A DNA stretch of 64,000 nucleotides from a virus. Position numbers and translations under genes: made by a program. The notes under the pieces are model-generated. The model was not told the origin of the DNA and searched no databases. It saw nothing but the letters and a program-made list of their open reading frames with translations. The stretch spans positions 26,232 through 90,231 of IMG/VR virus record IMGVR_UViG_3300030390_001550. One strand, given 5' to 3'. How positions within the stretch are numbered: the stretch's first letter is position 1; each line of letters begins with the position of its first letter. Below are positions 1-64,000 of the stretch, piece by piece.

Positions 1-2
1 GG

Positions 3-356
3 GATGCTATAAAATATGTTAAAAAATTACATGAAGAACATGGTTACGTTTTTCATATGATAACGTCATTATCTAAAAATCCTTGGGCTGGAAAGTTAAG
101 AGTTGAAAATACTGAAAGACTCTTTGGTAAAAGTGCTTTTGAAAAATACATCTTTCTTGATGTTGGTGATGATAAGGGTGAGGAACTTTGTAAATATAAT
201 GATAGTGGACTTCTTTGGATTGAAGATAAAAGCGAAAATGCTATTGATGGTGCCGCCGCTGGTTTAGACTCTGTTCTTATCGCGCATGATCATAATAAAG
301 AATCTTTTATTCCCAGATACCATACTTGGAGAGAATTATATGAGGTCATTACATGA
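3..356 (+). CDS. 5'(3')-deoxyribonucleotidase-like HAD protein (5'-truncated by window)
   Basis: Frame open from window edge (DAIKYVKKLHEEHGYVFHMITS); WIEDK and HxHN...W motifs typical of phage NT5C-like proteins. Confidence 0.65.
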   Translation, partial: DAIKYVKKLHEEHGYVFHMITSLSKNPWAGKLRVENTERLFGKSAFEKYIFLDVGDDKGEELCKYNDSGLLWIEDKSENAIDGAAAGLDSVLIAHDHNKESFIPRYHTWRELYEVIT

Positions 357-565
357 AATCTATTGCTGAGTTACTTAGTTTAAGATATCAATACGAAAAT
401 TATATAGAAAATCTAGAAATTCCAAAAGATAAAAAAATTGGACATATAAATAACCTTGTATGGTTTAAAGATAATGGGCATGTTAAAAACCGATTTAGAA
501 AAGGTTATGATGAATCAATTCTTATTTGTAAGACCATATTAGATAATTACTATAAGAGAGAATAG
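353..565 (+). CDS. hypothetical protein
   Basis: 70-aa ORF with ATGA overlap to the previous gene. Confidence 0.6.
   Translation: MKSIAELLSLRYQYENYIENLEIPKDKKIGHINNLVWFKDNGHVKNRFRKGYDESILICKTILDNYYKRE
445..452 (+). promoter_or_regulatory. T4-type late promoter TATAAATA
   Basis: Exact motif ~120 nt upstream of fibre gene; lies inside a CDS in AT-rich DNA. Confidence 0.4.
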
Positions 566-573
566 ATTGTAAA

Positions 574-1905
574 ATGGCAAAAGCAAATTTTCCAGCAAGT
601 CCGACTAACGGTCAAACTGTTGTTATAGGTGGAATCACCTATATTTACAATAGCAGTAAAGGCATTTGGCGAGATCAGATTTCTAATATAGGTAATACTT
701 CAGATACTGCCCCAGCAAATGCTGTTGATGGTCAATTATGGTACAATTCTTCTAATGGTGCATTATATGTGTACTACGATGATGGTACATCAACTCAGTG
801 GGTTGGAGTTTCTGGTCCAGCAGGTGCAGCAGGTGCAGCAGGTGCCGCTGGTGCATCTTCTTCTCCAACCTCATATGCAAATCTTGCAGCATTCCCTAGT
901 TCTGGTAATACTGCTGGAAATTTCGGTTTTGCAACTGATACTAAAGCAGTTTATGTTTGGGATGGTACTGAATGGGACAGAATATACACTGATACAAATG
1001 CCGTACCAGAATGGACAACCGCACCGCCAACAACTGCAAATTTAGCTATAGATGGAACTGCAACAAATCAAACGGTTGTAGCAAGCGACCCAGAAGGATT
1101 TCCTATTGAATATTCATATGATACTAATCCATCAAATCAAGCGCAAGCAACTATTTCTCAATCTAGTAACGCTTTTACTATTACTCCATCTACAACAGAT
1201 TCAGATGCTGGAAGTTTCATTTTAAGATATAAAGCGAATGACGGTTTACATAGTACTTCTAAGTCTACAACATATACTTTAGAATTTACGACTCCTATGA
1301 ATGTTTCCACCTCTGGGTCTGGGTCAATGGATATCAATGCAAATTCAACAACAGGTGCGTTAGACATAACTTCTGGAGGTTCAACTGAAACTTCTGGAGT
1401 TGCTTATGTGCCGACAACAGGTTTGAAACTAGGAAAATATTATATAGAGATAGACATAACTTCTTCTTTGGGATCACCCAATAATGTTCTAATGTTCGGT
1501 ATAGGAGATTTAGCAATGGCACAGGCTGGGACTTTGGGTTACAATACTAGCGGTAATGTTCAGATTACGTTTTACGCAAATACTCCTAGATTTTACCCAC
1601 ACAGCGGAACCAATTCAAGTCTTAGTGCTATAGACGATGGCAGTCTACATACTCTAATGTGGGCATATGACACTACCGCTGAAAGGGTATGGTTTGGGGT
1701 TGATGGTACTTGGGACACTTCCACAAACACAGGCGGCGCGCCAGGCACTGGAGCGGGCATAGATATATCTGGAGTCAATTTTACTACTGGACTTGCCTTC
1801 ACTTTTGGTTCTGCTAATTCTAATGGTGTTGCCACTGCACAATTCGTATCTGGGTCAGGACAAACTTTAAGTTACACTGTTCCAACTGGCTTTCAGGCGT
1901 ATTAA
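574..1905 (+). CDS. virion fibre/decoration protein with C-terminal SPRY/ConA-like domain
   Basis: NFPASPTNGQ N-terminus, GQLWYNS repeat, short G-X-Y stretch, Ig-like DPEGFPIEY module, KYYIEID...VWFGVDGTW...YTVPTGF C-terminus; Ser/Thr/Gly rich. Confidence 0.7.
   Translation: MAKANFPASPTNGQTVVIGGITYIYNSSKGIWRDQISNIGNTSDTAPANAVDGQLWYNSSNGALYVYYDDGTSTQWVGVSGPAGAAGAAGAAGASSSPTSYANLAAFPSSGNTAGNFGFATDTKAVYVWDGTEWDRIYTDTNAVPEWTTAPPTTANLAIDGTATNQTVVASDPEGFPIEYSYDTNPSNQAQATISQSSNAFTITPSTTDSDAGSFILRYKANDGLHSTSKSTTYTLEFTTPMNVSTSGSGSMDINANSTTGALDITSGGSTETSGVAYVPTTGLKLGKYYIEIDITSSLGSPNNVLMFGIGDLAMAQAGTLGYNTSGNVQITFYANTPRFYPHSGTNSSLSAIDDGSLHTLMWAYDTTAERVWFGVDGTWDTSTNTGGAPGTGAGIDISGVNFTTGLAFTFGSANSNGVATAQFVSGSGQTLSYTVPTGFQAY
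814..855 (+). repeat. 9-bp tandem repeat encoding collagen-like GPA-GAA-GAA-GAA-GA
   Basis: ggtccagca ggtgcagca ggtgcagca ggtgccgct ggtgca. Confidence 0.8.
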
Positions 1906-1919
1906 AGGATAAATAAAAC

Positions 1920-3179
1920 ATGGCAATAAACTTTCCAGATAGTCCAACACATAATCAAAGTGCAACACTAGCAGGAAAATCATTCACCTATGATTCAGAT
2001 GTATCTGGATGGAATGTCAGTTCTTCTGCTAATTCTACTCTTGATAGCGCAGATGTTACTAATATAGTTGATAGTGATTATGTATCACTAAGGTCAAGTA
2101 GTGGGGGTGGAGTCACTGTGTATGCCAATCTTGCTGCATTTCCTTCAAGTGGAAATACTGCTGGTGATCTTGGTTTCGCGACTAATACCAAAGCATCATA
2201 TATGTGGGATGGTGTTGCATGGCAGAGAATGTCCATAGGAACTCAAATTGGCCCTAGATTTACCACAACACCAGCAGCATCTCTTTCTTTGAATGCTGAT
2301 GGTACAACATCAACTATTACTGCTGTTGCAACTGATGAATCTGGATTCCCAGTGACTTATGATTGGGATGCGTATAGTGGATCAACCCTATATAATGCTG
2401 ATAGTTTACCATCACAAGTCACTGCATTGTCTCAATCTAACGGCGTTTTTACTCTTACACCATCTACAGCAGAGGCAAACGCTGGAGATTTTTCTTTTAG
2501 AGTAAAGGCTTCCGATGGAGTTTTAGCAACTCCTATAACATCGTTAATATCCTTGGCATTTAGTCTGACCATTACTATTGCAGCACGACAAACTAGAGGT
2601 TCCAATTATGTTGAACCAACATCTACTGGTGTTACTCAATTTAATTATGCCTCCGCTGCTTCTGGTTCTAATTATAATTATTTTCCAGAAGGTGCTACTG
2701 AAGCCGCAGCAAGTTGGCCTACTGGTAAGAGATATATTGAAGCAAAATGGACATCAACAGATGGTTCTTTTGGATCATTTATGCTTGGAGTAGGAGAACG
2801 AACTGCTTCTCACAACAATGCTTCTACTGGTGGATACACTACTTCAGGTACAACTTCAGCGTATGCATATACAGACACTGGTGGCAATTATATCGCTGCT
2901 GGAAACAACCAAACCAGCGGTCTTGGCGCATATGTATTGAATGATGTATTTACAATTGCATACGATACTGATGCAGAAAAGATATGGATTGGTAAAAATG
3001 GCACTTGGGGGTCGGGTTGTGGAGATCCAGGTGCTGGCGGTGCTGGATTTCCTTTATCATATGCTAATGAAGGATATGCTTTTGTCGTGGCCTCGGTGTC
3101 AAATAATGGCGGCAACGATTTTACACTTACTTGGGGTGGGTCTGATTATACCATACCAACTGGATTTACTAAATTTTAA
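1920..3179 (+). CDS. paralogous virion fibre/decoration protein with SPRY/ConA-like domain
   Basis: Shares YANLAAFPSSGNTAG.GFAT.TKA.Y.WDG, DxxGFP and YT.PTGF motifs with 574-1905. Confidence 0.7.
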   Translation: MAINFPDSPTHNQSATLAGKSFTYDSDVSGWNVSSSANSTLDSADVTNIVDSDYVSLRSSSGGGVTVYANLAAFPSSGNTAGDLGFATNTKASYMWDGVAWQRMSIGTQIGPRFTTTPAASLSLNADGTTSTITAVATDESGFPVTYDWDAYSGSTLYNADSLPSQVTALSQSNGVFTLTPSTAEANAGDFSFRVKASDGVLATPITSLISLAFSLTITIAARQTRGSNYVEPTSTGVTQFNYASAASGSNYNYFPEGATEAAASWPTGKRYIEAKWTSTDGSFGSFMLGVGERTASHNNASTGGYTTSGTTSAYAYTDTGGNYIAAGNNQTSGLGAYVLNDVFTIAYDTDAEKIWIGKNGTWGSGCGDPGAGGAGFPLSYANEGYAFVVASVSNNGGNDFTLTWGGSDYTIPTGFTKF

Positions 3180-3237
3180 TTGTCACACTTAATTTTGTAC
3201 TATATACTAAGTAAATAAAATTCTTATGGAGAAAAAA

Positions 3238-3474
3238 ATGACTACTGAAAATGAACAAACGAATGAAATGCCAAAAGTTGACATTACACCAAACGATCTT
3301 ATGGTTATCAGACAAGTATTTGATGCATCAAGCCAAGCAGGAATTTTTAAAGCACAAGATTTAACCACTGTTGGTTTCGTGTATGATAAAGTACATGCTA
3401 TTGTTGAAGGTATCATTGCTGCCGCCAAAGCAGATGAAGAGAGCAACAGTTCTGAAGAATCAAAAGAAGAATAA
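3238..3474 (+). CDS. hypothetical protein
   Basis: ORF with GGAG RBS before ATG 3238. Confidence 0.6.
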   Translation: MTTENEQTNEMPKVDITPNDLMVIRQVFDASSQAGIFKAQDLTTVGFVYDKVHAIVEGIIAAAKADEESNSSEESKEE

Positions 3475-3510
3475 TTGAATTTTTTGTTATGATCAATCTA
3501 AGGAAAGAAC

Positions 3511-3864
3511 ATGGCAAATAAAAAACCAAAGCAACTTGAACATGAATCAAAGTATGAATACCTAGATAGGGACGGGGATGGAATCATCTCTGATGATGAA
3601 ATGGCAAATGAAAAAAGAATGATTGAACTAGAAGATTTACGTTCTGATATGGAAAATGAGGACAAGAAGCAAGATGCTCAAAGAGCAATGGCATGGTTCG
3701 CGCTTGCTGGAATGTTACTATATCCATTTGCTGTTGTCCTCGCTGCATGGGTAGGTCTTGAAAAAGCACCTAATATTCTTGGTGATATGGCCCCTACATA
3801 CTTTGTTTCTGTTGCTGCTATTGTTGCAGCATTTTATGCTAAAGAAGTTCTACACAAGAAATGA
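3511..3864 (+). CDS. small membrane protein with EF-hand-like loop (holin-like)
   Basis: DRDGDGIISDDE loop followed by two hydrophobic helices. Confidence 0.55.
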   Translation: MANKKPKQLEHESKYEYLDRDGDGIISDDEMANEKRMIELEDLRSDMENEDKKQDAQRAMAWFALAGMLLYPFAVVLAAWVGLEKAPNILGDMAPTYFVSVAAIVAAFYAKEVLHKK

Positions 3865-3986
3865 AAAATATTAACACGATCAGAGATGTGTGTTATAATT
3901 GTAAGTGTAAATCTCACTGCGAGAAAGAATGTAAGTCTTGCAGAAATGATGTTTGTATAAAATGCGAGTGTCCTCGCTGTAAATAA
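3861..3986 (+). CDS. 41-aa Cys-rich metallothionein-like peptide (not in ORF track)
   Basis: MKNINTIRDVCYNCKCKSHCEKECKSCRNDVCIKCECPRCK, 10 Cys; ATGA overlap with upstream stop; fills the gap. Confidence 0.6.
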   Translation: MKNINTIRDVCYNCKCKSHCEKECKSCRNDVCIKCECPRCK

Positions 3987-4000
3987 AATTGGAATGTATT

Positions 4001-4783
4001 ATGAAAAGACTTATATATCAAGTTTACGTTGGAAAGCGTTCAAAACTTTATGACCATTGTACACAGTCTGTGAAAGATTATTGTAAACGTCACAGCATAG
4101 ATTATGAAGTTCAAAGATCACCTATTCTTATGATTAAGCCTGATGTATTTTCTACAAACCGTAGTAAAGAATCGTATGAAAAGCATGGTGGCTATCTTCC
4201 AATATATGAAAAAGAAAATGCATTCACTTATCTTAGATCATACGATCAAGTAGCAATTATTGATGCTGATGTGTGGATTCGTCCAGACGCTCCAAATATC
4301 TTTGATGAACTACCTGAAGGTTATGATTTTGGTGCTGTTTGTGAAAGAGAAATGCCTATCAATAATCAGTATATGGCAAAAATTGCCAATTATTCTAGAA
4401 TGCAATACAGCACGATTAAATCTGTTGATTGGAAATGGAATAATAAAACAGGTGGTCAGTTTTTCAATATGGGCATCATGGTTATGAACAAATCAATTGA
4501 AAAGTACTTGAAAGGTGAAACTCCAGCACAATTTATTCGTAGACCAGAGTTCAAACCTTTTGTTGATGGTATGGGTGCTTGGAAATGGTCAACAGACCAA
4601 ACACTTCTCAATACTTGGATTAGAGAGGAAAAAATGGCAATCAAGCATTTAGATTGGAAATGGAATGGTTTGTTCACTGCTAACACTAAAATTAAAGAAT
4701 GTCACTTTGTGCATTTCTTCTTAAAAGATAAACTACCAAATCGTGGTGAGAATGTAGAAGAATTGAGAAAGGTTGTAGAATGA
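4001..4783 (+). CDS. GT-A glycosyltransferase (GT8/GT34-like)
   Basis: IIDAD DxD motif, FNMG, DQTLLN, FVHF. Confidence 0.8.
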   Translation: MKRLIYQVYVGKRSKLYDHCTQSVKDYCKRHSIDYEVQRSPILMIKPDVFSTNRSKESYEKHGGYLPIYEKENAFTYLRSYDQVAIIDADVWIRPDAPNIFDELPEGYDFGAVCEREMPINNQYMAKIANYSRMQYSTIKSVDWKWNNKTGGQFFNMGIMVMNKSIEKYLKGETPAQFIRRPEFKPFVDGMGAWKWSTDQTLLNTWIREEKMAIKHLDWKWNGLFTANTKIKECHFVHFFLKDKLPNRGENVEELRKVVE

Positions 4784-5475
4784 TACAAAAGTTTTTTATC
4801 CATATTCCGAAAAACGGTGGAATGAGTATTAGACGTAGCAATATTGCTAGACCTAAAGTAATGATTGCAGCACCACAAACTCACAAAACTGGCGAATACA
4901 CCCAAGCGGTTAGAAATAAAATGCAATCGCTTGGTGAGCATGATGGTTTTGAACACGCTAGATGGAAAGATATTAGCAAGGGTTTACAAGACAAAATGCA
5001 GTTTTTTGCGATTGTAAGAAATCCTTGGGACAGAGTTGTTTCTCGTTACTTTTTTGCTAAAAAGGTTATTTACCTTGAAGAAAATTCAGATCATTATGGT
5101 GAGACTGAATATTCAGATTGCTCATCATTTGAGGCTTTTCTTGAGGAAAGGCATAAATGGGGTGGACATGAATACATGTGGCACAGAGCCATTCGTGGTT
5201 GGTATCCAGCAAAAGATTATGTAACTTGTGATAAAGGTATTATGCGTTGTGATATTTTACGACTTGAGCATTTAGATGAAGAGATATGTAAATATTTAAA
5301 TTTGCCATTTATGACAGGACCAAGAAATGTAACTGCTGTTAATGATAAGCGTTATCAAGACATATATACACCAGAGACGATTCAAATTGTTGCGGATTGG
5401 TATAAAAATGATATTGAGCAGTGGGGTTTTGATTTTGATACACCTGCACAAAAAAACTATTGGTGTGAAGATTAA
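4780..5475 (+). CDS. sulfotransferase (Sulfotransfer_2-like)
   Basis: FIHIPKNGGMS 5'-PSB motif and VRNPWDRVVSRY 3'-PB motif. Confidence 0.85.
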   Translation: MIQKFFIHIPKNGGMSIRRSNIARPKVMIAAPQTHKTGEYTQAVRNKMQSLGEHDGFEHARWKDISKGLQDKMQFFAIVRNPWDRVVSRYFFAKKVIYLEENSDHYGETEYSDCSSFEAFLEERHKWGGHEYMWHRAIRGWYPAKDYVTCDKGIMRCDILRLEHLDEEICKYLNLPFMTGPRNVTAVNDKRYQDIYTPETIQIVADWYKNDIEQWGFDFDTPAQKNYWCED

Positions 5476-5488
5476 TATTGAGAATTGA

Positions 5489-6184
5489 ATGAAAACTAAT
5501 ATAATATATAATTCTATATCAGAAAAATCATCTGAAAATGCTCTACTTTGTAGACAATCTTTTAATAATTTTAAAGGTTGGGATGTTGAAATATTTGATG
5601 GTTGTAATCCATTAAACTTACATAAATATCACAATAAATATAATTTGAAAACCACTGAGAGAACACTACATCAAGATAGACCATTAGTGAAAATACATTC
5701 AAAGAAATGTTGTTTTTATTCCCATTACGAGTTATGGAATAGATGTGCTGAATCTGGAAAAAATATGGTTATAGTTGAGCATGATACTGAGTGTGTATTA
5801 GACAACAATATACCAGAGTTTGACCCAAAAGAAAAACTTGCAATGCAATTAAGTACTGATACCATTTTATGGAATTGGCCTTGGTACAATACCGAAAAAA
5901 ATAAAGAAAAATATGAAAAAAATGGTAGTGGTGTGCATGAAATATTTTATTCACAACCCAATGGTGTAAAATGTATGTCTGGTAATACTGCATATTTAAT
6001 AACACCAGCGGCATGTGAGCATTTAATACAAGATTGTATTAAAAATGGATGGACGCAAAACGATTTGTTAATAAATACAAGCCAATTTCCATTATATTAC
6101 TATGCGCCTTCACCAATCGCATATATAAAGTCAAGAGAATTGAGATCATCTAGTGTGGGCGTAATAAAGGATTTTATTAAATGA
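5489..6184 (+). CDS. glycosyltransferase family 25-like
   Basis: CFYSHYELW, IVEHD, GNTAYLITP...D motifs. Confidence 0.75.
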   Translation: MKTNIIYNSISEKSSENALLCRQSFNNFKGWDVEIFDGCNPLNLHKYHNKYNLKTTERTLHQDRPLVKIHSKKCCFYSHYELWNRCAESGKNMVIVEHDTECVLDNNIPEFDPKEKLAMQLSTDTILWNWPWYNTEKNKEKYEKNGSGVHEIFYSQPNGVKCMSGNTAYLITPAACEHLIQDCIKNGWTQNDLLINTSQFPLYYYAPSPIAYIKSRELRSSSVGVIKDFIK

Positions 6185-6753
6185 TTAAAGCAGATTTGTT
6201 AGGAATAGATACTTTAGAAGAATGGTATAAATCTATTGTTAATCAACAAGAACAAGCGCATGGAGAACATTATTGTGCAATGCATAACGCTATTCAAGAG
6301 TGTTTGAGCGAAAGTAAGACATACAAAGAACTTGGTACAATGCAAGGTGGGACCGCCGCCGCTGCGTTGTTTTCTACACCTCATCCAATAAGAGTTGATT
6401 TGGTTGATATTAATATGAGTAGATTTAATCCCCACAAACATCTTTTTGATGATTGGTGTAGTAAAAATAATATTGAATTGAATGTTATGGAATGTGATTC
6501 AAGGCATCCTGATTGTGTTAGCGAAGTTGACGTTCTACTTATAGACTCAGTGCATTTAAGACCACATATGGAAAGTGAATTAAAGGCACACGCTAATACT
6601 GTGCAAAAATACATAGTATTTCATGATACAACAGCAAGACGCGATCTGGCACAAGGAATCGAAAAATTTTGTAGTAAGATTAACCCTTGGGTTTTACATG
6701 AAAAGTTTTTACCTAATGTTGGATACACCGTATTAAAAAGAGTTGGTGCGTAA
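6181..6753 (+). CDS. class I SAM methyltransferase (Methyltransf_24-like)
   Basis: ELGTMQG, LVDI, LIDSVH, IVFHDT. Confidence 0.7.
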   Translation: MIKADLLGIDTLEEWYKSIVNQQEQAHGEHYCAMHNAIQECLSESKTYKELGTMQGGTAAAALFSTPHPIRVDLVDINMSRFNPHKHLFDDWCSKNNIELNVMECDSRHPDCVSEVDVLLIDSVHLRPHMESELKAHANTVQKYIVFHDTTARRDLAQGIEKFCSKINPWVLHEKFLPNVGYTVLKRVGA

Positions 6754-6775
6754 TGATAATTGCAGAAAAATGTAA

Positions 6776-7741
6776 ATGAGTAAAATTTTTATTACAGGTA
6801 TAGCTGGATTTATCGGTTACCATCTTGCAAGAAAGCTATTCTCCCAAGGACATGACGTTTCGGGATTAGACAGCTTTAATGATTATTATGATCCATCACT
6901 AAAGAGGATCAGAGCATCTAAATTGTCTGATTTGGGAATAGAAGTATTTGAATGCAATCTAACCTCTGATGCGTTCAAATTTTATAAAAATGCACATAGG
7001 CTTACTATACCTCAACCGTCTTTAGACGGTGTTGAAACCGTCATACATCTTGCGGCATATGCTGGTGTTAGACACTCAATGTTAGACCCGCATCTTTATA
7101 TCCAGAATAACATTATCGCATCACAAAACTTAATTGACAGGTGTGAGAAAGACGGCGTAAATAGAATTTTATATGCGTCAACATCGTGCGTCATGGCGGG
7201 TAATCCACTGCCTTGGAAAGAGGATGTGAACTTAGGTCACCAATTAAATCCTTACGGCTTTACAAAAGCGACTACAGAATCTCAGTTCAAAACCAGCAAA
7301 ATTAAAAATACTACTGGACTTAGATTTTTTACTGTATATGGTCCTTGGGGTCGCCCCGACATGGCACTATTTGACTTTACTAAAAACATTATTGCGGGCA
7401 ATCCTATAAAGCTATTCAACAATGGAGATATGACTAGAGATTTTACTTATATTGATGATATTGTAAACGGAATCTTACTTCTTTTGACCGCTGATGGCAA
7501 AGAAATATATAACATTGGTCGCGGCGAAAAAGTTAAATTGCTAGATTTTGTTCATGAAATTGAAAATAACTTAAATATAAAAGCGATCAAAGAAATGGTG
7601 CCTATGCATCCAGCAGATACTCAAACTACATGGTCTGATACAACTAAAATAAAAAAACTAGGATATAATCCAAAAGTATCAATTGGTGAAGGAATAGAAA
7701 ATTTCGTAAATTGGTACAAATTTTATTATAAAGTGAATTAA
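6776..7741 (+). CDS. NAD-dependent epimerase, UDP-glucuronate 4-epimerase-like
   Basis: GIAGFIG, DYYDPSLK, HLAAYAGVRHS, YGFTK, RFFTVYGPWGRPDMA, RDFTYIDD. Confidence 0.9.
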   Translation: MSKIFITGIAGFIGYHLARKLFSQGHDVSGLDSFNDYYDPSLKRIRASKLSDLGIEVFECNLTSDAFKFYKNAHRLTIPQPSLDGVETVIHLAAYAGVRHSMLDPHLYIQNNIIASQNLIDRCEKDGVNRILYASTSCVMAGNPLPWKEDVNLGHQLNPYGFTKATTESQFKTSKIKNTTGLRFFTVYGPWGRPDMALFDFTKNIIAGNPIKLFNNGDMTRDFTYIDDIVNGILLLLTADGKEIYNIGRGEKVKLLDFVHEIENNLNIKAIKEMVPMHPADTQTTWSDTTKIKKLGYNPKVSIGEGIENFVNWYKFYYKVN

Positions 7742-7743
7742 AT

Positions 7744-8412
7744 ATGTCAAAAAATATAATACTCCAACATTGGGTTGGTAAATTAAGCGAATTAGAAAAA
7801 TCATCTATTGAAGATATGAAGTCTTATGCCGAATATTGTGGGGCTGAACATAGATTAATAGAGGGATATTTTTTAGATGGGCTGTGTCCACAAGGGCAAA
7901 AACTTCATATGTTAAATGAAGTTTTTGATGATTACGATATCGTAGTAATGTTAGACCCTGATATGTTTACAAACAAACTTAAAAAAACAAAAAATATATT
8001 CACAGAAGAAACTGGTATTGGTAGGTATTTTGGATTACAACCAAAAATTCATAAAAAAGTAGTAATGAAACATCCTATGTTGTCTAATATTAATAATGCA
8101 TTTTGGGGTGGTGCAATATATAGATTAGAAAGAGAAATGAGAAAAAAATTGCGACAGCATATAGTTATTGGTGAACTTTCTCAATTTAATAATGAGTTTT
8201 TTGATGAAGGAATGATGCACAGACTTGCTGTTAAAACGGATATTAAAAATGAATCCAAATATCATATTGATAGAGGTCAATGGGATTCTAGTAGTTATGA
8301 AAATAATAATAATTCTGAAATAATACATATTCGGCCTAGAAGATCATTAGGTGGCCCATGGACTCCAAAAATTCAAATATATAGAGAATTGAAGGAAAGG
8401 GGATTAATATGA
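7744..8412 (+). CDS. putative glycosyltransferase
   Basis: VMLDPD DxD motif, DEG, HI; island context. Confidence 0.6.
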   Translation: MSKNIILQHWVGKLSELEKSSIEDMKSYAEYCGAEHRLIEGYFLDGLCPQGQKLHMLNEVFDDYDIVVMLDPDMFTNKLKKTKNIFTEETGIGRYFGLQPKIHKKVVMKHPMLSNINNAFWGGAIYRLEREMRKKLRQHIVIGELSQFNNEFFDEGMMHRLAVKTDIKNESKYHIDRGQWDSSSYENNNNSEIIHIRPRRSLGGPWTPKIQIYRELKERGLI

Positions 8413-9104
8413 AGGCATATTGTATAACCCTAAAAGATGATGAACTAAGTGAAAATGGTTTTAACAAAGTATGGCAAAGTGCTAAAGAACTAAATTGTGA
8501 TTTCTATGTAGAGAGATTTGATGCTACAAATGAAAAAAATGCTAATAGACAGTTGCTTGATTGGGATTTATTTTGGAATTATCCATGGGAAGGTAAGGTT
8601 ACCGATATTGCAACAGGTCTTACTAAATCTGCATATCCTACAGCGATCAAAGAAAGAAGAATTGCTTGTGCTATAAGTCATTTTAGATTATGGACGAAAT
8701 GTTTTGAAATAAAAGAACCAATTCTTATATTGGAGCATGATGCCAAATTTGTTAAAAAATTAGATTATCAATATATTTTAGATTCAAAATATAAAGTAGT
8801 GGGGATAAATAATCCTATTGGTGCAACAAGACGCGCTAGGCAATATCATGATATTATTCAGCGAAACCATAATCCAATTCAAGGGATACCTCATATTGAC
8901 GAATGGAATATTCCTCAAGGTTTGGCGGGAAATTCTGCATATATTATTAAACCAGAGGGGGCCGAAAAACTCATATCAAATGTATTTAATTATGGGCTTT
9001 GGCCTAATGACGCTATTATGTGTAAACAATTAGTTGATGATATGGGGGTTACTAAAATTTTCTATACCGAAATTCAAGGTTTAAAATCAACAACAACTCA
9101 ATAG
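8409..9104 (+). CDS. glycosyltransferase family 25-like
   Basis: CAISHFRLW, ILEHDA, GNSAYIIKP, WPND. Confidence 0.8.
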   Translation: MKAYCITLKDDELSENGFNKVWQSAKELNCDFYVERFDATNEKNANRQLLDWDLFWNYPWEGKVTDIATGLTKSAYPTAIKERRIACAISHFRLWTKCFEIKEPILILEHDAKFVKKLDYQYILDSKYKVVGINNPIGATRRARQYHDIIQRNHNPIQGIPHIDEWNIPQGLAGNSAYIIKPEGAEKLISNVFNYGLWPNDAIMCKQLVDDMGVTKIFYTEIQGLKSTTTQ

Positions 9105-9114
9105 GTAAATTATA

Positions 9115-9777
9115 TTGAAAAAGATTGATATCTTTTATGCTGCTCTAAACGCAAAAAAATTTGAAAGATTAAATGATTTCTATTATTACTGTATAGATTA
9201 TGCTAATAATGGTCTTGCTTTAGATATAGGGTCTGATAATTTTTTAGGTCTAACAAAAAAGTTATTAGACAAACAGTGGGTTGGAGATATATGTGCATTT
9301 GATCTTCAAGATTTAAAAGAATATGATAATAAGATTGAGTTTTATAGTGGCGATGTTTTGGATACAATAACATCAGTTTTAGAAGATAAGAATAAAAAAA
9401 TCTCTATTTTGGAGATAGATTTAAGAGAACCTACAATTTCTTTAAATGAGGATTTAGATTTGAAAAGAAATAGGGTGAATGAAGTATTGACTTTATGTGA
9501 TGATTATTTGAATGATAATGTAGTGATTATAATAAATGAATTTATGAACGATGTGTGGGGCAGTATAAATCCAGATGGGTATTTTCTAGCAGATTTTTTT
9601 GAAAAAAATAATAAGTCTTATGAATGTCTGGGATATCTACCGTATTATCTAAGTTATAATGGTGAATTATTAGGTAACGAAGGTGCAACTGCTTGGGTTG
9701 TATCTGATAGTAAAAGTTTACAAGGAAACGATCTTAAAAATCTTATAAATCAATTATGGACACATAGTCCATTTTAA
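9115..9777 (+). CDS. methyltransferase-fold hypothetical protein
   Basis: LDIGS, AFD, GDVLDT, EID pattern resembling TylF-like fold; degenerate. Confidence 0.4.
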   Translation: MKKIDIFYAALNAKKFERLNDFYYYCIDYANNGLALDIGSDNFLGLTKKLLDKQWVGDICAFDLQDLKEYDNKIEFYSGDVLDTITSVLEDKNKKISILEIDLREPTISLNEDLDLKRNRVNEVLTLCDDYLNDNVVIIINEFMNDVWGSINPDGYFLADFFEKNNKSYECLGYLPYYLSYNGELLGNEGATAWVVSDSKSLQGNDLKNLINQLWTHSPF

Positions 9778-9801
9778 ACAACCAAGAAAGGTTAAAAACA
9801 A

Positions 9802-10860
9802 ATGAAAAAACTTTTAGCAATCGTAGCAGCGGGAATGATGTTAGCAACAAGCGCATTCGCTGGGGATAAAGTAAAAGTAGGGTTTGTCTACGTTGGACCA
9901 ACTGGTGATCATGGGTGGACATATCGTCATGATATTGGTCGCCAAGGAGTGCAAGACCATTTCGGTGACAAAGTTGAAACTGTATATGTAGAAAGTGTTA
10001 AAGAAGGTCCAGACGCTGCAAGAGTTATTCGTGGTATGGTAATGGACGGTGCTGATATTATTTTTACAACATCTTTTGGATATATGGAACAAACGCTAAA
10101 AATGGCGAAAATGTTTCCTAATGTAAAATTTGAACACGCAACTGGATATAAGCAAGCAAAGAATATGTCTAGTTATGGGCTTAGATTATATCAAGCACGA
10201 CACGTACAAGGTATTATTGCTGGACTTATGACAAAAACAAATAAGATTTGTTATGTTGCAGCATATCCAATTCCAGAAGTTATTCGTGAAATTAATACCT
10301 ATTTTATGGGCGCACGTAGAATGAATCCAGACGTTGAAATGGATATTGTATGGGTAAATACTTGGTATGATCCCGGAAAAGAGTCGGATGCTGCTAAAGC
10401 CCTCATGTCCCAAGGTTGTGATATGATTGCACAACACACAGACTCTCCTGCGCCAATGCAAGCAGCAGAGGCACAAGGTAGACATGGCTTTGGTCAGGCA
10501 TCAGATCAAATTGTGTTCGCGCCAGATGCACAATTGACTGCAACTATTGATAACTGGACTCCTTATTATATTCGTAAAGTTGGAGCAGTTATTGATGGAA
10601 CTTGGGAGAGTGAGAACTATTTTGGTGGTATGAAAGAGGGTGGTGTGCAAATGGCCCCATTTACCAATATGCCAGATGCAGTTCGCGCCAAAGCACAAGA
10701 GGTAAAAGACCAAATTGAAAATGGCGAATACTTTGCTTTCACTGGGCCATTATATGATAATGAAGGAAATCTTCAACTCGCTGAAGGTGAGGTCGCAACT
10801 GATTTTCAGTTAAATTCAATGAATTATTATGTTGAAGGAATTAACGCGAAAGTACCTTAA
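9802..10860 (+). CDS. BMP-family ABC substrate-binding protein (purine nucleoside-binding type)
   Basis: Signal peptide (AFA), KVGFVYVGPTGDHGWTYRH, FTTSFGYM, EHATGY, WYDPGKE, QHTDS. Confidence 0.92.
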   Translation: MKKLLAIVAAGMMLATSAFAGDKVKVGFVYVGPTGDHGWTYRHDIGRQGVQDHFGDKVETVYVESVKEGPDAARVIRGMVMDGADIIFTTSFGYMEQTLKMAKMFPNVKFEHATGYKQAKNMSSYGLRLYQARHVQGIIAGLMTKTNKICYVAAYPIPEVIREINTYFMGARRMNPDVEMDIVWVNTWYDPGKESDAAKALMSQGCDMIAQHTDSPAPMQAAEAQGRHGFGQASDQIVFAPDAQLTATIDNWTPYYIRKVGAVIDGTWESENYFGGMKEGGVQMAPFTNMPDAVRAKAQEVKDQIENGEYFAFTGPLYDNEGNLQLAEGEVATDFQLNSMNYYVEGINAKVP

Positions 10861-10871
10861 ATAATTATTAA

Positions 10872-10894
10872 TGGAGACTCCAATGGAGTCTCCA
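10872..10894. terminator. perfect inverted repeat / probable terminator
   Basis: TGGAGACTCCA-A-TGGAGTCTCCA 11 nt after BMP stop; weak U tail. Confidence 0.6.
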
Positions 10895-10913
10895 ACTTTA
10901 GGATTGATTTAAT

Positions 10914-11495
10914 ATGAATAATACAACAAATGGCGGTTCACAACCAGCAATGATTCCACCAAAAATGCAATTAATTTCAAATGGAATGTATGTGTTTATG
11001 GGTGATGTGTCTATGGATACGATGAGTCCAATTATTGATTGGATATTATCAGAAAATATGAAAAGAAGTGATAGACAAAAAGAATTGACTTTAGGTATTT
11101 GCTCAAGAGGTGGTGATCTTAATGCTTGCTTTGCATTAGTTGATGTTTTGAGAGCATCAACAATTCCTGTTAAGACTGTAGGATTAGGTATGATTGCATC
11201 TTGTGGTTTGCTTTTATTTATATCTGGACAAAAAGGTAAAAGAATTTTAACACCAAATACTGCAATTTTATCTCATCAATATTCTTGGGGTAGTGTAGGT
11301 AAAGAACATGAATTGTTTGCCAGAGTGAAAGAGATGGAACTCACAACCGAGCGTATGATTAATCATTACAAAAAATGCACTGGGATGAATGAAAAAAAAG
11401 TAAGAGAGTTTCTTCTTCCACCAGAAGATGTTTGGTTAAGCGCAGAGGAAGCAAAAAGTTTAAAACTTTGTGATAAAATAGAAGATATACAATAA
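10914..11495 (+). CDS. clpP: ClpP-like serine protease
   Basis: ICSRGG, GLGMIASCG (Ser), KGKR, LSHQ (His), DVWLSAEEA (Asp). Confidence 0.85.
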   Translation: MNNTTNGGSQPAMIPPKMQLISNGMYVFMGDVSMDTMSPIIDWILSENMKRSDRQKELTLGICSRGGDLNACFALVDVLRASTIPVKTVGLGMIASCGLLLFISGQKGKRILTPNTAILSHQYSWGSVGKEHELFARVKEMELTTERMINHYKKCTGMNEKKVREFLLPPEDVWLSAEEAKSLKLCDKIEDIQ

Positions 11496-11523
11496 AAATA
11501 TTACTAAATACATCTAATGAGTT

Positions 11524-11550
11524 GAGGAAGCCTTGGCTTCCTCTTTTTTT
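11524..11550 (+). terminator. intrinsic terminator
   Basis: GAGGAAGC-CTTG-GCTTCCTC followed by T7. Confidence 0.85.
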
Positions 11551-11566
11551 AAAAGAAAGAGAGAAA

Positions 11567-12394
11567 ATGACACAACTGATAAATCCAAAGAAATTTACTA
11601 ACACTGTGGGGCTTTTACGCTCCTTTTTTTTGACCAGAGGGTTTCAAGAAGTACATACGCAAAATAGATTAAGCATTTTAGCAGCATGTGAAGACCCAGA
11701 AAATGTAGCAAGTTATAATTATGAAGGTGAGGTTTGGCCTTTACCGCAAACAGGTCAAATGTGGCTAGAACATGAATTATTATCTGATCCCTCTGCGAAG
11801 GGATTTTTTTGTGTCTCCACTTCATATAGACAAGAACCAAACGCAATTCCAGGTAGACACGATACGATTTTTCCTATGTTTGAATTTGAAATGGCAGGTG
11901 ATATTAATGATCTTAAAGTTATGGAAAGACAATTAGTAAGTCACTTAGGTTTTGACGATTGCACAGAGAAAACGTATGGAGAATGGCAGCAACATTATGG
12001 TGTTAGTGCAAATACCGAATTGGATGCCCAACATGAGTTGGCAATGCAAGCATCATTCGGTTCTTGTATGATTACAGATTTTCCAGAGATAACAAGTCCG
12101 TTTTGGAATATGTCTAGAAACGAGGATGGTACAAGTAGAAAAATTGATGTTATCCTTGGTGGTATGGAAACTATTGGTAGTGCAGAACGCAGTACCGACA
12201 AAGAACAAATGAGAAACACATTTAATACAATTTCTAATGGTGAATATGCTGGACTCATCAAGAGTTTATTTGGAGATGAAAGGGTTGAGGCAGAACTTGA
12301 AAAGTTTCTTGAGTTTGATTTCTTCCCAAGAGTTGGTGGTGGTATAGGGTTGACACGAATGATATCCGCTCTAGAAACTCAAAAGAGTAACTAA
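11567..12394 (+). CDS. class IIb aminoacyl-tRNA synthetase catalytic domain only (AsnRS/AS-AR-like), 275 aa
   Basis: Motif 1 LRSFFLTRGFQEVHTQ, LPQTGQMWLE, motif 2 SYRQE...RH...FPMFEFE, ETIGSAER, motif 3 GGGIGLTRM; no N-terminal OB domain. Confidence 0.85.
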   Translation: MTQLINPKKFTNTVGLLRSFFLTRGFQEVHTQNRLSILAACEDPENVASYNYEGEVWPLPQTGQMWLEHELLSDPSAKGFFCVSTSYRQEPNAIPGRHDTIFPMFEFEMAGDINDLKVMERQLVSHLGFDDCTEKTYGEWQQHYGVSANTELDAQHELAMQASFGSCMITDFPEITSPFWNMSRNEDGTSRKIDVILGGMETIGSAERSTDKEQMRNTFNTISNGEYAGLIKSLFGDERVEAELEKFLEFDFFPRVGGGIGLTRMISALETQKSN

Positions 12395-12403
12395 AGCGCA
12401 TAT

Positions 12404-12514
12404 TCTGGGGTGGTGGAATAGGTAGACACGCGATACTGTTTATATCGTGGATATATAGTTAAGTGTAAAAGACTATTTATATTCGTGAAGGTTCGAGTCC
12501 TTCCCCCAGAGCCA
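12404..12514 (+). tRNA. atypical tRNA-Asn(GTT) with 39-nt variable arm
   Basis: Acceptor TCTGGGG/CCCCAGA, G73, CCA; D-arm GTG-GAATAGGTAGA-CAC; anticodon arm CGATA-CTGTTTA-TATCG; T-arm GAAGG-TTCGAGT-CCTTC. Confidence 0.85.
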
Positions 12515-12528
12515 AAGGAAATAAAAAA

Positions 12529-13392
12529 ATGATACCAGTGATTGATTTAAATTCTTCATATGCAAATCAGCATATTGAGGATGCCTACACATCTGTGGGT
12601 TTTGCAGTTTTTACTAATAGTTTAACTCAAATTGAAAAGTCTGACATAATTAGTTGGTTTAGCGAAATGAAAGCATTTTTCAATTTACCTGATGAAATAA
12701 AGAAAAAATATCCATATGAAGGCGATACCAATCTAGGATATAGCATGGTGGGTGATGAAAATGTTGATCCAACAGCACCTAAAGACATTAAAGAATCTTT
12801 CAATTACAATAATACAAGAATGAGCGAATATCTTTGGCCCAAAGAACTTCCAGGATTTAAAGCAACAGCATTACAAAGTATTGATGTTGCAGACAAACTT
12901 ACGATTAGAATACTTAGTAGGTTTGATGAAATTCTAAAATGTGGCACTACTCTTGTGGACGCTCATATGAAACCATTTAACACTACAAGAGTTATTCATT
13001 ACCCAGCCCATGATGGTCCAGTAGAAGATAAGCAAATGAGAATAGGTGAACATAGTGACTATGGTACTATCACATTACTGTGGCAAATTAATGATGTTCC
13101 AGGATTGCAAGTTCAAGACTTAAAAGGAGAGTGGCATCCAGTGCCATATGATGTTGACGGTGTGGTTGTGAATATTGGCGATCTACTCCAGAGATGGACA
13201 AACGATTACTTTAAAAGCACTAAGCATAGAGTAGTTAATTCGCATATACATAAGACTAGATACAGTATGCCACATTTTGTTGATCCTACTCCAGGAACAA
13301 TGGTGAAAAATTTGAGAACCCATGAGGTTGACAAGTACTTACCTATTGAGAGTAAAGAATATTTGATGTGGAGACTAGCACAAAGTTATTGA
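12529..13392 (+). CDS. 2OG-Fe(II) oxygenase, isopenicillin N synthase family
   Basis: IPVIDL, HSDYGTITLL, GLQV, VNIGDLLQRWTN, HRV, RYS. Confidence 0.9.
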   Translation: MIPVIDLNSSYANQHIEDAYTSVGFAVFTNSLTQIEKSDIISWFSEMKAFFNLPDEIKKKYPYEGDTNLGYSMVGDENVDPTAPKDIKESFNYNNTRMSEYLWPKELPGFKATALQSIDVADKLTIRILSRFDEILKCGTTLVDAHMKPFNTTRVIHYPAHDGPVEDKQMRIGEHSDYGTITLLWQINDVPGLQVQDLKGEWHPVPYDVDGVVVNIGDLLQRWTNDYFKSTKHRVVNSHIHKTRYSMPHFVDPTPGTMVKNLRTHEVDKYLPIESKEYLMWRLAQSY

Positions 13393-13400
13393 GGTATATT

Positions 13401-14177
13401 ATGCATTCTTTAGTACTATTAGGATATGGGTTTGTTGGTAAGGCAGTACATGACGTACTGAAAGATCATCACAATATTATTATTGTAGACCCACAATATT
13501 CAAACGACACAGTAGAAGATCAAGTTGGAAAGGATGGTTACATAGTTTGCTTGCCCACCCCTCAAGGACAGTATGGTGAGTGTGATGTAAGTATTATTTT
13601 TGAAATGTTAAATAAAATTCCTGCTGTAGATGGTCAAGTTACAGAGGTTCTTATAAAATCTACTATATCAATAGAAGGTTGGAGAGAAATTGAAAAAGAT
13701 AATACGCATTTAAATATATGTTTTTCTCCAGAGTTTTTAACTGCTGCAAAAGCATCTGAAGATTTTAAAAATCAAGATAAAATGCTTTTCGGTGGTGGGA
13801 ATGAAGATTTCTGGATTAATGTTTTTGAACCTTGCAAAAAGTTTGATGCAGTCCGATCATCAATTCCTGAACTCATCATAACTAAATATGTTAGAAATTC
13901 TTTCCTAGCAACAAAAGTCGCGTTTTTTAATGAAGTTTATGATCTTTGTGCTTCTTTGAATATCCAATACGATGAAGTATCATATCTCGTAGGTATGGAT
14001 GAAAGGATTGGATATTCACATATAAGTGTTCCAGGTCCAGATGGTGATAGAGGTTTTGGCGGTGCTTGTTTTCCAAAAGACACACTTGCTTTGCAGCATT
14101 CAGCGGAAAGTAGGGATCAGCATCTTAATATTTTAAATGCTGCAATTGCATCAAATAGAAATAAGAGAAAACTATGA
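13401..14177 (+). CDS. ugd: UDP-glucose 6-dehydrogenase (short phage form)
   Basis: GYGFVG, CLPTP, IKST, FSPEFL, NSFLATKVAFFNE, GFGGACFPKD. Confidence 0.85.
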   Translation: MHSLVLLGYGFVGKAVHDVLKDHHNIIIVDPQYSNDTVEDQVGKDGYIVCLPTPQGQYGECDVSIIFEMLNKIPAVDGQVTEVLIKSTISIEGWREIEKDNTHLNICFSPEFLTAAKASEDFKNQDKMLFGGGNEDFWINVFEPCKKFDAVRSSIPELIITKYVRNSFLATKVAFFNEVYDLCASLNIQYDEVSYLVGMDERIGYSHISVPGPDGDRGFGGACFPKDTLALQHSAESRDQHLNILNAAIASNRNKRKL

Positions 14178-14857
14178 AATCATATGTAATAACAATTATG
14201 GATATGGAAAAATCTGTCAAGGCAGCGGAAAAGTGTATTCAATCTGCTGCTGAATATGGTGTGACGGTAGAGATGTTTCCTGCGATAACGCCAAAAGATG
14301 ATCCTTCAAGAATGATGGACGAGCGCAATATACCAACTTTTAGATTTAATGAAAAATGGTCTAGAACCGAAAGATGTATGGCAGCATTTTTATCTCATCA
14401 TAGTCTTTGGAAAAAATGTGAAGAAGAAAAAGATCAATCTTATTTAATTTTGGAGCATGATGCAGTTTTTGAAGGAAATATCCCAAATATAAGTATGCTT
14501 GAGATCAACACAGAGCCACTATTAGTATCTTTGGGGGAACCATCTTATGGTTCATATGAAACTCCAAATACTATTGGTTTAAATAAATTACAATCAAAAT
14601 CTTACCTTCCAGGCGCACATGCTTACATGATTAACTATAAGGCAGCACACCAACTTGTCGTTAGAGCAAAAAATGACCCTTGCCCAACTGATGTTTTTAT
14701 TGATAATAGAAGATTTTATTTTTTACATGAATGGAGTCCATTTCCTATTACTGTAAAGGATACTTTCACAACTATACAAAGAGAAATCGGATGTGCAAGT
14801 AAACACTCTTATAAAAAGACGATTGAAACAGGAAAGGGTAAATATGATATTATTTGA
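14174..14857 (+). CDS. glycosyltransferase family 25-like
   Basis: FLSHHSLW, ILEHDA, GAHAYMI, PTD. Confidence 0.8.
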   Translation: MKSYVITIMDMEKSVKAAEKCIQSAAEYGVTVEMFPAITPKDDPSRMMDERNIPTFRFNEKWSRTERCMAAFLSHHSLWKKCEEEKDQSYLILEHDAVFEGNIPNISMLEINTEPLLVSLGEPSYGSYETPNTIGLNKLQSKSYLPGAHAYMINYKAAHQLVVRAKNDPCPTDVFIDNRRFYFLHEWSPFPITVKDTFTTIQREIGCASKHSYKKTIETGKGKYDII

Positions 14858-15563
14858 TAAATGTTTCATCACTGGTTGTGATGAAAATACTGAATGGATG
14901 CTTCCTTGGTTTGTTGAAAATTATAAAACCCATAATGATATTCCTTTAGTTTTTGCAGACTTTGGTGTTAGTTTAGAATTAAAAAATATGTTATCACACT
15001 TAGGTTTTGATCATGTTATAGACATGCGAAACACAATTGCAGATTCTACGATTGGTAATCCAAAAAAATTAGTTAATTGGTTTAAAAAACCAAAAGCGAT
15101 GATAAATTGTTCTAAAATTTCAAATTATAGTTGCTGGATAGATAGTGACATAGAAGTTTTAGCAGATATATCAGATATTTTTAGTTATGTTGTTCCTAAC
15201 AAATTAGGAATGGTTCAAGACCACCCATGGTCAACAAGAATGAAGCAAACTTGGCATAATTCTGGAATTGTTGCATTCAAAGATTGTCCAGAAATTTTAA
15301 AGAAATGGTCGCAATATATTGAAAAAGGTGGTCATGGTCAGAGAGGCGATCAGGAAGTACTCCATGCATTGTTAACAGCCCCACTTAATAGAATGATACA
15401 TATTACTGATATTCCAAATGAATATAATTGGTTAAGATTACAATTTGAGAATGATAATCAAAAAAGTGACAATGCAAAGGCGATTCATTGGACAGGTAGA
15501 AAAGGAAAAGCGCGAATTATGAGTAAAATGGGAATGGAAATTATGGAAGATTCTAATGCCTAG
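14844..15563 (+). CDS. GT-A glycosyltransferase
   Basis: WFKKP, WIDSD, NSG, GDQEVL, YNWLR, HWTG. Confidence 0.75.
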   Translation: MILFDKCFITGCDENTEWMLPWFVENYKTHNDIPLVFADFGVSLELKNMLSHLGFDHVIDMRNTIADSTIGNPKKLVNWFKKPKAMINCSKISNYSCWIDSDIEVLADISDIFSYVVPNKLGMVQDHPWSTRMKQTWHNSGIVAFKDCPEILKKWSQYIEKGGHGQRGDQEVLHALLTAPLNRMIHITDIPNEYNWLRLQFENDNQKSDNAKAIHWTGRKGKARIMSKMGMEIMEDSNA

Positions 15564-16158
15564 TGTAGCACATATTATTGGTAACGGAAAAAGTGCTGGC
15601 TTATATAATCCATCAAAGGGTTTAAAGATCGTATGTAATCTTCCACCTATGGAAGTTAACAATGTATATACAACAGTGATGGTTGATTTTAAAATGATGA
15701 AAGCCATATCAACAGGAAGTGTTCAAGTTCTTGGGGATTGGGTATTAGGTGCTAGACCAAAGCATTGGATGGAAATGAGAAATGATTTCTATATCCATTA
15801 TTCAAAACAAATTAAAGAGTTTTATACAGTTCTACCTAAATATGCTTCAAACTATACAGATTTTAATTGTGGGCATATGGCAACACATTACACTGCAAAT
15901 AAATTAAAAAGAGAAGAGATTCATATGTATGGGTTTGATTCAATGTTTGGTTTTGATATTACAAGTCACTCAGATGTATATTTACCCTCTCCAAGAGATA
16001 ATTTAAACACTCAAAGATTGACAGAAAATTGGAGACCTATTTGGCATGGACTATTTAGAGAGTTTCCAAAAACTCAATTCGTTATTCATCAAGTGAAGGG
16101 TAAATCTTTAGTAAAATTACCTGATAATGTTGAAGTGGTTTATCCAAAGCGCAAATAG
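15556..16158 (+). CDS. sialyltransferase/MptE-like fold protein
   Basis: IIGNGKS, CN, D and IHMYGFD motifs. Confidence 0.5.
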   Translation: MPSVAHIIGNGKSAGLYNPSKGLKIVCNLPPMEVNNVYTTVMVDFKMMKAISTGSVQVLGDWVLGARPKHWMEMRNDFYIHYSKQIKEFYTVLPKYASNYTDFNCGHMATHYTANKLKREEIHMYGFDSMFGFDITSHSDVYLPSPRDNLNTQRLTENWRPIWHGLFREFPKTQFVIHQVKGKSLVKLPDNVEVVYPKRK

Positions 16159-16189
16159 TATACTACCCTCATCATAAAGGAGTCTCCTT

Positions 16190-16218
16190 ATTATACATAC
16201 GATTGGATGATTCGTCAA
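16190..16218 (-). promoter_or_regulatory. sigma70-type promoter, antisense to glycan operon
   Basis: Minus strand TTGACG-17 nt-TATAAT with TG just upstream of -10. Confidence 0.65.
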
Positions 16219-16232
16219 CCCTAAAAATATAC

Positions 16233-16261
16233 TTGACAGTAATTTAATTATATGATACTTT
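16233..16261 (+). promoter_or_regulatory. sigma70-type early promoter
   Basis: TTGACA-17-TACTTT with extended TG; leader contains AGAGAATCA. Confidence 0.65.
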
Positions 16262-16292
16262 AAGGTGTAATAAGAAAGCGTGAGAGAATCAT

Positions 16293-16700
16293 ATGATATT
16301 AGAAATCTTAAATAGACCTTCAAAAATCTCAGATGAGATGCTTGATTCTATTGTGAATCATGCAGATAGAGTTCTAGAATTAGAAGAATTAGAAGAACTT
16401 CAAATAGTATTCAAAGCAGAAAATAATGATACTTGTGGTTATTTTGATGGTATTGGTGATGAGGAAGAAGGTGTTGCTGTTATTGAAATCAATAGTAAGA
16501 AACCTATAGATGAAATCGTCAAAACAATATTCCACGAAATTGTTCATGTCCAGCAAGTGTTACATGGATTTTTCTGTGTTGATGAAAAAACTTGGCATGG
16601 TGATTATTTTGGTGATCTTGACTATGATGAAAAGCCTTGGGAGATAGATGCTTTCTCAAAAGAGCGTATGCTTTATAGTAGTTGGAAAACTTGTACCTAA
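16293..16700 (+). CDS. HEXXH zincin-like metallopeptidase
   Basis: TIFHEIVHVQQ and PWEIDA. Confidence 0.7.
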   Translation: MILEILNRPSKISDEMLDSIVNHADRVLELEELEELQIVFKAENNDTCGYFDGIGDEEEGVAVIEINSKKPIDEIVKTIFHEIVHVQQVLHGFFCVDEKTWHGDYFGDLDYDEKPWEIDAFSKERMLYSSWKTCT

Positions 16701-16831
16701 AGCCGTAAAAAACACTAAATATAGTATGAGATTAACTACAAGTGCGGTAATACATGCATCACGAAAAACCTGCCCCAGTTGATGATCCTTGTGACGATTG
16801 GAGCAAAGAGATTGATAGGTTGAGAAAATAC

Positions 16832-16860
16832 TTGACAATCTAAAAAAAATATGCGATAAT
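16832..16860 (+). promoter_or_regulatory. sigma70-type early promoter
   Basis: TTGACA-17-GATAAT. Confidence 0.55.
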
Positions 16861-16876
16861 AGAAAATCACTAAATA

Positions 16877-17083
16877 ATGGCAAGGGAAATCGCTATGAGT
16901 GAAAATGCATATTGGACTGTAAAGGCGTATAATTGGGATTCTCAAAACAAAAATTTTGTACTTTCTGAGTGGGGGTCTGGATTTACTCATAATAACGCAG
17001 ATAGTTACTATAAGAAAATGAGAGTGACTAACAAGTTTGCAAAGTTAACTATGGAAAAAATGCTTGTTGACACACCCTATTAA
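16877..17083 (+). CDS. hypothetical early protein
   Basis: ORF downstream of promoter. Confidence 0.55.
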   Translation: MAREIAMSENAYWTVKAYNWDSQNKNFVLSEWGSGFTHNNADSYYKKMRVTNKFAKLTMEKMLVDTPY

Positions 17084-17095
17084 GTATGCTATAAA
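17067..17095 (+). promoter_or_regulatory. sigma70-type early promoter
   Basis: TTGACA-17-TATAAA with TG; AGAGAATCATG leader. Confidence 0.6.
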
Positions 17096-17123
17096 ATATA
17101 TGTAATCAAAAAAAGAGAGAATC

Positions 17124-17420
17124 ATGATTGATATGAATACCCCACAACCTGCTACTAATGACTCTAACTGGCATTATTTTCGGTGTGAAGAAGATGCTAG
17201 GATCAATCCTATGACTGCCCAAGGTGAGCAATCTAATATGATGCAAGCCGACTTTGGAAAATGGGCCAAGGGTAACGGAACTTGGACAACAGTATCTTCT
17301 TATTACGAAAATGTACAGATGTGGTATGAAGATACTTCAAATGTAATGTGGATAGGTAATTATCGGTACGGTGAACCAGTATATCAAACTGAATATGATG
17401 GGATGGAAATCTATGGATGA
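17124..17420 (+). CDS. hypothetical early protein
   Basis: ORF after promoter and leader. Confidence 0.6.
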   Translation: MIDMNTPQPATNDSNWHYFRCEEDARINPMTAQGEQSNMMQADFGKWAKGNGTWTTVSSYYENVQMWYEDTSNVMWIGNYRYGEPVYQTEYDGMEIYG

Positions 17421-17589
17421 TAATGATTTTGCGACTAAGGAAGATATGTTAGAACTAGTTGGAGATACAGTTGCAAATCTCAATCATAGGATTGATGTAT
17501 TGAGTTCTGCTGTTGAAAGCATGATGAGGAATATGAAAGTAATACTTGATATTCACATCTCAAACCAAGATGATGGCGATTTAGAATGA
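17413..17589 (+). CDS. hypothetical protein
   Basis: Short helical ORF overlapping its neighbours. Confidence 0.5.
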   Translation: MDDNDFATKEDMLELVGDTVANLNHRIDVLSSAVESMMRNMKVILDIHISNQDDGDLE

Positions 17590-17840
17590 TACGCGCAAAA
17601 ACACCACAATCAGATATTATAATTGATCTTGATGGGCCAGATGGTAATGCTTTTCAACTACTTGCATATGCAAAAAAATTAGCGCACCATAAGGGTATGA
17701 GAGCATCACCTATTATGTCGGAAATGTGTTCTGGTACAGATTATTGGAAATTAGTTAAGATTTTTGATAAACATTTCGGTGATATGGTCGTTCTAGAAAG
17801 TAGTGATAGAAAACTTATGGAGTTTGTAAATGCGGATTAA
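17586..17840 (+). CDS. conserved phage hypothetical protein
   Basis: IDLDGPDGNAF motif recurrent in phage small proteins. Confidence 0.6.
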   Translation: MIRAKTPQSDIIIDLDGPDGNAFQLLAYAKKLAHHKGMRASPIMSEMCSGTDYWKLVKIFDKHFGDMVVLESSDRKLMEFVNAD

Positions 17841-18039
17841 TTCATATGGACGTACAGCCACGGTAATGTCAACAATGCAAAATTTGGCTATTAGAAAAAC
17901 GGCAAAGAGCAATTTTCGTAGTGTAATGGAATTGGAGCAAATGCCTATGGCAAAAGATAGTGCAAGTCATTCTAAAAATCATGAAATTGATTATCAAAAA
18001 CTTGTTGATGCCATTATCAAAAGTGGTGATTTAAAATAA
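17830..18039 (+). CDS. hypothetical protein
   Basis: ORF with GGAG RBS. Confidence 0.5.
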   Translation: MRINSYGRTATVMSTMQNLAIRKTAKSNFRSVMELEQMPMAKDSASHSKNHEIDYQKLVDAIIKSGDLK

Positions 18040-18347
18040 TGATATTAAACGTCACAGACAAGGCAAAAGAATATATGACCCATCAGTTAGTTTTGGCTGA
18101 GAAAAATTATGTACTTCTTGAGGTAAAGGGTGGCGGTTGTAGTGGTTTTAAATATGAATGGTCGTATGTTGAGGATAATTCAAAAGGCACTCTGATTGAT
18201 AATATATTGGTTCTTGATGCTATGGCAGAAATGTTTGTCTTTGGATGTACTGTTGATTACATAACAGAACTTGGTGGTAATTATTTAATAGTACAAAATC
18301 CAAATGCAAAAGCACAATGTGGTTGTGGAGAAAGTTTTGCAGTCTAA
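18039..18347 (+). CDS. iscA: A-type Fe-S carrier protein (IscA/SufA/HesB)
   Basis: VKGGGCSGFKY, VDY, NPNAKAQCGCGESF. Confidence 0.92.
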   Translation: MILNVTDKAKEYMTHQLVLAEKNYVLLEVKGGGCSGFKYEWSYVEDNSKGTLIDNILVLDAMAEMFVFGCTVDYITELGGNYLIVQNPNAKAQCGCGESFAV

Positions 18348-18449
18348 AGATTGGTATTGGTTAAATGACGATGGTAAGTATGTTGTTGATTGGGACTTAC
18401 TAATGGATGCGATGATAAATGAATTAAAGAAAGAAATATCAAAAAAGAG

Positions 18450-18478
18450 TTGACAAGCCTTCTTAACTATGCTAAATT
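18450..18478 (+). promoter_or_regulatory. sigma70-type early promoter
   Basis: TTGACA-17-TAAATT followed by ATAAGAGTA leader. Confidence 0.65.
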
Positions 18479-18510
18479 ATAAGAGTAGAAAGAATTATGA
18501 AAGTGTTACC

Positions 18511-18777
18511 ATGATTTATAAACAGACCATAAAAGATTCTCGCGATAAAAATAATACCTTGTATGGTATTGGTCGTAAAGATTCTATGCATGGTAAACAA
18601 CCAGATGAAGGTGGTTATGCTGTTTGGGTTCGTAGAGGTAATTATTCTGGTAGTGCAAAAGGCGGCATCGCATATACATGGCGAAAGGTTAAAGGTGATC
18701 TAGGTTATGTTGAGGCTGTAAAGTTGATGAATAAAAGACTTAAAAGAAAAGAGTTTGTTGAAGAATTACCAAAATAA
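18511..18777 (+). CDS. hypothetical early protein
   Basis: ORF after promoter. Confidence 0.55.
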   Translation: MIYKQTIKDSRDKNNTLYGIGRKDSMHGKQPDEGGYAVWVRRGNYSGSAKGGIAYTWRKVKGDLGYVEAVKLMNKRLKRKEFVEELPK

Positions 18778-18784
18778 AAGTTTT

Positions 18785-18860
18785 GGTCTCTTGGCTCAAT
18801 GGATAGAGCAACGGCCTTCTAAGCCGTAGGTTGCAAGTTCGAGTCTTGCAGAGACCGCCA
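18785..18860 (+). tRNA. tRNA-Arg(TCT)
   Basis: GGTCTCT/AGAGACC acceptor, ACGGC-CTTCTAA-GCCGT, GCAAG-TTCGAGT-CTTGC, CCA. Confidence 0.95.
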
Positions 18861-18865
18861 AGAAA

Positions 18866-19054
18866 CTGAGTGAAAAGTTAAATTGGAACACGAAGTGTTG
18901 GAGTTTAAAAAATCATTCAGTGAAATCCTAGTTGTTTTGAAGCCTTGCAAGGTCATTCTAGGTCGGTGAATACTCTGTACCGACGAAAACCAGAGCGGAA
19001 TTGTCAACGAGAAAGACAAATAGGGGGTGGAGATTGTGCATAGTCTCCACCCTT
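18866..19054 (+). ncRNA. candidate structured RNA (hairpins plus H-type pseudoknot)
   Basis: Five abutting helical domains between tRNA-Arg and next RBS; see findings. Confidence 0.55.
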
Positions 19055-19078
19055 GACCCTAATATAAGGAATAACGAG

Positions 19079-19267
19079 TTGTATAAATTAGAACGAAATG
19101 GTAAAATTGTAGAACGTATCGTAATGTCTGGTGATCTGGGATATAAAGTTTATCAGATTCCAGAAATAATTGATTTAGTGTTTGATACAAAAGAACAAGC
19201 CAAACAAGTGGCAAATATATTGGACGCTAAAGTTGTAGTCCATCAAGAATATGCAAGAGTAGCATAA
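19079..19267 (+). CDS. hypothetical protein
   Basis: AAGGA RBS at 19066 favours TTG 19079 over the track start at 19001. Confidence 0.5.
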   Translation: MYKLERNGKIVERIVMSGDLGYKVYQIPEIIDLVFDTKEQAKQVANILDAKVVVHQEYARVA

Positions 19268-19289
19268 GGAATAAAATAAGGAGATTGCA

Positions 19290-19514
19290 ATGCTTACATG
19301 CTTAATAGTTGCAGGATCATTATGGATAGGTGATGACACTAGGATGTTTCCAACACAAGGAGCGTTTTATTTTATTAAACAAAGAGATGTGATTGTAATT
19401 TATGATAATTCAAAACGAACAAGAATCGCTAGTTTTGTAATACCAAAGAATGTTAAAGGCGATACTATAAAAGAAGTATTTGAAAATTGTAATAACGCTC
19501 CCATGGTGGAATAG
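19290..19514 (+). CDS. hypothetical protein
   Basis: AAGGAG RBS; 3' end runs into tRNA-Leu. Confidence 0.55.
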   Translation: MLTCLIVAGSLWIGDDTRMFPTQGAFYFIKQRDVIVIYDNSKRTRIASFVIPKNVKGDTIKEVFENCNNAPMVE

Positions 19515-19583
19515 GTAGACACACCAGACTTAAAATCTGTTGCCCATAGTGGCGTCCCAGTTCAAGTCTGGGTGGGAGTACCA
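19497..19583 (+). tRNA. tRNA-Leu(TAA)
   Basis: GCTCCCA/TGGGAGT acceptor, A73, CCA, loop CTTAAAA, type II variable arm. Confidence 0.93.
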
Positions 19584-19589
19584 AATAAC

Positions 19590-19665
19590 GCGAGAGTAGC
19601 ATAGTGGTTAATGCGCACCGCTCATAACGGTTTGATCGTAGGTTCAAATCCTACCTCTCGCACCA
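19590..19665 (+). tRNA. tRNA with CAT anticodon (Met or Ile2)
   Basis: GCGAGAG/CTCTCGC acceptor, loop CTCATAA, GTAGG-TTCAAAT-CCTAC, CCA. Confidence 0.9.
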
Positions 19666-19667
19666 AT

Positions 19668-19675
19668 TATAAATA
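19668..19675 (+). promoter_or_regulatory. T4-type late promoter TATAAATA
   Basis: Exact motif, intergenic, 31 nt before ATG 19707. Confidence 0.7.
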
Positions 19676-19706
19676 GCACTATATAAACTAACAAAGGATA
19701 TTTCAA

Positions 19707-20024
19707 ATGGCAATTAAACCCCCCGCATGGGCAAAAGGCTCACATCCAACAATTAGTGGTTGGATGAAAGGTAGAGAGTTACTTGTGGCAAAAACAATAT
19801 CTCAATCGGATATTGATGAATGGAATGGTACTTTAGGTCAACCAGTACCACCTGCTCCAAAACCAGAGCCAGAGCCAGTAGTAGTAGTAGAAGAAGATTT
19901 TTCTGAGATTGAAAATATGTCTAAAAGAGAATTAGAAGAATTTGCAAGAACTAAAGGTGTAGAATTAGACAGACGCCAAAGTAAAAGATCATTGCTTACC
20001 ATTGTAAAGGATGTTATGAAATAA
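19707..20024 (+). CDS. hypothetical protein with Pro-rich linker and Rho-N-like C-terminus
   Basis: MSKRELEEFARTKGVELDRRQSK motif. Confidence 0.55.
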   Translation: MAIKPPAWAKGSHPTISGWMKGRELLVAKTISQSDIDEWNGTLGQPVPPAPKPEPEPVVVVEEDFSEIENMSKRELEEFARTKGVELDRRQSKRSLLTIVKDVMK

Positions 20025-20287
20025 TGGATATTAAAGGGCCAGCATATTCACATAATTATGCGAGTCAACCACTGGAACTAATTGTAAAGACTCAAGCAGC
20101 GAAAGAACTTCAAATGAATATAGTTGAACAAACTCGCCGTAGAACTGAGTTAACAGTGAGACAACCACAAAAAGCATTAGGTAACTCATATGAAGGTCAT
20201 GCTGGTACATATGGTGCAGATGGTAAAAAAATGCATATACCACAAGTTGAGGGGGTTAAACCAAAAAGCATAGATATTCAAGTATAG
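20024..20287 (+). CDS. hypothetical protein
   Basis: TAATG-coupled ORF. Confidence 0.55.
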   Translation: MDIKGPAYSHNYASQPLELIVKTQAAKELQMNIVEQTRRRTELTVRQPQKALGNSYEGHAGTYGADGKKMHIPQVEGVKPKSIDIQV

Positions 20288-20305
20288 TATAAGGAACTGA
20301 TTATT

Positions 20306-20563
20306 ATGAAGGTTATAAAAGCACAAGATATTATAAGTGAACCTCGCTCAGTGGGTTGGAATGATCCTATCGCTAATAAAACTTTTCCAGAAGATGGTCC
20401 ACTTAAATTTGCTACAGAAAATGGAACTAACAATGTTTCTAGGCAAGAACTGGTAACATACAAAAGACGTAATGGTAAAATGGTAAGAGAGACTGTAGTG
20501 AGAGTATTTTCAACAAATGATTACATAGATCATACTAATACCGTAATCTTATCCGAATTATAA
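20306..20563 (+). CDS. hypothetical protein
   Basis: ORF with AAGGA RBS. Confidence 0.55.
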   Translation: MKVIKAQDIISEPRSVGWNDPIANKTFPEDGPLKFATENGTNNVSRQELVTYKRRNGKMVRETVVRVFSTNDYIDHTNTVILSEL

Positions 20564-20578
20564 AATAAGGAGAGAGCG

Positions 20579-20788
20579 ATGCGTGAATTATTAATAAGAG
20601 CATTTAAAAGCCATTCTCAAGGCCATATTGATAAACACCTAGCCAATTTTGAAGTGTATCTTCATAATGCTGCTGGAGTTGGAGAACATCCAGATATTAT
20701 TGAAGCAATGGAAATGGAAATGGAACAAGTTGCAAAATACCACGATTTACTTGAAATGGTGGAAAAATATGTTGAGAGTGATATTTGA
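20579..20788 (+). CDS. conserved marine T4-like hypothetical protein
   Basis: GHIDKHLANFEVYL.N..GVGEHPDI motif; strong RBS. Confidence 0.65.
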   Translation: MRELLIRAFKSHSQGHIDKHLANFEVYLHNAAGVGEHPDIIEAMEMEMEQVAKYHDLLEMVEKYVESDI

Positions 20789-21435
20789 CTCTAAATATTA
20801 AAAATGGGGTCAACAATTGTTGGGTATCACCTATATTAAAAACATCAATCACTAAGACTGAGTGTGATAGATTGTTTACTGATATAATGATTGCTCATAG
20901 TGTTGACTCCAAAACAGGAAATAAAAAAAGAAAAAACTTTAAAGGTTTAGGTGATAAATCTGATAAGGGTATGCATATTGGGCAAATTGATATAGAGGAA
21001 GATTTGCTGCTTAGAACTTGTGCAGATAGATTTTTTGGTGAATATTTTGATAAGGTTTTGGGTATCAATTTAAAAGATTTTGATTACAGATATTCATCTG
21101 CGTTTAATATTAATCGTGGTAGGGGGTCAATGCCAATTCATCAACATCAAGAGGTTGATTTTATTTCAGTTGTCTACTTATATGCAGATGCAGAAGATGG
21201 ACAAATAGTTCTGCATGATCCAAGATGGGCGATAGCATCTAAAGGTTATAAAACTGAATTTTTAGACCATTATGGTTCTATAGAATTTACACCAAAAACT
21301 GGAGATGTTCTTGTAATGCCAGCCTACATATATCATTCAGTAAAACAAAGTTTAGCACCTCTAAGAGTGTCTATGCCTATTGACTTAATTATTAATTCAA
21401 ATGATGAGGAAATAAAAAATGAAATATGTTATTGA
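20785..21435 (+). CDS. 2OG-Fe(II) oxygenase-like protein
   Basis: HQH, SVVYL, LHDPR, PKTGDVLVMPAYIYHSV, RVS. Confidence 0.75.
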   Translation: MTLNIKNGVNNCWVSPILKTSITKTECDRLFTDIMIAHSVDSKTGNKKRKNFKGLGDKSDKGMHIGQIDIEEDLLLRTCADRFFGEYFDKVLGINLKDFDYRYSSAFNINRGRGSMPIHQHQEVDFISVVYLYADAEDGQIVLHDPRWAIASKGYKTEFLDHYGSIEFTPKTGDVLVMPAYIYHSVKQSLAPLRVSMPIDLIINSNDEEIKNEICY

Positions 21436-21751
21436 TATTGATGGAACGATTTGTAATGAGGTTTTAAAACCTGATGGTAAAAAAGACTATGAATTGCATG
21501 AACCCATGATGAATAGGATTGAAAAGGTAAATAAATTATATGATGCTGGTCATACTATAAAATATATGACTGCAAGAGGTTGTGTGAGTGGTGTTGATTA
21601 TGAACCTCTTACTAGGAGACAACTTATGGCTTGGGGTGCAAAATATCACGAATTGAGTGTTGGTAAAAAAGAACATTATGATATTTGGATTGATGACAAA
21701 GCATTTTGGTCTGAGAACTTTTTCCGAGAAACTGGGGAAACTTATGAGTAG
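21419..21751 (+). CDS. HAD phosphatase (capsule-biosynthesis phosphatase-like)
   Basis: DIDGT, TARG, WIDDKA. Confidence 0.8.
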   Translation: MKYVIDIDGTICNEVLKPDGKKDYELHEPMMNRIEKVNKLYDAGHTIKYMTARGCVSGVDYEPLTRRQLMAWGAKYHELSVGKKEHYDIWIDDKAFWSENFFRETGETYE

Positions 21752-21896
21752 GATTCCTATGAAGGGCGGTGATGAGTACGATGGTCTTACTAAGGCTCGT
21801 AAATATTACAACTGGAGTAAGGGACAACTTAAAAAAATCAAACGTGGTTATAATAAGAGATTTCGTAAAGTAGGAAAAAAAATAACATATGAGTGA
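21744..21896 (+). CDS. small basic hypothetical protein
   Basis: MSRIPMKGGDEYDGLT...IKRGYNKRFRK. Confidence 0.55.
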   Translation: MSRIPMKGGDEYDGLTKARKYYNWSKGQLKKIKRGYNKRFRKVGKKITYE

Positions 21897-22615
21897 TTAT
21901 GATAATATATTTTAGAAATTATTTTAGAAATAAAACTTTAAATTTAACAGTAAAGAGTGTTAGGTATTTTATGCCTAACGCAGAAATAAATTGTGTATGT
22001 TTTTATGACAAAGATGTATCTGAATATGATAATTTTGAAAAAATATGTGGAGTAGATAATATAATCTATAAGAAAACATCCTATCCAAATGATACAAATA
22101 TTTCTCCAGAAATTTCAAATAATCAAAAAACTTCTGGATCATTGGGTAGTAGAAATTTAAAAATTTTTACTGAGGGATATAATACTATTTTTAGTGAGGT
22201 AAAAAATAGAGATGAAAAAGTTTTATTACTCACAGAAGATCATTTTTTTACAAATGGAAAAACATTAAAAGAATTGCTTAATTCTGACTTTAGCCTAGCA
22301 TATGCAAGATTTGGTAAAGGCGTTCACACAATAAAACAAAACGATAGATTTTTACCTAACGCTAGTATAATTTGTTTTTTACCTAAAAAAATAAAACATC
22401 TATTTCCCTTAAATCTTGTAACTACAAAAAATAGTAAAGACCCTTGGTCTAATGCGATTGAGTACCATCTGAAAAAAATATTAATAGATCGTGTAAAATT
22501 AAACGAATTACATATAATTTCAACTAGAAATCATGCTAACTATATGGGAGATGGATTGCTTACCAATGATTATTTAGATATTGAAAATAGATTAAAGAAT
22601 TGTGATATTATATGA
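21893..22615 (+). CDS. putative glycosyltransferase
   Basis: LLTEDHFF DxD-like motif; next to nucleotidyltransferase. Confidence 0.4.
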   Translation: MIMIIYFRNYFRNKTLNLTVKSVRYFMPNAEINCVCFYDKDVSEYDNFEKICGVDNIIYKKTSYPNDTNISPEISNNQKTSGSLGSRNLKIFTEGYNTIFSEVKNRDEKVLLLTEDHFFTNGKTLKELLNSDFSLAYARFGKGVHTIKQNDRFLPNASIICFLPKKIKHLFPLNLVTTKNSKDPWSNAIEYHLKKILIDRVKLNELHIISTRNHANYMGDGLLTNDYLDIENRLKNCDII

Positions 22616-23280
22616 TAACAGGAATTGTACCTATAGGTGGTTTTGGGACAAGATTAGGAATGACATTTTCAAAAGAAATGTTACCTCAAAGAAATTACAA
22701 ATACTATAATCCAGTATCAAATCATTTGGTTTCAAAGATGATAGATGCAGGTGCTAAAAAAATAATATTTATTCATGGTGATGAATTAAAAAGTGATGTT
22801 ACTTCTTTTTTTACTAATGATAATTTTATTCATATTTGTCAGAAAAAATCTGGTTTCGCAAACGTGTTAGTTGAGTTTTTAGATTATAATCATACGACTA
22901 AAAATGATATATTATTTTTTGGTATGCCTGATACTATTTTTGAGAATAACCCCTTTATTGAAATGGCCTCAATTAAAGGCGTAGTTGCTGGAACATTTAT
23001 TACTGATGACGAATCTAAAGTTGATAGATTGGAAAAAAATATGAAAAATTTTAAAGTTAAATCTAAAATGGAAAGAATGTTATCAAATAGGTTTTGGGGT
23101 GTGCTAAAATTTGATGGAAAAAACCTAATTGATGCTTATGAACAAAACCTATTTAAAAAATACACTGAGGTCGGAGATATAGTTAATTCATTAGGTTTTA
23201 AGATTGTTGATGGTAGAAAGTATATAGATTTAGGTACTTGGAATAATTATAATAGGTACTTATCTCATGGTTACTATTGA
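22612..23280 (+). CDS. sugar-phosphate nucleotidyltransferase-like
   Basis: PIGGFGTRLG...KEMLP, GMPDT, YIDLGT. Confidence 0.75.
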   Translation: MITGIVPIGGFGTRLGMTFSKEMLPQRNYKYYNPVSNHLVSKMIDAGAKKIIFIHGDELKSDVTSFFTNDNFIHICQKKSGFANVLVEFLDYNHTTKNDILFFGMPDTIFENNPFIEMASIKGVVAGTFITDDESKVDRLEKNMKNFKVKSKMERMLSNRFWGVLKFDGKNLIDAYEQNLFKKYTEVGDIVNSLGFKIVDGRKYIDLGTWNNYNRYLSHGYY

Positions 23281-23626
23281 AGTTGATGAATCTTATGCGT
23301 TTGATTTTTTAAGCATCGCTTGGGTAAAAAAAATTAAAAAATTAAAAAATGCAGATGAACAATTCTTTTTTTATTTTGAAAATATCAAATATCAAATAGG
23401 TAGCGATCTATTTTATGAAATAATTGAGTCCTCAGAGTATAATTCTTTGATCCACTATAATGAAAGAATATACGAAAAGTTAGAAGAAATTAGATGTAAT
23501 AATTGCATAGTTTCAGCAAAAATAATTGACGATTTGAATACTTGTAGATATCATTCAAAAGTAAAACTTCAAAAAAGTTTTTTTGGGAAAGATATAAAAG
23601 AAATTAAAAGTGATATGATGACGTAA
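23267..23626 (+). CDS. hypothetical protein
   Basis: D.LSI..K and N..R...K motifs; overlaps upstream gene. Confidence 0.55.
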   Translation: MVTIEVDESYAFDFLSIAWVKKIKKLKNADEQFFFYFENIKYQIGSDLFYEIIESSEYNSLIHYNERIYEKLEEIRCNNCIVSAKIIDDLNTCRYHSKVKLQKSFFGKDIKEIKSDMMT

Positions 23627-23654
23627 CATCACGAAATAATTTCTGTATAATTTG

Positions 23655-23662
23655 TATAAATA
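23655..23662 (+). promoter_or_regulatory. T4-type late promoter TATAAATA
   Basis: Exact motif, intergenic. Confidence 0.65.
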
Positions 23663-23686
23663 TTACTGAATAACGGAGTTTTTTTT

Positions 23687-23842
23687 ATGATAAAGTTAAC
23701 TGAAAACGACGAGATAGCCCAATGTCGCAAAATTATATCAGAACAATATAATCAAATTGAACTATTGAAAAAACACTTGGCAGACGAAACAAGAGAGAAA
23801 TATGGTTATATAAAACGTATAAAGGAATTGTTAAATGGTTAA
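23687..23842 (+). CDS. 51-aa coiled-coil hypothetical protein
   Basis: MIKLTENDEIAQCRKII...; GGAG RBS. Confidence 0.5.
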   Translation: MIKLTENDEIAQCRKIISEQYNQIELLKKHLADETREKYGYIKRIKELLNG

Positions 23843-24233
23843 ATTATATTATGCCTTGATTTTATCTTTTGTTTTAATTTCAAGTGCATTCGCTCAAAGT
23901 AAAGATAAAGTCCCGAAAGAATCTCCACAAGAGATGCCTCAAATGGACCCTAGTACTTCTACACCCGTTGCTATGAGAAGTATATGTGATGAACCAAAAA
24001 AAATAAAAGAAATAATTGATCAATATGGAGAAAAGAAATTATTTGATGCTTTTGGAATAACCTTTGTAATACCACCTAATTATCCACCAGAATATGCTAA
24101 ACAGTTGAACGGAATTACTTCAATGTTTGTTAATCCAGATACTGGAACTTTTTCTATTATATTTAAAGGTGAGGGGTTTTCATGTCTAATTTTAAATGGA
24201 AATAAATTTACTCCAGGTGGAATAGACCAATGA
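23835..24233 (+). CDS. secreted/periplasmic hypothetical protein
   Basis: Signal peptide ending AFA, two Cys. Confidence 0.6.
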   Translation: MVKLYYALILSFVLISSAFAQSKDKVPKESPQEMPQMDPSTSTPVAMRSICDEPKKIKEIIDQYGEKKLFDAFGITFVIPPNYPPEYAKQLNGITSMFVNPDTGTFSIIFKGEGFSCLILNGNKFTPGGIDQ

Positions 24234-24541
24234 ATTATGCTGCATGGATATTGTACTCTTTGTTTAGTTTAAACGATGGGCAAGCGTATGTTATTCAAGG
24301 CCAAAATTTTAAGACTTCTCAAGAATGTGTTGTATTCGCAAAAGCAAATATAAGAGGTCTTGGTACAACAATGTATAATGAATTATCTAGACAATATGGA
24401 GAAGGAAATTTTGTGCCATTGGAAATAGGATGTGTTCCTAAAAAACCAAACGGTTCAGATGATCCTGCAAAACGTATTCCAATTGTTGCTATGCCAAGAG
24501 AACTTTATCCAAAGGTAGAAGATCAAGGGATTGCTTTATGA
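24230..24541 (+). CDS. hypothetical protein
   Basis: Overlapping ORF with Cys pair. Confidence 0.55.
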   Translation: MNYAAWILYSLFSLNDGQAYVIQGQNFKTSQECVVFAKANIRGLGTTMYNELSRQYGEGNFVPLEIGCVPKKPNGSDDPAKRIPIVAMPRELYPKVEDQGIAL

Positions 24542-24780
24542 TACATGATATGGCTATTTCTTGGTTAAATTTTATAAAAAGAAAAACTCAGCGTAAAACT
24601 GATCCAAAATTTTTAAGAGAATTATCTGATATGTATCATAAAGAGAGAACTGAAAATTTTAGAGAGAATATAAGAAATATGCAAAATAGAAGCAGACAAA
24701 TTAAAGAAATGCAAACTGAAAAGCAAGAATCTTATCACGATTATATTGCAAGAAGATTGAGGGAAACAAAAGATGAGTGA
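24538..24780 (+). CDS. hypothetical protein
   Basis: Overlapping ORF. Confidence 0.5.
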   Translation: MIHDMAISWLNFIKRKTQRKTDPKFLRELSDMYHKERTENFRENIRNMQNRSRQIKEMQTEKQESYHDYIARRLRETKDE

Positions 24781-25036
24781 TGATATTTTTGACTTTGGAT
24801 TTACAGCAGTTACTGAAGATGAATTAGAGACCGTACAAGAACTCACTCAAAAATCCACATCTAGTGCTGAAAATCTAGATGCTGTTCAAGATAAAATTGA
24901 TAAACTTTATAATGCAATAATCCCCTTGCTCAATAACCTTAAAAAGAATCCACAAAAAGATTATATTCATTGGCCCAACAGACTCACGAAAGTTGAGCAG
25001 TTTGAAGAAATGTTAACTAAGATTTATAAATTATAG
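24773..25036 (+). CDS. conserved T4-like hypothetical protein
   Basis: FDFGFTAV.EDEL...PLLNNLKKNP.KDYI.WPNR. Confidence 0.7.
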   Translation: MSDDIFDFGFTAVTEDELETVQELTQKSTSSAENLDAVQDKIDKLYNAIIPLLNNLKKNPQKDYIHWPNRLTKVEQFEEMLTKIYKL

Positions 25037-25038
25037 AG

Positions 25039-25095
25039 TTGACAATCTAATTTAAATATCGTAAGTTATAAGAGTAAAGAGAATCACTTGAAAGG
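25039..25095 (+). promoter_or_regulatory. early promoter + conserved leader cassette
   Basis: TTGACA-17-TAAGTT-ATAAGAGTAAAGAGAATCACTTGAAAGG. Confidence 0.8.
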
Positions 25096-25101
25096 GTTCC
25101 T

Positions 25102-25743
25102 ATGCTCATTTATCAAACACACCAAAAGCCCATTGCACAAAATCTACAATCTCTTAACTGGGATAATTCAGATATTATGTCATACTTGGCGTATCTCAAT
25201 AAGAAGCAGACTCTTATTGAAACTGGTCGCAAACATGGCAAGTATAGTCGTGACTCAGATCGTTCAAAAGTTTATAATGCTGAGTTTAAGTATGAACGTA
25301 CTTATGGTATGGGCAAGAAATTCAAAAACCTCGCAGAAGCACAAAAGTATTGTGACCACGTTCTCGCCTCAAAGACTTGGCAGAAAATGTCAAACACTAC
25401 TCATATTGCTTTGTCTACCATGCATGGCAATAGAACTGCTGGTCGCGCTTGGAGAAATAATATTGATCTGAATGTCAAAGGTGGAATGAACCAGTATGTT
25501 CTCATTCATGAGATGGCTCATTGTGCTGGTAATATGCACCACGACACTCAGTTTCGGATTGATCTATTGAAGTTGGTATCTCGTTTCATTGGTAAAGAGC
25601 AAGCAGAATATCTCAAGGCTTGTTTCAAGGAAAAGAAACTCAAACTCAAAATCAATACTAATGTCATGAAGCCTGATGCTTGGATGAAAATGAACAAGCG
25701 TATGGAAATGGCAAGAGATAAAAGGGTTGACATTGCAGCATAA
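25102..25743 (+). CDS. HEXXH metallopeptidase-like early protein (SprT-like)
   Basis: VLIHEMAH...H...F. Confidence 0.7.
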   Translation: MLIYQTHQKPIAQNLQSLNWDNSDIMSYLAYLNKKQTLIETGRKHGKYSRDSDRSKVYNAEFKYERTYGMGKKFKNLAEAQKYCDHVLASKTWQKMSNTTHIALSTMHGNRTAGRAWRNNIDLNVKGGMNQYVLIHEMAHCAGNMHHDTQFRIDLLKLVSRFIGKEQAEYLKACFKEKKLKLKINTNVMKPDAWMKMNKRMEMARDKRVDIAA

Positions 25744-25783
25744 TTATCGTAGTTTATAAGAGTAAAGAGAATCACTTGAAAGG
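25727..25783 (+). promoter_or_regulatory. early promoter + conserved leader cassette
   Basis: TTGACA-17-TAGTTT-ATAAGAGTAAAGAGAATCACTTGAAAGG. Confidence 0.8.
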
Positions 25784-25792
25784 ATTTAGACC

Positions 25793-26164
25793 ATGACTAA
25801 GTTTAACAAAGCAGATTTTAGCTACCACGGTGGATACTTAACGTACACAGGCGATTATGAAGGTCGCCCAGTATGGCAGACAACAACAGCAGCGGGAGGC
25901 TCAGTCCACCCATCACTTGTTGGAAAAGGCAAAGATTTGTTCATTGCACGGTTCAAGCATCGTGGACCTTTCACCAAAGCAAAGTTTCTTGCTGAACTAG
26001 TAAAGTCTTTTACAGTTGAAGAGTATGTTGAAGAGCGGGCAAAAGATGGACTTGATAGTTCTCCCTTGCAAATCCTTCGGAATAAAAATGAAGATTGGTA
26101 CTATAAAGTAATGTTTGCTTGGAAGAATAAAAATACACCAATCTGTGCTTACGATCACGCATAA
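25793..26164 (+). CDS. hypothetical early protein
   Basis: ORF behind cassette; FIARFK motif. Confidence 0.65.
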   Translation: MTKFNKADFSYHGGYLTYTGDYEGRPVWQTTTAAGGSVHPSLVGKGKDLFIARFKHRGPFTKAKFLAELVKSFTVEEYVEERAKDGLDSSPLQILRNKNEDWYYKVMFAWKNKNTPICAYDHA

Positions 26165-26183
26165 AGTTTTCTTCTTAATGGTA

Positions 26184-26239
26184 TTGACACTCTTACTCTT
26201 ATATCGTAGTTTATAAGAGTAAGAGAATCACTTGAAAGG
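26184..26239 (+). promoter_or_regulatory. early promoter + leader cassette containing 14-bp inverted repeat
   Basis: TTGACA-17-TAGTTT-ATAAGAGTAAGAGAATCACTTGAAAGG. Confidence 0.8.
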
Positions 26240-26246
26240 TTTCATC

Positions 26247-26423
26247 ATGACTGAATATAGGGAAGTCGCCCAAATGCTTCGGCAGTTGATCAAAAACACA
26301 AACTCACCAGAGAGTCCAATTCCTGCTGGACATATTATGGTATTATCAGAGATGCTTGATGAAAAGGCAGATAGTGTTGAGTTAGAGATGATAATTGAAA
26401 TGCAAAGAAAGGCAGTCGCATGA
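26247..26423 (+). CDS. hypothetical early protein
   Basis: ATG 7 nt after GAAAGG. Confidence 0.6.
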   Translation: MTEYREVAQMLRQLIKNTNSPESPIPAGHIMVLSEMLDEKADSVELEMIIEMQRKAVA

Positions 26424-26668
26424 AAATGAAAGTTGTAAGTTCAAATGGATACACTATTGGTGATTTCCAAGAGGCATTTGATAAGTTGACCCAAAATATG
26501 GAAAACTGGAAAATGCCAATCAAATCCACAATTCGGATTGCTGAGTTGACATTGATGAGTGAAGCGTGTACTTGGTTTACTGGATCAGAATTGACTCAAA
26601 CAAACCACAATGGTGATGGAACTATGGAAGTTAGTGCTGATGGTTATTACATGGCAATAGGAGCATAA
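26420..26668 (+). CDS. hypothetical protein
   Basis: NWKMPI...WFTG...ADGYY. Confidence 0.6.
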   Translation: MKMKVVSSNGYTIGDFQEAFDKLTQNMENWKMPIKSTIRIAELTLMSEACTWFTGSELTQTNHNGDGTMEVSADGYYMAIGA

Positions 26669-26669
26669 A

Positions 26670-26882
26670 ATGACTAAATATGATAAAAGACATGGTGGCC
26701 CATACGATAGGGGTAGTGCAGATTCTTGGTATCGGCGTGGAGTTGAACCTCACTATTGGTCGCAAGGTACTGGTAGTGGTATAAAAACAGAAGAAAAAGA
26801 TATGACGCCCGATGAAATAAAAGCGTATCTTGCTGGCTATGATGAAAATGAAAGTTCTGGCTGTCACAAGGATTGGTTTTAA
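26670..26882 (+). CDS. conserved phage hypothetical protein
   Basis: RHGGPYDRGSADSWY.R...PHY...Y.AGY...KDW. Confidence 0.7.
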   Translation: MTKYDKRHGGPYDRGSADSWYRRGVEPHYWSQGTGSGIKTEEKDMTPDEIKAYLAGYDENESSGCHKDWF

Positions 26883-26893
26883 GGAGCAATAAG

Positions 26894-27100
26894 ATGGCAA
26901 TATATCGTCACGATAACCTAATACTAGATTTGTCTGGTCCTAGTAATGCCAAAGCAAAAGTGTATCGTGATGGTATGTTACTTTTTCAAGGACAAAGCGG
27001 ATATGCGGTTCCTTTATTTGTAAAAGAATGTAACGACAAAGATGTAACCTTTAAATTTTATTCACAAACCACTAGACAAAATTTGACAAATGGGTTATAA
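26894..27100 (+). CDS. hypothetical protein
   Basis: AAGGAG RBS. Confidence 0.55.
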   Translation: MAIYRHDNLILDLSGPSNAKAKVYRDGMLLFQGQSGYAVPLFVKECNDKDVTFKFYSQTTRQNLTNGL

Positions 27101-27128
27101 TGGTAAAAATAATGATTCGGAGAAAAGT

Positions 27129-27398
27129 ATGAAAACAGCGACTACTCAAGCAGATCGTATGGCACTTATTGCAGAGGTTCACCAACGACATAAAAAGTTA
27201 AAAAGGTTAAAATTAAACAGTAAAAAGCGTCCAATGATCAAACGAGATTTCGCTAAAATCGTGGTAGATGATACTGATGAAAATATCAACCATTATACTG
27301 ATGCAAGTAAATATGCAAAAGAATATTATGCGGATATTTTATACCAAACAATTAAGTATGATAATCCAGGTGTTGGTGAAGATTGGGGTGATTATTGA
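27129..27398 (+). CDS. hypothetical protein
   Basis: GGAG RBS. Confidence 0.55.
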   Translation: MKTATTQADRMALIAEVHQRHKKLKRLKLNSKKRPMIKRDFAKIVVDDTDENINHYTDASKYAKEYYADILYQTIKYDNPGVGEDWGDY

Positions 27399-27763
27399 TG
27401 GAAGTCAATACTCATGGGATTGAAGAAGAAGAAAATGAACATGCCATAGAACGGCGTGTTTATATGGATATTACGCCCAGACCAAAACAATCTGAAATCG
27501 TTACTTCTCTTAAAAATCAAGCGGGTAAAGAATGGCAGTCTAGATGTACGGAACATTTTGCGTGGAAAGCGGCAGATCATATAATTGAACTTGAAAATAA
27601 TGCAATCTTAGAAAATGAAATCCAAATTATTATGTGGAAATCTTTAGAGAGAGTTAAAATCCAACAAAATGAACTGGAAGAAGAAAATAAATTCCTAAAA
27701 GGACTTATTAACAAGTATCATTTGGAGCATGATGCCTTTACTGGAAAGGGAAATATAACATGA
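27395..27763 (+). CDS. hypothetical protein
   Basis: Overlapping ORF, WKAADHIIELE. Confidence 0.55.
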   Translation: MMEVNTHGIEEEENEHAIERRVYMDITPRPKQSEIVTSLKNQAGKEWQSRCTEHFAWKAADHIIELENNAILENEIQIIMWKSLERVKIQQNELEEENKFLKGLINKYHLEHDAFTGKGNIT

Positions 27764-28104
27764 CTATGCATCTTATGCGAGGTATGTCCTCAAACAGTAC
27801 AAAGAAACGTAAATTGAAAAGAAGTCCGGGCTGGAAAAAACGCCAAGAGGAACATAACGCATTTCTTAAAAAAATGGGAGTGAGCGATAGACCTAGCACC
27901 TATCGCTCAGATATGCCTGATTTAAGTGTCCGAAAAATGCCACAAACTTCAGACAGTATTTGTTCAAATGGTTTGAAAAAAGAAACACCGACTTACACTG
28001 GAAATGAAATTGCTGGTATTGTGACAACACACAAGAGTAATCTTATGCCAATTCGTAAAGATAATAAAAATGCGGCAATTGATGCTGCTAATATGCGGAG
28101 ATAA
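27760..28104 (+). CDS. conserved T4-like basic hypothetical protein
   Basis: YTG..I.GI...HKSNLMPI...A.MRR. Confidence 0.65.
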   Translation: MTMHLMRGMSSNSTKKRKLKRSPGWKKRQEEHNAFLKKMGVSDRPSTYRSDMPDLSVRKMPQTSDSICSNGLKKETPTYTGNEIAGIVTTHKSNLMPIRKDNKNAAIDAANMRR

Positions 28105-28105
28105 T

Positions 28106-28336
28106 ATGTTTACAGTAGAACATGAATTTGATTACTCTACAGTGGTTGTTATGGATAATCATAATAAAGCAGACGATGTTGAAATTATATTTGATGAAGA
28201 ATATGTATATGTAAGACAGTATGATAAAGAAGATGATTTTAATATCGTTGTAATAACTCCACAAATGTTTAAAGAAATAATTGCTGCCTATAATATGTCA
28301 GAGGGTTCATATGTAACTGGAAAATTTAAAAAATGA
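28106..28336 (+). CDS. hypothetical protein
   Basis: GGAG RBS, MFTVEHEFD...EGSY. Confidence 0.6.
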   Translation: MFTVEHEFDYSTVVVMDNHNKADDVEIIFDEEYVYVRQYDKEDDFNIVVITPQMFKEIIAAYNMSEGSYVTGKFKK

Positions 28337-28626
28337 ACTTGGCGAGACACGCGAACAAAATTATTAAGATTAACCCTAATATGATGATACCGTATTATCT
28401 TATGGCATCATATGCTTATTATGAAGAATCTGATCCAATTTTTTCTGATAGTTACTTTGATAATTTGGCTAAAAATATTTTAAAAGAATGGGATAACTTA
28501 GATCATTACCATAAACATCTACTAGATAGAGATGTTCTTGAAGCAGGAAGTTATATTGGAAAATATCCAACAATCGTAATTGACTCTTTAGATGAATTGA
28601 AAAAAGGAAAAAATAATGCTAATTAA
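28333..28626 (+). CDS. stand-alone NAD+-dependent DNA ligase domain Ia-like protein
   Basis: [19 protein letters not shown] resembles the YY..D.P.ISDAEYD signature. Confidence 0.6.
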
Positions 28627-29629
28627 TGATGATGTTAAACTTGATTATTCTGACGTTTTGATCAGACCAAAACGATCAACACTAACTTCGCGGTATGATG
28701 TTGACTTAGAGAGAAAATACAAATTTAAACATAGTAAAAAAACTTGGATGGGAACTCCAATTATGGCATCAAACATGGATACTGTGGGAACATTTTCCAT
28801 GGCAGATGTGTTGACTAATTATAATATGATAACTTGCCTCGCCAAACATTATAATGCAGAAGGTGTATGGCCCACTAAAATTCTAGAGCCAAATCATTTA
28901 TGCGTTATGGGTGGAATATCTGATACTGACATTCAAAACACTCAAAAAATATACCAATCAAGTGAAGCATTTTTCATTGGTTTAGATGTAGCCAATGGCT
29001 ACACAATTAGTTTTGTAGATGCTGTAAAGAAAATGCGTGATTTAGAACCAGACGCTACAATTATTGCGGGTAATGTTGTCACTGCTGATATGACGCAAGA
29101 ACTAATCCTTGCTGGTGCAGACATTGTAAAAGTTGGTGTTGGTCCTGGTTCAGTTTGTACAACAAGAATTAAAACTGGTATTGGTATGCCTCAACTGAGT
29201 GCGGTTATTGAATGTGCTGATGCAGCGCATGGTATGGATGCTCATATCATTGCGGATGGTGGATGTACTACTTCTGGTGATATGGTGAAAGCATTTGCCG
29301 CAGGTGCAGATTTTGTAATGATTGGTGGTATGCTTGCTGGGCATGATGAATGTGATGGTATTATAGACAATGGTAAAATGAAATTTTATGGTATGGCGTC
29401 AGGCTCTGCGATGGATAGACACAAAGTTGGTCATAGAGAATATAGAGGCGTTGAAGGTAAAACCGTCACAGTAGATCATAAAGGGCCAGTGGAGTTAACA
29501 CTAATTGATATTTTATCTGGCATCAGATCAGCGTGTACTTATGTTGGTGCAAGCAGATTAAAAGATTTATCAAAATGCGCGACATTTGTAAGAGTAAATA
29601 ATACGCATAATACAGTTTATGGCTCTTGA
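28616..29629 (+). CDS. guaC: GMP reductase
   Basis: [65 protein letters not shown]. Confidence 0.93.
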
Positions 29630-29688
29630 CAGTGGTTAATTCTTCTGCTAATTTATAAGAGTAAAGAGAATCATCTAGTCTTGAAAGG
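29626..29688 (+). promoter_or_regulatory. early promoter + leader cassette
   Basis: TTGACA-17-TAATTT-ATAAGAGTAAAGAGAATCA-tctagt-CTTGAAAGG. Confidence 0.8.
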
Positions 29689-29695
29689 ACGCATC

Positions 29696-29899
29696 ATGAA
29701 CTTACATATCGGTTTAGACATTATCGGAAATTTCGGTGCTACGGTTTCGGAAATGTACGGTCGAATCTCTAGGATAGACGGTAATCTAATTGATGTGAAG
29801 TGGTCAAACGGTTCTCTCCACTATATCACCGCAGAGGATATTCGGGACGATTACTGCGATAGCAATCTGATTGGTTTTTATATCAATCCTTTTAAATAG
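29696..29899 (+). CDS. hypothetical early protein
   Basis: ATG after GAAAGGA. Confidence 0.6.
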   Translation: MNLHIGLDIIGNFGATVSEMYGRISRIDGNLIDVKWSNGSLHYITAEDIRDDYCDSNLIGFYINPFK

Positions 29900-29901
29900 G
29901 G

Positions 29902-29964
29902 TTGACAATCAAGTAAAAATTGTCTATATTATAAAAGTAAAGAGAATCACATAGTCTTGAAAGG
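29902..29964 (+). promoter_or_regulatory. early promoter + leader cassette
   Basis: TTGACA-17-TATATT-ATAAAAGTAAAGAGAATCA-catagt-CTTGAAAGG. Confidence 0.8.
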
Positions 29965-29971
29965 ACACAAC

Positions 29972-30319
29972 ATGACTGATATCACTTCTAATGTAAATGC
30001 TCTGATTTCAGATATTATTTCAGACTATGGAAAACGATCAAAATCTTCTGATCCATCTCTTGCTGACCATATAGCAAAAATGGACAAAGAATTTGCAGAA
30101 AAAATCACATTCACTGTGGGTAAGAAATATATCCGAATTGTAAATGGCTCTGGTGGAGTGTGGGGTTTTATTGTCAATACTGCTGACGATAAGAAATTCA
30201 ATCTTGGCGATATTCTTATGGCTGCTGGTTGGAAAACTCCAGCGCGGAATTCATCTCGCGGAAATGTTGTTGATGGTGATTATAGCATCTCTTGGACAGG
30301 TCCGGGATACCTTCGCTGA
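29972..30319 (+). CDS. conserved phage early protein
   Basis: GKKYIRIV...VWGFI...GDILMAAGWKTPARN..RGN...WTGPGYLR. Confidence 0.7.
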   Translation: MTDITSNVNALISDIISDYGKRSKSSDPSLADHIAKMDKEFAEKITFTVGKKYIRIVNGSGGVWGFIVNTADDKKFNLGDILMAAGWKTPARNSSRGNVVDGDYSISWTGPGYLR

Positions 30320-30470
30320 TGAAAACTGAAGTATATGAAATTTCAGTGGATGGTAAGTTCGTAACTACCATCCGCGAAATAAGTGAATTTTGTGCGATAA
30401 ACAAATTCAAAGATATGTGGGATTATCCAAAGAATGGAAAAATCATTGCAAAAATATGGGAGCCTAAGTT

Positions 30471-30731
30471 ATGAAATTTTCTGAGTTAGAATTTGAACCT
30501 ATGAGTAACGGTGGCAATCGTGCAGTTGTGCGGTTTGGTGACTATGGATTATCTATCATAGATAATGGGTATGGCAGAGAACGTGATTTATATGAAGTAG
30601 GTACATTTTATAAGAATAAACTTGCAAACCTCTTACCTTCCCATACTGGTGATGATACTGTTGTAGGTAATTGTACTGAAAGTCATGTTGAGTTTGTTAT
30701 AGAAGCAATGAAAACAAGAAGTTTATGGTAA
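30471..30731 (+). CDS. hypothetical protein
   Basis: YGLSII...YG...LYEV. Confidence 0.55.
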   Translation: MKFSELEFEPMSNGGNRAVVRFGDYGLSIIDNGYGRERDLYEVGTFYKNKLANLLPSHTGDDTVVGNCTESHVEFVIEAMKTRSLW

Positions 30732-30740
30732 GGGGATTAC

Positions 30741-30932
30741 GTGGTTAATACTTATGAAGATGATGACGATGTTGTTCTGACAGCCTTCAATAATTACCAA
30801 ATAGCAATTTTAAAAGAAGAAATTGATCGTATTTCCGCGCTAGATGATTGCGATTATCATAATAACATTTTAATATATTTGAATACAAGAGTAACTACAC
30901 TTCGCGCTCTAAAATTCAAAATTGCGTTCTAA
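30741..30932 (+). CDS. hypothetical protein (paralog of 30960-31160)
   Basis: I.IL.EEI...L..DC...L..R..L pattern. Confidence 0.45.
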   Translation: MVNTYEDDDDVVLTAFNNYQIAILKEEIDRISALDDCDYHNNILIYLNTRVTTLRALKFKIAF

Positions 30933-30943
30933 AATTCAAAATC
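30904..30943. repeat. 20-bp tandem duplication
   Basis: GCGCTCTAAAATTCAAAATT / GCGTTCTAAAATTCAAAATC. Confidence 0.75.
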
Positions 30944-30959
30944 TATAGGGAGATAATTA

Positions 30960-31160
30960 ATGGGAATGGAGAATGAAAACTATGTTTGGGAACCAATTAA
31001 ACACATTGATAATGTGCGAATACAAATTCTACAAGAAGAAATAGAGTATTATAGGACTCTAATTCAACCACATGATTGTGGTCATATCTATACTACCATA
31101 AGTTTTTTAGAACAAAGAATAAAAAATCTTGCTGGTGGTAAAAAGGAATTCCCTTTCTAA
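30960..31160 (+). CDS. hypothetical protein
   Basis: GGGAG RBS. Confidence 0.55.
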   Translation: MGMENENYVWEPIKHIDNVRIQILQEEIEYYRTLIQPHDCGHIYTTISFLEQRIKNLAGGKKEFPF

Positions 31161-31212
31161 TATTAGGCCATTTTTCAACTTTGTGGTTAAGTATAAATAA
31201 TTAAAATATAAG

Positions 31213-31241
31213 TTGACAACTTAAACAAACTATGATACAAT
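31213..31241 (+). promoter_or_regulatory. sigma70-type promoter (late TATAAATA also at 31192-31199)
   Basis: TTGACA-17-TACAAT with extended TG. Confidence 0.7.
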
Positions 31242-31266
31242 TCAGTATATCATGAAAGGAAACTAT

Positions 31267-31521
31267 ATGCTAACGAAATCAGAACTAATTGAACAACTCC
31301 AAACTGGAGTTTATGAAGTAACATTTACAAAAGTAAATGGTGATAATCGTATTATGCCTTGTACTTTGATGGGAGATTATCTACCAGAGTTTGATACTAA
31401 ATTAAAAGAACCTAATCCTGTTGACACTGATCTAGATCGTATTTCAGTTTGGTGTACGGATGCTAACGCTTGGAGAGCATTTAAACCATCAAAACTCATT
31501 TCCTTTGAGCGGATGGTATGA
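31267..31521 (+). CDS. conserved T4-like SH3/WYL-like small protein
   Basis: VTFTKVNGDNRIMPCTL...VW....WRAF. Confidence 0.7.
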   Translation: MLTKSELIEQLQTGVYEVTFTKVNGDNRIMPCTLMGDYLPEFDTKLKEPNPVDTDLDRISVWCTDANAWRAFKPSKLISFERMV

Positions 31522-31772
31522 TTGTAATTGACCAATATATATTAAGCGCAATCGTCACGTTTGCGCTTTTTATTGCCTATCGTCTAGGACTTAAATCAGC
31601 AGTTGAAAAAAACGATACTCTTAGAGTAGAAAGAATTGTTGATCATACCGTTGATAAACTTTGTGACGAAGGTTACGTTGTCTATAAGAAACATGATGAT
31701 GGTGAGGTAGAATTAATTCAATTGCCAGAATGGATTTTAGAAAAAGAAGACTTGACTTTCATTGAAAAATAG
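31518..31772 (+). CDS. hypothetical membrane-anchored protein
   Basis: N-terminal hydrophobic helix. Confidence 0.55.
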   Translation: MIVIDQYILSAIVTFALFIAYRLGLKSAVEKNDTLRVERIVDHTVDKLCDEGYVVYKKHDDGEVELIQLPEWILEKEDLTFIEK

Positions 31773-31809
31773 TTTAGGGTTATGGAAATAATCACTAGGA
31801 GTGAACCAC

Positions 31810-32916
31810 ATGGCACAATCAAAAAAAAGAAAAACTTTCTCTAGAAAAACTAAAACTGGCTTTGCTGCTGCGCCGACTGATAACTTTCAACACTTCAATG
31901 ACTATATAAGGATAGAAGTGGATAGGAAAGATATCGCTATAAAAATAAAAAACCATGTGAAAAAGTCTCTATCTAAGGAAGATGCTAAAATTGCATTACA
32001 AGCACCAGAATGGGCAATCAGTCAATCTCCTGGTTTAGCAGCAACCATTGCATGGGCAGAACTACAATTAGAATTTCCTACTTGGTGGAACGCTGAAAAG
32101 GTTCTCACAAAACAAGTTAATGAAATTCTGCGTCTTGGCAAGCGTAAACTTTTAAATAAAACTGATAATATTGGAGTTGTTACGACTCCGAGAAAATCAC
32201 CAGCAGAAATTATTAAAGAGCGTACTAGTGATTTTATTGGTGGTATTGAAATTATTATTGATAATTGGAAAGATGAAAAAGATTTCTCCATTTATAGTGA
32301 AATGAAAAAACACGATGTGCCTTACATTACAGCCAAAACAACTTATGATCATTACGTCCCATTAAAAGATGAATTGGACGAATTAATAAACAAAAAAACT
32401 CCCGATCTTGTTGAGGGTTATTCATCTATGAAAGTGAGTGATCAGAAAAAATATCAAAAGTTTGTAAATAACATTCTTACTGACATTGAAAAATATATGA
32501 TAGCAAAGAAAGCAACTCGTAAGACACGTAAGCCTATAGTAAAATCTGCTGAAAAACAAGTAGCGAAAATTCAACACTTAAAGGACTCTGTAGAATTTAA
32601 ACTAGCGTCTATTAATCCATCATCCTTGATTGGAGCCATGCGAGTTTATTTATTCAATGTAAAGACTAGGGCATTAACCGAATTGGTTTGCGAAAAGAGT
32701 TGTGGTTTTGAGGTAAAAGGGACAACCCTTCAAGGTGTTGATCTTGCGGCATCAAGAGTTACAAAATTGCGTAAACCAGAGGTCTTTATTCCAATGGTAC
32801 TTAAAAAGACTTCAAACCAGATAAACAAAGAGTGGTCTAGTCTTACCACAAAAACAACTATCGCAAATGGTAGGATTAATAAAGATACCATAATTTTAAG
32901 GGCAATGAATAAATGA
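31810..32916 (+). CDS. conserved T4-like hypothetical protein upstream of gp33
   Basis: L.EGYS, SINP..LIGA, FNVKTR, VKGTTL, LRKP, NGRIN..TIIL. Confidence 0.7.
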   Translation: MAQSKKRKTFSRKTKTGFAAAPTDNFQHFNDYIRIEVDRKDIAIKIKNHVKKSLSKEDAKIALQAPEWAISQSPGLAATIAWAELQLEFPTWWNAEKVLTKQVNEILRLGKRKLLNKTDNIGVVTTPRKSPAEIIKERTSDFIGGIEIIIDNWKDEKDFSIYSEMKKHDVPYITAKTTYDHYVPLKDELDELINKKTPDLVEGYSSMKVSDQKKYQKFVNNILTDIEKYMIAKKATRKTRKPIVKSAEKQVAKIQHLKDSVEFKLASINPSSLIGAMRVYLFNVKTRALTELVCEKSCGFEVKGTTLQGVDLAASRVTKLRKPEVFIPMVLKKTSNQINKEWSSLTTKTTIANGRINKDTIILRAMNK

Positions 32917-33143
32917 TAGACAAAAGTTTTATGAACAGAGCAAAATTTAGCAAACTGATTGAGGAACAAGTAATTGATAAAAAACTAGGTTATATTGATG
33001 CAGTTGTTGAGGTGTGTGATATAACCAAACTTGAACCAGAAGATGTGAGCAAATTTATCTCACCAGTAATAAAGGAAAAGATTGAGGCTGAAGCAATGAG
33101 TCTTAATTTTTTACCTAAACAGAATGAATTGATTTTTGAATGA
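32913..33143 (+). CDS. gp33: late transcription coactivator gp33
   Basis: FSKLIE...YIDAVV..C...EPE.V.K.I...IKEKIEAEA..LNFL. Confidence 0.85.
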   Translation: MIDKSFMNRAKFSKLIEEQVIDKKLGYIDAVVEVCDITKLEPEDVSKFISPVIKEKIEAEAMSLNFLPKQNELIFE

Positions 33144-33313
33144 TACGGTGGTATGATTATTTTGTTATTGCAATAACGTCAGTTCTTATATTTCCGTTTG
33201 CAATGATAATACTACCACCAATTATAAATCTAAATGCAGTTTTCCCTTTATATGCCTTTTGGTGGTTTTGGGAAATGTATTGTGATAAAAGACAGAGTAT
33301 AGAAAATGTCTGA
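33140..33313 (+). CDS. small membrane protein
   Basis: MIRWYDYFVIAITSVLIFPF..., ATGA overlap. Confidence 0.45.
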   Translation: MIRWYDYFVIAITSVLIFPFAMIILPPIINLNAVFPLYAFWWFWEMYCDKRQSIENV

Positions 33314-33428
33314 TAAAGAGATAAAAGAATTTATAACAATGTTTAAAGGAGTACTACCAGACCCAGACAATTATCCAACATCTTTTGAATACTATTACCA
33401 ACTATACAAACATATAAAAGGAAAATAA
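33306..33428 (+). CDS. 40-aa hypothetical protein
   Basis: LPDPDNYPTSFEYY. Confidence 0.5.
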   Translation: MSDKEIKEFITMFKGVLPDPDNYPTSFEYYYQLYKHIKGK

Positions 33429-33429
33429 A

Positions 33430-33624
33430 ATGTTTGAACTGATTTTTATCGCGTCACTCTTTCTAAATGATAACGAAGATTTTTTTGCTGCAAGTGAAGC
33501 AAATCAAAAAGCGGGTACTACATGGCAATATGTGGGAACAAAGCCTGTACCAGATGGTCATGTTGCAATTCCATCAGTGAATCCAGACACTGGTAAAGAG
33601 ACTATTATTTTTCAGAGAAAGTAA
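33430..33624 (+). CDS. hypothetical protein
   Basis: AAGGA RBS. Confidence 0.5.
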   Translation: MFELIFIASLFLNDNEDFFAASEANQKAGTTWQYVGTKPVPDGHVAIPSVNPDTGKETIIFQRK

Positions 33625-33638
33625 TCTGATAAATATGG

Positions 33639-33667
33639 TTGACACACACACAAAAATATGATATAAT
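33639..33667 (+). promoter_or_regulatory. sigma70-type promoter for gp32
   Basis: TTGACA-17-TATAAT with extended TG. Confidence 0.8.
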
Positions 33668-33723
33668 ACAGATATACTAAAAAATATTACAGCAATAATT
33701 CAGCATATATGGAGAAATAAAAT

Positions 33724-34620
33724 ATGTCTTTTGCAAATCTAAAACGTAATCGTGGTCAGATTGACCGATTAAGTGCTGCCGCAACAGCAACACAAACCAC
33801 TACAAAATCTTATGTGGATGAACGCATGTGGAAACCCACTGTTGATAAACAGAATAATGGCTATGCTGTTATTCGTTTCTTGCCAGATGGGAAAGAAGGT
33901 TCTGAAGTACATTTTGTACGTTATTGGGATCATGCCTTTAAAGGTCCAACTGGTAAATGGTACATTGAGAAGTCTTTGACTTCAATTGAACAACAAGACC
34001 CAGTTGGTGAATACAATTCCAAACTTTGGAATAGTGGTATTGAATCTGATAAAGAAACAGCGCGGCGTCAAAAGCGGCGTCTGCATCATGTTTCAAATAT
34101 TCTGGTAGTTTCTGATCCAGGAAATCCAGAAAATGAAGGCAAAGTTTTCATGTACCAATATGGTAAGAAAATCTTTGATAAACTTATGGATGCTTGGTCG
34201 CCAGAATTTGCAGATGAAACACCTATGAATCCATTTTGTATGTGGGAAGGTGCAGATTTCAAACTTAAAATTCGTGATGTTGAAGGTTATCGTAATTACG
34301 ATAAATCTGAATTTTCCTCAACTCGCGTATTATCAGAAAGTGATGAACGCTTGGAAGAAGTATATGACAAGTGTTACGATCTTTCAGAGTTTACTGATCC
34401 AGCAAACTATAAGTCTTATGCAGAACTAGAAACTAAGATGCGTAATGTTTTAGGTCAAACTGAACCTCAACCAACAATGGCACAAACTGCTTCATTGGGT
34501 GTGGAAAAGGCTCCAGCATTGGATGATAATATTCCAGATTATGCTGCGCCTAAAAAGACAGAAGTAGAAGGCGAAGATAATACTATGGATTACTTTGCAA
34601 GTCTAGTTAACGAAGACTAA
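33724..34620 (+). CDS. gp32: single-stranded DNA-binding protein gp32 (Zn-less type)
   Basis: MSFANLKR, D.R.WKP..DK..NGYAVIRFLP, HAFKGP.GKWYIE, YGKKIFDK, GADFKLK, NYDKSEF, acidic tail. Confidence 0.95.
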   Translation: MSFANLKRNRGQIDRLSAAATATQTTTKSYVDERMWKPTVDKQNNGYAVIRFLPDGKEGSEVHFVRYWDHAFKGPTGKWYIEKSLTSIEQQDPVGEYNSKLWNSGIESDKETARRQKRRLHHVSNILVVSDPGNPENEGKVFMYQYGKKIFDKLMDAWSPEFADETPMNPFCMWEGADFKLKIRDVEGYRNYDKSEFSSTRVLSESDERLEEVYDKCYDLSEFTDPANYKSYAELETKMRNVLGQTEPQPTMAQTASLGVEKAPALDDNIPDYAAPKKTEVEGEDNTMDYFASLVNED

Positions 34621-36518
34621 TTTCCATAATGAGGAAATGCCCAGCGTAGCGAATTATCTGCTACGCTGGTCAACACCCCACCATTTAGATTGGTGGTATT
34701 CTGTTGAACATTTGATAATGTAGAATTATCCATTATAACGGTTGGTTGTTTTTTTCCAATACCAGTAGCAGCAACTGCCATATTTTCAGCAGCACGAACT
34801 TCACTTTCTAATCTTGATGCTAAAAGTGCTCTGTTATTTTCACTTTCTACAAAAAGTCGGCGGTTTTCTGGTAAATTTGACATATCAGGGCCATTCATCT
34901 CTTCAATTTTTTCCTTTGTGTCTAATGACCACTTTAAAAAAGTATCTCTCATATCAGTGACACCACCTGCTAAGTCGGTATTAAACCCAAATACTCCAGT
35001 TGCCATATCTGCTAATCCAGCAAAACTTTTTGTAATTCCAGCAGCAGCACCAACCATACCCACTTCAATACTATCTGTAAGAGTTTGCGGTTTAAATGTT
35101 TTTAAAGCATCCCCAGCACCTGTGACACCATCAAATACTGCCATACCAGCAGCAAGAACTTGTCCAGCAATTGGAATACCTCTGGCAAGGCCACCGAATT
35201 TTCCACCGAATTTTGCAAGTTTCCCAAGTTTACTTTTGGATTTTCTATCAGCAGCATCCATTGCAGCATCTGACATAAAGTCTCCACCAACCGCTTTGCC
35301 ATTGATTTTTGTTCCTGCTGGATATTGACGCCTTACTCTTCCTTTTTTATCATCACCATCAATATCAACAATATCATCCATTCCAAAGCCAAACATATTT
35401 TTAAATCTTTGAAATTTGCTTCTTTTCCCTCTTGGTTTTTTACCATCACCATCAATACCAAGACCACCTAATCCCCTAGCCCGTATTGCGGCGGTCAGTG
35501 CGACCATTGCAGCAGTGTTCGCGAGTGTATTAATCGCTTGAATCCCAGAAATAACAGCCCTTACTCCCGATATCGCCACCCCCAACAATCTCATAGGCCC
35601 ACCTAATGCAATTATTGCTGCTGTTAATCCAAGCATTTCTGCGATGCCAAACTCTTTACCCATAAACTCAGTTATTTTATCTCTCAATGGTCCAAGACCT
35701 AAAGTCTGTACTACATCTTCAAAAAATATTTTTGTATTTTCCCACATAGTTGTCATACCATCAAGTGCAGTCTGGAGAGATGGAAATGCAGTGAGCATTT
35801 GATTCACACTTTCTTTCAAGGCATCAAAAGCACCACCTTCAGCAAAAGCACCACCGATTGATTTCAAAGCACTAGTCATTGTCTCACCAAAGAGAGGCAT
35901 ACCAAAAAGTTCATCTGCTTTGTTATTTATTGCATCAAGTATACTAAAGCCTGGATCAATACCTAACTGATCCCTAAATCTCGCCACTAGAAATGCAACA
36001 GCACCACCAGCAAGAACTGTCGCTAAAATTGCTCCAGTAAAACCACCAAACCCTTGCATAATTTCAGACATATTTGCTAGGTTTCCAAGCATTCCACCTT
36101 GTCTATTTCCAGAACGCATAACTCCCTTTTTTTGCAGTGCGCCATCAACCTTTTTTCTATCACGTTTTTCTTCAATCGCATCAAGTCTTGACATTTGTTG
36201 GTTTGCAAGAAATTTAGAAAACATAGTAACCAATCTAAACATATTTTTACCTATGTCTTTAACTTCATTAGTTAATTTTAAATCGGTACTCAATGTTTTA
36301 GGCATTATTGATAAGGATTTTACCATATCAGTAAGGTTTTTCATACCAGGAACTTTTACTCCAACATCTATTTTTTGAACAGATTTTTCCAAATTATTGA
36401 AACCTTTTTTGATTTCATCAAGTGTTGATTTATTCAACTGCATATTTTTGAAGTTAATATCAGCAATTCCATCGCTGTTTATTTCTCTAACTTCATTTAC
36501 TGTTGCTCCAAATGCCAT
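34617..36518 (-). CDS. probable tail tape measure / baseplate hub protein (gp29 analogue)
   Basis: 633 aa, Ala/Gly-rich helical with hydrophobic segments; downstream of gp26/gp51. Confidence 0.6.
   Translation of the reverse strand: MAFGATVNEVREINSDGIADINFKNMQLNKSTLDEIKKGFNNLEKSVQKIDVGVKVPGMKNLTDMVKSLSIMPKTLSTDLKLTNEVKDIGKNMFRLVTMFSKFLANQQMSRLDAIEEKRDRKKVDGALQKKGVMRSGNRQGGMLGNLANMSEIMQGFGGFTGAILATVLAGGAVAFLVARFRDQLGIDPGFSILDAINNKADELFGMPLFGETMTSALKSIGGAFAEGGAFDALKESVNQMLTAFPSLQTALDGMTTMWENTKIFFEDVVQTLGLGPLRDKITEFMGKEFGIAEMLGLTAAIIALGGPMRLLGVAISGVRAVISGIQAINTLANTAAMVALTAAIRARGLGGLGIDGDGKKPRGKRSKFQRFKNMFGFGMDDIVDIDGDDKKGRVRRQYPAGTKINGKAVGGDFMSDAAMDAADRKSKSKLGKLAKFGGKFGGLARGIPIAGQVLAAGMAVFDGVTGAGDALKTFKPQTLTDSIEVGMVGAAAGITKSFAGLADMATGVFGFNTDLAGGVTDMRDTFLKWSLDTKEKIEEMNGPDMSNLPENRRLFVESENNRALLASRLESEVRAAENMAVAATGIGKKQPTVIMDNSTLSNVQQNTTNLNGGVLTSVADNSLRWAFPHYGN
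34641..34669. terminator. 10-bp hairpin at convergence of gp32 and tail operon
   Basis: CCAGCGTAGC-GAATTATCT-GCTACGCTGG, 20 nt after gp32 stop. Confidence 0.6.
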
Positions 36519-36527
36519 CTTTTATTC

Positions 36528-36716
36528 CTAGTTTTGTTGTTGTGCTTTTATTCTATCGTTTTCTTCCTCAACGTGTTGTATCAATAATGTAATGTATATC
36601 TCTCTTTCCCACGGCATCATATTATCAAGTTCTGTTAATGAATATTTGTGATCTTGCATTAATTGAAAATTGGTCTTATAATGACTTAACAGGTTATCAT
36701 GAGAAAGAGCAATTAA
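36528..36716 (-). CDS. gp51: gp51-like baseplate hub assembly protein (probably reached by -1 frameshift from gp26; first ATG at 36659)
   Basis: LIALSHDNLLSHYKTNFQLMQDHKYSLTELDNMMPWEREIYITLLIQHVEEEN; not in ORF track. Confidence 0.8.
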   Translation of the reverse strand, partial: LIALSHDNLLSHYKTNFQLMQDHKYSLTELDNMMPWEREIYITLLIQHVEEENDRIKAQQQN

Positions 36717-37420
36717 AAAAAATCATCTAATCCTTCTAATGTAAATTCGTTTGAGTGATTGCATTTTACGCAATTAAAATTTACAGTTTCAGACAATTTT
36801 GGCATAGTCTGAATCCACTCTTTTACTTTATCAAATTGAGTTGATGATAGTGATCCAATAAAATCTTGAATTTCATCTTGGCTCTCATCCGCAAGATCAT
36901 ATCTTTCTTCTGCTGTTTCCAAAACTTTCATACATTTACTAATCATTTGAAAAGTCTTTACTGTGTCGCTCAGTGTATCATCTCCATCAGCATCCATGAT
37001 AGATTTAAAATTTGGATAGCCCATGTGTAAAACCATATCTTCTGTAATCTTTATTTTACTACTAACAGATTGTTCGGTAACCTCAATTGTAGATAGGTCA
37101 ATTGGTACTGGATTGTCGGCCTCACATTCTTCACATTTTATTGTGACATTGGCGTTCTCTCCTACAGATTTTGACCTAAGTTTGAGAAACATATATTCAA
37201 CATCAAAAGAGGTTAATTTATTTTGGTCAACATCACCTTCAAGACACGCCATAATAGTATCAACAATAGCATTTACTGTCGCCCTTTTATCTTCAGACTC
37301 CATTGCTAACATTAACACTTTTTCTTCTTTAACCAAATAAGGTCTAAACTTTACATTTGTCTTGGTTGAGGGGATTGTTAATTCATATTTTGGTTTATCA
37401 TTTAGTTTTGGTAGTGCCAT
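36713..37420 (-). CDS. gp26: baseplate hub assembly chaperone gp26
   Basis: MALPKL..PKYEL.IPS....KFRPYLVKEEK, FDVEY.FL.LRSKSVGE, CxxC x2, LEGL.DFF. Confidence 0.9.
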   Translation of the reverse strand: MALPKLNDKPKYELTIPSTKTNVKFRPYLVKEEKVLMLAMESEDKRATVNAIVDTIMACLEGDVDQNKLTSFDVEYMFLKLRSKSVGENANVTIKCEECEADNPVPIDLSTIEVTEQSVSSKIKITEDMVLHMGYPNFKSIMDADGDDTLSDTVKTFQMISKCMKVLETAEERYDLADESQDEIQDFIGSLSSTQFDKVKEWIQTMPKLSETVNFNCVKCNHSNEFTLEGLDDFF

Positions 37421-38004
37421 TATTTACTTCTCCAATTTGTATACGTCAATGATAGACTTACTTCAACAAGCCCATCTAATTCATTAGTTAATTCAATTGA
37501 ACCCAAAGTAGTTGGAAACGCTCTTTCAAGTACACATGTATATACTTTTTTTGATAAATGCATACTAACTCCACCTGGAACAACAAGTGGGTTGTCCGTA
37601 TAATGTGTTTCTCTATTATCGTGTGCGAGTTGATGTATTACGACTTCTTTGCCATATCCATTTGGCCCATACTTATAGCCCAACTCATAAGTATCATTAT
37701 CTACTGCTAGATTCATCCAACTTTCAATATACTTTTTTATGTTATAATCATTAGTTACATAAAACGATAGATTAATATCGTCTGTTACAAATGTATTTGC
37801 AACTTTTTCAGTCACAATTCCAATAACCCTATCTACTGATGAAATCTGTCTTGAGGGTAGCGTAACATTTTTACAGAGTATATTTAAATCATTTGTGGTT
37901 ATTTGTACGTCAGAAATTGACGGTAATTCTACATGAAAAAGATTTGATCTTCCAATTCCTTTTTTGATACTACTTTTGAAATTCTCTATAGTTTGTGCTT
38001 GCAT
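37420..38004 (-). CDS. tail tube initiator / tube-like protein (gp54-like)
   Basis: R.N.F.V, LC..V.LP, L..AFP..LG.IEL...V.L.Y..W. Confidence 0.7.
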   Translation of the reverse strand: MQAQTIENFKSSIKKGIGRSNLFHVELPSISDVQITTNDLNILCKNVTLPSRQISSVDRVIGIVTEKVANTFVTDDINLSFYVTNDYNIKKYIESWMNLAVDNDTYELGYKYGPNGYGKEVVIHQLAHDNRETHYTDNPLVVPGGVSMHLSKKVYTCVLERAFPTTLGSIELTNELDGLVEVSLSLTYTNWRSK

Positions 38005-38588
38005 TAGACCATACCTCTTGATATTTTATGTACTTTTGCTTGAGACATTTTCTGAAAATCAGCAGTTGGTAAAAATGCAGCAATTTCCCATTCTGGGGCT
38101 GGGACCAAAGCAAAACGACTTCTTACATGATTTGCCAAATAGTGCTTATAACAAGGTCTGAAGTATTTAAACTTTGCTGCACCTTGAAGTAAATCATACG
38201 ACATTTTGAACTTGGTTGTATCGTTATATTTCTTATTATTAGTAATCTCTAATAAACTATCAAGAAATTTTGCTCTTAATGTCATAGGCAAATAGTGTAG
38301 ATTTAGTCCAGCGAAGCCACCTTTCGCTTTGCCGACAATTATAGTAAGAGGAAAACTATCATAGTATGGTAGTGTGGACTTACCTTTTGGATCATAGAAA
38401 TACATAAACATCTTGCCGACTGCTTGCCGATTTTGAAGTCTGAGTGTATCATCTTTCATGAGTTCGTTTCTATTTATTTTACCCATTTTGGATGCTTTAT
38501 CCTTGAACCAAGAAATTGATTCCTTAGTTCTAGGGGTAATTCCCGCTCTAAACGCTTGTACTTCTAAATTTTGAAACAGATTAGACAT
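38004..38588 (-). CDS. gp2: DNA end protector gp2
   Basis: GKMFMYFYDPK.K.TLPYYD.FPL, GLNLHYLP...RAKFL, YL..HVRS, LPTADF. Confidence 0.9.
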   Translation of the reverse strand: MSNLFQNLEVQAFRAGITPRTKESISWFKDKASKMGKINRNELMKDDTLRLQNRQAVGKMFMYFYDPKGKSTLPYYDSFPLTIIVGKAKGGFAGLNLHYLPMTLRAKFLDSLLEITNNKKYNDTTKFKMSYDLLQGAAKFKYFRPCYKHYLANHVRSRFALVPAPEWEIAAFLPTADFQKMSQAKVHKISRGMV

Positions 38589-38613
38589 TTATATTCCCAA
38601 AGTTATTCATTGT

Positions 38614-38621
38614 TATTTATA
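38614..38621 (-). promoter_or_regulatory. T4-type late promoter TATAAATA
   Basis: TATTTATA on + strand, 25 nt before gp2 ATG. Confidence 0.75.
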
Positions 38622-38626
38622 TCAAT

Positions 38627-39109
38627 TTATAGACGTTTTAATTTTTTCAACTTGGGTAATGGTTTCAATTGCTTGGGCATAATACCCATTTTAATCAATG
38701 TTTTTTCAGTCCAAATTTCAAAGGTCCAACCCCTATCTTTGGCATAAGATTCTGCTGCTTTCCACTTATTCATATTTTTTACATAAGCCATACCTTCATT
38801 AATATAACGCTTAGTTTTGCGAGATGGTACTTTTGGCGGTCTAGTTTGTGAATCTGGTTTTATTTCTATGAGGTAAACTTTATCATTTAATTTTATTTTT
38901 AGGTCCATAAAATATCTATGATACTTCCTATCAACATCATAAAAATAAGGAATTACAACTTCCTCACTTGACCATTCAGTGATTTGTGTTTGACTGTCGC
39001 ACCATTGAAAAGCATACCTTTCCCAACCAGAGCGATATACGACATTATCTGGATCACCCTTGTACTTTTTACGATTTTTTATTTTATATTTGCCTTTGTG
39101 TGTTCTCAT
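38627..39109 (-). CDS. gp4: head completion nuclease gp4
   Basis: KYKGDP..VVYRSGWE, WSSEE..IPY, HRYFMD, IEIKP..QT, N..KWKAA, F.I.TE. Confidence 0.92.
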   Translation of the reverse strand: MRTHKGKYKIKNRKKYKGDPDNVVYRSGWERYAFQWCDSQTQITEWSSEEVVIPYFYDVDRKYHRYFMDLKIKLNDKVYLIEIKPDSQTRPPKVPSRKTKRYINEGMAYVKNMNKWKAAESYAKDRGWTFEIWTEKTLIKMGIMPKQLKPLPKLKKLKRL

Positions 39110-39117
39110 TTTTCTCA

Positions 39118-39125
39118 TATAAATA
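39118..39125 (+). promoter_or_regulatory. T4-type late promoter TATAAATA (divergent CATAAATA on - at 39141-39148)
   Basis: Exact motif at gp4/gp48 divergence. Confidence 0.75.
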
Positions 39126-39158
39126 ATGGTAGTATTAATGTATTTATGGAAAAAAAAC

Positions 39159-40148
39159 ATGCCAGGAAATAGACTAGAATTCCCAATCCATGAGAGAGAT
39201 CGTTATAAAGCGAGAATACGGTTTGAAACATTAGTGATTGATCCTATTGAGGTGGGAAGTGTCATAAATGCTCACGCTGCAAATTCTACAGATAAGAGAA
39301 TGGGTATTGGTCCTAGTGGACTTCTATCTGCTGATGCGTTGAGTAGGGCATTTCAGGAAAAAGGTCAATTATTTAATACTAAAGAAATATTGAAAAAACA
39401 AGTAAAAAGAAGAAGTGGTGAAACTTGTCATTTATATATGCCACCATCAATTCAAATACAAGACGGTGTTATGTATGAAAATATGGAGTTCGGAACATTT
39501 GCTACTGGTTTAAATGATATTTTAAATAGCGGTTCTGGTGGTGTTACGGCAGTTGCTAAAGCACTTAAAGAATCTAGTATTTTTACAGATGCTGCAAAAA
39601 TTATGAGAAGTGAATTTGAAAGCCAAGACTTGGCAAGAGTAGGAATTTCAAAACTCGTAAATAAATTTGGTTCAGCGGGTGGTGCAGTAAGATCATCTTT
39701 GCAAACAACACCAAATCCTAATATGAGAGCAATATTTAAATCTGTTAATTTAAGAGAATTTTCTTGGTCATTTAAACTTATCCCAAACTCAAAAATTGAG
39801 GCAGAAGAAATTAAGGATATTATTAATTGGTTTAGAAGAAATTTATATCCAGAAGGAATAGTTAGAGGTGGTATTGTTGTTGGTTACAGGTTCCCACCTA
39901 TGTTTAGAATCCATTTACTTTATGATTCAAAAGAAATGAATCGCACCAATGAAGCATTTATATTTAAAGATATGCATATGAAATCATTTAACGCCACCTA
40001 TAATTCTGGAACCGCAGGTTTTCATGCTGGTGGTGATTATTCTGAAGTTGATATTAGTATATCGTTTGTTGAAAGTGAAACATTCACCAGACAAGATTTT
40101 GATAAAACAAATGCTAGGACGATGCTTGATGGAATGGGGGTAGGATAA
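39159..40148 (+). CDS. gp48: baseplate tail tube cap gp48
   Basis: LYMP, NPN....F..V.LR.FS.SFKLIP....EA, II.WFR..LYP, F.E. Confidence 0.8.
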   Translation: MPGNRLEFPIHERDRYKARIRFETLVIDPIEVGSVINAHAANSTDKRMGIGPSGLLSADALSRAFQEKGQLFNTKEILKKQVKRRSGETCHLYMPPSIQIQDGVMYENMEFGTFATGLNDILNSGSGGVTAVAKALKESSIFTDAAKIMRSEFESQDLARVGISKLVNKFGSAGGAVRSSLQTTPNPNMRAIFKSVNLREFSWSFKLIPNSKIEAEEIKDIINWFRRNLYPEGIVRGGIVVGYRFPPMFRIHLLYDSKEMNRTNEAFIFKDMHMKSFNATYNSGTAGFHAGGDYSEVDISISFVESETFTRQDFDKTNARTMLDGMGVG

Positions 40149-40867
40149 TGACATTTTTTAACAGATTTCCAGTAGAGTTATATAACTTTGGGGATGAAAC
40201 TGATCCTTCCATAATTCAAAATATATCAGCATATGTAGATATTATAGATGAATTAAAAGATAATGTTTCTATATATGAAAAATATGAAATTATTGAAGGC
40301 GAAAGGCCAGATACTCTTTCACAAAAATTATATGGATCAACCAAGTATTACTGGACATTTTATCTTATGAATGATAAAATTCGTAGAAATGGATTTCCAC
40401 TACGGTCAAATGATGTGGTTACTTGGTCAAAGAAAAAACATCCAAATACAACTTTGGTTACAAGAGATTATTTTTTTACCAAAATGCAAATAGGTGATAG
40501 CATTACAGGAGTTACTTCTAATACAGTTGCTGAGATTATTGATAGAGATGTGAACTTAGGTCATATTGTTGTAAAAGGTACTAAATCGTTTACTAACGGC
40601 GAAACTATTCAAAAAACTGGAGATTCTACTCAATCAATAATTCTACAATCACATTCAAGTGAACATCTTGCAGCCAGATATTTTACTAATGCCTCTGGTG
40701 ATCAAGTTGATATTGATCCAACAGTCGGCGGCGGCTCAAACACTGAGGTTACACATCTTGATTATTATCAAAAATTAAATAATGAAACTAGAATAATCAG
40801 AGTTATAAAAGCAGATAGTATTTTAGAGATATATGATAATTACAAATTATCATTATTGGTGGACTAG
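40148..40867 (+). CDS. gp53: baseplate wedge subunit gp53
   Basis: FF..FP, Y.I.EGERPDTLS.KLYG...YYW.F...N, N...R.I.VIK. Confidence 0.85.
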   Translation: MTFFNRFPVELYNFGDETDPSIIQNISAYVDIIDELKDNVSIYEKYEIIEGERPDTLSQKLYGSTKYYWTFYLMNDKIRRNGFPLRSNDVVTWSKKKHPNTTLVTRDYFFTKMQIGDSITGVTSNTVAEIIDRDVNLGHIVVKGTKSFTNGETIQKTGDSTQSIILQSHSSEHLAARYFTNASGDQVDIDPTVGGGSNTEVTHLDYYQKLNNETRIIRVIKADSILEIYDNYKLSLLVD

Positions 40868-40870
40868 ATT

Positions 40871-42205
40871 ATGATAACTCGTAGTATTGAACCAGAAAAT
40901 AGATCACCGTTCAATTATAATTTAAAAAAATGTGAAATCAGTGGAGAAAGAATGTCTGGTTCAATTGACTTGAGCGCGGTTTCTATTGAAATTAAATTGT
41001 TTGAAAATATTAATAATCCATTTATTAGTGGAGAAATCGCTATATTAGATAATGATGATTTGATGAACAGAATAGGTTTTTCTGGTACAGAAAAATTATC
41101 AGTAGAGATTGAAACTGAATTTGCAAATATAAGAAAGAAATTTATTGTTACTGAAGTTATTAACACATTAAGTACGAATGGTAAAGATAAAGTAATTTTA
41201 TTACAAATTTTAGAAGATATTTCATTTTTATCTAAATTAATAAGAGTTTCTAAATCATACAGCGGCTCTCCAGATATCATAATAAAAAATATTTTAAAGG
41301 AACATCTTAATAGAGATATGTTTAATATATCATCTCAAGAACATAATGATGGGCCGATGAAAGTAATCGTTCCAAATTTGACGCCATTAGGTGCATGTGA
41401 ATGGATACAAAGACGCGCAGTAACAAAAAGTGGTATGCCATTTTATCTTTTTTCAACTTTGTCCGATGATAAGATAAGGTATAATGATCTAGAATCTATA
41501 TTAACATCTAAACCATTGAATGAAAATAATACGCCATATTTTTATAATCAAGGAATTGCGAACAATAATTTGGATGAAAATGGACAATCATTTATAATTA
41601 GTGATACTACACAGTCTCACGCTGAAAATACGATAATGTTATGTCAGTTAGGTTTTATGTCTAGTACCTATACAAATATTGATACTGTAAAAGGTTCTAA
41701 ATTAGAGAATATGCATATTATGGCAGATGTTCTTAAAGACTTGAAAAGTAGTGTTTTTAGATCAGGTCAAAAAGAAGCAATTATTGATACAACAAATACA
41801 TTTAATAATAAAAAAATTCAAGAATATGATACAAGACAGATTACCAGAATTACTCCAACAAATTCATATGAAAATGAATATAAAAATTATAGTGAAGCGA
41901 ATGATGTTTCTGCACATATGTTAAAAGCAAAGGCTATATCTTTAAGAGGAATATTAAGTAAATCTCCTATAGATATATCGGTGCCGGGAAGAAATTTCTG
42001 CCAAACAAATAAAAATGTTAGTATCGGTAATACAATAAATTTAGACTTTTCAAGGATGTTGGAGTTTGAAAAAAAAATTCAGCATGACCCAAAGAAATCT
42101 GGAACCTATATGATTCACGCAGTGCGACACGTATTTTCTGGGCCAAAATATATGGCAACGGTTGGATGCAGTCGCTTGTCTCAAAAAACTCCAGAAAGAG
42201 GATAA
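40871..42205 (+). CDS. baseplate hub protein (gp27-like)
   Basis: FENI..PFISG, RVSKSYSG, IVPNLTP, VPG, SGTYMI..VRH; located between gp53 and gp5. Confidence 0.65.
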   Translation: MITRSIEPENRSPFNYNLKKCEISGERMSGSIDLSAVSIEIKLFENINNPFISGEIAILDNDDLMNRIGFSGTEKLSVEIETEFANIRKKFIVTEVINTLSTNGKDKVILLQILEDISFLSKLIRVSKSYSGSPDIIIKNILKEHLNRDMFNISSQEHNDGPMKVIVPNLTPLGACEWIQRRAVTKSGMPFYLFSTLSDDKIRYNDLESILTSKPLNENNTPYFYNQGIANNNLDENGQSFIISDTTQSHAENTIMLCQLGFMSSTYTNIDTVKGSKLENMHIMADVLKDLKSSVFRSGQKEAIIDTTNTFNNKKIQEYDTRQITRITPTNSYENEYKNYSEANDVSAHMLKAKAISLRGILSKSPIDISVPGRNFCQTNKNVSIGNTINLDFSRMLEFEKKIQHDPKKSGTYMIHAVRHVFSGPKYMATVGCSRLSQKTPERG

Positions 42206-42210
42206 TTATT

Positions 42211-43089
42211 ATGCAACCACAAGATTTTTATGGTGATACAATGCGTTGGTTTGTGGGTGTTGTTGAAGATAATTTAGACCCTTTAAAACTTGGAAGAGTT
42301 AGGGTAAGGATACAAGGTATTCATAGTGAAAGATTAACAGACATTCCTTTAAATGATCTTCCTTGGGCGCAAGTAATGCTTCCAACAACAGAGGGTGGTA
42401 TTTCTGGTATAGGAAAAATGCCTAGACTTCAGCCGGGTGCTATGGTAGTCGGTTTTTTTACTGATGGTATTAATTCTCAAAATCCACTTGTTATAGGATC
42501 AATTCCTACTATGGAATCTGAATGGAATAGTCCACCGATACACGGTTATGATGAAGGTTACCTTGAAAATTATCAACCGAAAGACTATTATGATGGGAAA
42601 GTTAAAAAGTTGAACTTACCTGGCGGTAGTAATCCAGAACAGTCATATCATTATTTTTTAAGCCAAGGATTTTCTCCAGAACAATCAGCAGGAATAGTTG
42701 GAAATTTTATGGTTGAATCTACTCCAAAAATGAGTACTAAAGCGAGAAATCAAGGTGATGGTAGAGATGGTAGTGATAGCATAGGTATTGCCCAATGGAA
42801 CTCTGGCAGAGCAAAATCACTGCATTCCTTTGCAGATACAAATGGATTAACTTGGGATGATTTAGACACACAACTTCAATTTGTTATGGTAGAATTAAGG
42901 GGTACTCACAAGCATGTTTATACTGCAATGAAAAATGCTAAGACTATAAAAGATTCTGCATGGATATGGGAAAGAAAATATGAAATACCAAAGTTGGGTT
43001 CTCATCCAGAAAGGTTTAAGTTTGCAAGAGAAGTTTTTGCTACTTATCTAACAACAGTTACTGAATATGAACCGCAAGCAGGAGAATAA
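42211..43089 (+). CDS. gp5: gp5 N-terminal OB domain fused to phage tail lysozyme-2 domain
   Basis: WFVGVVED..DPLKLGRVRVRI.G.H, LPWA, VVGFF.DG; AGIVGNFMVES, GIAQW...R, Q..F...EL, YE.P. Confidence 0.85.
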   Translation: MQPQDFYGDTMRWFVGVVEDNLDPLKLGRVRVRIQGIHSERLTDIPLNDLPWAQVMLPTTEGGISGIGKMPRLQPGAMVVGFFTDGINSQNPLVIGSIPTMESEWNSPPIHGYDEGYLENYQPKDYYDGKVKKLNLPGGSNPEQSYHYFLSQGFSPEQSAGIVGNFMVESTPKMSTKARNQGDGRDGSDSIGIAQWNSGRAKSLHSFADTNGLTWDDLDTQLQFVMVELRGTHKHVYTAMKNAKTIKDSAWIWERKYEIPKLGSHPERFKFAREVFATYLTTVTEYEPQAGE

Positions 43090-43092
43090 TAG

Positions 43093-45006
43093 ATGCCATT
43101 AACAAATAGTATAGATTTTTCTCAAGTAAATCAAGCGTTAGGCGATTTGAAAAATGTTTCCGATCTTTCAGCAACAGCAGATAAGATGTTAAATTCCGCG
43201 CAGAATTTAGTAAATGTTAAGTCTACGCCACTTGGGAGTGAGGTTGGTGAGGTTGTAGGTGGAATTCAATCTTTAGTTCAAGAAGTAGATTACTTAGACC
43301 CAAACTCTTTAATTGAGAATTTAGGTGTCGCTAAAATAACTTCAGAACTTGAGGGATTTTCAGATTTACAAAAAATTCCTACTGGTCCTGTTATACTTGA
43401 GGCTCTTACTGGGTTGAGTTCAGAGTTATCTTCTATCCCAATACAATTGAACCAAATAATAACTTCACCTGCCCCAGCATCAATTGCTGCTAACTTAGAG
43501 TCTGTAATGGGAAAACTACCTAATGCTAGTGCTTTAAGTAAACTAAGTGGAAATTCTATAGACGCGCTTTCATCAGTAACTGATATGTTAGGTAGTTTAA
43601 CCACCCTCTCACAAGGCATTGGTGGAATTGAAGACAAATTTAAAAATGCAGCAGCAACTTTTGAATCCCAAATAAATAATAATTTAGCAGATGTGAAGGG
43701 TGGTATCATAAATAGATTGTTAGAAAACACCAATCCTGTTATTGGTAATGAGATAACTTCATTGTCCAAAGGTTTATTAAATGCATCAGAACAATTAGAA
43801 ACATTACAAAATATTTTAAATGGAAGAAATGATATAGTATCAGACCTAATATCAGAAAAGATTTCAAAAGCGTTCCCTCTTGATGATATATCAGTTTTAC
43901 AAGGTATGATTGGTTTGCTAGACCCATCTATTACAAATATGGTTAATTCTGGTAGCTTATCAGTACAAAAGAAAACTTTGGGTAATAGGGTATCAACTAA
44001 GACTGAACAAGCATGGAAAAATCCAGATGAGAAATATGTTTTTACAAGGATTCATTCTTATGAAGAAGTAATATCAGAATTTAGAGGTGCTACAAGAGAA
44101 ATAAGTGAGGTGGTTGTTCATTGGAGTGCCACATATATTAATCAAAATATTGGTGCGGAAGAAATTGATCAGTGGCACAAAGCCAGAGATTTTTCGGGAA
44201 TAGGATATCATTATGTTATTCGTAGAGATGGGTCACTACAAAGAGGTAGACCGTTGAATGAGATTGGCGCACATGCTAAAACTGGTGGTCATAATAATTT
44301 TAGTGTTGGAATATGTCTTGTTGGTGGATATAATTGCGCTAGTGGAACTAAAAATCCAGATCAGTTCGCTAATAGCACATCAATAAATAACGCACAGTGG
44401 GCTTCACTTAAAAACTTTTTAAGGGCGTTTTATTCAGTTCATCCGGGAGGTCAAGTTTGGGGTCATAATGATACTGATCCAAATAGTAAAATTGATCCGG
44501 GGGTATCTATGGAAAATTTCGTATTTAAACATTTTAAAAAAAGAAATCTAAGTATTGAAGGACGAAAAAGTTCTATAAGTCCATCAGTAATTGCAACTGG
44601 TATAAGAGATGTTTCAGTATCAAATGCAGTCGCTCCACAGACTCAAGAAGTTATTGAACCTAAAGCGAATACGCGAGATGGTCCTTTTGTGGGTTCACAA
44701 TATCTTGCAGAATCAAAAGGATTTTCTCAACACGCATCCTATCCAGAAATGTATGATTTTCAATATGTAACTGAAGATTGGAAAGATGCAAGCAGATATC
44801 CAATTGGAACAAAATTCACCGAATATACTGGACACCAGTTCTACGAAAAGGGATTTGACACAAATGTTTGGCAAATATGGGAACATTTGGTTGGTGACCG
44901 ACCTGGCTCTAGAATTTTAGTGGATACTAGTGATAGTGAGGAAGTAAATAGATGGGCGCGATTAGAAAAACGTCAAGCACCCATGGGAAGAATTAATAGA
45001 GGTTAG
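43093..45006 (+). CDS. baseplate protein with N-acetylmuramoyl-L-alanine amidase domain
   Basis: VVHWSAT, EIDQWH.ARDFSGIGYHYVIRRDG..QRGRP, GAH, SVGICLVGG, GHND. Confidence 0.85.
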   Translation: MPLTNSIDFSQVNQALGDLKNVSDLSATADKMLNSAQNLVNVKSTPLGSEVGEVVGGIQSLVQEVDYLDPNSLIENLGVAKITSELEGFSDLQKIPTGPVILEALTGLSSELSSIPIQLNQIITSPAPASIAANLESVMGKLPNASALSKLSGNSIDALSSVTDMLGSLTTLSQGIGGIEDKFKNAAATFESQINNNLADVKGGIINRLLENTNPVIGNEITSLSKGLLNASEQLETLQNILNGRNDIVSDLISEKISKAFPLDDISVLQGMIGLLDPSITNMVNSGSLSVQKKTLGNRVSTKTEQAWKNPDEKYVFTRIHSYEEVISEFRGATREISEVVVHWSATYINQNIGAEEIDQWHKARDFSGIGYHYVIRRDGSLQRGRPLNEIGAHAKTGGHNNFSVGICLVGGYNCASGTKNPDQFANSTSINNAQWASLKNFLRAFYSVHPGGQVWGHNDTDPNSKIDPGVSMENFVFKHFKKRNLSIEGRKSSISPSVIATGIRDVSVSNAVAPQTQEVIEPKANTRDGPFVGSQYLAESKGFSQHASYPEMYDFQYVTEDWKDASRYPIGTKFTEYTGHQFYEKGFDTNVWQIWEHLVGDRPGSRILVDTSDSEEVNRWARLEKRQAPMGRINRG

Positions 45007-45009
45007 AAT

Positions 45010-47127
45010 ATGACAACAGAAATAGACGATATTATAACCAGAGAAAAGAATTTTCCATTTGCCAATGAAAACCAAGGCATTGGGAAAGGTTTTTCTGATC
45101 CCTCAAATCAGTTTCCCAAAGCAGAATATACTGGAAAAAGTTCTATAAACGAATCTGCTAGAGGTGAGAATACAAATAATTTAAATATTAAAAATGGTAT
45201 TCCTGGAAAAGGTATGGGTTACCAACCAGTTCACGATTATGATTACTCCAAAGTTCAAGTTGATGAGTCTCTATGCGGTCACGTAATTGAAGTAAACGAC
45301 ACTCCGGGTGGAGAGAGAATACTTTTGAAACATGCTTGCGGTGCTGGAGTTGACATACAACCAGATGGTACTATAATTATTAATAGTACTGGCAATAGAG
45401 TTGATATTTGTAATGGCGAACATACAATGACGATTGAGGGTGATGGTACAGTTTTATACACTGGAAATTTGAATATGACAGTTACTGGTGATTACAATTT
45501 AAATGTAAAAGGTGACTACAATATCAATGTTGGTGGCAGAAAAGTTTTAGATATAGTTGGCTCTTTCACCAAAACTGTTGGTGGAGTAATGAGAGAATAT
45601 ATTAAAAAATCTAAATCAGTGACAGTTCTTAAACAATCCACTAATACTTTGCTAGGTAATGTTACAAATGCAATTAAAGGTAGTTTAACAAATATTATAG
45701 ACGGTTCTAGTGATTATTCACATAAAGGTTCTTTGACGTTTACCTCAGAAACAGATTTAGCGATAAGTTCTCCAAATATTAATATGGTTGCCGAAAATAT
45801 GACTTGTATTGGTACTGCTGGAACTATTGGCGGTAAAGATATGATAACTTACTCTAAAAATATTTTTGTTAATGAGACCGTTCAAACTAAAAATTTATAT
45901 ATAACCAATAACGCCAAAGCAGACGGAAAATTTGTAGGTTATTTGGCTGGGAATGCTTCTGGTGCAGAATTTGCAAATAAGGCAGGAGTTGCAAAATCTG
46001 GTGTAGGTAAGATACCATCTGATCAAAAATTTGAAACGCAAACAAATTTTGAAGCGAATTTAGACGAAACTGCACAGCCAGTAGACTCTGAAATAAAAAG
46101 AATATTATCAGAAACTCGCTTTGGAATTAGACAATGTAGCGTTGATGGTGATGGTGGTATTACTAATTCAATAGATTTATCTGTTCCAACTGGTGGGATT
46201 ACTGAGAAAGACCTAACAACAAGAGGCGTAAGGTCAAAACTTAAAAACTCTAATAACTTACAAAACAATAAGTTTGTTTTAAGGCAAGTGAGTAAAGGAG
46301 TCCTATCTCCCACATATAGTGATCCAGCACCAACTGAATTGGGGAGAATGGTTAATAAAAAAGAAAATACGGTGGCAGGTTCTAAAGATATTGGGCCGCA
46401 TGGAAGAGAGTCTAGAATTACTAGAACATTACATTCAGAGGCCGCAGAAACAGATAAGCATCATCAGTTGATACCAAATCCACTATTCAATCCATCAACA
46501 TTAACTGTAATTAACTCAAACACAAAATTATCAAATAATACCTCAATATCAAAATTTTCTGCATCTGAAGGTGATTCAACGACTATTTCACATATAGTTG
46601 CTTTAGAGGATAGGAGAGCAATCGCAAGGAATCTTATTCCTCACGCCAGAATTATTGATCTATACCAAACTCTTGATCAGTTTGATGGATATTCTTTAAA
46701 TGTCGCAGAAGGTATTTACAAACTAGGCCCAGAAGAAGTTGTAGAAAGTGAAAGTATTAATGAATTAAAGCAAACTGGTAGAGCAATAGTTTATGAATTA
46801 ATTTCTGTTACAACTGGAAAAGTAGCATTAAGTAAAACCTATGATTTGGCTGTATATCTTAAAGATAATATTCAGTACGATAAAATGTCATTATACTATG
46901 ATATATTAGACCCGAATGATACATCACACCATGCTCAGATTGCAATAAGTACTCCAAAAATACCATCTAACTATAAATCATTTTTTAAAATGGATTTGGA
47001 GACACTATGGAATAATAATATTTTAAGTTCAACAGATTTGGTAGAAATTCCAGAACAAAATGTTGGTAAAATATCAGATTCAATGAATATTGTTGACGCA
47101 TATGGTGAGGATTATAGTTCAAGTTAG
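45010..47127 (+). CDS. gp5 C-terminal beta-helix spike-like protein with extension
   Basis: DP...FP, GHVIEVNDTPGGERI...H..G, V.GDYNLNV.G repeats. Confidence 0.8.
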   Translation: MTTEIDDIITREKNFPFANENQGIGKGFSDPSNQFPKAEYTGKSSINESARGENTNNLNIKNGIPGKGMGYQPVHDYDYSKVQVDESLCGHVIEVNDTPGGERILLKHACGAGVDIQPDGTIIINSTGNRVDICNGEHTMTIEGDGTVLYTGNLNMTVTGDYNLNVKGDYNINVGGRKVLDIVGSFTKTVGGVMREYIKKSKSVTVLKQSTNTLLGNVTNAIKGSLTNIIDGSSDYSHKGSLTFTSETDLAISSPNINMVAENMTCIGTAGTIGGKDMITYSKNIFVNETVQTKNLYITNNAKADGKFVGYLAGNASGAEFANKAGVAKSGVGKIPSDQKFETQTNFEANLDETAQPVDSEIKRILSETRFGIRQCSVDGDGGITNSIDLSVPTGGITEKDLTTRGVRSKLKNSNNLQNNKFVLRQVSKGVLSPTYSDPAPTELGRMVNKKENTVAGSKDIGPHGRESRITRTLHSEAAETDKHHQLIPNPLFNPSTLTVINSNTKLSNNTSISKFSASEGDSTTISHIVALEDRRAIARNLIPHARIIDLYQTLDQFDGYSLNVAEGIYKLGPEEVVESESINELKQTGRAIVYELISVTTGKVALSKTYDLAVYLKDNIQYDKMSLYYDILDPNDTSHHAQIAISTPKIPSNYKSFFKMDLETLWNNNILSSTDLVEIPEQNVGKISDSMNIVDAYGEDYSSS

Positions 47128-47137
47128 ATTAAAACTT

Positions 47138-47145
47138 TATAAATA
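47138..47145 (+). promoter_or_regulatory. T4-type late promoter TATAAATA
   Basis: Exact motif, intergenic before gp25. Confidence 0.75.
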
Positions 47146-47172
47146 CTATAAACGAAAGTAAAGAGAAATTAA

Positions 47173-47613
47173 ATGGCAAGAAATTTATCACTTGAAGATA
47201 AAAATTTAGGAGTACTATCTCAAATAACTTTGAGAACTTCTTCCTATAGTGATATTGATTTATCCTTTACTAAAAGAAAAAACGGTGATATTTTCAAAAA
47301 AAATGATGCGGCGGCTGTAAAACAAGCAGTAAAAAACTTGATTTTGACCAATCATTATGAGAAGCCATTTAATATGTTTTACGGTGGTAATATTGTAAGG
47401 CTGCTGTTTGATTTAGCGGATGACGTTAATTCAAATGAGATTGAAAATCAAATAAGAGATGTGATTGAAAATTATGAACCAAGAGTAAGGGTGTTAGATA
47501 TATCTGCTAATATAAAAGGTCAGTATAATTCTTGTTCAGTAATTATTACATTTCAAGTTATCAATAGTAATGAAATATTAACATTAGAAACAGATATTGC
47601 AAGGTTAAGATAA
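47173..47613 (+). CDS. gp25: baseplate wedge subunit gp25
   Basis: YSDIDLSF, AVKQAVKNLILT..YEKPF, IENYEPRV. Confidence 0.9.
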   Translation: MARNLSLEDKNLGVLSQITLRTSSYSDIDLSFTKRKNGDIFKKNDAAAVKQAVKNLILTNHYEKPFNMFYGGNIVRLLFDLADDVNSNEIENQIRDVIENYEPRVRVLDISANIKGQYNSCSVIITFQVINSNEILTLETDIARLR

Positions 47614-49431
47614 ATGACAACAAATATTACATCAACTCAATTAGATTTTGATCAAATAAAATCATCCTTAAAAACTTATCTTGCGAATAGTACTGAGTTT
47701 AGCGACTTTGATTTTGAAACATCAGGCTTATCAAATATTTTAGACGTTTTGGCATATAATACACATTTTAATGGATTGATAGCAAACTTTGCTACTAATG
47801 AGTCTTTTCTAAATACTGCACAATTAAGATCATCTGTAGTATCTCATGCTGAAGGGCTTGGTTATAGACCAAAATCAAGAAATGCGTCAAAATCAACAAT
47901 AACAGCATCTGTTGATTTATCTGGAGTTGGGGGTAGGCCATCTTCAATAACTTTACCTATAGGAACAACATTCACGGCCTCAAATGACTCAGCATCATAT
48001 CAATTTTCTAGTCGGGCGGCTGTGACCGCAAATGATGTAAGTGGACTTTATACATTTGAAGATGTATTAGTTTACGAAGGTACAATAAAAACAAAAACTT
48101 TTTTGGTTGATTCTTTATCAACAAATCAAACATATGTTATTCCAGATGAAAATATAGATACAAGTACTCTTGACGTTAGGGTATATAATACTCCAACAAC
48201 AAGCACTTATAGCACATATACTTTTTTAGAGGATGCTATTGAAGTATCTGCGACAACTGAGTATTATGACATAAAAGAATCCCCTAATGGATACTATGAG
48301 ATTAATTTCGGTGATGGTGTGTCTTTTGGAAAGGCACCGCCTGTAGGTGGAAAAATATTAGTGACATATAATGTAGTTTCTGGACCAGATGCAAATGGTT
48401 CTTCTACGTTTTCTGCGGTTAACTCTTTACAGGTAAATAGTGTTAATTATAACATTAGTGTTGGAACTCAAATCGCATCACATTCTGGAACAACCAAAGA
48501 ATCTATTGATGCAATTAAAAAACTTGCACCTATACAATTTTCTTCGCAGCAAAGATTGGTTACACCTTTAGATTATAAAGGTATGATATTATCTAAGTTT
48601 CCTACCGTTGTAGATGCAGCGGTTTGGGGTGGAGAACAGAATGTTCCAAAAGATCATGGAAAGGTTTATATGTCATTGAAGTTCCCAGATGGAACAAGCG
48701 ATGCTATAAAAACATCTACACAAAATCAAATAAAAACATCGTTTACTGATAATTTATCTATTATGTCTATAGACAATGTATTCGTAGAGCCACAAATCAC
48801 ATATGTTGAAACAACTACAGAATTTTATTATAATAATGGTTTAACATCGTCAACATTATCAACACTAGAGACTTTAGTTAATAGTTATATTTCAACATAT
48901 TTTGTAAACAATTTAGGTAAATTTGAAAATAAATTTAGAAGGTCGCCATTGCTAACAGGCATTGATAGTGTTGATCGTTCTATATTATCTTCTAAAATGG
49001 ACATAAAAGTTCAACAGAGATTTTCACCAATTTTAGGAAGTAGCAATTCATATTCTTTGAATTTTCCAATTCCATTAGCATCATTTAACGATACTACACA
49101 TACTATACAATCTTCACAATTTGTTTATAGAGACAGTGTTTGCATTTTTAGAAATAAGTTATCTTCAAATAAAATAGAAATTTTTGTTCCCGCTACTGGA
49201 ACTATTCTTGAAACTGGCATAGGTTCATATAATAATATGAATGGTACGCTAACAATTAACACTTTCGCACCAACTTCTATTGTTGGTGGGCTATCAGAAA
49301 TAAAAGTATCGGCAGTTCCGCAAGATCAAGCAGTCATCTCTCCTTTAAGAAATTACATACTTACGTTGGATATCGGTGCTTCGCGATCTTATGGAAATGT
49401 AGAAAATACAGATCAAAAGATAGTATTATAA
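47614..49431 (+). CDS. gp6: baseplate wedge subunit gp6
   Basis: LDFDQIKSSLKTYL, DFDFE.SGLS.ILDVLAYNTH, NESFLNTAQLRSSVVS.A, FGDG, Q.RLVT..DY, WGGE. Confidence 0.93.
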   Translation: MTTNITSTQLDFDQIKSSLKTYLANSTEFSDFDFETSGLSNILDVLAYNTHFNGLIANFATNESFLNTAQLRSSVVSHAEGLGYRPKSRNASKSTITASVDLSGVGGRPSSITLPIGTTFTASNDSASYQFSSRAAVTANDVSGLYTFEDVLVYEGTIKTKTFLVDSLSTNQTYVIPDENIDTSTLDVRVYNTPTTSTYSTYTFLEDAIEVSATTEYYDIKESPNGYYEINFGDGVSFGKAPPVGGKILVTYNVVSGPDANGSSTFSAVNSLQVNSVNYNISVGTQIASHSGTTKESIDAIKKLAPIQFSSQQRLVTPLDYKGMILSKFPTVVDAAVWGGEQNVPKDHGKVYMSLKFPDGTSDAIKTSTQNQIKTSFTDNLSIMSIDNVFVEPQITYVETTTEFYYNNGLTSSTLSTLETLVNSYISTYFVNNLGKFENKFRRSPLLTGIDSVDRSILSSKMDIKVQQRFSPILGSSNSYSLNFPIPLASFNDTTHTIQSSQFVYRDSVCIFRNKLSSNKIEIFVPATGTILETGIGSYNNMNGTLTINTFAPTSIVGGLSEIKVSAVPQDQAVISPLRNYILTLDIGASRSYGNVENTDQKIVL

Positions 49432-49432
49432 A

Positions 49433-50638
49433 ATGAAAGAAAATAGAATTGATCATATTATAAAATCTAGTTTGGTAAAAGAAGTTTTACCAGAATATTT
49501 TGCCAGTTCTTACCCAAATCTTATAGCATTTATAGAGACCTATTACGATTATATGGATTCTGATGGTCAATTTAATGATGTTATTAAAGACTTATATGAT
49601 ATCAGAGATATAGGAACTACTAAACTTTCATATATTGATAATATGTTTGAAGAATTTGCTTTAGGTATGGGTCAAGAATTTTTTAATGAGCCAAGAGAAG
49701 TTCTAAGAAACTTTGCGAAATTTTTTAGAGTTAAAGGTTCGCTATACTCAGCGAAAGGCTTTTTCAGATCATTTTATAACGATACTACTAGTGAGATCAT
49801 ATACCCCAAAAAAGACTTATTCATGGTTGGGGATAGTGCTTCTGAAATTGGCGCACATTCCACAAAAGTAATTCAAGATGGTGGGGTTTATCAAGTTCTT
49901 TCGGTACTCATCAGATCAAAAACATCACTTGGAGAATATGAAGATTTTTACAGAAAATTCGTACATCCAGCAGGATTTCATCTTGCAGCAGAAATGGAGA
50001 TTAATACTGATACTTCAGTAACTATAAAGTCAGAAACTCCAACACCCACAGTTGATCCTGATCTAGCAATAGAGGATTCAAGTCATAAATTTTCTATGGA
50101 ACATATTGCTTTAGGTTGCACCGCGATTGTGCCTTCTGGAAACTGTGTTATAATAGAGGCAAATAGTGGTTCATATGATCAAGATAAAATTCTTTACATA
50201 GATGACTCGTCTGGAATGCTGGAGTGGGGATTATCATATGATGCTTCTATTGGTAATATGTATGGCCCAACTGGATTTAGTCCAAGTCTTATTACTCATG
50301 AAAGAGTGAATAGTAAACCTTTAACACAAATACAATCTTCTATAGATTCTAATTACTATGCGTCTGGTAATCATTTTAGAGATCATAGTTTGGATAGTAT
50401 TGATATTGGCGCACTTACCGTTCAAAACTTTTGTTTTCAATCGGCGGCGGCTAATGCGCCTTATGACAGTGTAGGAAATTCCCTTAATTTTCCAGCACCA
50501 AGATATAGAACAATTAAAGAGTTTTGTGACTGTAAAGGTGATTCTAACTATATAAATACAAAGTATAGCATAGGTTCAACTCTTATAAGTGATATTAAGG
50601 GAAAAACAATACAAGAAACTAAGGACGCTTTAATCTAA
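49433..50638 (+). CDS. gp7: baseplate wedge subunit gp7-like
   Basis: LPEYF...YP..IAFIETYY, KGS..S...FFR..Y, FVHPAGF. Confidence 0.75.
   Translation: MKENRIDHIIKSSLVKEVLPEYFASSYPNLIAFIETYYDYMDSDGQFNDVIKDLYDIRDIGTTKLSYIDNMFEEFALGMGQEFFNEPREVLRNFAKFFRVKGSLYSAKGFFRSFYNDTTSEIIYPKKDLFMVGDSASEIGAHSTKVIQDGGVYQVLSVLIRSKTSLGEYEDFYRKFVHPAGFHLAAEMEINTDTSVTIKSETPTPTVDPDLAIEDSSHKFSMEHIALGCTAIVPSGNCVIIEANSGSYDQDKILYIDDSSGMLEWGLSYDASIGNMYGPTGFSPSLITHERVNSKPLTQIQSSIDSNYYASGNHFRDHSLDSIDIGALTVQNFCFQSAAANAPYDSVGNSLNFPAPRYRTIKEFCDCKGDSNYINTKYSIGSTLISDIKGKTIQETKDALI
50551..50558 (+). promoter_or_regulatory. T4-type late promoter TATAAATA
   Basis: Exact motif ~95 nt upstream of gp8. Confidence 0.5.
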
Positions 50639-50651
50639 AGTAGGAAATAAT

Positions 50652-52028
50652 ATGGCATCAATTGTAACGGAAACACTCAAGCAAGAACTAATTCAACCAG
50701 TGTTGAAAAATATTACTACTGGTGTTAGTCCATCTTTTTATCTAGGATTATCAAAATCTCAATCTTGGGGAAATGGTTCTGATGCAGCACCAACACCAAG
50801 AAATGATGTTGATGAGGAAAATGATTTCAGAAAAGGATTACAGAGTATAATAAAGATTAATTCTGCATCACTTGTTGTTAAAAGACAAAATTGGACAACT
50901 GGTGTGACTTATGCTCAATACGATGATGAGAGAACTATGAGCCAATATGATTCTGATGGTATACCATATTATATTATGACTGACGCTCAAGATGTTTATA
51001 TTTGTTTTGTAACTGGTAGAGATGCGAATGGTGCAACCGTTCCATCAACTGTAAAACCAACTGGACAAAATAATCATGTATTTGGAACTACTGATGGTTA
51101 TAGATGGAAATTTGTATATAGCGTTTCTCCTTTAGAAGCAAACTATTATATGACGCAAGATTGGATGCCTGTTAGACACATAGAGAGTGTGGATTCAAAC
51201 TCAACTGGCGCAGAAAACAAACAATATGCAGTTCAACAAACTTCTAGACGTAGTGAAATCACTTCATTTATTGTAGATAGTGGCGGGTTAAATTACACAG
51301 ATTCTTGTAGAATACAAGTTAATGGTGTGATTGATGCTAATATATTAGTGAAAACTAGTGGAGGTGTAATAAAAAATATTCTGTTCGCCGCAGATTCTAG
51401 TACTTTTCACACTAAAGAAGATTTAGATGGTGCGATATTAACAACTGTGCATGGTACTGGTACAACAGCATCAATCAGACCAGTATTTTCAAATGCAAAC
51501 GGTATAGGTGCTAATGCTTCTGTTGATTTACGTGCTAAATCTATGATGGTAAATTCAAAAATTACTGGAAACCAAACAGACTTCATAAATGGGCAAGATT
51601 TTAGACAAATTGGAATCATGAAAAATGTAAAAGACTCTCATGGATCAACTGGTAAATTTTTTGCTGATAATTCTGGAAATGCTCTATATCAAATGAAGGT
51701 AACACCAAGCGTAGGATTTACAAAAGATAGATATGTTGTAGGTGCCACAAGTGGCGCGAGAGCATTTCTTGACAATGTAGTTGATAGCAATCTATTTTAT
51801 CATCAATTTGACTCAACAGGTTATATTTCGTTTGTTGACGGTGAAACTGTTAATGAGGATGGTGGGTCTGGAAGCGGTGTCATATCTTCTAACTCTTCCA
51901 AAATTAAACCAGAGGTACACCCAAGGTCTGGTGATGTTTTATACATAGATAATAGAGCAGCAGTACAAAGAGTTGCAAACCAAACTGAAGATATTAAAAT
52001 AGTTATTAAACTAGACAAATGTACTTGA
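50652..52028 (+). CDS. gp8: baseplate wedge subunit gp8
   Basis: R.NW..G..Y..YDD, VYIC, STVKPT, DGYRWKFVY, DFRQIGI, SGDVLYIDNR..V.R...QTEDIKIVI. Confidence 0.9.
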   Translation: MASIVTETLKQELIQPVLKNITTGVSPSFYLGLSKSQSWGNGSDAAPTPRNDVDEENDFRKGLQSIIKINSASLVVKRQNWTTGVTYAQYDDERTMSQYDSDGIPYYIMTDAQDVYICFVTGRDANGATVPSTVKPTGQNNHVFGTTDGYRWKFVYSVSPLEANYYMTQDWMPVRHIESVDSNSTGAENKQYAVQQTSRRSEITSFIVDSGGLNYTDSCRIQVNGVIDANILVKTSGGVIKNILFAADSSTFHTKEDLDGAILTTVHGTGTTASIRPVFSNANGIGANASVDLRAKSMMVNSKITGNQTDFINGQDFRQIGIMKNVKDSHGSTGKFFADNSGNALYQMKVTPSVGFTKDRYVVGATSGARAFLDNVVDSNLFYHQFDSTGYISFVDGETVNEDGGSGSGVISSNSSKIKPEVHPRSGDVLYIDNRAAVQRVANQTEDIKIVIKLDKCT

Positions 52029-52043
52029 TAGAAAGAAACTATA

Positions 52044-52997
52044 ATGGTTAAGACATTCACCACAAATACTTTTGCAAATGTTTATAGTGATGACTACGAT
52101 GAAGATAAAAGTTTTCAACGTATCCTCTTTAACAATAAAAAAGCATTACAAGCAAGAGAACTTACTCAACTTCAAACTATTATTCAAGAGGGTATAAACC
52201 GCTTCGGAAAAAATATATTTAAAGAAGGTGCGGCGGTTTCTGCTGGTGGTGTTGCAATTAATAATAGATATAGATTTATTAAATTGGATACATCTATAAA
52301 TGCACTACCAGCCAACCCAAGTTCTTTAGTTGGTAAATCTTTTGTTGGGCAAACTTCTGGAGTGACTGTAAAAATATTAGAAGTTGTGTTAGCAGCATCC
52401 CCAGACCCTGCGACAATATATGTTCAATACACAAATACTCTTAGTGGGGCATCTTCAACTGAAACGATTAACGTCACACCATCAGAAGAATTAGTTGAAA
52501 ATAATGGATCAACTCGTTTTATAGTTCAAACAACTAATACGACAGTTAATCCAGCATTTGGTTTTGGAACTAGATTTTCAAGTGCAAGTCAAGACTTTTT
52601 TACACAAGGTTTTTTTGTTCATGCCTCTCAGCAAGAAATAATAATTTCAAAATATACCAATGATATCTCAAAGGTGGTTGGTTTTAGAGTAGAGCAAGAT
52701 ATTGTCACAGTAGATGACGATGTTACTTTATACGATAATCAAGGTAGTGTTCCAAACCAAACCGCACCTGGCGCAGATAGATTTAGAATTAAATTAGTAC
52801 TTACGACTCAAGACCTTATAACATCAGGACAAACATTCGTGTATATCGCCAATGTTGTAAATTCAAAAATAACAGAAAGAGTTACTGGATTAAATCAATA
52901 TAATTTGATTAACGATTTAATGGCAGTTAGAACAAATGATGAGTCTGGAGATTACACAGTTACACCGTTTTTCATAAGATTCGAGGATAGCGCATAA
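52044..52997 (+). CDS. VrlC/DUF4815-like virion protein, N-terminal part
   Basis: Y.DDYD..K.F.RILF....LQARELTQLQTI.Q, FKEG, APGADRF.I.L, RT.DESGDY.V.PF. Confidence 0.8.
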   Translation: MVKTFTTNTFANVYSDDYDEDKSFQRILFNNKKALQARELTQLQTIIQEGINRFGKNIFKEGAAVSAGGVAINNRYRFIKLDTSINALPANPSSLVGKSFVGQTSGVTVKILEVVLAASPDPATIYVQYTNTLSGASSTETINVTPSEELVENNGSTRFIVQTTNTTVNPAFGFGTRFSSASQDFFTQGFFVHASQQEIIISKYTNDISKVVGFRVEQDIVTVDDDVTLYDNQGSVPNQTAPGADRFRIKLVLTTQDLITSGQTFVYIANVVNSKITERVTGLNQYNLINDLMAVRTNDESGDYTVTPFFIRFEDSA

Positions 52998-55900
52998 TGG
53001 CGAAGATTAAACTAAGGGTTTCTCCCGGTAAAGCATATGTTAATGGTTACAAAATACAGAAAAATATTCCTACATTTTTATCTGTAAGTAAAGCAACTGC
53101 AACCGAAACTATTATAAATGATAGTGTTGGTGCAGCATACGGACATTATGTTATTATTTCGGTTTCTGGTCTAAAAGGTATTCCAAATATATCGGAACTT
53201 GGTGTTGTTCACGTTAAGGATAGTGTTGATTGGGGTGGTAATACTGTTGGTAGTTGTAGAGTTAGAGCAATTGAAAAATATGATGAAATAGTAGATTCTT
53301 CTGGTGTAGCGGTGGTCGCATATAAACTTTATATCTTTGATCTCCAAATGAACTCTACAAAATTCTTTTCTACTGATGCAAAGAGTGTTGGTTTAACCAC
53401 TAGTGATTATGCTAACATATATCAAGAAAACTCTAGGTCTATTATTCATGGCACAAACAATAAAGGACTTCTTTTCTCAACATCAAATATCAGAGCAAAA
53501 GCGGTAACAAATCTATCAATTTATCAACAGAAGAAATTTGCGGCAACTCTCTCAGCAGGTTCTACAACATTAACTTTCACTTGTGCATCTGGTGAAGTCT
53601 TTTCTGATATATCCGATTGGATTGTATCAAATGGTTCTGGTACTATTCAATCGCACAGCGTGACTAGTGGAAGCCTTAACTCTTCATCAGCAACTATTAA
53701 TAGTTTAGTCGCTACAGATACGAGTATAGATGAAACATTCACGATTATTGCTTATGTGTATAAAGCATCTGCCACTCTCGCATCAAAAACAAAACAAACT
53801 GGAACAAGAAATTATACGGTTGCTTGGACTGCTGGTGCTACTAATGTCTCAGTGGATTTAAATGAAGTTGATATTATATCTGTTCCAGAAATTAGATATG
53901 GTGATGAAACTGGCGATATTATTACTGATAAATTTATATTGGATAATGGGCAGAGGGATGCCTTTTATGAAACTGGAAAATTAAGATTAAAAAATGGTCA
54001 CTCTTTAGATAACACTACCATTTGGGTTTCATTTACATATTTTGAACATGGTCAAGGAGATTACTTTGCACCTAATTCCTATGTTGGTGCTGGGTTTACT
54101 TATGATAATATTCAAACATATACTATGGAAAATGGCTCAGAAGTTGATTTAAAAGACGTTATTGATATGAGACCATCCAAAGGCCAAAGTGGTAATAATT
54201 TCACTCATTCATCTGCAAGAGTTCCAGCAATTCCGAAACCAACATCTCTTATGACAGGAGATATTGAGTATTATTTGCCAAGATATGATAAATTAATAGT
54301 TCAACAATCTGGAGAATTTAAGTATATTGAAGGAACACCATCGTTTAGTCCAAAATTTCCAGATGTTCCATCAAACTCTATGGAAATTTATCGTGTGAGG
54401 GTCAATCCATTTACATTGAATAGTAAAGATTTAACTTTCAGCATGATTGAAAATAAACGATATACTATGCGTGATATTGGTAAAATTGATAAGAGAGTGG
54501 ATGACTTAGAAGAACAAGTAACACTTTCTTTGCTTGAAGTTGATACTAAAAACATTCAAGTGTTGGATGAAAATGGAAATCCTAGAACCAAAACTGGTTT
54601 CGTTGCGGATAATTTTTCTGATCAAAGTCATATAGATGTAAAAAATCAAGAATATAAAGGGTCAATTGATCCCCAAGAACAATTCGCAAGACCAAAATTT
54701 AGCGCAAATAATATTGGCTTAGTTTATGATGATGCGCTTTCTACTAGAACTACTATAGTTGGTGATAATATTTATTTAGATTACACACATGCTGATTATT
54801 TAGAACAGAGTTTGGCATCTGGAACTGAAAATGTTAATCCATTTATGGTTATAGGATTTAGAGGGCATGTTAAAATGTCTCCATCTAGTGATGATTGGAA
54901 AGAGGTTGAATATCTCGCTGATAATATGATTGATGGTGGTACAAGACTTAATACTGATGCAGCAGTTCTTTGGAATGAATGGGAATGGAACTGGGGCGGT
55001 TCTGATTTAAATGGCCTTGATGTTGGTTCGGAAACAACTCAAACAGGTGTCACAGGTGAGCAAGCATTTACTGATGTAAGTCAATTTACTACTCGCAGTG
55101 GAGCATTTGGTACAAGTCGTAGACATTGGAGAAGAACTACTACAGGAGTTGAAAGAACAAACACTACAGTTGTAAATAGAATTATCGGAAGCAGTACTGT
55201 TAATGAAGTTGTTGGTGATAGACTCGTTCAATGGGCATTTATTCCATTCATGCGTTCTAAAATGATTTTCTTTAGGGCGGCTGGGCTTCAACCAAATACC
55301 GAAATGTTTGCATTTTTTGATCAGATTTCTGTTGCTGATTGGGTTAAACAAGAATCATTTAACGCATATAATTCTCATAAACAAACTGAATATGGTAACA
55401 GTCAAGTAAACGCAACATCTCATCCTAGTGGTTCATCTAAATTATATAGTGATGGTAATGGTCAAGTTGAAGGATCATTTTTTATCCCAAGCACAGATGC
55501 TATTAGATTTAAAACTGGTAGTATAGAATTTAAACTAACTGATATAACAAGTGTAGATGATAGTAAAGCAATAACTACTGCCTCTGGAATCTTTATTTCT
55601 ACAGGAGTATTAGATACTAGACAAGAGGATGTTGAATCAACTAGAGTATTAGAAGTTGTCGGAACAACTACTGAAAGGGTTGATAGAGAAGTCACTGGAT
55701 CAAATACCGTAAGAATTGATCCTCTTGCACAATCATTTACAGTTAATGAAGAAACTGGAGTATTCATTACTAAAGCCACATTGTATTTTAAACAAAAAAG
55801 TTCCAATATGCCTGTTTGGATTCAAATGAGGCCAATGGTAAACGGTTTTCCATCTTCTGATGTAATTCTTCCTGGTTCTCAAAAACTACTAACATCTTCT

Positions 55901-57331
55901 CAAGTTTCTATAAGTGCAGATGCTACTGTTGGAACAACATTTGAATTTGATGAACCAATTTATTTAAAAGGTAATACTGATTATGCTATAGTTTGTTTAA
56001 CAGATAATACTGATTATTTACTTTATACTTCAAAGGTTGGTGAGTTTGTTTTAGGTACTACAGAAGAAAAAATAAACAGACAACCATTTTTAGGATCACT
56101 ATTTAAATCGCAAAATAGCGTAACTTGGGAAGCAGCACAATGGGAAGATATGAAATTCAAATTGGAAAGAGCGTCTTTTGATACAACTGGCGGTATTGCT
56201 ACTCTCAAAAACGCTAATGTACCTGTAAGAGTTCTAAGTAATAATCCTATTACGTTGTTCGCAAAGGGCGCACCCACAACTGTTGTTGGTAAAACAACTA
56301 TTAAGGTAAATGCTCCACATCACGGATTAATTATTGGTGATAGTGTTGTAATATCAGGGGTGGTAGATGCAACATATGGTGTTGCTGTTAACAATGGTGG
56401 TACAGCACATACTGTAACAGAAATTGATGCTAGTAGTTTTGCGTTTGTCTCTGCTGCCTCTGCAATAACTACACCTGCTGGAACTGCGGCAAGCGGAACA
56501 CCGTTATCTCCAATTTTAACTGGTGGAGTTGCTGTAACTATAACACCACAATATTCTTACAATTTGGCTTGGCCTAATATTGAAACTTTATCGCCTATAA
56601 ATTCATCTATTAATTTTACAGAAAAAGGTATTAGTGGAAAATCTTATGCTGGTAGTGAATCTCCATATGTTCAATACTCAACAGCAACAGCACTTATACC
56701 AAAATATAATAACTATTATGCTTTCCCAAGATCAATAGCACATTCTACAAGAGAAGGTAGTATGGGCCACTCTTCACTTCTCGTTTATGGAACCATGACA
56801 ACTACTTCAAACTTTGTTTCGCCAGTAATTGATATGCAAAGAGCATCTGTTAATCTAATTGAAAATATTATTGATAGTCCAGTTTCACAAGCGACTAGTG
56901 GCGGTAGTAAGGTTGTTCTTGATGTTGCAACATCTGGATATGAAACATATATACCAGAAACTGATGCCCTAAACGGATCAGCATCTGCAAAACATATCAC
57001 GAAATCTGTAAGATTATTATCTCCTGCAAATGGATTGAAAGTTTTTGCTGGTATTAATAAACCATCTGTTTGTGAAGTTGAGTTGTATTATAAAGCACAA
57101 ATGGGTGACGTTGAGTTTGACAGTGTTCCTTGGAATTTAGCAACAGTAGATACTGCTATGCCAAGCGATGATGATAATATTACATTTAGGGAATATATTT
57201 ACACTATTGGTGGGGATACAGGCACAATGCCTGATTTTACTAAATTTAAATTAAAAATAGTAATGAAATCAACAAATTCTTCCAGAGTTCCAGCCATCCG
57301 CGATTTAAGAGCAATAAGTTTAGGTGATTGA
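52997..57331 (+). CDS. VrlC/DUF4815-like large virion structural protein, C-terminal part
   Basis: SPGKAYVNGY, LDNGQRD, YYLPR.D, RYTMRDIG, KTGF.ADNF, DPLAQSF, GSLFKSQN..TW, SPVID, DLRAI. Confidence 0.85.
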   Translation: MAKIKLRVSPGKAYVNGYKIQKNIPTFLSVSKATATETIINDSVGAAYGHYVIISVSGLKGIPNISELGVVHVKDSVDWGGNTVGSCRVRAIEKYDEIVDSSGVAVVAYKLYIFDLQMNSTKFFSTDAKSVGLTTSDYANIYQENSRSIIHGTNNKGLLFSTSNIRAKAVTNLSIYQQKKFAATLSAGSTTLTFTCASGEVFSDISDWIVSNGSGTIQSHSVTSGSLNSSSATINSLVATDTSIDETFTIIAYVYKASATLASKTKQTGTRNYTVAWTAGATNVSVDLNEVDIISVPEIRYGDETGDIITDKFILDNGQRDAFYETGKLRLKNGHSLDNTTIWVSFTYFEHGQGDYFAPNSYVGAGFTYDNIQTYTMENGSEVDLKDVIDMRPSKGQSGNNFTHSSARVPAIPKPTSLMTGDIEYYLPRYDKLIVQQSGEFKYIEGTPSFSPKFPDVPSNSMEIYRVRVNPFTLNSKDLTFSMIENKRYTMRDIGKIDKRVDDLEEQVTLSLLEVDTKNIQVLDENGNPRTKTGFVADNFSDQSHIDVKNQEYKGSIDPQEQFARPKFSANNIGLVYDDALSTRTTIVGDNIYLDYTHADYLEQSLASGTENVNPFMVIGFRGHVKMSPSSDDWKEVEYLADNMIDGGTRLNTDAAVLWNEWEWNWGGSDLNGLDVGSETTQTGVTGEQAFTDVSQFTTRSGAFGTSRRHWRRTTTGVERTNTTVVNRIIGSSTVNEVVGDRLVQWAFIPFMRSKMIFFRAAGLQPNTEMFAFFDQISVADWVKQESFNAYNSHKQTEYGNSQVNATSHPSGSSKLYSDGNGQVEGSFFIPSTDAIRFKTGSIEFKLTDITSVDDSKAITTASGIFISTGVLDTRQEDVESTRVLEVVGTTTERVDREVTGSNTVRIDPLAQSFTVNEETGVFITKATLYFKQKSSNMPVWIQMRPMVNGFPSSDVILPGSQKLLTSSQVSISADATVGTTFEFDEPIYLKGNTDYAIVCLTDNTDYLLYTSKVGEFVLGTTEEKINRQPFLGSLFKSQNSVTWEAAQWEDMKFKLERASFDTTGGIATLKNANVPVRVLSNNPITLFAKGAPTTVVGKTTIKVNAPHHGLIIGDSVVISGVVDATYGVAVNNGGTAHTVTEIDASSFAFVSAASAITTPAGTAASGTPLSPILTGGVAVTITPQYSYNLAWPNIETLSPINSSINFTEKGISGKSYAGSESPYVQYSTATALIPKYNNYYAFPRSIAHSTREGSMGHSSLLVYGTMTTTSNFVSPVIDMQRASVNLIENIIDSPVSQATSGGSKVVLDVATSGYETYIPETDALNGSASAKHITKSVRLLSPANGLKVFAGINKPSVCEVELYYKAQMGDVEFDSVPWNLATVDTAMPSDDDNITFREYIYTIGGDTGTMPDFTKFKLKIVMKSTNSSRVPAIRDLRAISLGD

Positions 57332-57332
57332 T

Positions 57333-57542
57333 ATGTTATTTTCTAAAATTCAAGGCGAAAAAAATTACGTTAAAGATTTAGAATCTGGTGCTATAATTAA
57401 TAGTGATTGCGTAGAAATTGAAAAAGCGAAGGTAAGAAAGAAAAAGATGCGAGAAGAAAAAGAAGAATTTCAAGTATTAAAATCAGAAGTGGCAGATATG
57501 AAAAATCTGCTTGTAGAAATTTCCAGAAAGTTAGGTGACTAA
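57333..57542 (+). CDS. conserved T4-like hypothetical protein
   Basis: KD..SGAIIN.D plus coiled coil. Confidence 0.7.
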   Translation: MLFSKIQGEKNYVKDLESGAIINSDCVEIEKAKVRKKKMREEKEEFQVLKSEVADMKNLLVEISRKLGD

Positions 57543-58744
57543 TGGCTAGATTAGAAAATGTTGATCTCAGTAATTCAGTAAATGCTTGGAGAATGAAAAC
57601 AAATCTTACCGCATCTTATGTTGGTGATTTGGATGATTTAAATACCACTGACAGTGGAAGTATTGTAGGTGCAGTAAATTCAATTCAAACTAAATTTGCT
57701 GTTAATGGTGAGGTGCAAGGATTAGCAAGAACTGCATTAGCATTATCAACTGGTGGGTCTGGTACATATTCAAGTTTATCTTATGTAGATTCAGCAGGAA
57801 TTGGTGGAGGGGTTTTCACGTTTACTTGTAATCCACTCACGGCAAGCGATATTCCTAATTTAGATGCTGGAAAACTAACAACTGGAACTATTAATCCATC
57901 ATTAATACCAGCAATAGATGCTGGGGTTATAACAACTGGAACATTAGCAACTGCGAGATTACCATATCTATCTGCAAATCAAACCACTGCTGGGCAATTT
58001 GATAGTGATCGTATCCCATCTTTACACGCTAATAAAATTAATAGGGGAACTTTTTTAATCGGAAGAATACCTGATATTCCTTCTAGTAAAGTAGTGAGTG
58101 ATGGTACTACAATACCATTAGAAGCAATGGACCCATCACTTGTAAGAAATAATCTTTCCACATCATACACTGGTACAAGAGTATATAATGGAACTAGCAC
58201 TTTTTACAATACGGTTACTGTTGGGACTTCTGCTCTTCCTGTTACATCAACATTTAATGGTCAAATAAATCACGCTGGGCATATTATTCCAGACACAGAT
58301 AACTCTTACAGTGTGGGTAGTTCATCATTTAAATACGCAAATATGTATGCGACAACATTTAATGGTAATGCTACGTCTGCTAATTTCGCTGACCTTGCGG
58401 AGAAATATACCACAGATGAAGATTATCCAATAGGAACTGTTATGATGGTTAATTTTGATACTAATGGTGAAACTACAAAATGCGGCAATTCTGGTATTCC
58501 AGTTGGGGTTATCTCAGCAGAACCAGCGTTTTTAATGAACGCTGAAGCAGAAGGACAAGCACTTGCTCTTAAAGGTAGGGTTCCTGTTAGAGTATGTGGT
58601 CAAATTAGAAAAGGTGAGGCTGTTTATACTTGGAAAAATGGGTGTGGTAGTACAGAATTTAATGGCGCACATATGATTGGAATATCACTTGAGACCAGTG
58701 ATATTGAAGATGAAAAAATGATTGAGTGTGTTCTTAAACTTTAA
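57542..58744 (+). CDS. tail fibre / fibritin-like protein with C-terminal chaperone-like domain
   Basis: WR.KTN, IP.LDA..IT.GT 20-aa repeats, ADLAEKY...GTV...GVIS..PAFLMN...ALKGRVPV. Confidence 0.75.
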   Translation: MARLENVDLSNSVNAWRMKTNLTASYVGDLDDLNTTDSGSIVGAVNSIQTKFAVNGEVQGLARTALALSTGGSGTYSSLSYVDSAGIGGGVFTFTCNPLTASDIPNLDAGKLTTGTINPSLIPAIDAGVITTGTLATARLPYLSANQTTAGQFDSDRIPSLHANKINRGTFLIGRIPDIPSSKVVSDGTTIPLEAMDPSLVRNNLSTSYTGTRVYNGTSTFYNTVTVGTSALPVTSTFNGQINHAGHIIPDTDNSYSVGSSSFKYANMYATTFNGNATSANFADLAEKYTTDEDYPIGTVMMVNFDTNGETTKCGNSGIPVGVISAEPAFLMNAEAEGQALALKGRVPVRVCGQIRKGEAVYTWKNGCGSTEFNGAHMIGISLETSDIEDEKMIECVLKL

Positions 58745-58752
58745 ATTGTCTA

Positions 58753-58781
58753 TTGACATTCTAAATTATAAGGTTTATAAT
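58753..58781 (+). promoter_or_regulatory. sigma70-type promoter for rSAM cluster
   Basis: TTGACA-17-TATAAT consensus. Confidence 0.8.
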
Positions 58782-58807
58782 AACTTTAGTCATTAAAGGA
58801 TTTTGTT

Positions 58808-59326
58808 ATGATCACCAAAAGTCAATTCTTGAGTATAATCTCAAGTGATATTGCTTATGAGCAAAATATGGTCTATGCCATAGACGAAAATGGTAGAGAA
58901 CATCTCATGAAAAATTTTGCAGATACACTTGCAAATAAAGATACAAATTCAATAAAAATTGAAAGAATGGAAGCATACAACTCGGAAATTTTTTCCTATT
59001 GTTTAGAACTAGAAGATATGTATGAGCATAATGGCCCAATAACATGTCATTTATTTTATGCTGAAAAAAATGCTCATTCATTCAAAAAACATACTGATCC
59101 AGATAATGTTGTTATATATTGTTGTGAAGGTATGAAAACTATAGCAATGGAAGGTCATACTATGGGTGGTGAGCCAGTATTTACTTTGAAGGCAGGTGCA
59201 ATACTACATATTCCTGCGAATACTCTTCACCAAGCATTTAATGAACATGAGGCACTTACTTTGAGTTTTGGCTTAGAAAAATTTATAGAGGATAAAATGA
59301 ATAGTGTTTTGGTCAGTATACCTTAA
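58808..59326 (+). CDS. JmjC/cupin-type 2OG-Fe(II) hydroxylase
   Basis: SFKKHTD (HxD), EG.K, L.IPANTLHQA, LSFG. Confidence 0.75.
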   Translation: MITKSQFLSIISSDIAYEQNMVYAIDENGREHLMKNFADTLANKDTNSIKIERMEAYNSEIFSYCLELEDMYEHNGPITCHLFYAEKNAHSFKKHTDPDNVVIYCCEGMKTIAMEGHTMGGEPVFTLKAGAILHIPANTLHQAFNEHEALTLSFGLEKFIEDKMNSVLVSIP

Positions 59327-60323
59327 AACCACAGAAACTTGTCAATTAAACTGTAAGCACTGTTTTACTTCTGGTAGCAATGGTGCTAAAATTTATTGGA
59401 ATACTGATAAGATAGTTGATTGGATACATAGATTTCGTGAAGAAAAACCTGCAAAGGGTGATGGTATTCATTTAGAGTTTCATGGAGGCGAACCATTTCT
59501 TGTACCTGTAGGGCAAATGAGAAAGGTGTATGATGCTTGTGATGGTCTTTGGGATAATATGAGTTGGGGAGCCACAACCAATTTAGTGTATAAATTAAAA
59601 GATCAGCATAGAGAATTTATAAAAGGTCCACTTAGAAATAGGTTAGGAACTTCATGGGACCGTAAGATAAGATTTGATAATCAAAAACAATATAACTTGT
59701 GGCATAAAAACGTCAAGTCTCTTTTAGCAGATGGTGTAACTATACGTTTGTTTATTAGTCTTACTAAAGATACTTTAGAAAAAGACCCTATTGTATTATT
59801 AAGATGGTGTAGAAGATTGGGAGTTCAAGAGGTATCTTTAGAGAGATTGACCAATAATGGTTCAGCGCGTGAAGCATCAGAAATATTTCCATCAAATAAA
59901 GAGTTAGATGCTTATTTTTTGAAAATGCACCAGCAAAGTGAAGAATATGGAGCGCGAGATTGGTTTGAAAATGATTTTTTTGAAAATATATATGCTAAAT
60001 TTGAAAAAACTCTTACGACATGTGGTACTTTTTGTAGAGATTGCGAAACAAAACTATTCACGATAAATGGTGATGGTACAATAAGTGGTTGTCCAAATTC
60101 AGCACCAGAATTTCAGTTTGGAACTTTAGATGATCCCATTAAAACTCTTATAAATAGTCCTAGAAGAATAAGAACTATCATTGAAGAAAAAATGAGAAAC
60201 CCCAATTGTCTTTCTTGTCCTGTTGCGAAATATTGTGGTGGCGATTGTCATCAATTAGGATGGGAAGGTGATGTGTGTGGCGCACCTAAAAGTTTAATGA
60301 TGGAATTGGCAAAGAATGTCTAG
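59304..60323 (+). CDS. radical SAM/SPASM maturase
   Basis: CQLNCKHC, FHGGEPF, TNL; SPASM Cys: CRDC, GCP, CLSC, CGGDC, C. Confidence 0.92.
   Translation: MFWSVYLKTTETCQLNCKHCFTSGSNGAKIYWNTDKIVDWIHRFREEKPAKGDGIHLEFHGGEPFLVPVGQMRKVYDACDGLWDNMSWGATTNLVYKLKDQHREFIKGPLRNRLGTSWDRKIRFDNQKQYNLWHKNVKSLLADGVTIRLFISLTKDTLEKDPIVLLRWCRRLGVQEVSLERLTNNGSAREASEIFPSNKELDAYFLKMHQQSEEYGARDWFENDFFENIYAKFEKTLTTCGTFCRDCETKLFTINGDGTISGCPNSAPEFQFGTLDDPIKTLINSPRRIRTIIEEKMRNPNCLSCPVAKYCGGDCHQLGWEGDVCGAPKSLMMELAKNV
60149..60156 (+). promoter_or_regulatory. T4-type late promoter TATAAATA inside rSAM gene
   Basis: Exact motif 177 nt upstream of ORF 60334. Confidence 0.5.
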
Positions 60324-60333
60324 GAGATAAAGA

Positions 60334-61173
60334 ATGGCGATATCAGACCCTATTACAGAAAATCCTGTAATTACAAAATACAGACAGTTTGTGACTGATA
60401 AAATTAATAGTGCTATCGTGTTTGGTGATGATAATGTACCAGACGCATCTGTTGCCAGTTATTTTCATGGCACTAGAAGTGGTGTGACCACTAGTCCTGA
60501 TTTAATAGATGGGCCTATAACAGCATCAAATATTTTTGCTGTTCTATTGAAGGATGTTAACAAATATACTAGAATTAGAAAATTTAATGCTACAAGAACG
60601 GTAACAGGTATTCCAGGTGGCAACACACCAATCCCAACACGCAATAGTTCTTCTACTGCAAATGCAGATGCTGAAAAAAACTTTGCGTGTGAATGGCAAT
60701 CTGCTTTAGATGATGAAATTGCCTCGCGAAGTTTTAGGGGAAATACGCCCACATTTGGTGACCATATTTCAGCGTTCTTCACAAAATATAATACCTATGG
60801 AATTGGTGGAAAGCCTACTACAAAGCAAGAAGCAAGAGACCTACAACCTGCTGCTCAAAGTGCATGTGTTGCAGCAACTCAAAAATATGGCGTAAGTCTG
60901 AGAACTGGTGCTAAAATCAATACACCTTTAAATGTTAGTGGAGTCGGTATTCTAACAGCAAAACATAGTTTTTTTATTGATTCTAGTGATGTTGATCATT
61001 CAATGATTGTAGCAGGAGATTTAATTGATGATGCTGATATGGAGTCATTATTCAATAACCTATATCAAGCATGGAAAAGTGTTGCATTAGACGGTACGGT
61101 AACAGGATATAGCGAGTCTGTGTGTCATTCCAATTGCCACTCTAATTGTCACTCATCAAGGAATAGGAGATAA
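60334..61173 (+). CDS. putative rSAM substrate / virion protein with C-terminal CHSN repeats
   Basis: Ends VCHSNCHSNCHSSRNRR; AGGAG RBS; flanked by rSAM genes. Confidence 0.65.
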   Translation: MAISDPITENPVITKYRQFVTDKINSAIVFGDDNVPDASVASYFHGTRSGVTTSPDLIDGPITASNIFAVLLKDVNKYTRIRKFNATRTVTGIPGGNTPIPTRNSSSTANADAEKNFACEWQSALDDEIASRSFRGNTPTFGDHISAFFTKYNTYGIGGKPTTKQEARDLQPAAQSACVAATQKYGVSLRTGAKINTPLNVSGVGILTAKHSFFIDSSDVDHSMIVAGDLIDDADMESLFNNLYQAWKSVALDGTVTGYSESVCHSNCHSNCHSSRNRR

Positions 61174-61180
61174 ATTTATT

Positions 61181-61834
61181 ATGGATAATTATGTTACAGT
61201 GACTGCCCCTCTAGGTATTGATGACTTGCAGAAATATTTTTCTGATGACAGCATTAATTTTATTATTGATTATGAAAATAGTGAGTTACAAGGTGAGAAA
61301 TTGCTTGTCTATTTAAGCAACTTAGAATTACCTTGTGATATTAAAGTTGAAAGAAATGATTTAGAAACCCTTGCAAAAATTTATCTCCAGTTTCCGCAAA
61401 TATTAAATATTAAAGTTTTAGAAGAATTTATTATTAAGGTTCTTTTGGTAAGAAAAAAACTATCTTTAGAATCTTTAGATTACTATCAAGATTTCATTGA
61501 TGATAATGAAGAAGTGATTGATACTTGGATTAAAAAGTTGGACTCATTGACACTTTATAATATGTATATTATCCAAGATGATGAAATGAAAGATTGGGTA
61601 CTATCCCATAAAGAAGATGATACTGATGATATAAAAGGTATAAATTTTGTATCTGTATTAAAACATGAAGATTTTTATTACTACTACAATGGTTTAGATG
61701 AAAAAAACTTGACCTATTATTCAAAATATTTTAATGAATATATGTTTAATGGGAAAGGTTTATTCGATTATTGGTCCTATGAAAAAAATCCAATTTTCCT
61801 ATTAACTTGGGGAGTTGGTGCAGGAGAAGTTTAA
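61181..61834 (+). CDS. acidic accessory protein of rSAM cluster
   Basis: IDY..S.L.G..LL.YLSNL.LPCD; operon context. Confidence 0.6.
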   Translation: MDNYVTVTAPLGIDDLQKYFSDDSINFIIDYENSELQGEKLLVYLSNLELPCDIKVERNDLETLAKIYLQFPQILNIKVLEEFIIKVLLVRKKLSLESLDYYQDFIDDNEEVIDTWIKKLDSLTLYNMYIIQDDEMKDWVLSHKEDDTDDIKGINFVSVLKHEDFYYYYNGLDEKNLTYYSKYFNEYMFNGKGLFDYWSYEKNPIFLLTWGVGAGEV

Positions 61835-62875
61835 TTGGATTTAGTAGATTTTATTTTAAGAGATAAAAGAGATAAGCAGCAAGAATACACAATTCATTTA
61901 TTTGAATTTTGTAATCTGTCTTGTCCATTTTGCTGGCAAGACCATGACAACATTGTGGGTATTGATACTGTATTGGACAAGTTGGAATCAATAGAAAAGT
62001 TTTTTCAAAAAGAGATGAGGAAACATGTAGTTTTAAACATCATGGGTGGTGAGATATTCGCTGATGAAATTTTTGATGAAAAATTGAAGAACGACTATAT
62101 TGCTCTTGCCCAAGGAATAGTAGACTTAGGAAAAAAATATAAGTTTGAGAGTATAGGAATTAATTGGGTCACTAACCTAGTAATTAGTAAAAGAGACTAT
62201 GTGCGAGATATATTGAAGGCGTGTAGAGATATGGGCTGTAACTCAAAACTCGTAACTTCATATGATCCTAGAGGTAGATTCAATAAACCAAACTTAGAAA
62301 TTTTCAAAGAAAATGTATATGATTTCTGGGATGATCTTGAAGGAATTGGTGTTCTTTTAACCAAGTCTAATATTAAATATTGGTTGACTGATCCTAAAGA
62401 TTTTATGCACGAATTATATCATAAGGGCGTAAAGGTTTATGCTGATTATTACATGCCTGATTGTCAAGCAGAACGAAGTATGCCAACAGACAAAGAACAT
62501 TATGATATTTTCACGCATTTTATAGATAAGTATCCTAAAATTGAGCCTATTCGTTCTTGGATAGAAAATGAGCGTAATGTTGTTTCATGCAGATCATCTA
62601 AATTAGTTCTTGAGGATGGAACCATGTGTTTGTGTGGAAATCTTGTTCAAGAGCCAAGAGATAAAGCGATGTACAAAACAGACATACAGAAGGCTAATAA
62701 CAAACCTATTGAAAAGGCTTTCCTTGAAAAGTATAATTGCTCTACTTGTGAATATTTTCATAGATGTACTCTTGGGTGTTTCATGGCACATGATTATAAA
62801 TATGCAGAAGAGGTTTTTGATGAATGTGTCTATAAAATGACACATAGATACATTGAAAATAAAGGATTAAGATGA
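61835..62875 (+). CDS. second radical SAM protein with C-terminal Cys cluster
   Basis: CNLSCPFC, MGGE, VTNL; C-terminal CRSS, CLC, CSTC, RCTLGC, C. Confidence 0.88.
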   Translation: MDLVDFILRDKRDKQQEYTIHLFEFCNLSCPFCWQDHDNIVGIDTVLDKLESIEKFFQKEMRKHVVLNIMGGEIFADEIFDEKLKNDYIALAQGIVDLGKKYKFESIGINWVTNLVISKRDYVRDILKACRDMGCNSKLVTSYDPRGRFNKPNLEIFKENVYDFWDDLEGIGVLLTKSNIKYWLTDPKDFMHELYHKGVKVYADYYMPDCQAERSMPTDKEHYDIFTHFIDKYPKIEPIRSWIENERNVVSCRSSKLVLEDGTMCLCGNLVQEPRDKAMYKTDIQKANNKPIEKAFLEKYNCSTCEYFHRCTLGCFMAHDYKYAEEVFDECVYKMTHRYIENKGLR

Positions 62876-62876
62876 G

Positions 62877-63512
62877 ATGTTTTTTTATAAAAATGGCGAT
62901 AAATCTCCAATTAGCCAATCCTTTATAAATAGATTTCCAACAAGAAAAAGATTAACTAATCCAATTAAAGAAATTGATATAGAGTATAATGTATGCCATA
63001 CAGTATTTGATTATTTAGTTGATACTAAATTACCACCATGCATTCATTTTTTAGATAATTTTTTGAAAAGTGAAGTGTATGTGTTTAGTGTTCCACTATC
63101 AAGTAATTTATTATCTAAAGTTAATAGTAAATCTATGATGGAAGATTATACTACTCAATTTACTGGATCACCCAAAACAGTAGTAAATAATGATTATGAG
63201 TTAGGATGGATTGGCATAGAGAAAACTAAAAATTATACAATAATGTCAAATATTCAAATAAATGGAATTTATAGAGATTGCTTAACCAGAAGGCAAGAAA
63301 TAGATTTTTATAAAACTATGATCAAGTTTTGTAAAGGTGAAATATTGAATATGCCAATTTATGTGCCTACAGCCGAAACACTATACACACAAATGAAAAA
63401 AAATCCTGCACATCCTGATAGTGCTATAATGGAAACACCTTACACATCTAAGGTTTTAAAGGGGTTCACAAAGATACAATTTATGAACATGGAGTTTTAT
63501 AAAAATGATTAA
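62877..63512 (+). CDS. hypothetical protein
   Basis: 211-aa ORF in operon. Confidence 0.55.
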   Translation: MFFYKNGDKSPISQSFINRFPTRKRLTNPIKEIDIEYNVCHTVFDYLVDTKLPPCIHFLDNFLKSEVYVFSVPLSSNLLSKVNSKSMMEDYTTQFTGSPKTVVNNDYELGWIGIEKTKNYTIMSNIQINGIYRDCLTRRQEIDFYKTMIKFCKGEILNMPIYVPTAETLYTQMKKNPAHPDSAIMETPYTSKVLKGFTKIQFMNMEFYKND

Positions 63513-63999
63513 CGTAGGTTATGTGAATCCAACAGGAATACCCTCAAGAGCAGAATTTAACTATCATTGGATGCTTTTTAAATGTTTTTATGAAGATTAT
63601 GGAAAATATCCAGAAAAAGTTACTTGGGTGGAGCCAATATTCAAATGGAATGAAGTTACAATACAAGATTGTTTGGATAATGTTAAAGGGTGTTCCATTG
63701 TATTTTTTACCAACTATGTTTGGAATTATAAAATTAACCAAAGGATACGAAATGGTCTTGATCCAGATACCATAGTAGTTATGGGTGGTCCTCAACAAGA
63801 CCCTGATATAATAAAAGATTATGACTATGTTGCAGACCCTCTTGCTCCAGGAGAAATATTTGTACAATACTTTCTTGATATGTATCTAGAGGATTCTGTT
63901 GATAAGAAAAAGATTCCATTTTATTTGGGTAGTTCTTTAAAAATTCCTCTTCCATTTGGACATACGAATGTATATAAGAGATGTGAAGATTATTTTACC
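63505..63999 (+). CDS. probable cobalamin-dependent radical SAM enzyme, N-terminal B12-binding domain (3'-truncated by window)
   Basis: Open frame MINVGYVNP...FFTNYVWNYKIN...VVMGGPQ...PGE to window end; GGAG RBS. Confidence 0.65.
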   Translation, partial: MINVGYVNPTGIPSRAEFNYHWMLFKCFYEDYGKYPEKVTWVEPIFKWNEVTIQDCLDNVKGCSIVFFTNYVWNYKINQRIRNGLDPDTIVVMGGPQQDPDIIKDYDYVADPLAPGEIFVQYFLDMYLEDSVDKKKIPFYLGSSLKIPLPFGHTNVYKRCEDYFT

Positions 64000-64000
64000 A

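What the first reader, a model, noticed from the sequence alone, without database searches (positions are those of the whole stretch)
11567..12514. Anticodon-domain-less AsnRS-like enzyme with an adjacent giant-variable-arm tRNA-Asn: candidate dedicated synthetase/tRNA pair
Seen: a 275-aa class IIb catalytic core (motifs 1-3, no N-terminal OB fold) ends at 12394. Nine nt later begins a complete 111-nt cloverleaf with GTT anticodon, U1-A72, G73 and encoded CCA, about 6 kb from the other tRNAs. Established: normal AsnRS reads the anticodon with the OB domain; tRNA-Asn is type I (short variable loop); synthetases that largely ignore the anticodon (SerRS, LeuRS) use type II tRNAs; catalytic-only paralogs are normally non-tRNA enzymes (archaeal AS-AR asparagine synthetase, EpmA). 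Inference: the matching Asn identity and tight linkage suggest a co-evolved pair in which the long RNA arm replaces the missing protein domain. This could give an orthogonal Asn/Asp charging system, either for translation that resists host tRNA attack or as a non-ribosomal aminoacyl donor.
Basis: partly seen in the sequence, partly recalled or inferred. Interest (0 to 1): 0.92.

Follow-up and report, generated by a model that had tools for sequence, protein, structure and literature searches.

The report
Phage AsnRS-like enzyme with captive tRNA
A marine phage carries a cut-down look-alike of the asparagine tRNA-charging enzyme followed nine bases later by an oddly built asparagine tRNA that is found only behind this gene, while the enzyme's relatives in bacteria occur where the first enzymes of pyrimidine synthesis are missing, so it is probably an untested nucleotide-precursor enzyme with its own tRNA partner.

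Summary
ORF 11567-12394 is a 275-aa class IIb synthetase catalytic core without an anticodon-binding domain. Nine bases later lies a 111-nt cloverleaf (12404-12514) with GTT anticodon, U1-A72, G73, CCA and a 39-nt variable region. The link is real and one-sided. Of 80 close viral relatives of the enzyme, 75 have this tRNA just downstream. Of 76 assessable viral loci found by a tRNA pattern alone, 76 have the enzyme just upstream. The cloverleaf covaries (15 of 20 pairs compensatory). The enzyme also occurs without any such tRNA in other phages, giant-virus bins and 71 cellular genomes. There it is fused to or beside PyrD/PyrF/phosphoribosyltransferase genes. None of the 71 has aspartate carbamoyltransferase (controls 14 of 14). 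In 21 of them, none has PyrC and one has CarB. My reading: an AsnRS-derived enzyme that feeds dihydroorotate into pyrimidine synthesis, probably from asparagine, ATP and CO2. In marine T4-like phages it has acquired a dependent Leu-bodied tRNA(GUU), probably acylated from its Asn-AMP. Nothing has been tested at the bench, and my paper searches found no description. This scan has already reported the same module on other DNA, with the same reading.

The parts
11524..11543 (+). Terminator-like hairpin plus T run behind the upstream ClpP-like gene; marks the 5' boundary of the module
   Evidence: 8-pair stem with 5 G-C pairs, followed by TTTTTTT. 4 terminator-like sites were found in 11300-12800, against 0.6 expected from shuffles.
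11567..12394 (+). Stand-alone AsnRS-derived class IIb catalytic core, 275 aa, no anticodon-binding domain
   Evidence: Pfam PF00152 57.3 bits. AlphaFold model built on 45 sequences has pLDDT 95.1. Foldseek top hits are AsnRS 1x54 (E 5.8e-18, TM 0.78) and 9sh8. The family profile matches AsnRS 2xti at 5.3e-14, AspRS at 5.5e-11 and AS-AR 3p8t at 8.1e-6. Residues E42, Q61, Q64, E68, R88, E90, R97, H98, E106, E108, D194, E201, R208, R255 and R264 are shared by phage, cellular and distant viral members.
12395..12403 (+). 9-nt spacer between the stop codon and tRNA position 1
   Evidence: In relatives the spacer is 4-11 nt (one script mis-registration, L047, set aside), except L061 with about 133 nt.
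12404..12514 (+). Type II (long variable arm) tRNA with GUU anticodon, U1-A72, C2-G71, G73 and encoded CCA
   Evidence: Rfam 43.8 bits. Own covariance model R1 scores 95.2 bits. Covariation shown.
12438..12440 (+). Anticodon GTT in the loop CTGTTTA (12436-12442), with a pyrimidine (U) at position 37
   Evidence: GTT is invariant in 57 of 57 distinct copies. Position 37 is T in 44, A in 10 and C in 3.
12448..12486 (+). 39-nt variable region that folds as a hairpin of about 12 pairs, the largest size class in the family
   Evidence: The region is 13-39 nt long across the 57 copies and nearly all fold as hairpins.
12487..12503 (+). T arm GAAGG-TTCGAGT-CCTTC
   Evidence: helix 4 is 100% paired.

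Best explanation
The ORF belongs to a large unnamed family of stand-alone catalytic cores derived from asparaginyl-tRNA synthetase.

Shown:
- The Asn-type pocket and the ATP site are intact.
- The same core, 55-60% identical, occurs in bacteria and giant-virus bins beside or fused to PyrD, PyrF and a phosphoribosyltransferase.
- None of the ligase-bearing cellular genomes I searched has aspartate carbamoyltransferase. In the subset tested, none has the type of dihydroorotase I searched for and almost none has carbamoyl-phosphate synthetase.

Inferred: the enzyme supplies dihydroorotate, the substrate of PyrD, in one step. My proposed chemistry has three stages:
1. Asn + ATP gives enzyme-bound Asn-AMP, the normal first half-reaction of AsnRS.
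2. CO2 adds to the alpha-amine and closes an N-carboxyanhydride.
3. The side-chain amide nitrogen attacks that carbonyl to give L-dihydroorotate.

In the phage the enzyme would be an auxiliary metabolic gene. It would feed the host's PyrD-PyrE-PyrF from asparagine and bypass the regulated early steps.

The tRNA has a leucine-tRNA-like body with asparagine marks (GUU, G73, U1-A72). It is found only behind this gene. Inferred: it depends on the enzyme because the enzyme transfers Asn from Asn-AMP to its 3' end. G73 and C2-G71 would keep host LeuRS, TyrRS and SerRS off it. I cannot decide whether Asn-tRNA then serves translation of AAY codons or acts as a carrier or regulator for the pyrimidine reaction.
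For: Enzyme identity:
- Searches place it in the class IIb catalytic fold, closest to AsnRS.
- One search aligns the family motif QTGQMxLE with AsnRS QSSQLYLE, SYRxE..GRH with motif 2, and D..E..GSAER with D..E..GGSMR.

Pyrimidine link:
- P0124 is a fusion of DHO_dh with the ligase. P0136 is a fusion of the ligase with OMP decarboxylase.
- In Bandiella (L177) the order is ligase, PyrF, PRTase, DHO_dh-like. In Phocoenobacter (L200) a divergent PyrD is followed by ligase, PyrF and PRTase. In L194 the order is PRTase, amidohydrolase, lyase, ligase.
- In giant-virus bin G035 the ligase lies next to a fused PyrF-PyrD frame.
- PyrB is over its cut-off in 0 of 20, 0 of 50 and 0 of 1 (G046) ligase-bearing genomes. 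These include genomes of 4.2-6.9 Mb. Controls give 14 of 14.
- PyrC (TIGR00857) is over cut-off in 0 of 21, and CarB in 1 of 21.
- PyrD is present in 14 of 20 and PyrF in 12 of 20.
- Within one bacterial family, the ligase is in 2 of 18 genomes without PyrB and in 0 of 63 with it.
- The enzyme is not needed as a synthetase in cells. 19 of 20 genomes have AsnRS or GatB over cut-off, and the twentieth has gatB in three pieces.

Phage members:
- They keep every shared catalytic residue.
- 8 pair-bearing loci have a short DHO_dh-like gene beside the pair, and 8 have a short PRTase-like gene.

tRNA dependence:
- 75 of 80 close viral loci have the tRNA.
- 76 of 76 assessable loci found by tRNA pattern alone have the ligase directly upstream.
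- It is the only tRNA in the complete genomes of P-SSM2 and P-SSM5.

Identity marks and chemistry:
- For E. coli, G73 is an antideterminant for LeuRS and TyrRS, and C2-G71 for SerRS. The anticodon plus G73 give Asn identity, and U1-A72 is the mark read by GatCAB (passages of PMC9976931).
- Aminoacyl adenylates go to N-carboxyanhydrides at ocean or physiological CO2 levels (abstract of PMC4262824).
Against: - No biochemical data exist for any member.
- 8 of 20 ligase-bearing genomes, mostly small Patescibacteria, have no PyrF at all. 6 of 20 have no PyrD. The pyrimidine role therefore cannot be universal, or those genomes are incomplete or rely on a host.
- Many of the 71 genomes are reduced symbionts or MAGs, which would lack PyrB anyway. 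The informative ones are the 11 of the first 20 that have both PyrD and PyrF.
- TIGR00857 models one type of dihydroorotase, so the absence of PyrC is less secure than that of PyrB.
- This window's own record (90 kb, 44% complete), P-SSM2 and P-SSM7 carry no PyrD or PyrF.
- The anticodon is invariant although the enzyme has nothing to read it with. That points to the ribosome or to host AsnRS/ND-AspRS as a reader.
- The partnered enzymes are more acidic than the cellular ones and show no tRNA-specific residues.
- The N-carboxyanhydride mechanism is my own inference.
Confidence: 0.5

Rival explanations
1. One reading: a dedicated, orthogonal mini-AsnRS and tRNA pair that serves translation only. 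It would supply Asn-tRNA for the AT-rich phage, or resist host attack on tRNA. The enzyme would have no metabolic role in the phage.
For: - The Asn-type pocket and motifs 2 and 3 are intact.
- The tRNA has the full Asn acceptor set and an invariant GUU.
- The tRNA is never seen without the enzyme.
- G73 and C2-G71 should insulate it from host type II synthetases.
- Anticodon-loop variation (U, A or C at position 37) could reflect escape from host anticodon nucleases. This last point is recalled from the literature and not checked here.
Against: - Enzymes 55-60% identical, with the same catalytic residues, work without any such tRNA in 70 cellular loci. Those organisms already have AsnRS or GatCAB, and their ligase sits in pyrimidine gene clusters.
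- A pyrimidine at position 37 in 47 of 57 copies is a poor fit for decoding AAY codons.
- No RNA-binding gain is visible in the protein.
Confidence: 0.2
2. The enzyme is metabolic and the tRNA is functionally unrelated to it. On this reading it is an ordinary decoding tRNA-Asn with a drifted body, charged by host AsnRS or ND-AspRS plus GatCAB. It would stay next to the gene because 4-11 nt leave no room for recombination, or because it serves as a 3' processing or stabilising element of the mRNA.
For: - All known bacterial Asn determinants (anticodon, G73) and the GatCAB mark U1-A72 are present.
- The anticodon is invariant, which an enzyme without an anticodon domain cannot enforce.
- A distant locus (L097) has the same kind of tRNA with GTC instead of GTT, as expected of a decoder.
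- No terminator lies between the ORF and the tRNA.
- One metatranscriptome contig of a relative spans both genes.
Against: - The asymmetry: the tRNA was lost in 5 of 80 close loci, but the enzyme was never lost with the tRNA kept, in 0 of 76.
- It is the sole tRNA of the 252-kb phages P-SSM2 and P-SSM5. That is hard to explain by codon supply alone.
- The pair moves as a unit between different neighbourhoods.
- The long arm and U37 are maintained by selection across 64-95% protein identity.
Confidence: 0.2
3. The enzyme is an asparagine synthetase of the AsnA or archaeal AS-AR kind (Asp + NH3 + ATP gives Asn). It would raise the Asn supply alongside an extra tRNA-Asn.
For: - It has the same architecture: a class IIb core without an anticodon domain.
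- There are weak matches to AS-AR 3p8t (E 8.1e-6) and to NF005055 (16.9 bits).
Against: - It is far below the family cut-off (16.9 against 389 bits).
- It is closer to AsnRS than to AS-AR.
- Where AspRS has a Lys (recalled), this family has the AsnRS-type L-E.
- The genomic company is PyrD, PyrF and PRTase, not asparagine metabolism.
- Asparagine synthesis would not explain why PyrB is absent in 0 of 71.
Confidence: 0.05

Closest known systems
Asparaginyl-tRNA synthetase, class IIb catalytic domain (PDB 1x54, 9sh8, 2xti/2xgt, 8tc7/8h53)
   Same: Same fold (TM 0.75-0.78 on the query). Best profile match. Shares QxxQxxLE, motif 2 SYRxE..RH, D..E..GSxR and motif 3 GGGIGxxR.
   Different: It has no anticodon-binding OB domain and scores 24 bits against a 342.6-bit cut-off for TIGR00457. 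Cellular members coexist with a normal AsnRS or GatCAB and sit in pyrimidine gene clusters.
Archaeal AS-AR and bacterial AsnA asparagine synthetases (PDB 3p8t, 1nnh)
   Same: These are also class IIb cores without an anticodon domain, recruited to metabolism.
   Different: The match is much weaker (E 8.1e-6, against 5.3e-14 for AsnRS; 16.9 against 389 bits). The gene neighbourhood differs. No tRNA partner is known for AS-AR (recalled).
Carbamoyl-phosphate synthetase + aspartate carbamoyltransferase + dihydroorotase (CarAB, PyrB, PyrC)
   Same: Proposed to give the same product, dihydroorotate, for PyrD. The family occurs where these enzymes are missing.
   Different: The fold and chemistry are unrelated. 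It would be one ATP-dependent enzyme in place of three steps. The activity is inferred and not shown.
Type II tRNAs (Leu, Ser, bacterial Tyr)
   Same: It has a 3-pair D stem and a long variable-arm hairpin. The best non-member hits of model R1 are tRNA-Leu genes: the window's own at 47.7 bits, and tRNA-Leu genes among the best hits in the two huge phages.
   Different: It has a GUU anticodon, G73 and U1-A72, which are the Asn marks. The arm reaches 39 nt. Position 37 is mostly a pyrimidine.
Dedicated synthetase-tRNA pairs such as PylRS/tRNAPyl (recalled; PMC1851642 seen only in a search listing)
   Same: The enzyme and its tRNA are encoded side by side. The enzyme cannot read the anticodon. 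The tRNA has an unusual body.
   Different: Here the anticodon is a sense anticodon and is invariant. The enzyme family mostly lives without the tRNA and appears to be metabolic.
Synthetase paralogues without an anticodon domain that work in metabolism or on tRNA (HisZ in histidine synthesis, GluQRS on tRNA-Asp, EpmA on EF-P; all recalled)
   Same: The evolutionary route is the same: a truncated catalytic core put to a new use.
   Different: None is AsnRS-derived, none is linked to pyrimidine genes, and none has a private tRNA gene. The EpmA model scores 16.8 against 286.9 bits.

Membership tests
Canonical AsnRS (TIGR00457) | Class IIb catalytic core with motifs 2 and 3 and an Asn-type pocket | tested here: met
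   The roles of the L-E and GSxR residues are recalled from the AsnRS literature.
Canonical AsnRS (TIGR00457) | N-terminal OB-fold anticodon-binding domain; full-length score over cut-off | tested here: not met
   The 275-aa protein starts at the catalytic core. It scores 24.1 bits against a cut-off of 342.6.
Canonical AsnRS (TIGR00457) | Charges tRNA-Asn with asparagine | not testable with these tools
   Needs an aminoacylation assay.
Asparagine synthetase A / archaeal AS-AR (NF005055) | Sequence membership over cut-off | tested here: not met
   16.9 bits against 389. 3p8t matches at E 8.1e-6, weaker than AsnRS and AspRS.
EpmA/PoxA (TIGR00462) | Sequence membership over cut-off | tested here: not met
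   16.8 bits against 286.9.
tRNA (Rfam RF00005) | Cloverleaf over the gathering score, maintained by compensatory change | tested here: met
   43.8 bits against 29. 15 of 20 pairs are compensatory and 99.9% of cells are paired.
Bacterial tRNA-Asn | GUU anticodon, G73 and U1-A72 | tested here: met
   Invariant in 57 of 57 distinct copies. Determinants taken from PMC9976931 passages.
Bacterial tRNA-Asn | Type I body (4-5 nt variable loop) and a purine at position 37 | tested here: not met
   36-nt insertion in the variable region. Position 37 is T or C in 47 of 57 copies.
Type II tRNA-Leu | Long-arm body together with A73 | tested here: not met
   The body matches (R1 hits tRNA-Leu). The discriminator is G in 57 of 57 copies.
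De novo pyrimidine gene set (as a new first step) | Encoded beside or fused to PyrD, PyrE or PyrF | tested here: inconclusive
   Met for cellular and giant-virus relatives. Partly met for 8 + 8 pair-bearing phage loci with short DHO_dh-like or PRTase-like genes. Not met in this window or its 90-kb record.
De novo pyrimidine gene set (as a new first step) | Occurs where CarB, PyrB and PyrC are missing | tested here: met
   PyrB in 0 of 71, PyrC (TIGR00857) in 0 of 21, CarB in 1 of 21. Controls: 14 of 14, 11 of 14 over cut-off, and 14 of 14.
De novo pyrimidine gene set (as a new first step) | Makes dihydroorotate | not testable with these tools
   Needs an enzyme assay or genetic complementation.

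The most novel reading that the evidence does not exclude
One AsnRS-derived enzyme turns asparagine, CO2 and ATP into dihydroorotate through enzyme-bound Asn-AMP and an N-carboxyanhydride. It would replace carbamoyl-phosphate synthetase, aspartate carbamoyltransferase and dihydroorotase in many bacteria, giant viruses and phages. In marine T4-like phages the same active site also loads a private Leu-bodied tRNA(GUU), so that a single enzyme divides activated asparagine between pyrimidine synthesis and a tRNA. This would be a natural orthogonal enzyme-tRNA pair grown out of a metabolic enzyme.
Probability: 0.3. Interest if true: 0.95.

Novelty: categorically new. Interest (0 to 1): 0.82.

Why it matters
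- If the enzyme makes dihydroorotate from asparagine, it is a new entry into pyrimidine synthesis. It would explain why many genomes keep PyrD, PyrE and PyrF without CarAB, PyrB or PyrC. These include free-living Bacteroidota of 4-7 Mb, Rickettsiales, Dependentiae and Patescibacteria. Such genomes would then be wrongly scored as pyrimidine auxotrophs.
- In the ocean the gene is very common in phage DNA. It would therefore be a major, overlooked auxiliary metabolic gene.
- The tRNA is the first type II tRNA with asparagine marks that I know of. It exists only behind this gene. If the enzyme charges it without reading the anticodon, the pair is a ready-made orthogonal system for genetic-code engineering. 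It would also be a living example of a synthetase core and a tRNA finding each other anew.
- Annotation pipelines mis-call or miss this tRNA.

Tried and rejected
- Single-sequence AlphaFold gave a useless model (pLDDT 44). It was replaced by the alignment-based model.
- phmmer of the single protein against PDB gave only weak LysRS and AspRS pieces. It was replaced by the profile search.
- blastn of the tRNA against phage records found only partial matches to ordinary tRNAs.
- blastn of 8 kb of the window found no close cultured phage, so the host stays unknown.
- Scans with P0140 and P0193 found no viral relatives.
- I considered that Ala93 in the motif-2 loop (Pro in 99% of cellular members) might mark tRNA partnership. 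Rejected: the five close loci without a tRNA have Ala, and P-SSM-type and other partnered loci have Pro.
- I considered that partnered enzymes would be more basic. The opposite is seen.
- I considered that the enzyme is the sole AsnRS of reduced bacteria. Rejected: AsnRS or GatB is present in 19 of 20.
- Metatranscriptome contigs hold the ORF, the ORF-tRNA junction (12117-12413, identical, run X15) and, for a relative about 93% alike, the whole module (11453-12547, run X16). DNA carry-over is not excluded and contigs cannot show tRNA ends, so I draw no conclusion on expression or processing. Parts without cover mean nothing.
- The claim in earlier notes that the cyanobacterial hosts lack AsnRS was not tested, because I had no handle on a host genome.
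- L109, L110 and L111 were not held for whole-record searches.
- I asked for no supplementary files, so they bear on no claim here.
- Paper searches that found no description of this pair or of an AsnRS-like pyrimidine enzyme. Sullivan et al. 2010 (PMC3037559, one passage seen) only lists 'tRNA ligase' (T4-GC 194) in a table of sporadic genes.
Full report
WHAT IS THERE. The window lies in a 90-kb IMG/VR virus record judged 44% complete. The ORF 11567-12394 (+) encodes 275 aa. Pfam sees only the class II D/K/N catalytic domain: PF00152, 57.3 bits, profile positions 27-296 of 308. All NCBIfam synthetase, AS-A and EpmA models score far below their cut-offs. Nine bases after the stop begins a 111-nt tRNA at 12404-12514. 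Rfam scores it 43.8 bits against a gathering score of 29, with a 36-nt insertion in the variable region. ARAGORN does not find it. It has U1-A72, C2-G71, a 3-pair D stem, anticodon loop CUGUUUA (GUU, U37), a 39-nt variable hairpin, G73 and an encoded CCA. A terminator-like hairpin (11524-11543) closes the upstream ClpP-like gene. The next gene, a 2OG-Fe(II) oxygenase, starts 14 nt after the CCA.

THE PAIR IS CONSERVED AND THE tRNA IS UNDER SELECTION. tblastn finds the protein in Prochlorococcus phages P-SSM7 (69%) and P-SSM2/P-SSM5 (63-64%). There it is annotated 'tRNA ligase' and is followed 7-9 nt later by an 85-89-nt 'tRNA-Asn'. IMG/VR holds at least 597 relatives. Of the best 80 (74-95% identity), 74 have the tRNA by script, at a spacing of 4-11 nt, with L061 at about 133 nt. 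L023 shows the first 43 model positions before its contig ends. L010, L016, L032, L035 and L071 have none. The total is therefore 75 of 80. The 57 distinct tRNA sequences align into a cloverleaf in which 99.9% of 1140 cells pair, against 82.3% in shuffles. 15 of 20 pairs change on both sides, and 0 of 500 shuffles reach the observed values. Invariant features are U1-A72, G73 and GTT. CCA is encoded in 55 of 57 copies and C2-G71 is present in 48 of 57. Position 37 is T in 44, A in 10 and C in 3. The variable region is 13-39 nt and falls into three size classes, nearly all of which fold as hairpins.

REVERSE TEST. I scanned IMG/VR with a pattern for a type II tRNA with GTT. The pattern contains nothing from the enzyme (at least 120 stretches, 80 listed). 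In 76 loci the enzyme lies directly upstream on the same strand. In 4 loci fewer than 90 nt of sequence remain upstream. In 0 loci is there room but no enzyme. The tRNA is the only tRNA in the complete P-SSM2 and P-SSM5 genomes and one of four in P-SSM7.

WHAT KIND OF tRNA. Covariance model R1, built from the 57 copies, gives its best non-member scores to tRNA-Leu genes. These are the window's own tRNA-Leu at 47.7 bits and tRNA-Leu genes of the two huge phages. The body is therefore Leu-like. According to the identity review PMC9976931 (passages):
- Bacterial Asn identity is the anticodon plus G73.
- GatCAB reads U1-A72.
- In E. coli, G73 is an antideterminant for LeuRS and TyrRS, and C2-G71 is one for SerRS.
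That last step is inference.

WHAT KIND OF ENZYME. A model built on 45 family members has pLDDT 95.1. Foldseek ranks AsnRS 1x54 (E 5.8e-18, TM 0.78) and 9sh8 first, followed by AspRS and LysRS. A family profile matches AsnRS 2xti at 5.3e-14, AspRS 3i7f at 5.5e-11, AS-AR 3p8t at 8.1e-6 and the 3g1z/3a5z proteins at about 1.5e-5. The printed alignments pair the family's features with those of AsnRS:
- AACEDP with vEGG.
- PLPQTGQMxLE with LTQSSQLYLE.
- SYRxE..GRH..FEFE with SYRAE..RRH..VEAE.
- DVIL.G.ETIGSAER with DLLMPGVGEIVGGSMR.
From memory, AspRS has Lys-Gln where AsnRS and this family have Leu-Glu, and the Glu and the GSxR arginine hold the asparagine amide. The pocket is therefore of the Asn type.

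THE WIDER FAMILY DOES NOT HAVE THE tRNA. A search of 1.84 billion representatives finds 663 clusters at 50% identity, nearly all of 260-320 aa.
- Viral relatives of P0263: only 1 of 13 loci has a tRNA behind the gene (L097). It is the same type II design but with anticodon GTC.
- Viral relatives of P0143: only 1 of 7 loci (L105), with GTT and A1-U72.
- Viral relatives of P0125: 0 of 14 loci. Some of these lie in giant-virus bins.
- Two huge phages with homologues 42-47% identical carry ordinary 74-77-nt tRNA-Asn genes elsewhere and no long-arm GTT tRNA.
- Two phage records of 222 and 161 kb give no R1 match at all.

CELLULAR RELATIVES AND PYRIMIDINE GENES. Two long representatives are fusions: P0124 is DHO_dh plus ligase, and P0136 is ligase plus OMP decarboxylase. 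A scan of one genome per prokaryote species found 380 relatives. Among the 80 loci kept, the 7 with an R1 hit of 70 bits or more just downstream are 59-85% identical to the window protein. They are probably phage contigs binned into MAGs, which I did not check. L137-L139 (62-66% identical) have no R1 hit either and were not examined further. The 70 loci L140-L211, leaving out L141 and L189, are 54-60% identical and have no such tRNA. They come from Patescibacteria, Rickettsiales (Bandiella, Midichloriaceae), Dependentiae, Aureispira, Weeksellaceae and a Phocoenobacter isolate. Several lie on complete chromosomes.

Neighbours of the ligase:
- Bandiella: ligase, PyrF, PRTase, DHO_dh-like.
- Phocoenobacter: the genome's only PyrD (278 bits), divergent, then ligase, a second PyrF and a PRTase.
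- A Patescibacterium (L194): PRTase, amidohydrolase, lyase, ligase.
- Giant-virus bin G035: ligase beside a fused PyrF-PyrD frame.

Whole-genome searches of the ligase-bearing genomes:
- PyrB over cut-off in 0 of 20, 0 of 50 and 0 of 1 (G046). Controls: 14 of 14.
- PyrC TIGR00857 over cut-off in 0 of 21. Controls: 11 of 14 over cut-off and 14 of 14 matching.
- CarB over cut-off in 1 of 21. Controls: 14 of 14.
- PyrD in 14 of 20 and PyrF in 12 of 20, with both in 11 of 20.
The set includes genomes of 4.2-6.9 Mb.

In a sample of 81 genomes from the bacterial family of G017, PyrB is over cut-off in 63. The ligase (405 bits) is in two genomes, both among the 18 without PyrB. By my own arithmetic the one-sided chance of that is 153/3240, about 0.05. 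In 19 of the 20 genomes AsnRS or GatB is over cut-off, and G020 has gatB in three pieces. The cells therefore do not need this protein to make Asn-tRNA.

BACK TO THE PHAGE. Phage, cellular and distant viral members share all catalytic residues, so the same reaction is expected. Beside the pair, 8 phage loci also carry a short DHO_dh-like gene. In L012 it lies directly upstream. Another 8 loci carry a short PRTase-like gene homologous to the Bandiella one. In L054 and L058 it lies directly behind the tRNA. The window's own record, P-SSM2 and P-SSM7 have no PyrD or PyrF. There the enzyme would have to feed the host's pathway.

HOW IT MOST LIKELY WORKS.
Shown: an intact AsnRS-type active site; a pyrimidine gene neighbourhood; the absence of the first pathway enzymes; and a one-sided dependence of the tRNA on the enzyme.
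Inferred: the enzyme delivers dihydroorotate. Asparagine already holds N1, C6, C5, C4 and N3 of the ring. Only C2 is missing, and CO2 can supply it. Aminoacyl adenylates are converted by CO2 to N-carboxyanhydrides at ocean and physiological CO2 levels (abstract of PMC4262824). Attack of the side-chain amide on the anhydride carbonyl would then give L-dihydroorotate. In this scheme the ordinary first half-reaction of AsnRS is kept. That would also leave the enzyme able to hand Asn to a 3' end that docks by G73 and U1-A72, and it would explain why a tRNA that host type II synthetases should refuse survives only next to this gene. I cannot tell whether the Asn-tRNA is used on the ribosome or as a carrier or regulator. 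The invariant anticodon argues for decoding, or for a host reader of the anticodon. The pyrimidine at position 37 argues against efficient decoding.

EVIDENCE AGAINST, AND LIMITS.
- 8 of 20 ligase-bearing genomes have no PyrF.
- Many genomes are MAGs or reduced symbionts.
- Only one dihydroorotase model was used.
- The partnered enzymes are more acidic (median pI 4.68, net charge -19) than the cellular ones (5.26).
- No residue tracks the tRNA.
- Host AsnRS or ND-AspRS might charge the tRNA.
- RNA-library contigs cover the module, but they prove neither transcription nor processing.

NOVELTY. The gene is listed only as 'tRNA ligase' in Sullivan et al. 2010 (PMC3037559, one passage). The pelagimyophage paper PMC7029224 (passages) and the jumbo-phage review PMC7824862 (one passage) do not mention it in what I saw. 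Eight full-text searches found no description of the pair, of a type II tRNA-Asn, or of an AsnRS-like pyrimidine enzyme. This scan has reported the same module on other DNA at least 15 times, with the same two readings. I re-tested their main claims here and they held. The one exception is the claim that the hosts lack AsnRS, which I could not test.

Noticed in passing
L002 (AY939844.2, P-SSM2), locus 3814-3902 versus the annotated 5825-5910: The GenBank tRNA-Asn feature of P-SSM2 (record 164094-164179) does not lie on the tRNA. ARAGORN and Rfam place the tRNA at record 162083-162168, directly behind the 'tRNA ligase'. The annotated position falls inside a hypothetical CDS.
   Followed up: partly
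L097:1529-1615: A distant homologue of the enzyme is followed by the same type II design (U1-A72, G73, U37) but with anticodon GTC (Asp) instead of GTT. This is the only such case seen.
   Followed up: partly
L105:1558-1644 and L105:3616-3701(-): Another distant homologue has a GTT long-arm tRNA with A1-U72 and no encoded CCA. A tRNA-Leu(CAA) lies 2 kb away on the other strand.
   Followed up: no
L017-L055: ARAGORN mis-calls the 99-104-nt versions of this tRNA as tRNA-Asp(atc), Gly(acc), Ile(aat), Glu(ctc) or a suppressor (tta). It misses the 107-111-nt versions altogether. Automatic annotation of these phages will therefore be wrong or blank at this gene.
   Followed up: partly
window 9802-10860, 10914-11495, 12529-13392, 13368-14177: Neighbours of the module are a Bmp/PnrA-like ABC substrate-binding protein, a ClpP-like protease, a 2OG-Fe(II) oxygenase and a UDP-glucose/GDP-mannose dehydrogenase-like protein. 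The same oxygenase follows the pair in several relatives, and in L010 it follows the enzyme directly with no tRNA between.
   Followed up: no
G007 (Phocoenobacter), C11:81499-82131 and C67:54512-55126: This isolate has two OMP decarboxylases, a strong one (150.8 bits) and a divergent one (87.3 bits) next to the ligase. It has a single PyrD, which lies beside the ligase.
   Followed up: no
L129 c[1697,1787] (LR756501.1): ARAGORN calls a 91-nt tRNA with a four-base anticodon (ttac) in the huge phage's tRNA cluster.
   Followed up: no
window 12177-12290: Metatranscriptome contigs of two runs from one study join 12177 to 12290, skipping 112 bases inside the ORF. The shorter side is only 29 letters and likeness is 90-95%, so the contigs probably come from a diverged relative.
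   Followed up: no

Follow-up and report, generated by a model that had tools for sequence, protein, structure and literature searches.

We have identified an unusual tRNA gene and a closely associated enzyme gene in a 64,000-nt stretch of DNA from a marine phage (the window; GC 33.9%). The tRNA gene lies on the plus strand at 12404–12514, and is a 111 nt gene for a class II-type tRNA(GUU) with an encoded CCA, the cloverleaf of which is also its minimum-energy fold. In the acceptor stem the 5' strand TCTGGGG (U1 to G7, 12404–12410) pairs with CCCCAGA at 12504–12510, and the 3' end is completed by the discriminator G73 (12511) and the CCA (12512–12514). U8, G9 and a Leu-type D arm occupy 12411–12429, with a 3-bp stem (GTG/CAC) and an 11-nt loop containing GG. 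The anticodon arm (12431–12447, stem CGATA/TATCG) displays the loop CTGTTTA (CUGUUUA in RNA, 12436–12442), in which the anticodon GTT (GUU) is at 12438–12440 and position 37 is a T (U) at 12441. The 39-nt variable region (12448–12486) folds in the RNAfold minimum-energy structure as a hairpin of 12 pairs with a 2-nt bulge, a 10-nt loop that includes GUAA, and the sequence UAUUUA in its 3' strand; the T arm, GAAGG-TTCGAGT-CCTTC (12487–12503), has a canonical T loop and is seen by both cmscan and covariation. Two other plus-strand genes bear on this tRNA. The partner gene at 11564–12394 codes for a 276-residue class IIb aminoacyl-tRNA synthetase (aaRS) catalytic core that lacks an anticodon-binding domain (PF00152, 8.4e-16) and ends just 9 nt upstream of the tRNA, and a phage tRNA-Leu(TAA) is situated at 19497–19583. 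There is an alternative TTG start for the enzyme at 11522, but we favor the ATG at 11564 because of a terminator-like hairpin at 11524–11543. At this locus we found neither a sigma-70-like promoter upstream of the enzyme gene nor a terminator downstream of the tRNA. The T4-late-promoter-like sequence TATAAATA occurs on the minus strand inside the extra arm (12474–12481), although with 13 instances in the window relative to 12.0 expected we do not regard it as evidence.

The tRNA gene is readily overlooked. ARAGORN does not report it, and an Rfam gathering scan of the whole window misses it at the fast filters. A local cmscan scores it at 43.8 bits with the RF00005 tRNA model (E 2.6e-8; the gathering cut-off is 29 bits), covering model positions 1–71 with the extra arm as an insertion, and the match is recovered when the whole virus record is searched; R1, a model built for this tRNA family, scores the gene at 93.7 bits. 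For the 97–103-nt forms among 84 stretches downstream of enzyme genes, ARAGORN gives the isotypes Asp(atc), Glu(ctc), Gly(acc), Ile(aat) and Stop(tta), which we reject as mis-parses of the long arm. This is an annotation trap, in which the longest forms are missed and those of intermediate size are miscalled as Asp, Glu, Gly, Ile and stop-reading tRNAs. The predicted folding energy of the window tRNA is -30.2 kcal/mol (RNAfold, z = -1.69), and since nine of 200 shuffled sequences fold equally well, energy alone is weak evidence for the gene.

The comparison with relatives is more informative. In 53 distinct relatives (A1), 99.8% of 1239 stem cells are paired, and compensatory, both-sided changes are present at 18 of the 24 pairs (198 cells); none of 500 shuffles reaches the observed level of covariation, and slid controls pair only 39–63%. 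All five helices covary, including the base of the extra arm (helix 4), the D stem, all five anticodon-stem pairs, and the acceptor stem with compensatory changes at pairs 2–5 and 7. These values come from an anchor-based parse requiring at least 6/7 acceptor, 4/5 T and 4/5 anticodon-stem pairs, which slightly favors pairing, and 12 of the 84 stretches were left out of it: five with no tRNA, one cut by a contig end, five with a bulged T stem, and one in which the tRNA lies further downstream. Conservation of the tRNA family extends to enzymes as little as about 55% identical, and the elongator elements of the tRNA (the T loop, G18G19, the 7/5 stems and CCA) are all intact. The gene at 12404–12514 is therefore a real tRNA gene under structural selection. 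A decaying tRNA-Leu duplicate or a chance cloverleaf could be suspected from the failure of ARAGORN and the default Rfam scan and from the modest folding z-score, but covariation throughout the helices together with the depth of conservation makes either hardly credible, and the stems without covariation that the initial annotation named as the sign of a pseudogene are clearly not observed.

The body of this tRNA descends from a Leu-type (class II) tRNA. The 19-mer at 12411–12429 is repeated exactly at 19504–19522 inside the window's tRNA-Leu(TAA) (two matches, with 0.00 expected from 100 shuffles), and no other gene in the window is as closely related to the tRNA body as this one, which ranks second there with R1 (46.8 bits). 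In one bacterial genome R1 finds a family member first and then six tRNA-Leu genes (55–71 bits), with tRNA-Ser and the normal tRNA-Asn (49.3 bits) ranking below them, and because the next-best matches are tRNA-Leu genes the description of a Leu chassis holds. The resemblance to bacterial and phage tRNA-Leu includes the 3-bp D stem, the D arm, and a long variable arm with a UG start and a CGU end. The variable region also qualifies as class II on its own terms, being well above the ~10 nt that mark this class and having its own stem-loop with a covarying base. However, a Leu anticodon and A73 are both absent; the family instead has GUU, U1:A72 and G73, and an arm of up to 39 nt compared with 15 nt in the window tRNA-Leu(TAA). 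The tRNA-Leu discriminator is A73, which LeuRS needs. The initial annotation had drawn attention to the 19-nt identity, to the 39-nt region with its 12-bp arm, and to the pyrimidine at position 37, all of which are as described, and its proposal of an identity switch from a type II tRNA is borne out by the R1 ranking and the tRNA-Asn marks described below.

G73 and U1:A72 are identity marks for bacterial AsnRS and GatCAB. Both are invariant in A1 (U1:A72 is UA in 53 of 53 sequences), although one distant family member has U1-G72, and the GUU anticodon is present in 53/53 as well as in 17 further members. In these three features the window tRNA matches a normal bacterial tRNA-Asn. The loop C-U-G-U-U-N-A is likewise that of canonical tRNA-Asn(GUU), but the latter is a class I tRNA of ~74 nt that has A37, a D stem of 4 bp and only a short variable loop. 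tRNAs that read codons starting with A carry A37, the t6A site, and the U37 of the window tRNA departs from this. The base is not a fixed feature of the family: position 37 is U in 41, A in 10 and C in two of the 53 sequences, with G in one more distant member of a wider set, and at least nine changes are counted, roughly, on the enzyme tree. The peculiarity of the family is thus the loss of the purine-37 rule rather than U itself, and the suggestion that U37 is a fixed, selected feature does not hold. We also note that U33 is replaced in four of 20 tRNA-bearing loci, representing three distinct sequences (L253/L254, L279 and L270). The extra arm ranges from 5 nt, in one distant member, to the 39 nt of the window tRNA, the longest seen, and its size changes many times between close relatives, with TATTTA invariant in 31/31 extended arms. 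These arm comparisons use an end-anchored count and single-sequence folds; alignment of the 31 extended arms alone with MAFFT and RNAalifold predicted no pairs, with the 5' sides misaligned. Arm extension and base 37 vary by lineage and would not be central to the mechanism that we favor below.

The partner enzyme is AsnRS-like by its motifs. A profile of the enzyme family compared with PDB matches AsnRS best (4.3e-14), followed by AspRS (7.5e-12), and more weakly an archaeal asparagine synthetase paralogue (3p8t, 2.9e-7), EpmA-type proteins (8.6e-6) and LysRS (about 1e-4). Its motifs QTGQMWLE, FEFE and ETIGSAER correspond to QSGQLYGE or QSSQLYLE, VEPE and EIIGGGQRE in AsnRS, whereas the first two sites read QSPQ..KQ and VDIE in AspRS, whose third site lies outside the alignment. 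EpmA/PoxA is a LysRS core acting on EF-P, and archaeal asparagine synthetase A is an AsnRS paralogue without an anticodon domain; both resemble the phage enzyme in being stand-alone class IIb cores of about 280 residues, although their profile matches are poorer than that of AsnRS, and we know of no dedicated tRNA gene for either.

The enzyme and the tRNA are inherited together. Of 83 enzyme loci searched with R1, 77 have the tRNA immediately 3' of the enzyme gene, one is truncated by a contig end and five have no such tRNA. Starting from the tRNA, the enzyme gene ends no more than 400 nt upstream in 79 of 80 loci that match a tRNA pattern, and as the remaining tRNA is preceded by just 60 nt of sequence, this is 79 of 79 assessable loci; the pattern required the commonest D stem and YTGTT, and these loci and the 80 enzyme loci were drawn from one collection, with some contigs common to both. 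In the phage clade of the enzyme tree 70 rows have the tRNA and four do not. This is a FastTree phylogeny of 127 distinct rows with many open forks, for which 18 of 166 loci with short or interrupted matches were dropped, so change counts on it are rough and would be inflated by enzyme-tRNA recombination. Other neighboring genes vary by phage, with a lipase in P-SSM2/5 and a 2OG oxygenase in the window phage.

The enzyme family itself is widespread in marine metagenomes, where all 8000 scored candidates have E ≤ 0.001 and 425 representative clusters reach E ≤ 1e-10, and it is found without the tRNA in several settings. The tRNA is missing at five of 80 phage loci, there is no copy within 1.5 kb in two huge-phage records, and none of 31 GVMAG-named contigs carrying enzyme relatives contains a family tRNA. 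Some relatives are fused to dihydroorotate dehydrogenase (DHODH; 10 clusters) or to OMP decarboxylase (one cluster). In a Dependentiae MAG the genes next to a relative encode OMP decarboxylase, a phosphoribosyltransferase and a DHODH-like protein, and the homologue in a Peribacteria MAG comes directly after an amidase-family gene; a full pyr cluster is present at only one of three bacterial loci scanned, from five found. A search with the distant representative P0153 found no viral locus, and an Atlas search with the enzyme returned only the protein's own kind.

Short forms of the tRNA are already annotated as tRNA-Asn in GenBank. The Prochlorococcus phages P-SSM2, P-SSM5 and P-SSM7 (AY939844, HQ632825 and GU071103) have tRNAs so named that belong to the same family (R1, 78–81 bits), directly 3' of a gene annotated 'tRNA ligase' and with the CUGUUUA loop, U1:A72, G73 and Leu-type D arm. 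They differ in having a 17-nt variable region rather than 39 nt and no encoded CCA (TTT follows G73), and unlike the window gene they are found by ARAGORN. In P-SSM2 the tRNA-Asn feature is annotated about 2 kb away from the actual gene.

All known bacterial class II tRNAs serve Leu, Ser, Tyr or Sec. The closest precedents among long-arm tRNAs with anticodons outside Leu, Ser and Tyr are the metagenome-found allo-tRNAs and tRNA-Sec, which, in the portions available to us of Mukai et al. 2017 (PMC5389517), have 8/4, 9/3 or 8/5 acceptor/T branches (12–13 bp) and are charged by SerRS or AlaRS. The window family differs in that covariation defines a 7-bp acceptor and a 5-bp T stem, and in having its own AsnRS-like neighbor, and so does not belong to that class. 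Aptamer-tagged tRNAs with variable-arm hairpins can still work in translation, according to the available part of PMC7590224, although these are engineered rather than natural and use another chassis. Our literature search, with supplements outside its scope, found no paper on this tRNA or on the enzyme-tRNA pair, nor any under host AsnRS or position 37. In the parts available, Sullivan et al. 2010 (PMC3037559) has the 'tRNA ligase' T4-GC 194 only as a gene-table entry, and PMC12801897, PMC7824862 and PMC7609411 do not mention the tRNA or the pair.

Hosts and transcription provide some further context. For the window phage, psbA was not found in the 90-kb virus record. In four picocyanobacterial genomes, which resemble the hosts of the isolate phages, asnS is above the cut-off in none and gatB in all four, and the family tRNA is absent from the same four. 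In the window asparagine accounts for 6.4% of codons and AAT alone for 5.25%. One RNA library contains a contig of 1095 nt, about 93% identical, that covers both the enzyme gene and the complete tRNA, although carry-over of DNA is possible. In RNA run X1 there is an exact-match contig that reaches only to 12413, with 12414–12589 uncovered; since contigs cannot show RNA ends, we propose no processing site from it.

Several models merit consideration, and in all of them the charging enzyme, the amino acid loaded and the decoding role of the window tRNA are inferred. We tentatively favor, at a little under an even chance, a model in which this Leu-derived class II tRNA with an Asn identity set is the dedicated partner of the AsnRS-like core enzyme encoded 9 nt upstream. 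The tRNA would be co-transcribed with the enzyme gene, and because the enzyme has no anticodon reader, recognition would be through the acceptor end (U1:A72 and G73) and the Leu-type body including the base of the extra arm. The enzyme would load asparagine directly, or alternatively aspartate that host GatCAB then amidates, and the charged tRNA would read AAU and AAC in cells such as Prochlorococcus that lack their own AsnRS. Several observations weigh against this dedicated-partner model. The enzyme occurs without the tRNA at some loci and so does not depend on it everywhere; the DHODH and OMP decarboxylase fusions and pyr neighbors point to metabolism; and a free position 37 and replacements of U33 are odd for a working decoder. 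To our knowledge, core-only AsnRS paralogues are asparagine synthetases only, with none charging a tRNA. The anticodon is invariant even though the enzyme cannot read it, which indicates selection by another agent, either the ribosome or a host enzyme.

The metabolic associations raise the alternative that the tRNA is a carrier, a dedicated handle for an Asn- or Asp-derived intermediate that the enzyme holds or transforms, possibly feeding pyrimidine synthesis, with host enzymes that recognize GUU and U1:A72 perhaps loading it first. The fusions, the Dependentiae neighbors and the Peribacteria amidase-family gene are all consistent with this, as are the relaxed decoding constraints (any base at 37, and non-U33 in three distinct sequences) and the invariance of the anticodon and U1:A72. 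However, this tRNA is absent from the relatives that are fused or linked to pyrimidine genes, whose chemistry therefore does not need it, the elongator elements are intact, the full pyr cluster is seen at just one of the three bacterial loci scanned, and the sequence by itself does not specify a reaction; we consider the carrier model unlikely. A specific version, in which a non-decoding tRNA is loaded by host ND-AspRS and GatCAB and the phage enzyme converts the bound Asn or Asp to a pyrimidine-ring precursor, is distinctly improbable. The tRNA could instead be an ordinary supplementary tRNA-Asn charged by host ND-AspRS and GatCAB or by AsnRS, within an asparagine-supply cassette for an AT-rich phage in which the enzyme has a separate role, such as that of an asparagine synthetase. 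The host-side marks GUU, G73 and U1:A72 are all present, AAT is a frequent codon, the enzyme is tRNA-free in some phages and in giant-virus DNA, and the archaeal core-only paralogues such as 3p8t are asparagine synthetases. However, this does not explain why tRNA-Asn would be rebuilt on a long-arm Leu body, nor does it account for a tRNA never seen without the enzyme at assessable loci; the enzyme matches AsnRS better than it does the archaeal synthetase, and with asnS in none of the four picocyanobacteria a plain asparagine synthetase would not feed translation in such hosts, where free asparagine cannot enter it. We view this model, like that of a carrier, as unlikely.

Two further proposals concern the anticodon loop and the long arm. 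Available parts of PMC10264068 argue that phage tRNAs evade tRNA-targeting defenses through anticodon-loop changes, and a pyrimidine at 37, perhaps along with the foreign body, could similarly escape host anticodon nucleases or modification-dependent toxins, a role compatible with the other readings. In 43 of 53 sequences position 37 is indeed not the A that normal tRNA-Asn has, but it varies among all four bases and A37 is kept in 10 of 53, no nuclease targeting tRNA-Asn in marine hosts was identified here, and the enzyme linkage is left unexplained; evasion is improbable. Lastly, the initial annotation entertained mischarging by LeuRS or SerRS, whereby AAY codons would receive Leu or Ser. 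The Leu-type D arm fits the former, and the long arm with G73 fits SerRS, for which these are marks according to the accessible part of PMC7609411. Nonetheless, with G73 where LeuRS needs A73, and an invariant Asn identity set, the tightly linked AsnRS-like enzyme is a better candidate than either, and such recoding is very improbable. The acceptor stem of tRNA-Ser also does not begin with U1:A72 and C2:G71, as this one does.

This is a natural and strongly conserved family that breaks the rules both for the isotypes of class II tRNAs and for A37, joining a Leu body with Asn marks and a free position 37. If the enzyme does charge the tRNA, the two would constitute a compact natural orthogonal pair, useful for genetic-code engineering, and would show identity moving from the anticodon to the tRNA body; phages of hosts without AsnRS would gain their own direct route to Asn-tRNA. 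If it does not, the pair would point to unfamiliar tRNA-linked chemistry, and were the conversion to a pyrimidine precursor to occur, a tRNA-dependent entry into pyrimidine synthesis would be carried by very abundant ocean viruses.

The GUU-anticodon tRNA gene at 12404-12514 (plus strand) is real, conserved, Leu-derived and marked for asparagine, and it is tied to an AsnRS-like enzyme. As read from the sequence, it comprises an acceptor stem with 5' strand TCTGGGG and 3' strand CCCCAGA, U8 and G9, a D arm GTG-GAATAGGTAGA-CAC, G26, an anticodon arm CGATA-CTGTTTA-TATCG with the anticodon GTT at 12438-12440 and T at position 37 (12441), a 39-nt variable region (12448-12486), a T arm GAAGG-TTCGAGT-CCTTC, and G73 followed by an encoded CCA. 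This cloverleaf is the best structure found by RNAfold, with an extra arm of 12 pairs, a 2-nt bulge and a 10-nt loop, and its energy is unremarkable (z = -1.69). ARAGORN, suggested as a check in the initial annotation, does not report the gene and neither does the default Rfam scan, but a local cmscan matches it to RF00005 at 43.8 bits against a cut-off of 29, as does a search across the full 90-kb virus record. The description of a tRNA-Asn on a tRNA-Leu chassis, with U37 and a 12-bp extra arm, is borne out in each element by the sequence, the fold and a 19-mer match.

That 19-mer, at 12411-12429, is an exact copy of 19504-19522 in the tRNA-Leu(TAA) gene of the window (two matches, against none expected). 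The tRNA-Leu(TAA) is also the second-best match within the window to the covariance model of the tRNA family, and its variable region is only 15 nt, compared with 39 nt in the GUU tRNA. When the same model was run against a bacterial MAG of 2.4 Mb that contains a family member (110 bits), the next-ranked genes were six tRNA-Leu (55-71 bits), followed by two tRNA-Ser, a normal 74-nt tRNA-Asn (49 bits), tRNA-Tyr and then tRNA-Met. U1:A72, G73 and G34-U35-U36 are invariant in 53 distinct family sequences, and the normal bacterial tRNA-Asn of the MAG has the same marks, with its own loop CUGUUAA. The ranking of tRNA-Leu and the invariant Asn marks together support the original proposal that a type II tRNA switched identity. 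We also note a C-U mismatch atop the anticodon stem (27:43) of the window tRNA-Leu(TAA), at positions 19524 and 19540.

The same gene pair is found in Prochlorococcus phages P-SSM2, P-SSM5 and P-SSM7, annotated as 'tRNA ligase' and 'tRNA-Asn' (85-88 nt), such short forms of the family tRNA being already present in GenBank. 'tRNA ligase' appears in a table of Sullivan et al. 2010 (PMC3037559), and our literature search found no study on the architecture of the tRNA or on the enzyme-tRNA pair. The GenBank tRNA-Asn feature of P-SSM2 (AY939844.2) lies about 2 kb downstream of the true site (locus positions 5826-5911 versus 3814-3901), within a hypothetical CDS. Enzyme relatives are encoded by 596 of 599 candidate IMG/VR stretches, the best 80 of which were kept. 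The core of the 53 distinct tRNA sequences aligns readily, and 99.8% of 1239 cells in the cloverleaf and extra-arm base are paired, a value slightly biased towards pairing by a parse that required near-complete stems. Both-sided changes occur in 18 of 24 pairs (198 cells), none of 500 shuffles matches these pairing and covariation values, and slid controls pair at only 39-63%. A lack of covariation had been named as the sign of a pseudogene; with compensatory changes this widespread, the window gene is a functional RNA, and a pseudogene is scarcely credible. An extra bulged base is present in the T-stem 5' strand at five loci (L016, L038, L039, L041 and L044; three distinct sequences), whose tRNAs still score 87-89 bits with the covariance model.

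The extreme arm and U37 are features that vary between lineages. U37 is present in the window and typical of the family, but it is not fixed (U in 41, A in 10 and C in 2 of the 53 sequences), having changed at least nine times on the enzyme tree, and the purine rule at position 37 is simply not kept. In more distant members (L253/L254, L279, L270 and L282), G, C or A replaces the near-universal U33 in three distinct sequences, one member shows U1-G72, and G37 occurs in one together with a variable loop of only 5 nt. Variable regions of parsed members otherwise fall into classes of 13-17, 28-33 and 35-39 nt, with at least 13 changes of class on the enzyme tree, and the longest arm seen is that of the window and a 95%-identical relative, L004. 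All arms fold as hairpins, the short ones often ending in a GNRA-type loop, and the loops of 31 extended arms are mostly GCAA or GTAA. All 31 share TATTTA without variation on the 3' strand (12474-12479 in the window), while the opposite strand varies A/G with pairing retained through G-U, and likeness between extended arms often exceeds that of the surrounding tRNA stems. Read on the minus strand, the window TATTTA yields TATAAATA (12474-12481); this motif is not enriched in the window over chance expectation.

Linkage to the enzyme is seen from both directions. With the covariance model, 77 of 83 loci have the tRNA immediately 3' of the enzyme gene; in one more the copy is cut at a contig end, and five (L008, L014, L026, L034 and L075) lack it. 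A reverse search with a degenerate D-arm and anticodon pattern found at least 120 viral stretches and returned 80 loci, overlapping the enzyme-locus set in part; in 79 of them the end of a same-strand enzyme gene lies within 400 nt upstream, and the sequence of the remaining locus extends only 60 nt upstream. Among genomes of 185,579 species the pattern matches three contigs, two of which, both in marine MAGs, have the family tRNA with all or part of the enzyme gene. One of these two, carrying the pair, is a 335-kb contig of a Neomarinimicrobiota MAG (L211, contig C57 of G001). Its further genes include those for PEPCK, an AlgH-like protein and an HNH endonuclease, and its far end resembles the window in having tRNA-Leu(taa) beside tRNA-Arg(tct); the contig probably represents a large phage genome or viral DNA binned into a bacterial MAG. 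L008 is the closest relative without the tRNA (enzyme 85% identical); there the enzyme gene abuts the same 2OG-Fe(II) oxygenase gene that begins 14 nt downstream of the window tRNA, an arrangement suggestive of clean loss of the tRNA, or of its absence, inside the window's own clade.

The enzyme gene (11564-12394, plus strand) stops 9 nt upstream of the tRNA and encodes a 276-residue protein from an ATG at 11564. A strong terminator-like hairpin and T run (11524-11543) separates it from a ClpP-like gene, so that a 290-residue TTG-start ORF is probably too long; no terminator is found 3' of the tRNA. The protein is a class IIb aminoacyl-tRNA synthetase catalytic core only (PF00152, 8.4e-16), with no anticodon-binding domain. 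The enzyme family is large: all 8000 scored candidates fall at E <= 0.001, and among 50%-level representatives 663 reach that threshold and 425 reach E <= 1e-10. Against solved structures, a profile built from 46 diverse members matches AsnRS (4.3e-14) ahead of AspRS (7.5e-12), the archaeal Asn synthetase paralogue (2.9e-7), EpmA-type proteins (8.6e-6) and LysRS (about 1e-4). By sequence motifs, the family resembles AsnRS at three pocket sites, which we take to hold the side-chain-binding residues: QTGQMWLE (AsnRS QSSQLYLE or QSGQLYGE, AspRS QSPQ..KQ), FEFE (AsnRS VEPE, AspRS VDIE) and ETIGSAER (AsnRS EIIGGGQRE, LysRS EFANAFSE).

Charging of the tRNA by host enzymes, with the neighbouring enzyme acting independently, is unlikely. 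GatCAB recognizes U1:A72, and the invariant pair is compatible with recognition by either GatCAB or the phage enzyme. Four picocyanobacterial genomes were examined: Synechococcus RCC307 and three complete genomes of Prochlorococcus, among them one whose psbA is identical to the P-SSM2 gene. None has an asnS match above the cut-off or the family tRNA, all have gatB and three have an AsnB-type synthetase; cells of this kind form Asn-tRNA by the indirect route. There, the free Asn that a plain Asn synthetase makes could not be used for translation, a point against an independent Asn synthetase in these hosts. The window comes from a T4-like marine myovirus (33.9% GC) to which isolates (Melnitz, HTVC008M and cyanophages) are only distantly related, and psbA is absent from the record. 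Defence evasion, compatible with the other readings, is rather improbable, and mischarging of this Leu-type body very much so. Among contigs of four marine metatranscriptome runs, one of 1095 nt covers 11453-12547, the enzyme gene and whole tRNA, with 78 differences, and relatives' T arms and extended arms lie on other such contigs; these show presence in RNA libraries, which is no proof of transcription or processing.

A tRNA-linked metabolic role is doubtful. The five phage loci without the tRNA, together with more distant enzyme relatives, speak against a strict enzyme-tRNA pair. On a FastTree tree of 127 distinct enzymes, one clade has 70 rows with the tRNA and four without, and the other three with and 44 without, requiring six changes. 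The tRNA is absent from 60 of 80 sister-clade loci, including all 31 GVMAG-named contigs (a name taken to mean giant-virus MAG), and from within 1.5 kb of the enzyme in two huge-phage records. Longer relatives (P0271-P0279, P0124 and P0136) are fusions to dihydroorotate dehydrogenase (10 clusters, 53-56% identical to the enzyme) or OMP decarboxylase (one cluster, 43%), and two giant-virus-named contigs (L215 and L277) encode the full dihydroorotate dehydrogenase fusion. Bacterial homologues (41-45% identical) adjoin OMP decarboxylase, phosphoribosyltransferase and dihydroorotate dehydrogenase-like genes in a Dependentiae MAG (L391:5019-8611), and directly follow an amidase-family (GatA-like) gene in a Peribacteria MAG (L390:3482-5882). 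The tRNA-less loci and pyrimidine-gene associations point to a possibly metabolic chemistry of the enzyme, with the tRNA perhaps a phage-specific addition. The best reading, which we hold tentatively, is a private charging pair, in which the AsnRS-like enzyme would charge its companion tRNA to serve AAY codons with Asn.

Follow-up and report, generated by a model that had tools for sequence, protein, structure and literature searches.

We analysed a 64,000-nucleotide stretch of viral DNA (IMGVR_UViG_3300030390_001550:26232-90231; hereafter the window) that makes up the end of a marine virus contig of ~90 kb. The virus is a marine T4-like phage, and seven genes that form a cassette lie 3' of its tail-fibre genes. 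The features of the region are:

52997..57331, + strand: giant fibre/baseplate-attached protein, 1444 aa (phrog_358)
57542..58744, + strand: tail-fibre-like protein, 400 aa (phrog_19602 tail fibre, E 5.3e-16; phrog_22593)
58753..58781, + strand: sigma-70-type promoter-like site, TTGACA-17-TATAAT (12/12 matches)
58808..59326, + strand: cupin/JmjC-like predicted Fe(II) oxygenase, 172 aa (JmjC_2, Cupin_2, phrog_8014)
59304..60323, + strand: rSAM1, minimal radical SAM/SPASM enzyme, 339 aa (CX3CX2C, TIGR04085, phrog_1802)
60334..61173, + strand: Cys-His-tailed protein, presumed substrate, 279 aa (ORF, homologue alignment)
60619..60918, + strand: hypervariable middle, aa 96-195 of the Cys-His-tailed protein (region identities, model)
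61123..61170, + strand: invariant tail CHSN-CHSN-CHSS-RNRR (alignment, tail-less profile)
61181..61834, + strand: acc217, acidic partner protein, 217 aa (phrog_20767, E 4.9e-52)
61835..62875, + strand: rSAM2, second radical SAM enzyme, 346 aa (phrog_1802, E 2.8e-41)
62877..63512, + strand: orf211 (no family match at threshold)
63505..64000, + strand: putative B12-type radical SAM enzyme, first 165 aa, cut by the contig end (assigned from the L004 relative)

The cassette is incomplete because the window reaches the end of the virus contig; in close relatives it continues with the B12-type rSAM, two 2OG oxygenases and two further rSAMs. The seven genes, the promoter site and the VCHSNCHSNCHSSRNRR terminus all lie where the initial annotation had placed them. 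Its placement of the cassette directly after a tail/fibre module also holds: the giant fibre gene, homologues of which precede the cassette in many loci, is itself 3' of baseplate hub and wedge genes, and the fibre-like gene follows. The promoter-like site matches the sigma70-type consensus perfectly, as had been reported. It is the only perfect site within 57300-64000, a region in which promoter-like sites are not enriched (27 observed, 34.5 expected), and an identical perfect site lies 5' of the cupin gene in seven close relatives (L002-L007, L009). The late-promoter-like site TATAAATA ahead of the tail gene is at chance level (13 observed, 12.0 expected).

The first gene of the cassette probably encodes an iron oxygenase. 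Its product exceeds the JmjC_2 cut-off (29.8 bits, cut-off 22, across 34 residues only), falls short of Cupin_2 (25.2 bits, cut-off 27.2) and matches phrog_8014 (E 4e-28). H95, D97 and H141, a 2-His-1-carboxylate triad, are invariant in 25 homologues, and together the JmjC_2 score and this metal triad agree with the predicted JmjC/cupin hydroxylase of the initial annotation.

All four core rSAM families of the cassette retain CX3CX2C and 4-8 conserved auxiliary Cys. In rSAM1, which matches phrog_1802 (E 4.5e-61), the CX3CX2C residues C13, C17 and C20 are conserved in 66/66 homologues, as are eight C-terminal Cys (C244, C247, C263, C302, C305, C311, C315 and C325, each at 1.00), and the enzyme passes the cut-off of the SPASM model TIGR04085 (34.8 bits, cut-off 27). 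Its description as an rSAM-SPASM enzyme is thus sound. Because its core begins at about residue 4, rSAM1 has no space for an N-terminal recognition domain. The second rSAM is less clear-cut: rSAM2 keeps CX3CX2C at 1.00 and a SPASM-like pattern of seven conserved C-terminal Cys, five of them invariant, among 62 homologues, but scores below cut-off against both SPASM (15.8 bits, cut-off 27) and Radical_SAM (23.5 bits, cut-off 29.5). The "probable B12-rSAM" likewise stands through its relative rather than by itself. The 165-aa end fragment (63505-64000) matches no family in Pfam/NCBIfam scans, but shares 99% identity with the beginning of a 555-aa ORF in L004. That ORF resembles Radical_SAM (33.3 bits) and, on the rSAM core only, the KedN5 B12-rSAM family NF033712 (E 1.2e-23; 83.2 bits, far short of the cut-off of 700); a distant cassette homologue reaches 29.1 bits against the B12-binding model (cut-off 32.1).

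The remaining proteins are less readily classified. The accessory protein acc217 is acidic, as first described (pI 4.27), and is modelled with high confidence (pLDDT 92.3); it matches no Pfam/NCBIfam family, and the best hit of a PDB fold search is unconvincing (Z 4.3, rmsd 2.8, 54 aligned, residues 1-57). The lineage-specific orf211 occurs only in close relatives and matches no Pfam, NCBIfam or PHROG family at threshold. The cassette genes scanned include no protease or exporter/transporter family.

At the centre of the cassette lies a protein whose last residues are its only invariant part. It ends in VCHSNCHSNCHSSRNRR, and the three repeats at 61123-61158 are encoded by TGTCATTCCAAT, TGCCACTCTAAT and TGTCACTCATCA, bearing out the earlier remark that they use different codons. 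The general form of this tail, three C-H-x-[S/N] repeats followed by R-x-R-R, occupies the last 16 residues and is near-universal in the family. Mean column identity across 77 homologues is 17%, and the sole invariant columns are C264, H265, C268, H269, C272, H273, R276, R278 and R279. A profile built without the tail matched 423 cluster representatives at E<=1e-3; among the best 150 of these, 129 carry the strict motif at their end, 17 a variant and four none, two of the four being fragments. Position 4 is Ser in 120, 101 and 115 of the 129 strict tails (repeats 1, 2 and 3), and the third residue of the final repeat is Gly in 59 of them, Ser in 37, Ala in 2 and Pro in none. The window protein's repeats read H-S-N, H-S-N and H-S-S, so that it has just one His-x-Ser; most relatives have H-x-S in all three. 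Pfam/NCBIfam scans of the protein returned no family, even at E 10, and the tail alone has a sub-threshold resemblance to TIGR04065, a Cys-rich bacteriocin precursor (E 0.016, 15.4 bits against 26).

Structure prediction suggests a confidently folded body that ends in a disordered tail. The AlphaFold2 (AF2) model has a pLDDT of 88.1 and a pTM of 0.84, with mean pLDDT falling to 66 and 52 in the final blocks of 10 residues (261-279, including the tail); a PDB fold search with the modelled body gave no match. Among homologues the folded body spans 175-290 aa. The model thereby supports a long folded carrier rather than a short peptide.

This body appears to diversify rapidly. Identity to the homologue P0006 is 71/34/60/81% by region, and residues 96-195 form a helical hairpin insert (helices 105-130 and 164-190 in the AF2 model) that is absent from the common ~190-aa forms. 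A relative's 3745-nt contig from an RNA library carries 267 different letters in place of 60696-60976. By these comparisons the middle of the protein is hypervariable and exchanged like a fibre gene. Estimated rates against L004 agree: the tail protein has dN/dS 0.34 and dS 1.08, close to the fibre gene (dN/dS 0.31) and the giant fibre gene (dS 1.12), whereas the enzymes have dN/dS 0.03-0.13 and dS 0.17-0.45, with rSAM1 at dN/dS 0.03-0.04. The enzymes are thus under strong constraint, and the tail protein evolves fast, at fibre-like rates. The label "Ser/Thr/Gly-rich" is partly deserved, in that these residues make up 26.5% of the protein compared with 12-19% of the enzymes; the enrichment is moderate, under the 30.8% of the fibre.

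The cassette is widespread and unstudied; our literature searches found no description of it. We assembled 80 viral loci, 78 of which have a whole tail ORF and form the base for neighbour counts. An rSAM1-family match is present in 77 of the 78, immediately upstream of the tail gene in 69 and non-adjacent in eight; acc217 lies immediately downstream in 71, rSAM2 has a match in 73, and a match to the 400-aa fibre-like protein is found in 55. Gene order is conserved across loci, while enzyme number differs by lineage around a fixed core. The association between enzymes and tail protein is real and very strong. A search for such termini and their neighbourhoods, proposed with the initial annotation, thus finds the tail recurring widely and tied to rSAM genes, and the contrary case, that tail proteins commonly occur without them, is not seen in these loci.

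The same order recurs in 12 cultured jumbo phages (15 records), where the tail can be read directly in Atu_ph07 gp170 and RSL2 ORF068. Cultured carriers also include pPa_SNUABM_DT01. RefSeq/GenBank labels the RSL2, RSF1 and Atu_ph07 homologues "hypothetical protein" and a neighbour as a virion structural protein. For Atu_ph07, whose homologue of the tail protein is gp170, a sentence in the available part of PMC6102473 places most virion proteins in clusters including "CDS 170-215". Genomes of predatory bacteria also hold the kit near S74 fibre-like genes. Two have the whole kit on the chromosome with two tandem tail genes apiece, and a third bacterial contig has rSAM genes with a single tail gene; a Peptidase_S74 fibre-like gene lies ~3 kb off in one of the two genomes and on the third contig.

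Combining these observations, we propose that the window holds the 5' half of a conserved phage cassette devoted to the maturation of a single protein, an account that as a whole we hold with moderate confidence. Its core, in which rSAM enzymes mature the tail of a protein associated with the fibres, is in our judgement the best explanation, and the balance of the evidence leans towards it. The gene neighbourhood suggests that the tail is modified. The 279-aa protein would serve as a folded carrier, with the disordered 16-residue C-terminal tail, (Cys-His-x-Ser/Asn)x3 then Arg-x-Arg-Arg, as the substrate. rSAM1, encoded immediately upstream, would probably be the first to act on the tail Cys/His, with C-S or C-C cross-linking or Cys oxidation as candidate chemistries. 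Further steps would probably fall to rSAM2, the B12-type rSAM methylase, the two more rSAMs and the Fe(II) oxygenases, the latter being the cupin in the window and the 2OG enzymes encoded beyond the contig end. acc217 is probably non-catalytic and may serve to hold either the enzymes or the basic tail. A place in the virion is hinted at by where the gene lies, by its fibre-like evolution and by the PMC6102473 statement on "CDS 170-215"; there the matured protein would probably join the tail fibres in host contact and the hypervariable helical hairpin would be an exposed, diversifying surface.

A bolder extension, which we offer tentatively and regard as rather doubtful, is that phages and predatory bacteria share a device for host or prey recognition. 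The hairpin would read the target surface, and radical-SAM and iron oxygenase enzymes, acting in relay, would turn the Cys-His tail into a cross-linked end that attaches the protein to the fibre and that may bind metal or serve as a covalent anchor. If true, it would be the first case of a virus-particle protein matured by enzymes in the style of a RiPP.

The competing explanation that survives best, and that we still consider unlikely, is that the tail, whose three Cys and three His recur at period 4, binds metal or an Fe-S cluster without being modified. The protein would then act as an adhesin that depends on metal, or would carry metal or clusters to the neighbouring Fe-S enzymes, whose target would lie elsewhere. 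Cys/His pairs are standard metal ligands, so such a site could also explain the tail's invariance, and the four to six Fe-S enzymes encoded by the cassette need clusters. The available portion of PMC5332604 describes marine T4-like viral genomes with Fe-S assembly genes alongside up to 12 rSAM genes. In a carrier serving enzymes, however, one would not expect the body to be hypervariable and recombining, or to evolve at fibre-like rates, and the constraint extends beyond the presumed ligands: to position 4 of each repeat (Ser/Asn), and to an equally invariant R-x-R-R without obvious metal role at the disordered extreme C-terminus.

Less likely again is that the enzymes act on another target, such as fibre proteins, a small molecule or cofactor, or phage DNA, and that the Cys-His protein is their adaptor, regulator or scaffold. 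Phage rSAM enzymes are indeed known from thymidine hypermodification in the accessible parts of PMC8989533 and PMC5889632, fibre genes neighbour the cassette, and the enzyme set varies in size around its constant core. The constant neighbour is nevertheless the tail protein, not the fibre; the bacterial kit retains the tail gene, with the fibre gene ~3 kb away; and rSAM1 and rSAM4 most resemble peptide/protein maturases only (TIGR04083, PapB, DynA, anSME). A classical RiPP, with the long body as leader and the 16-residue tail cleaved off to act as a free bioactive or metal-binding peptide, would fit a C-terminal core adjoining rSAM/SPASM enzymes and the weak TIGR04065 resemblance, but the released peptide of the initial annotation is very unlikely given a confidently folded body in place of a short leader, a conserved fold whose diversifying middle suggests a function of its own, an rSAM1 without a recognition domain, and the lack of protease and transporter families among the scanned cassette genes.

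We return to maturation of the tail to compare the cassette with known systems. No cassette enzyme attains the cut-off of any characterised maturase family; profile placement puts rSAM1 within SPASM, but the precedent families named in the initial annotation failed on score. One parallel is the HXS antiphage system. As the available part of Li et al. (Nat Commun 2026, PMC13128918) describes it, HxsA, an effector with several His-Xaa-Ser repeats and a peptidoglycan-binding domain, is matured by the rSAMs HxsB and HxsC with the small HxsD, to which HxsC binds, giving a +8 Da change on an SHRSS motif. To the extent of that description, both systems pair a folded protein bearing short His-x-Ser-containing repeats with at least two co-encoded rSAM/SPASM enzymes and a small partner, non-catalytic in HXS and probably so in the phage, and most phage tails are C-H-x-S. 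The phage repeats differ in always beginning with Cys and in lying at the extreme C-terminus ahead of R-x-R-R, and two of the window protein's three are H-S-N. The phage protein also lacks a peptidoglycan-binding domain in the Pfam/NCBIfam scan, and the cassette adds a cupin, 2OG oxygenases and a B12-type rSAM and neighbours fibre genes instead of belonging to a defence locus. Family identity fails as well: rSAM1 scores 31.6 bits against HxsB (TIGR03978, cut-off 370), a relative's rSAM4 scores 32.2 against HxsC (TIGR03977, 267.9), and rSAM2 matches no Hxs model.

The CXXX-repeat rSAM system (maturase TIGR04115, target PF27846, Pfam 38.1) shares target Cys at period 4. rSAM1 reaches only 37.2 bits against TIGR04115 (cut-off 350, residues 4-66 only), so this precedent fares no better, and the tail protein matches no CXXX target model, although PF27846 may be outside the Pfam copy used. 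As a lead only, an ESM Atlas neighbour cluster (score 0.79; 67% viral) has PF27846 on 25% of its members. In PapB/ranthipeptide and QhpD/QhpC systems, rSAM/SPASM enzymes join the sulfur of a Cys to a residue close by, and QhpD acts on a protein subunit. PapB is the second-best NCBIfam resemblance of rSAM1, aligning over its full length at 41.6 bits, well short of the cut-off of 340; the QhpD family gives 20.7 bits against 453. The acceptor Asp/Glu of those systems is missing from the phage tail.

The anaerobic sulfatase-maturase type, anSME (TIGR03942; PDB 4k36-4k39), is like rSAM1 a minimal rSAM/SPASM enzyme with no leader-recognition domain. Membership of its family is rejected on score (37.7 bits against 349.45), the cassette contains no sulfatase, and the phage tail does not preserve the sulfatase motif C/S-x-P/A-x-R, its final repeat mostly having Gly or Ser in third place. 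Even so, anSME (4k36/4k37) is the only solved protein that aligns with full-length rSAM1 by sequence (residues 12-318 to 13-333, E 3e-7), and its substrate residue is a Cys or Ser within a folded protein. As a maturase that works on a protein without a leader, and as the only full-length match, it counts in favour of rSAM1 maturing the tail protein.

The window makes up the final 64 kb of its source record (90,231 bases, IMG/VR; CheckV completeness 44%), so the cassette runs into the contig end. From position 58753 onward, the layout described in the initial annotation holds throughout: a promoter-like site, seven genes, a protein ending in VCHSNCHSNCHSSRNRR, and three repeats with differing codons. 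The cassette and its upstream setting comprise:

Upstream of the cassette: baseplate hub and wedge families
Upstream of the cassette: giant protein, 1444 aa, phrog_358
Upstream of the cassette: tail-fibre-like protein, 400 aa
From 58753: promoter-like site TTGACA-17-TATAAT, 12/12 match
After the promoter-like site: cupin, 172 aa
59304-60323: rSAM1, radical SAM/SPASM enzyme, 339 aa
60334-61173 (+): tail protein, 279 aa, C-terminal end VCHSNCHSNCHSSRNRR, with different codons among its three repeats (its last 16 residues are hereafter called the tail)
61181-61834: acc217, acidic protein, 217 aa, pI 4.27
61835-62875: rSAM2, second radical SAM enzyme
62877-63512: ORF of 211 aa (orf211), no assigned function
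After orf211: further ORF, first 165 residues present

Other features of the region touch on its structure and expression. A 72-aa ORF (57324-57542) between the giant and 400-aa fibre genes matches phrog_473, 'virion structural protein' (E 2.2e-12), and a 637-aa protein with an amidase/endolysin-type domain (43093-45006; phrog_822, E 8.4e-39), whose gene immediately precedes that for the baseplate hub, is a possible tail-associated lysin. Another promoter-like site, TTGAAA-17-TATAAT (11/12), lies at 62709-62737, within the 3' end of rSAM2 and before orf211. The octamer TATAAATA at 60149-60156, within the 3' end of rSAM1 and 177 nt before the tail gene, was rejected as a T4 late promoter: chance alone predicts 12.0 such octamers in the window and there are 13, so the motif gives no support for late expression. 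The stretch itself is present in marine metagenomes from several studies. In RNA libraries (two runs, one study), contigs identical to the window extend over the giant fibre gene, the fibre gene and, within the tail gene, 60674-61165; from ~61.8 kb to its end the window is uncovered. Because gaps and depths of such contigs rank nothing and DNA may be present, we claim from them neither expression level nor silence.

Relatives show how the cassette continues past the contig end. In six of them, all close (L002-L006 and L008), the genes and their order match the window's, and the series goes on with a 555-aa radical SAM enzyme, two or three small 2OG-Fe(II) oxygenase-like genes and a 344-aa SPASM enzyme, rSAM4. 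All but L008 also have a 309-aa radical SAM enzyme, rSAM5. The window's final 165-residue fragment is 99% identical to the start of the 555-aa enzyme, whose core matches the KedN5 B12-radical-SAM family (E 1.2e-23, with a score far under the family cut-off). In the 80 viral loci compared, rSAM1, the tail protein, acc217, rSAM2, rSAM4 and rSAM5 form the constant core, while the cupin/2OG oxygenases and the B12-type enzyme vary in presence.

The tail protein and the radical SAM enzymes travel together. One pattern used to fetch the loci was the tail itself, and 78 of the 80 have a whole tail ORF, the exceptions being L009, which is cut, and L059, which has no ORF by the tail pattern. The initial annotation would have been refuted had such proteins commonly occurred without radical SAM genes; among these loci they do not, as an rSAM1-family match is present at 77 of these 78 loci, and at the remaining one (L041) the tail ORF sits at the contig's first bases. 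rSAM1 lies directly upstream of the tail gene in 69/78 and acc217 directly downstream in 71/78; rSAM2 is matched in 73, the cupin in 61 and a protein like the 400-aa fibre in 55. The cassette is represented by 423 clusters at 50% identity and by 96 IMG/VR loci.

Because the tail pattern had itself fetched loci, we built a control profile without it, from 65 sequences shortened by their last 16 codons, and searched 1.84 billion representatives. The profile yielded 423 matches at E<=1e-3, 227 at <=1e-10 and 72 at <=1e-30. Among the best 150 of the 423, the end CHxxCHxxCHxxRxRR recurs in 129, and 17 have a variant end (two or four repeats, Tyr for His, one extra residue, or a cut end). Four lack such an end, two of them fragments of <=91 residues. 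Judged by these sequences, the body comes essentially never without the tail. At position 4 of repeats 1, 2 and 3, the 129 strict tails have Ser in 120, 101 and 115 cases and mostly Asn otherwise, which makes the window's CHSN-CHSN-CHSS a minority spelling of C-H-x-S. Column identity averages 17% in an alignment of 77 homologues, where full invariance is confined to C264, H265, C268, H269, C272, H273, R276, R278 and R279. A search of the tail against family libraries at E<=10 returned nothing beyond a sub-threshold match to a bacteriocin precursor family. Variant tails (L078/L079 7293-8063, and the homologous proteins P0128, P0139, P0145, P0159 and P0165) include four repeats, two repeats, Cys-Tyr for Cys-His, and a Gly/Pro-rich extension at the end instead of R-x-R-R; they could reveal which positions the enzymes need.

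The body that precedes the tail is well folded in prediction and fast evolving. In an AlphaFold2 model built from 77 sequences the protein takes up an alpha/beta fold with good confidence (pLDDT 88.1, pTM 0.84), and with mean pLDDT of only 66 and 52 in the last two 10-residue blocks (261-279) that bear the tail. Foldseek found no PDB match to this model at E<=0.001, BFVD returned only the protein's own family (the Atu_ph07 protein included), and the top ESM Atlas clusters, unnamed viral proteins at 0.83-0.87, serve as a lead only. A wide VIA search with the hairpin-bearing model reached a best Z of 5.3 (rmsd 3.3, 66 aligned) confined to the helical hairpin at 102-192; such matches are common helical arrangements, so we assign no fold. 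The hairpin (residues 96-195) is missing from the common ~190-aa forms and is the most variable part: identity to the homologue P0006 is 71% over 1-95, 34% over 96-195, 60% over 196-263 and 81% in the tail.

We computed dN/dS with a purpose-written Nei-Gojobori script, in which values at dS >1 are saturated and rough only. Against the close relative L004, the enzymes show dS 0.17-0.45 and dN/dS 0.03-0.13. The tail protein has the highest ratio of the region (dS 1.08, dN/dS 0.34); dN/dS is 0.31 for the fibre, and dS is 1.12 for the giant gene. A 3745-nt RNA-library contig (run X16) from a ~91%-alike relative covers 59650-63402, and in it 60696-60976, the 279-base middle of the tail gene, is swapped for 267 unrelated letters with both flanks kept. 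The hypervariable hairpin is thus exchanged in the manner of a cassette. Taken together, the rates and the swap mark the body as changing faster than any other gene of the region, and indicate that the tail gene behaves like a swapped, diversifying host-range gene whose tail is frozen and whose neighbouring enzymes are strongly constrained.

All four core radical SAM families keep CX3CX2C; rSAM1, rSAM2 and rSAM4 keep 7-8 auxiliary Cys and rSAM5 four, and in the cupin H95/D97/H141 are invariant among homologues. rSAM1 is the most constrained gene of the region and the constant upstream neighbour of the tail gene; it has no room for a leader-recognition domain, and the sole solved protein aligned to it at full length is anSME, an enzyme that acts on a folded protein. 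A predicted complex of rSAM1 and the tail protein with three 4Fe-4S clusters and SAM scored 0.00 and 0.01 against a mark of 0.32, a result we weigh neither way. For the acc217 model, Foldseek found no match, and the best VIA match reached Z 4.3, over residues 1-57, alongside weak rows to radical SAM C-terminal halves (Z 3.0). Likeness to such a half was rejected, as hhalign of the acc217 alignment against that of rSAM1 gave a probability of 0.2%.

The cassette extends to cultured phages and to predatory bacteria. Twelve cultured jumbo phages (15 records), whose hosts are plant and human pathogens, have homologues of rSAM1 and acc217, and the tail can be read directly in Atu_ph07 gp170 and RSL2 ORF068. 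The cultured carrier pPa_SNUABM_DT01 has its homologue of the tail protein at PA10_00065. A tblastn search of cultured phages with the tail protein gave no match at E<=1e-3, a sensitivity miss, since homologues do exist there. The portions available of two reports on these phages treat their cupin, radical SAM and 2OG genes as accessory, with role not known (PMC8066314, PMC11898562). Ralstonia phages RSL2 (L086 15042-15578) and RSF1 also have a dihydrofolate reductase gene annotated inside the radical SAM block. In a Bacteriovoracaceae MAG contig the order is FeoB, a Peptidase_S74 fibre-like gene, an rSAM1 homologue, the tail protein and another radical SAM gene. Three of 20 genomes from this taxonomic order encode a tail protein; two of them have rSAM1, rSAM2, rSAM4, rSAM5, acc217, a cupin or B12-type enzyme, and two tandem tail genes each:

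L095 11883-13119: tandem tail genes, genome G014
L096 9367-10558: tandem tail genes, genome G013

The setting of the bacterial kit is chromosomal: in G014, housekeeping genes (nitroreductase, PRPP synthetase, ribosomal protein L25) flank it on one side and a Peptidase_S74 gene on the other. The fibre link thus recurs in a cellular setting. The available part of a paper on Bdellovibrio fibre adhesins makes no mention of radical SAM (PMC10769870).

These observations make it plausible that the matured tail protein sits on the particle near the fibres, on the basis of gene position, rates, the bacterial fibre neighbour and a sentence placing virion proteins in a cluster at 'CDS 170-215' in the accessible text of PMC6102473, the Atu_ph07 homologue being gp170. 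Database records label the homologues hypothetical.

The best-supported reading, somewhat more probable than not, is that the cassette is a dedicated maturation pathway for the tail. Its missing room for a leader domain, anSME alignment, strong constraint and constant position suggest that rSAM1 would act first; further steps would fall to the other radical SAM enzymes, the B12-type methylase and the Fe(II) oxygenases. By analogy with the HXS system, where HxsD binds HxsC (PMC13128918 section 9, as available), the acidic acc217 may hold on to the basic end R-x-R-R. Much less likely, the invariant tail forms an unmodified metal site or the protein is an Fe-S carrier; slightly less likely again, the enzymes act on another target and the tail protein is their adaptor. 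That the product is a released RiPP peptide seems improbable, and DNA hypermodification by the enzymes carries little weight.

If maturation of the tail is indeed the role, and its chemistry is new, the cassette would be an enzyme relay in which up to six radical SAM enzymes serve a target of 16 residues. Should the protein sit on fibres, it would bring a new level to host recognition by phages and connect it with prey recognition in Bdellovibrio-like bacteria. The cassette is common, and one experiment on a cultured carrier would annotate thousands of genes. A literature search of openly accessible article texts found no paper describing the cassette or the tail, and no described case in which radical SAM enzymes mature a particle protein or a host-contact protein of a phage.

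Peptides and a few cellular proteins are the known targets of radical-SAM maturation. Of the described systems HXS is the nearest in logic: according to the available part of its report, two radical SAM enzymes and a small partner mature a His-x-Ser-repeat protein, with a +8 Da change on SHRSS (PMC13128918). The cassette nevertheless falls outside HXS on enzyme scores and effector domains, and the window's repeats depart from the HXS pattern at two of three. Resemblances of its radical SAM enzymes to anSME, PapB, DynA and the CXXX-repeat maturases are similarly distant, at 37-56 bits against cut-offs of 340-450. Going by these comparisons, we file the cassette provisionally under radical SAM/SPASM maturation of a ribosomal protein or peptide.
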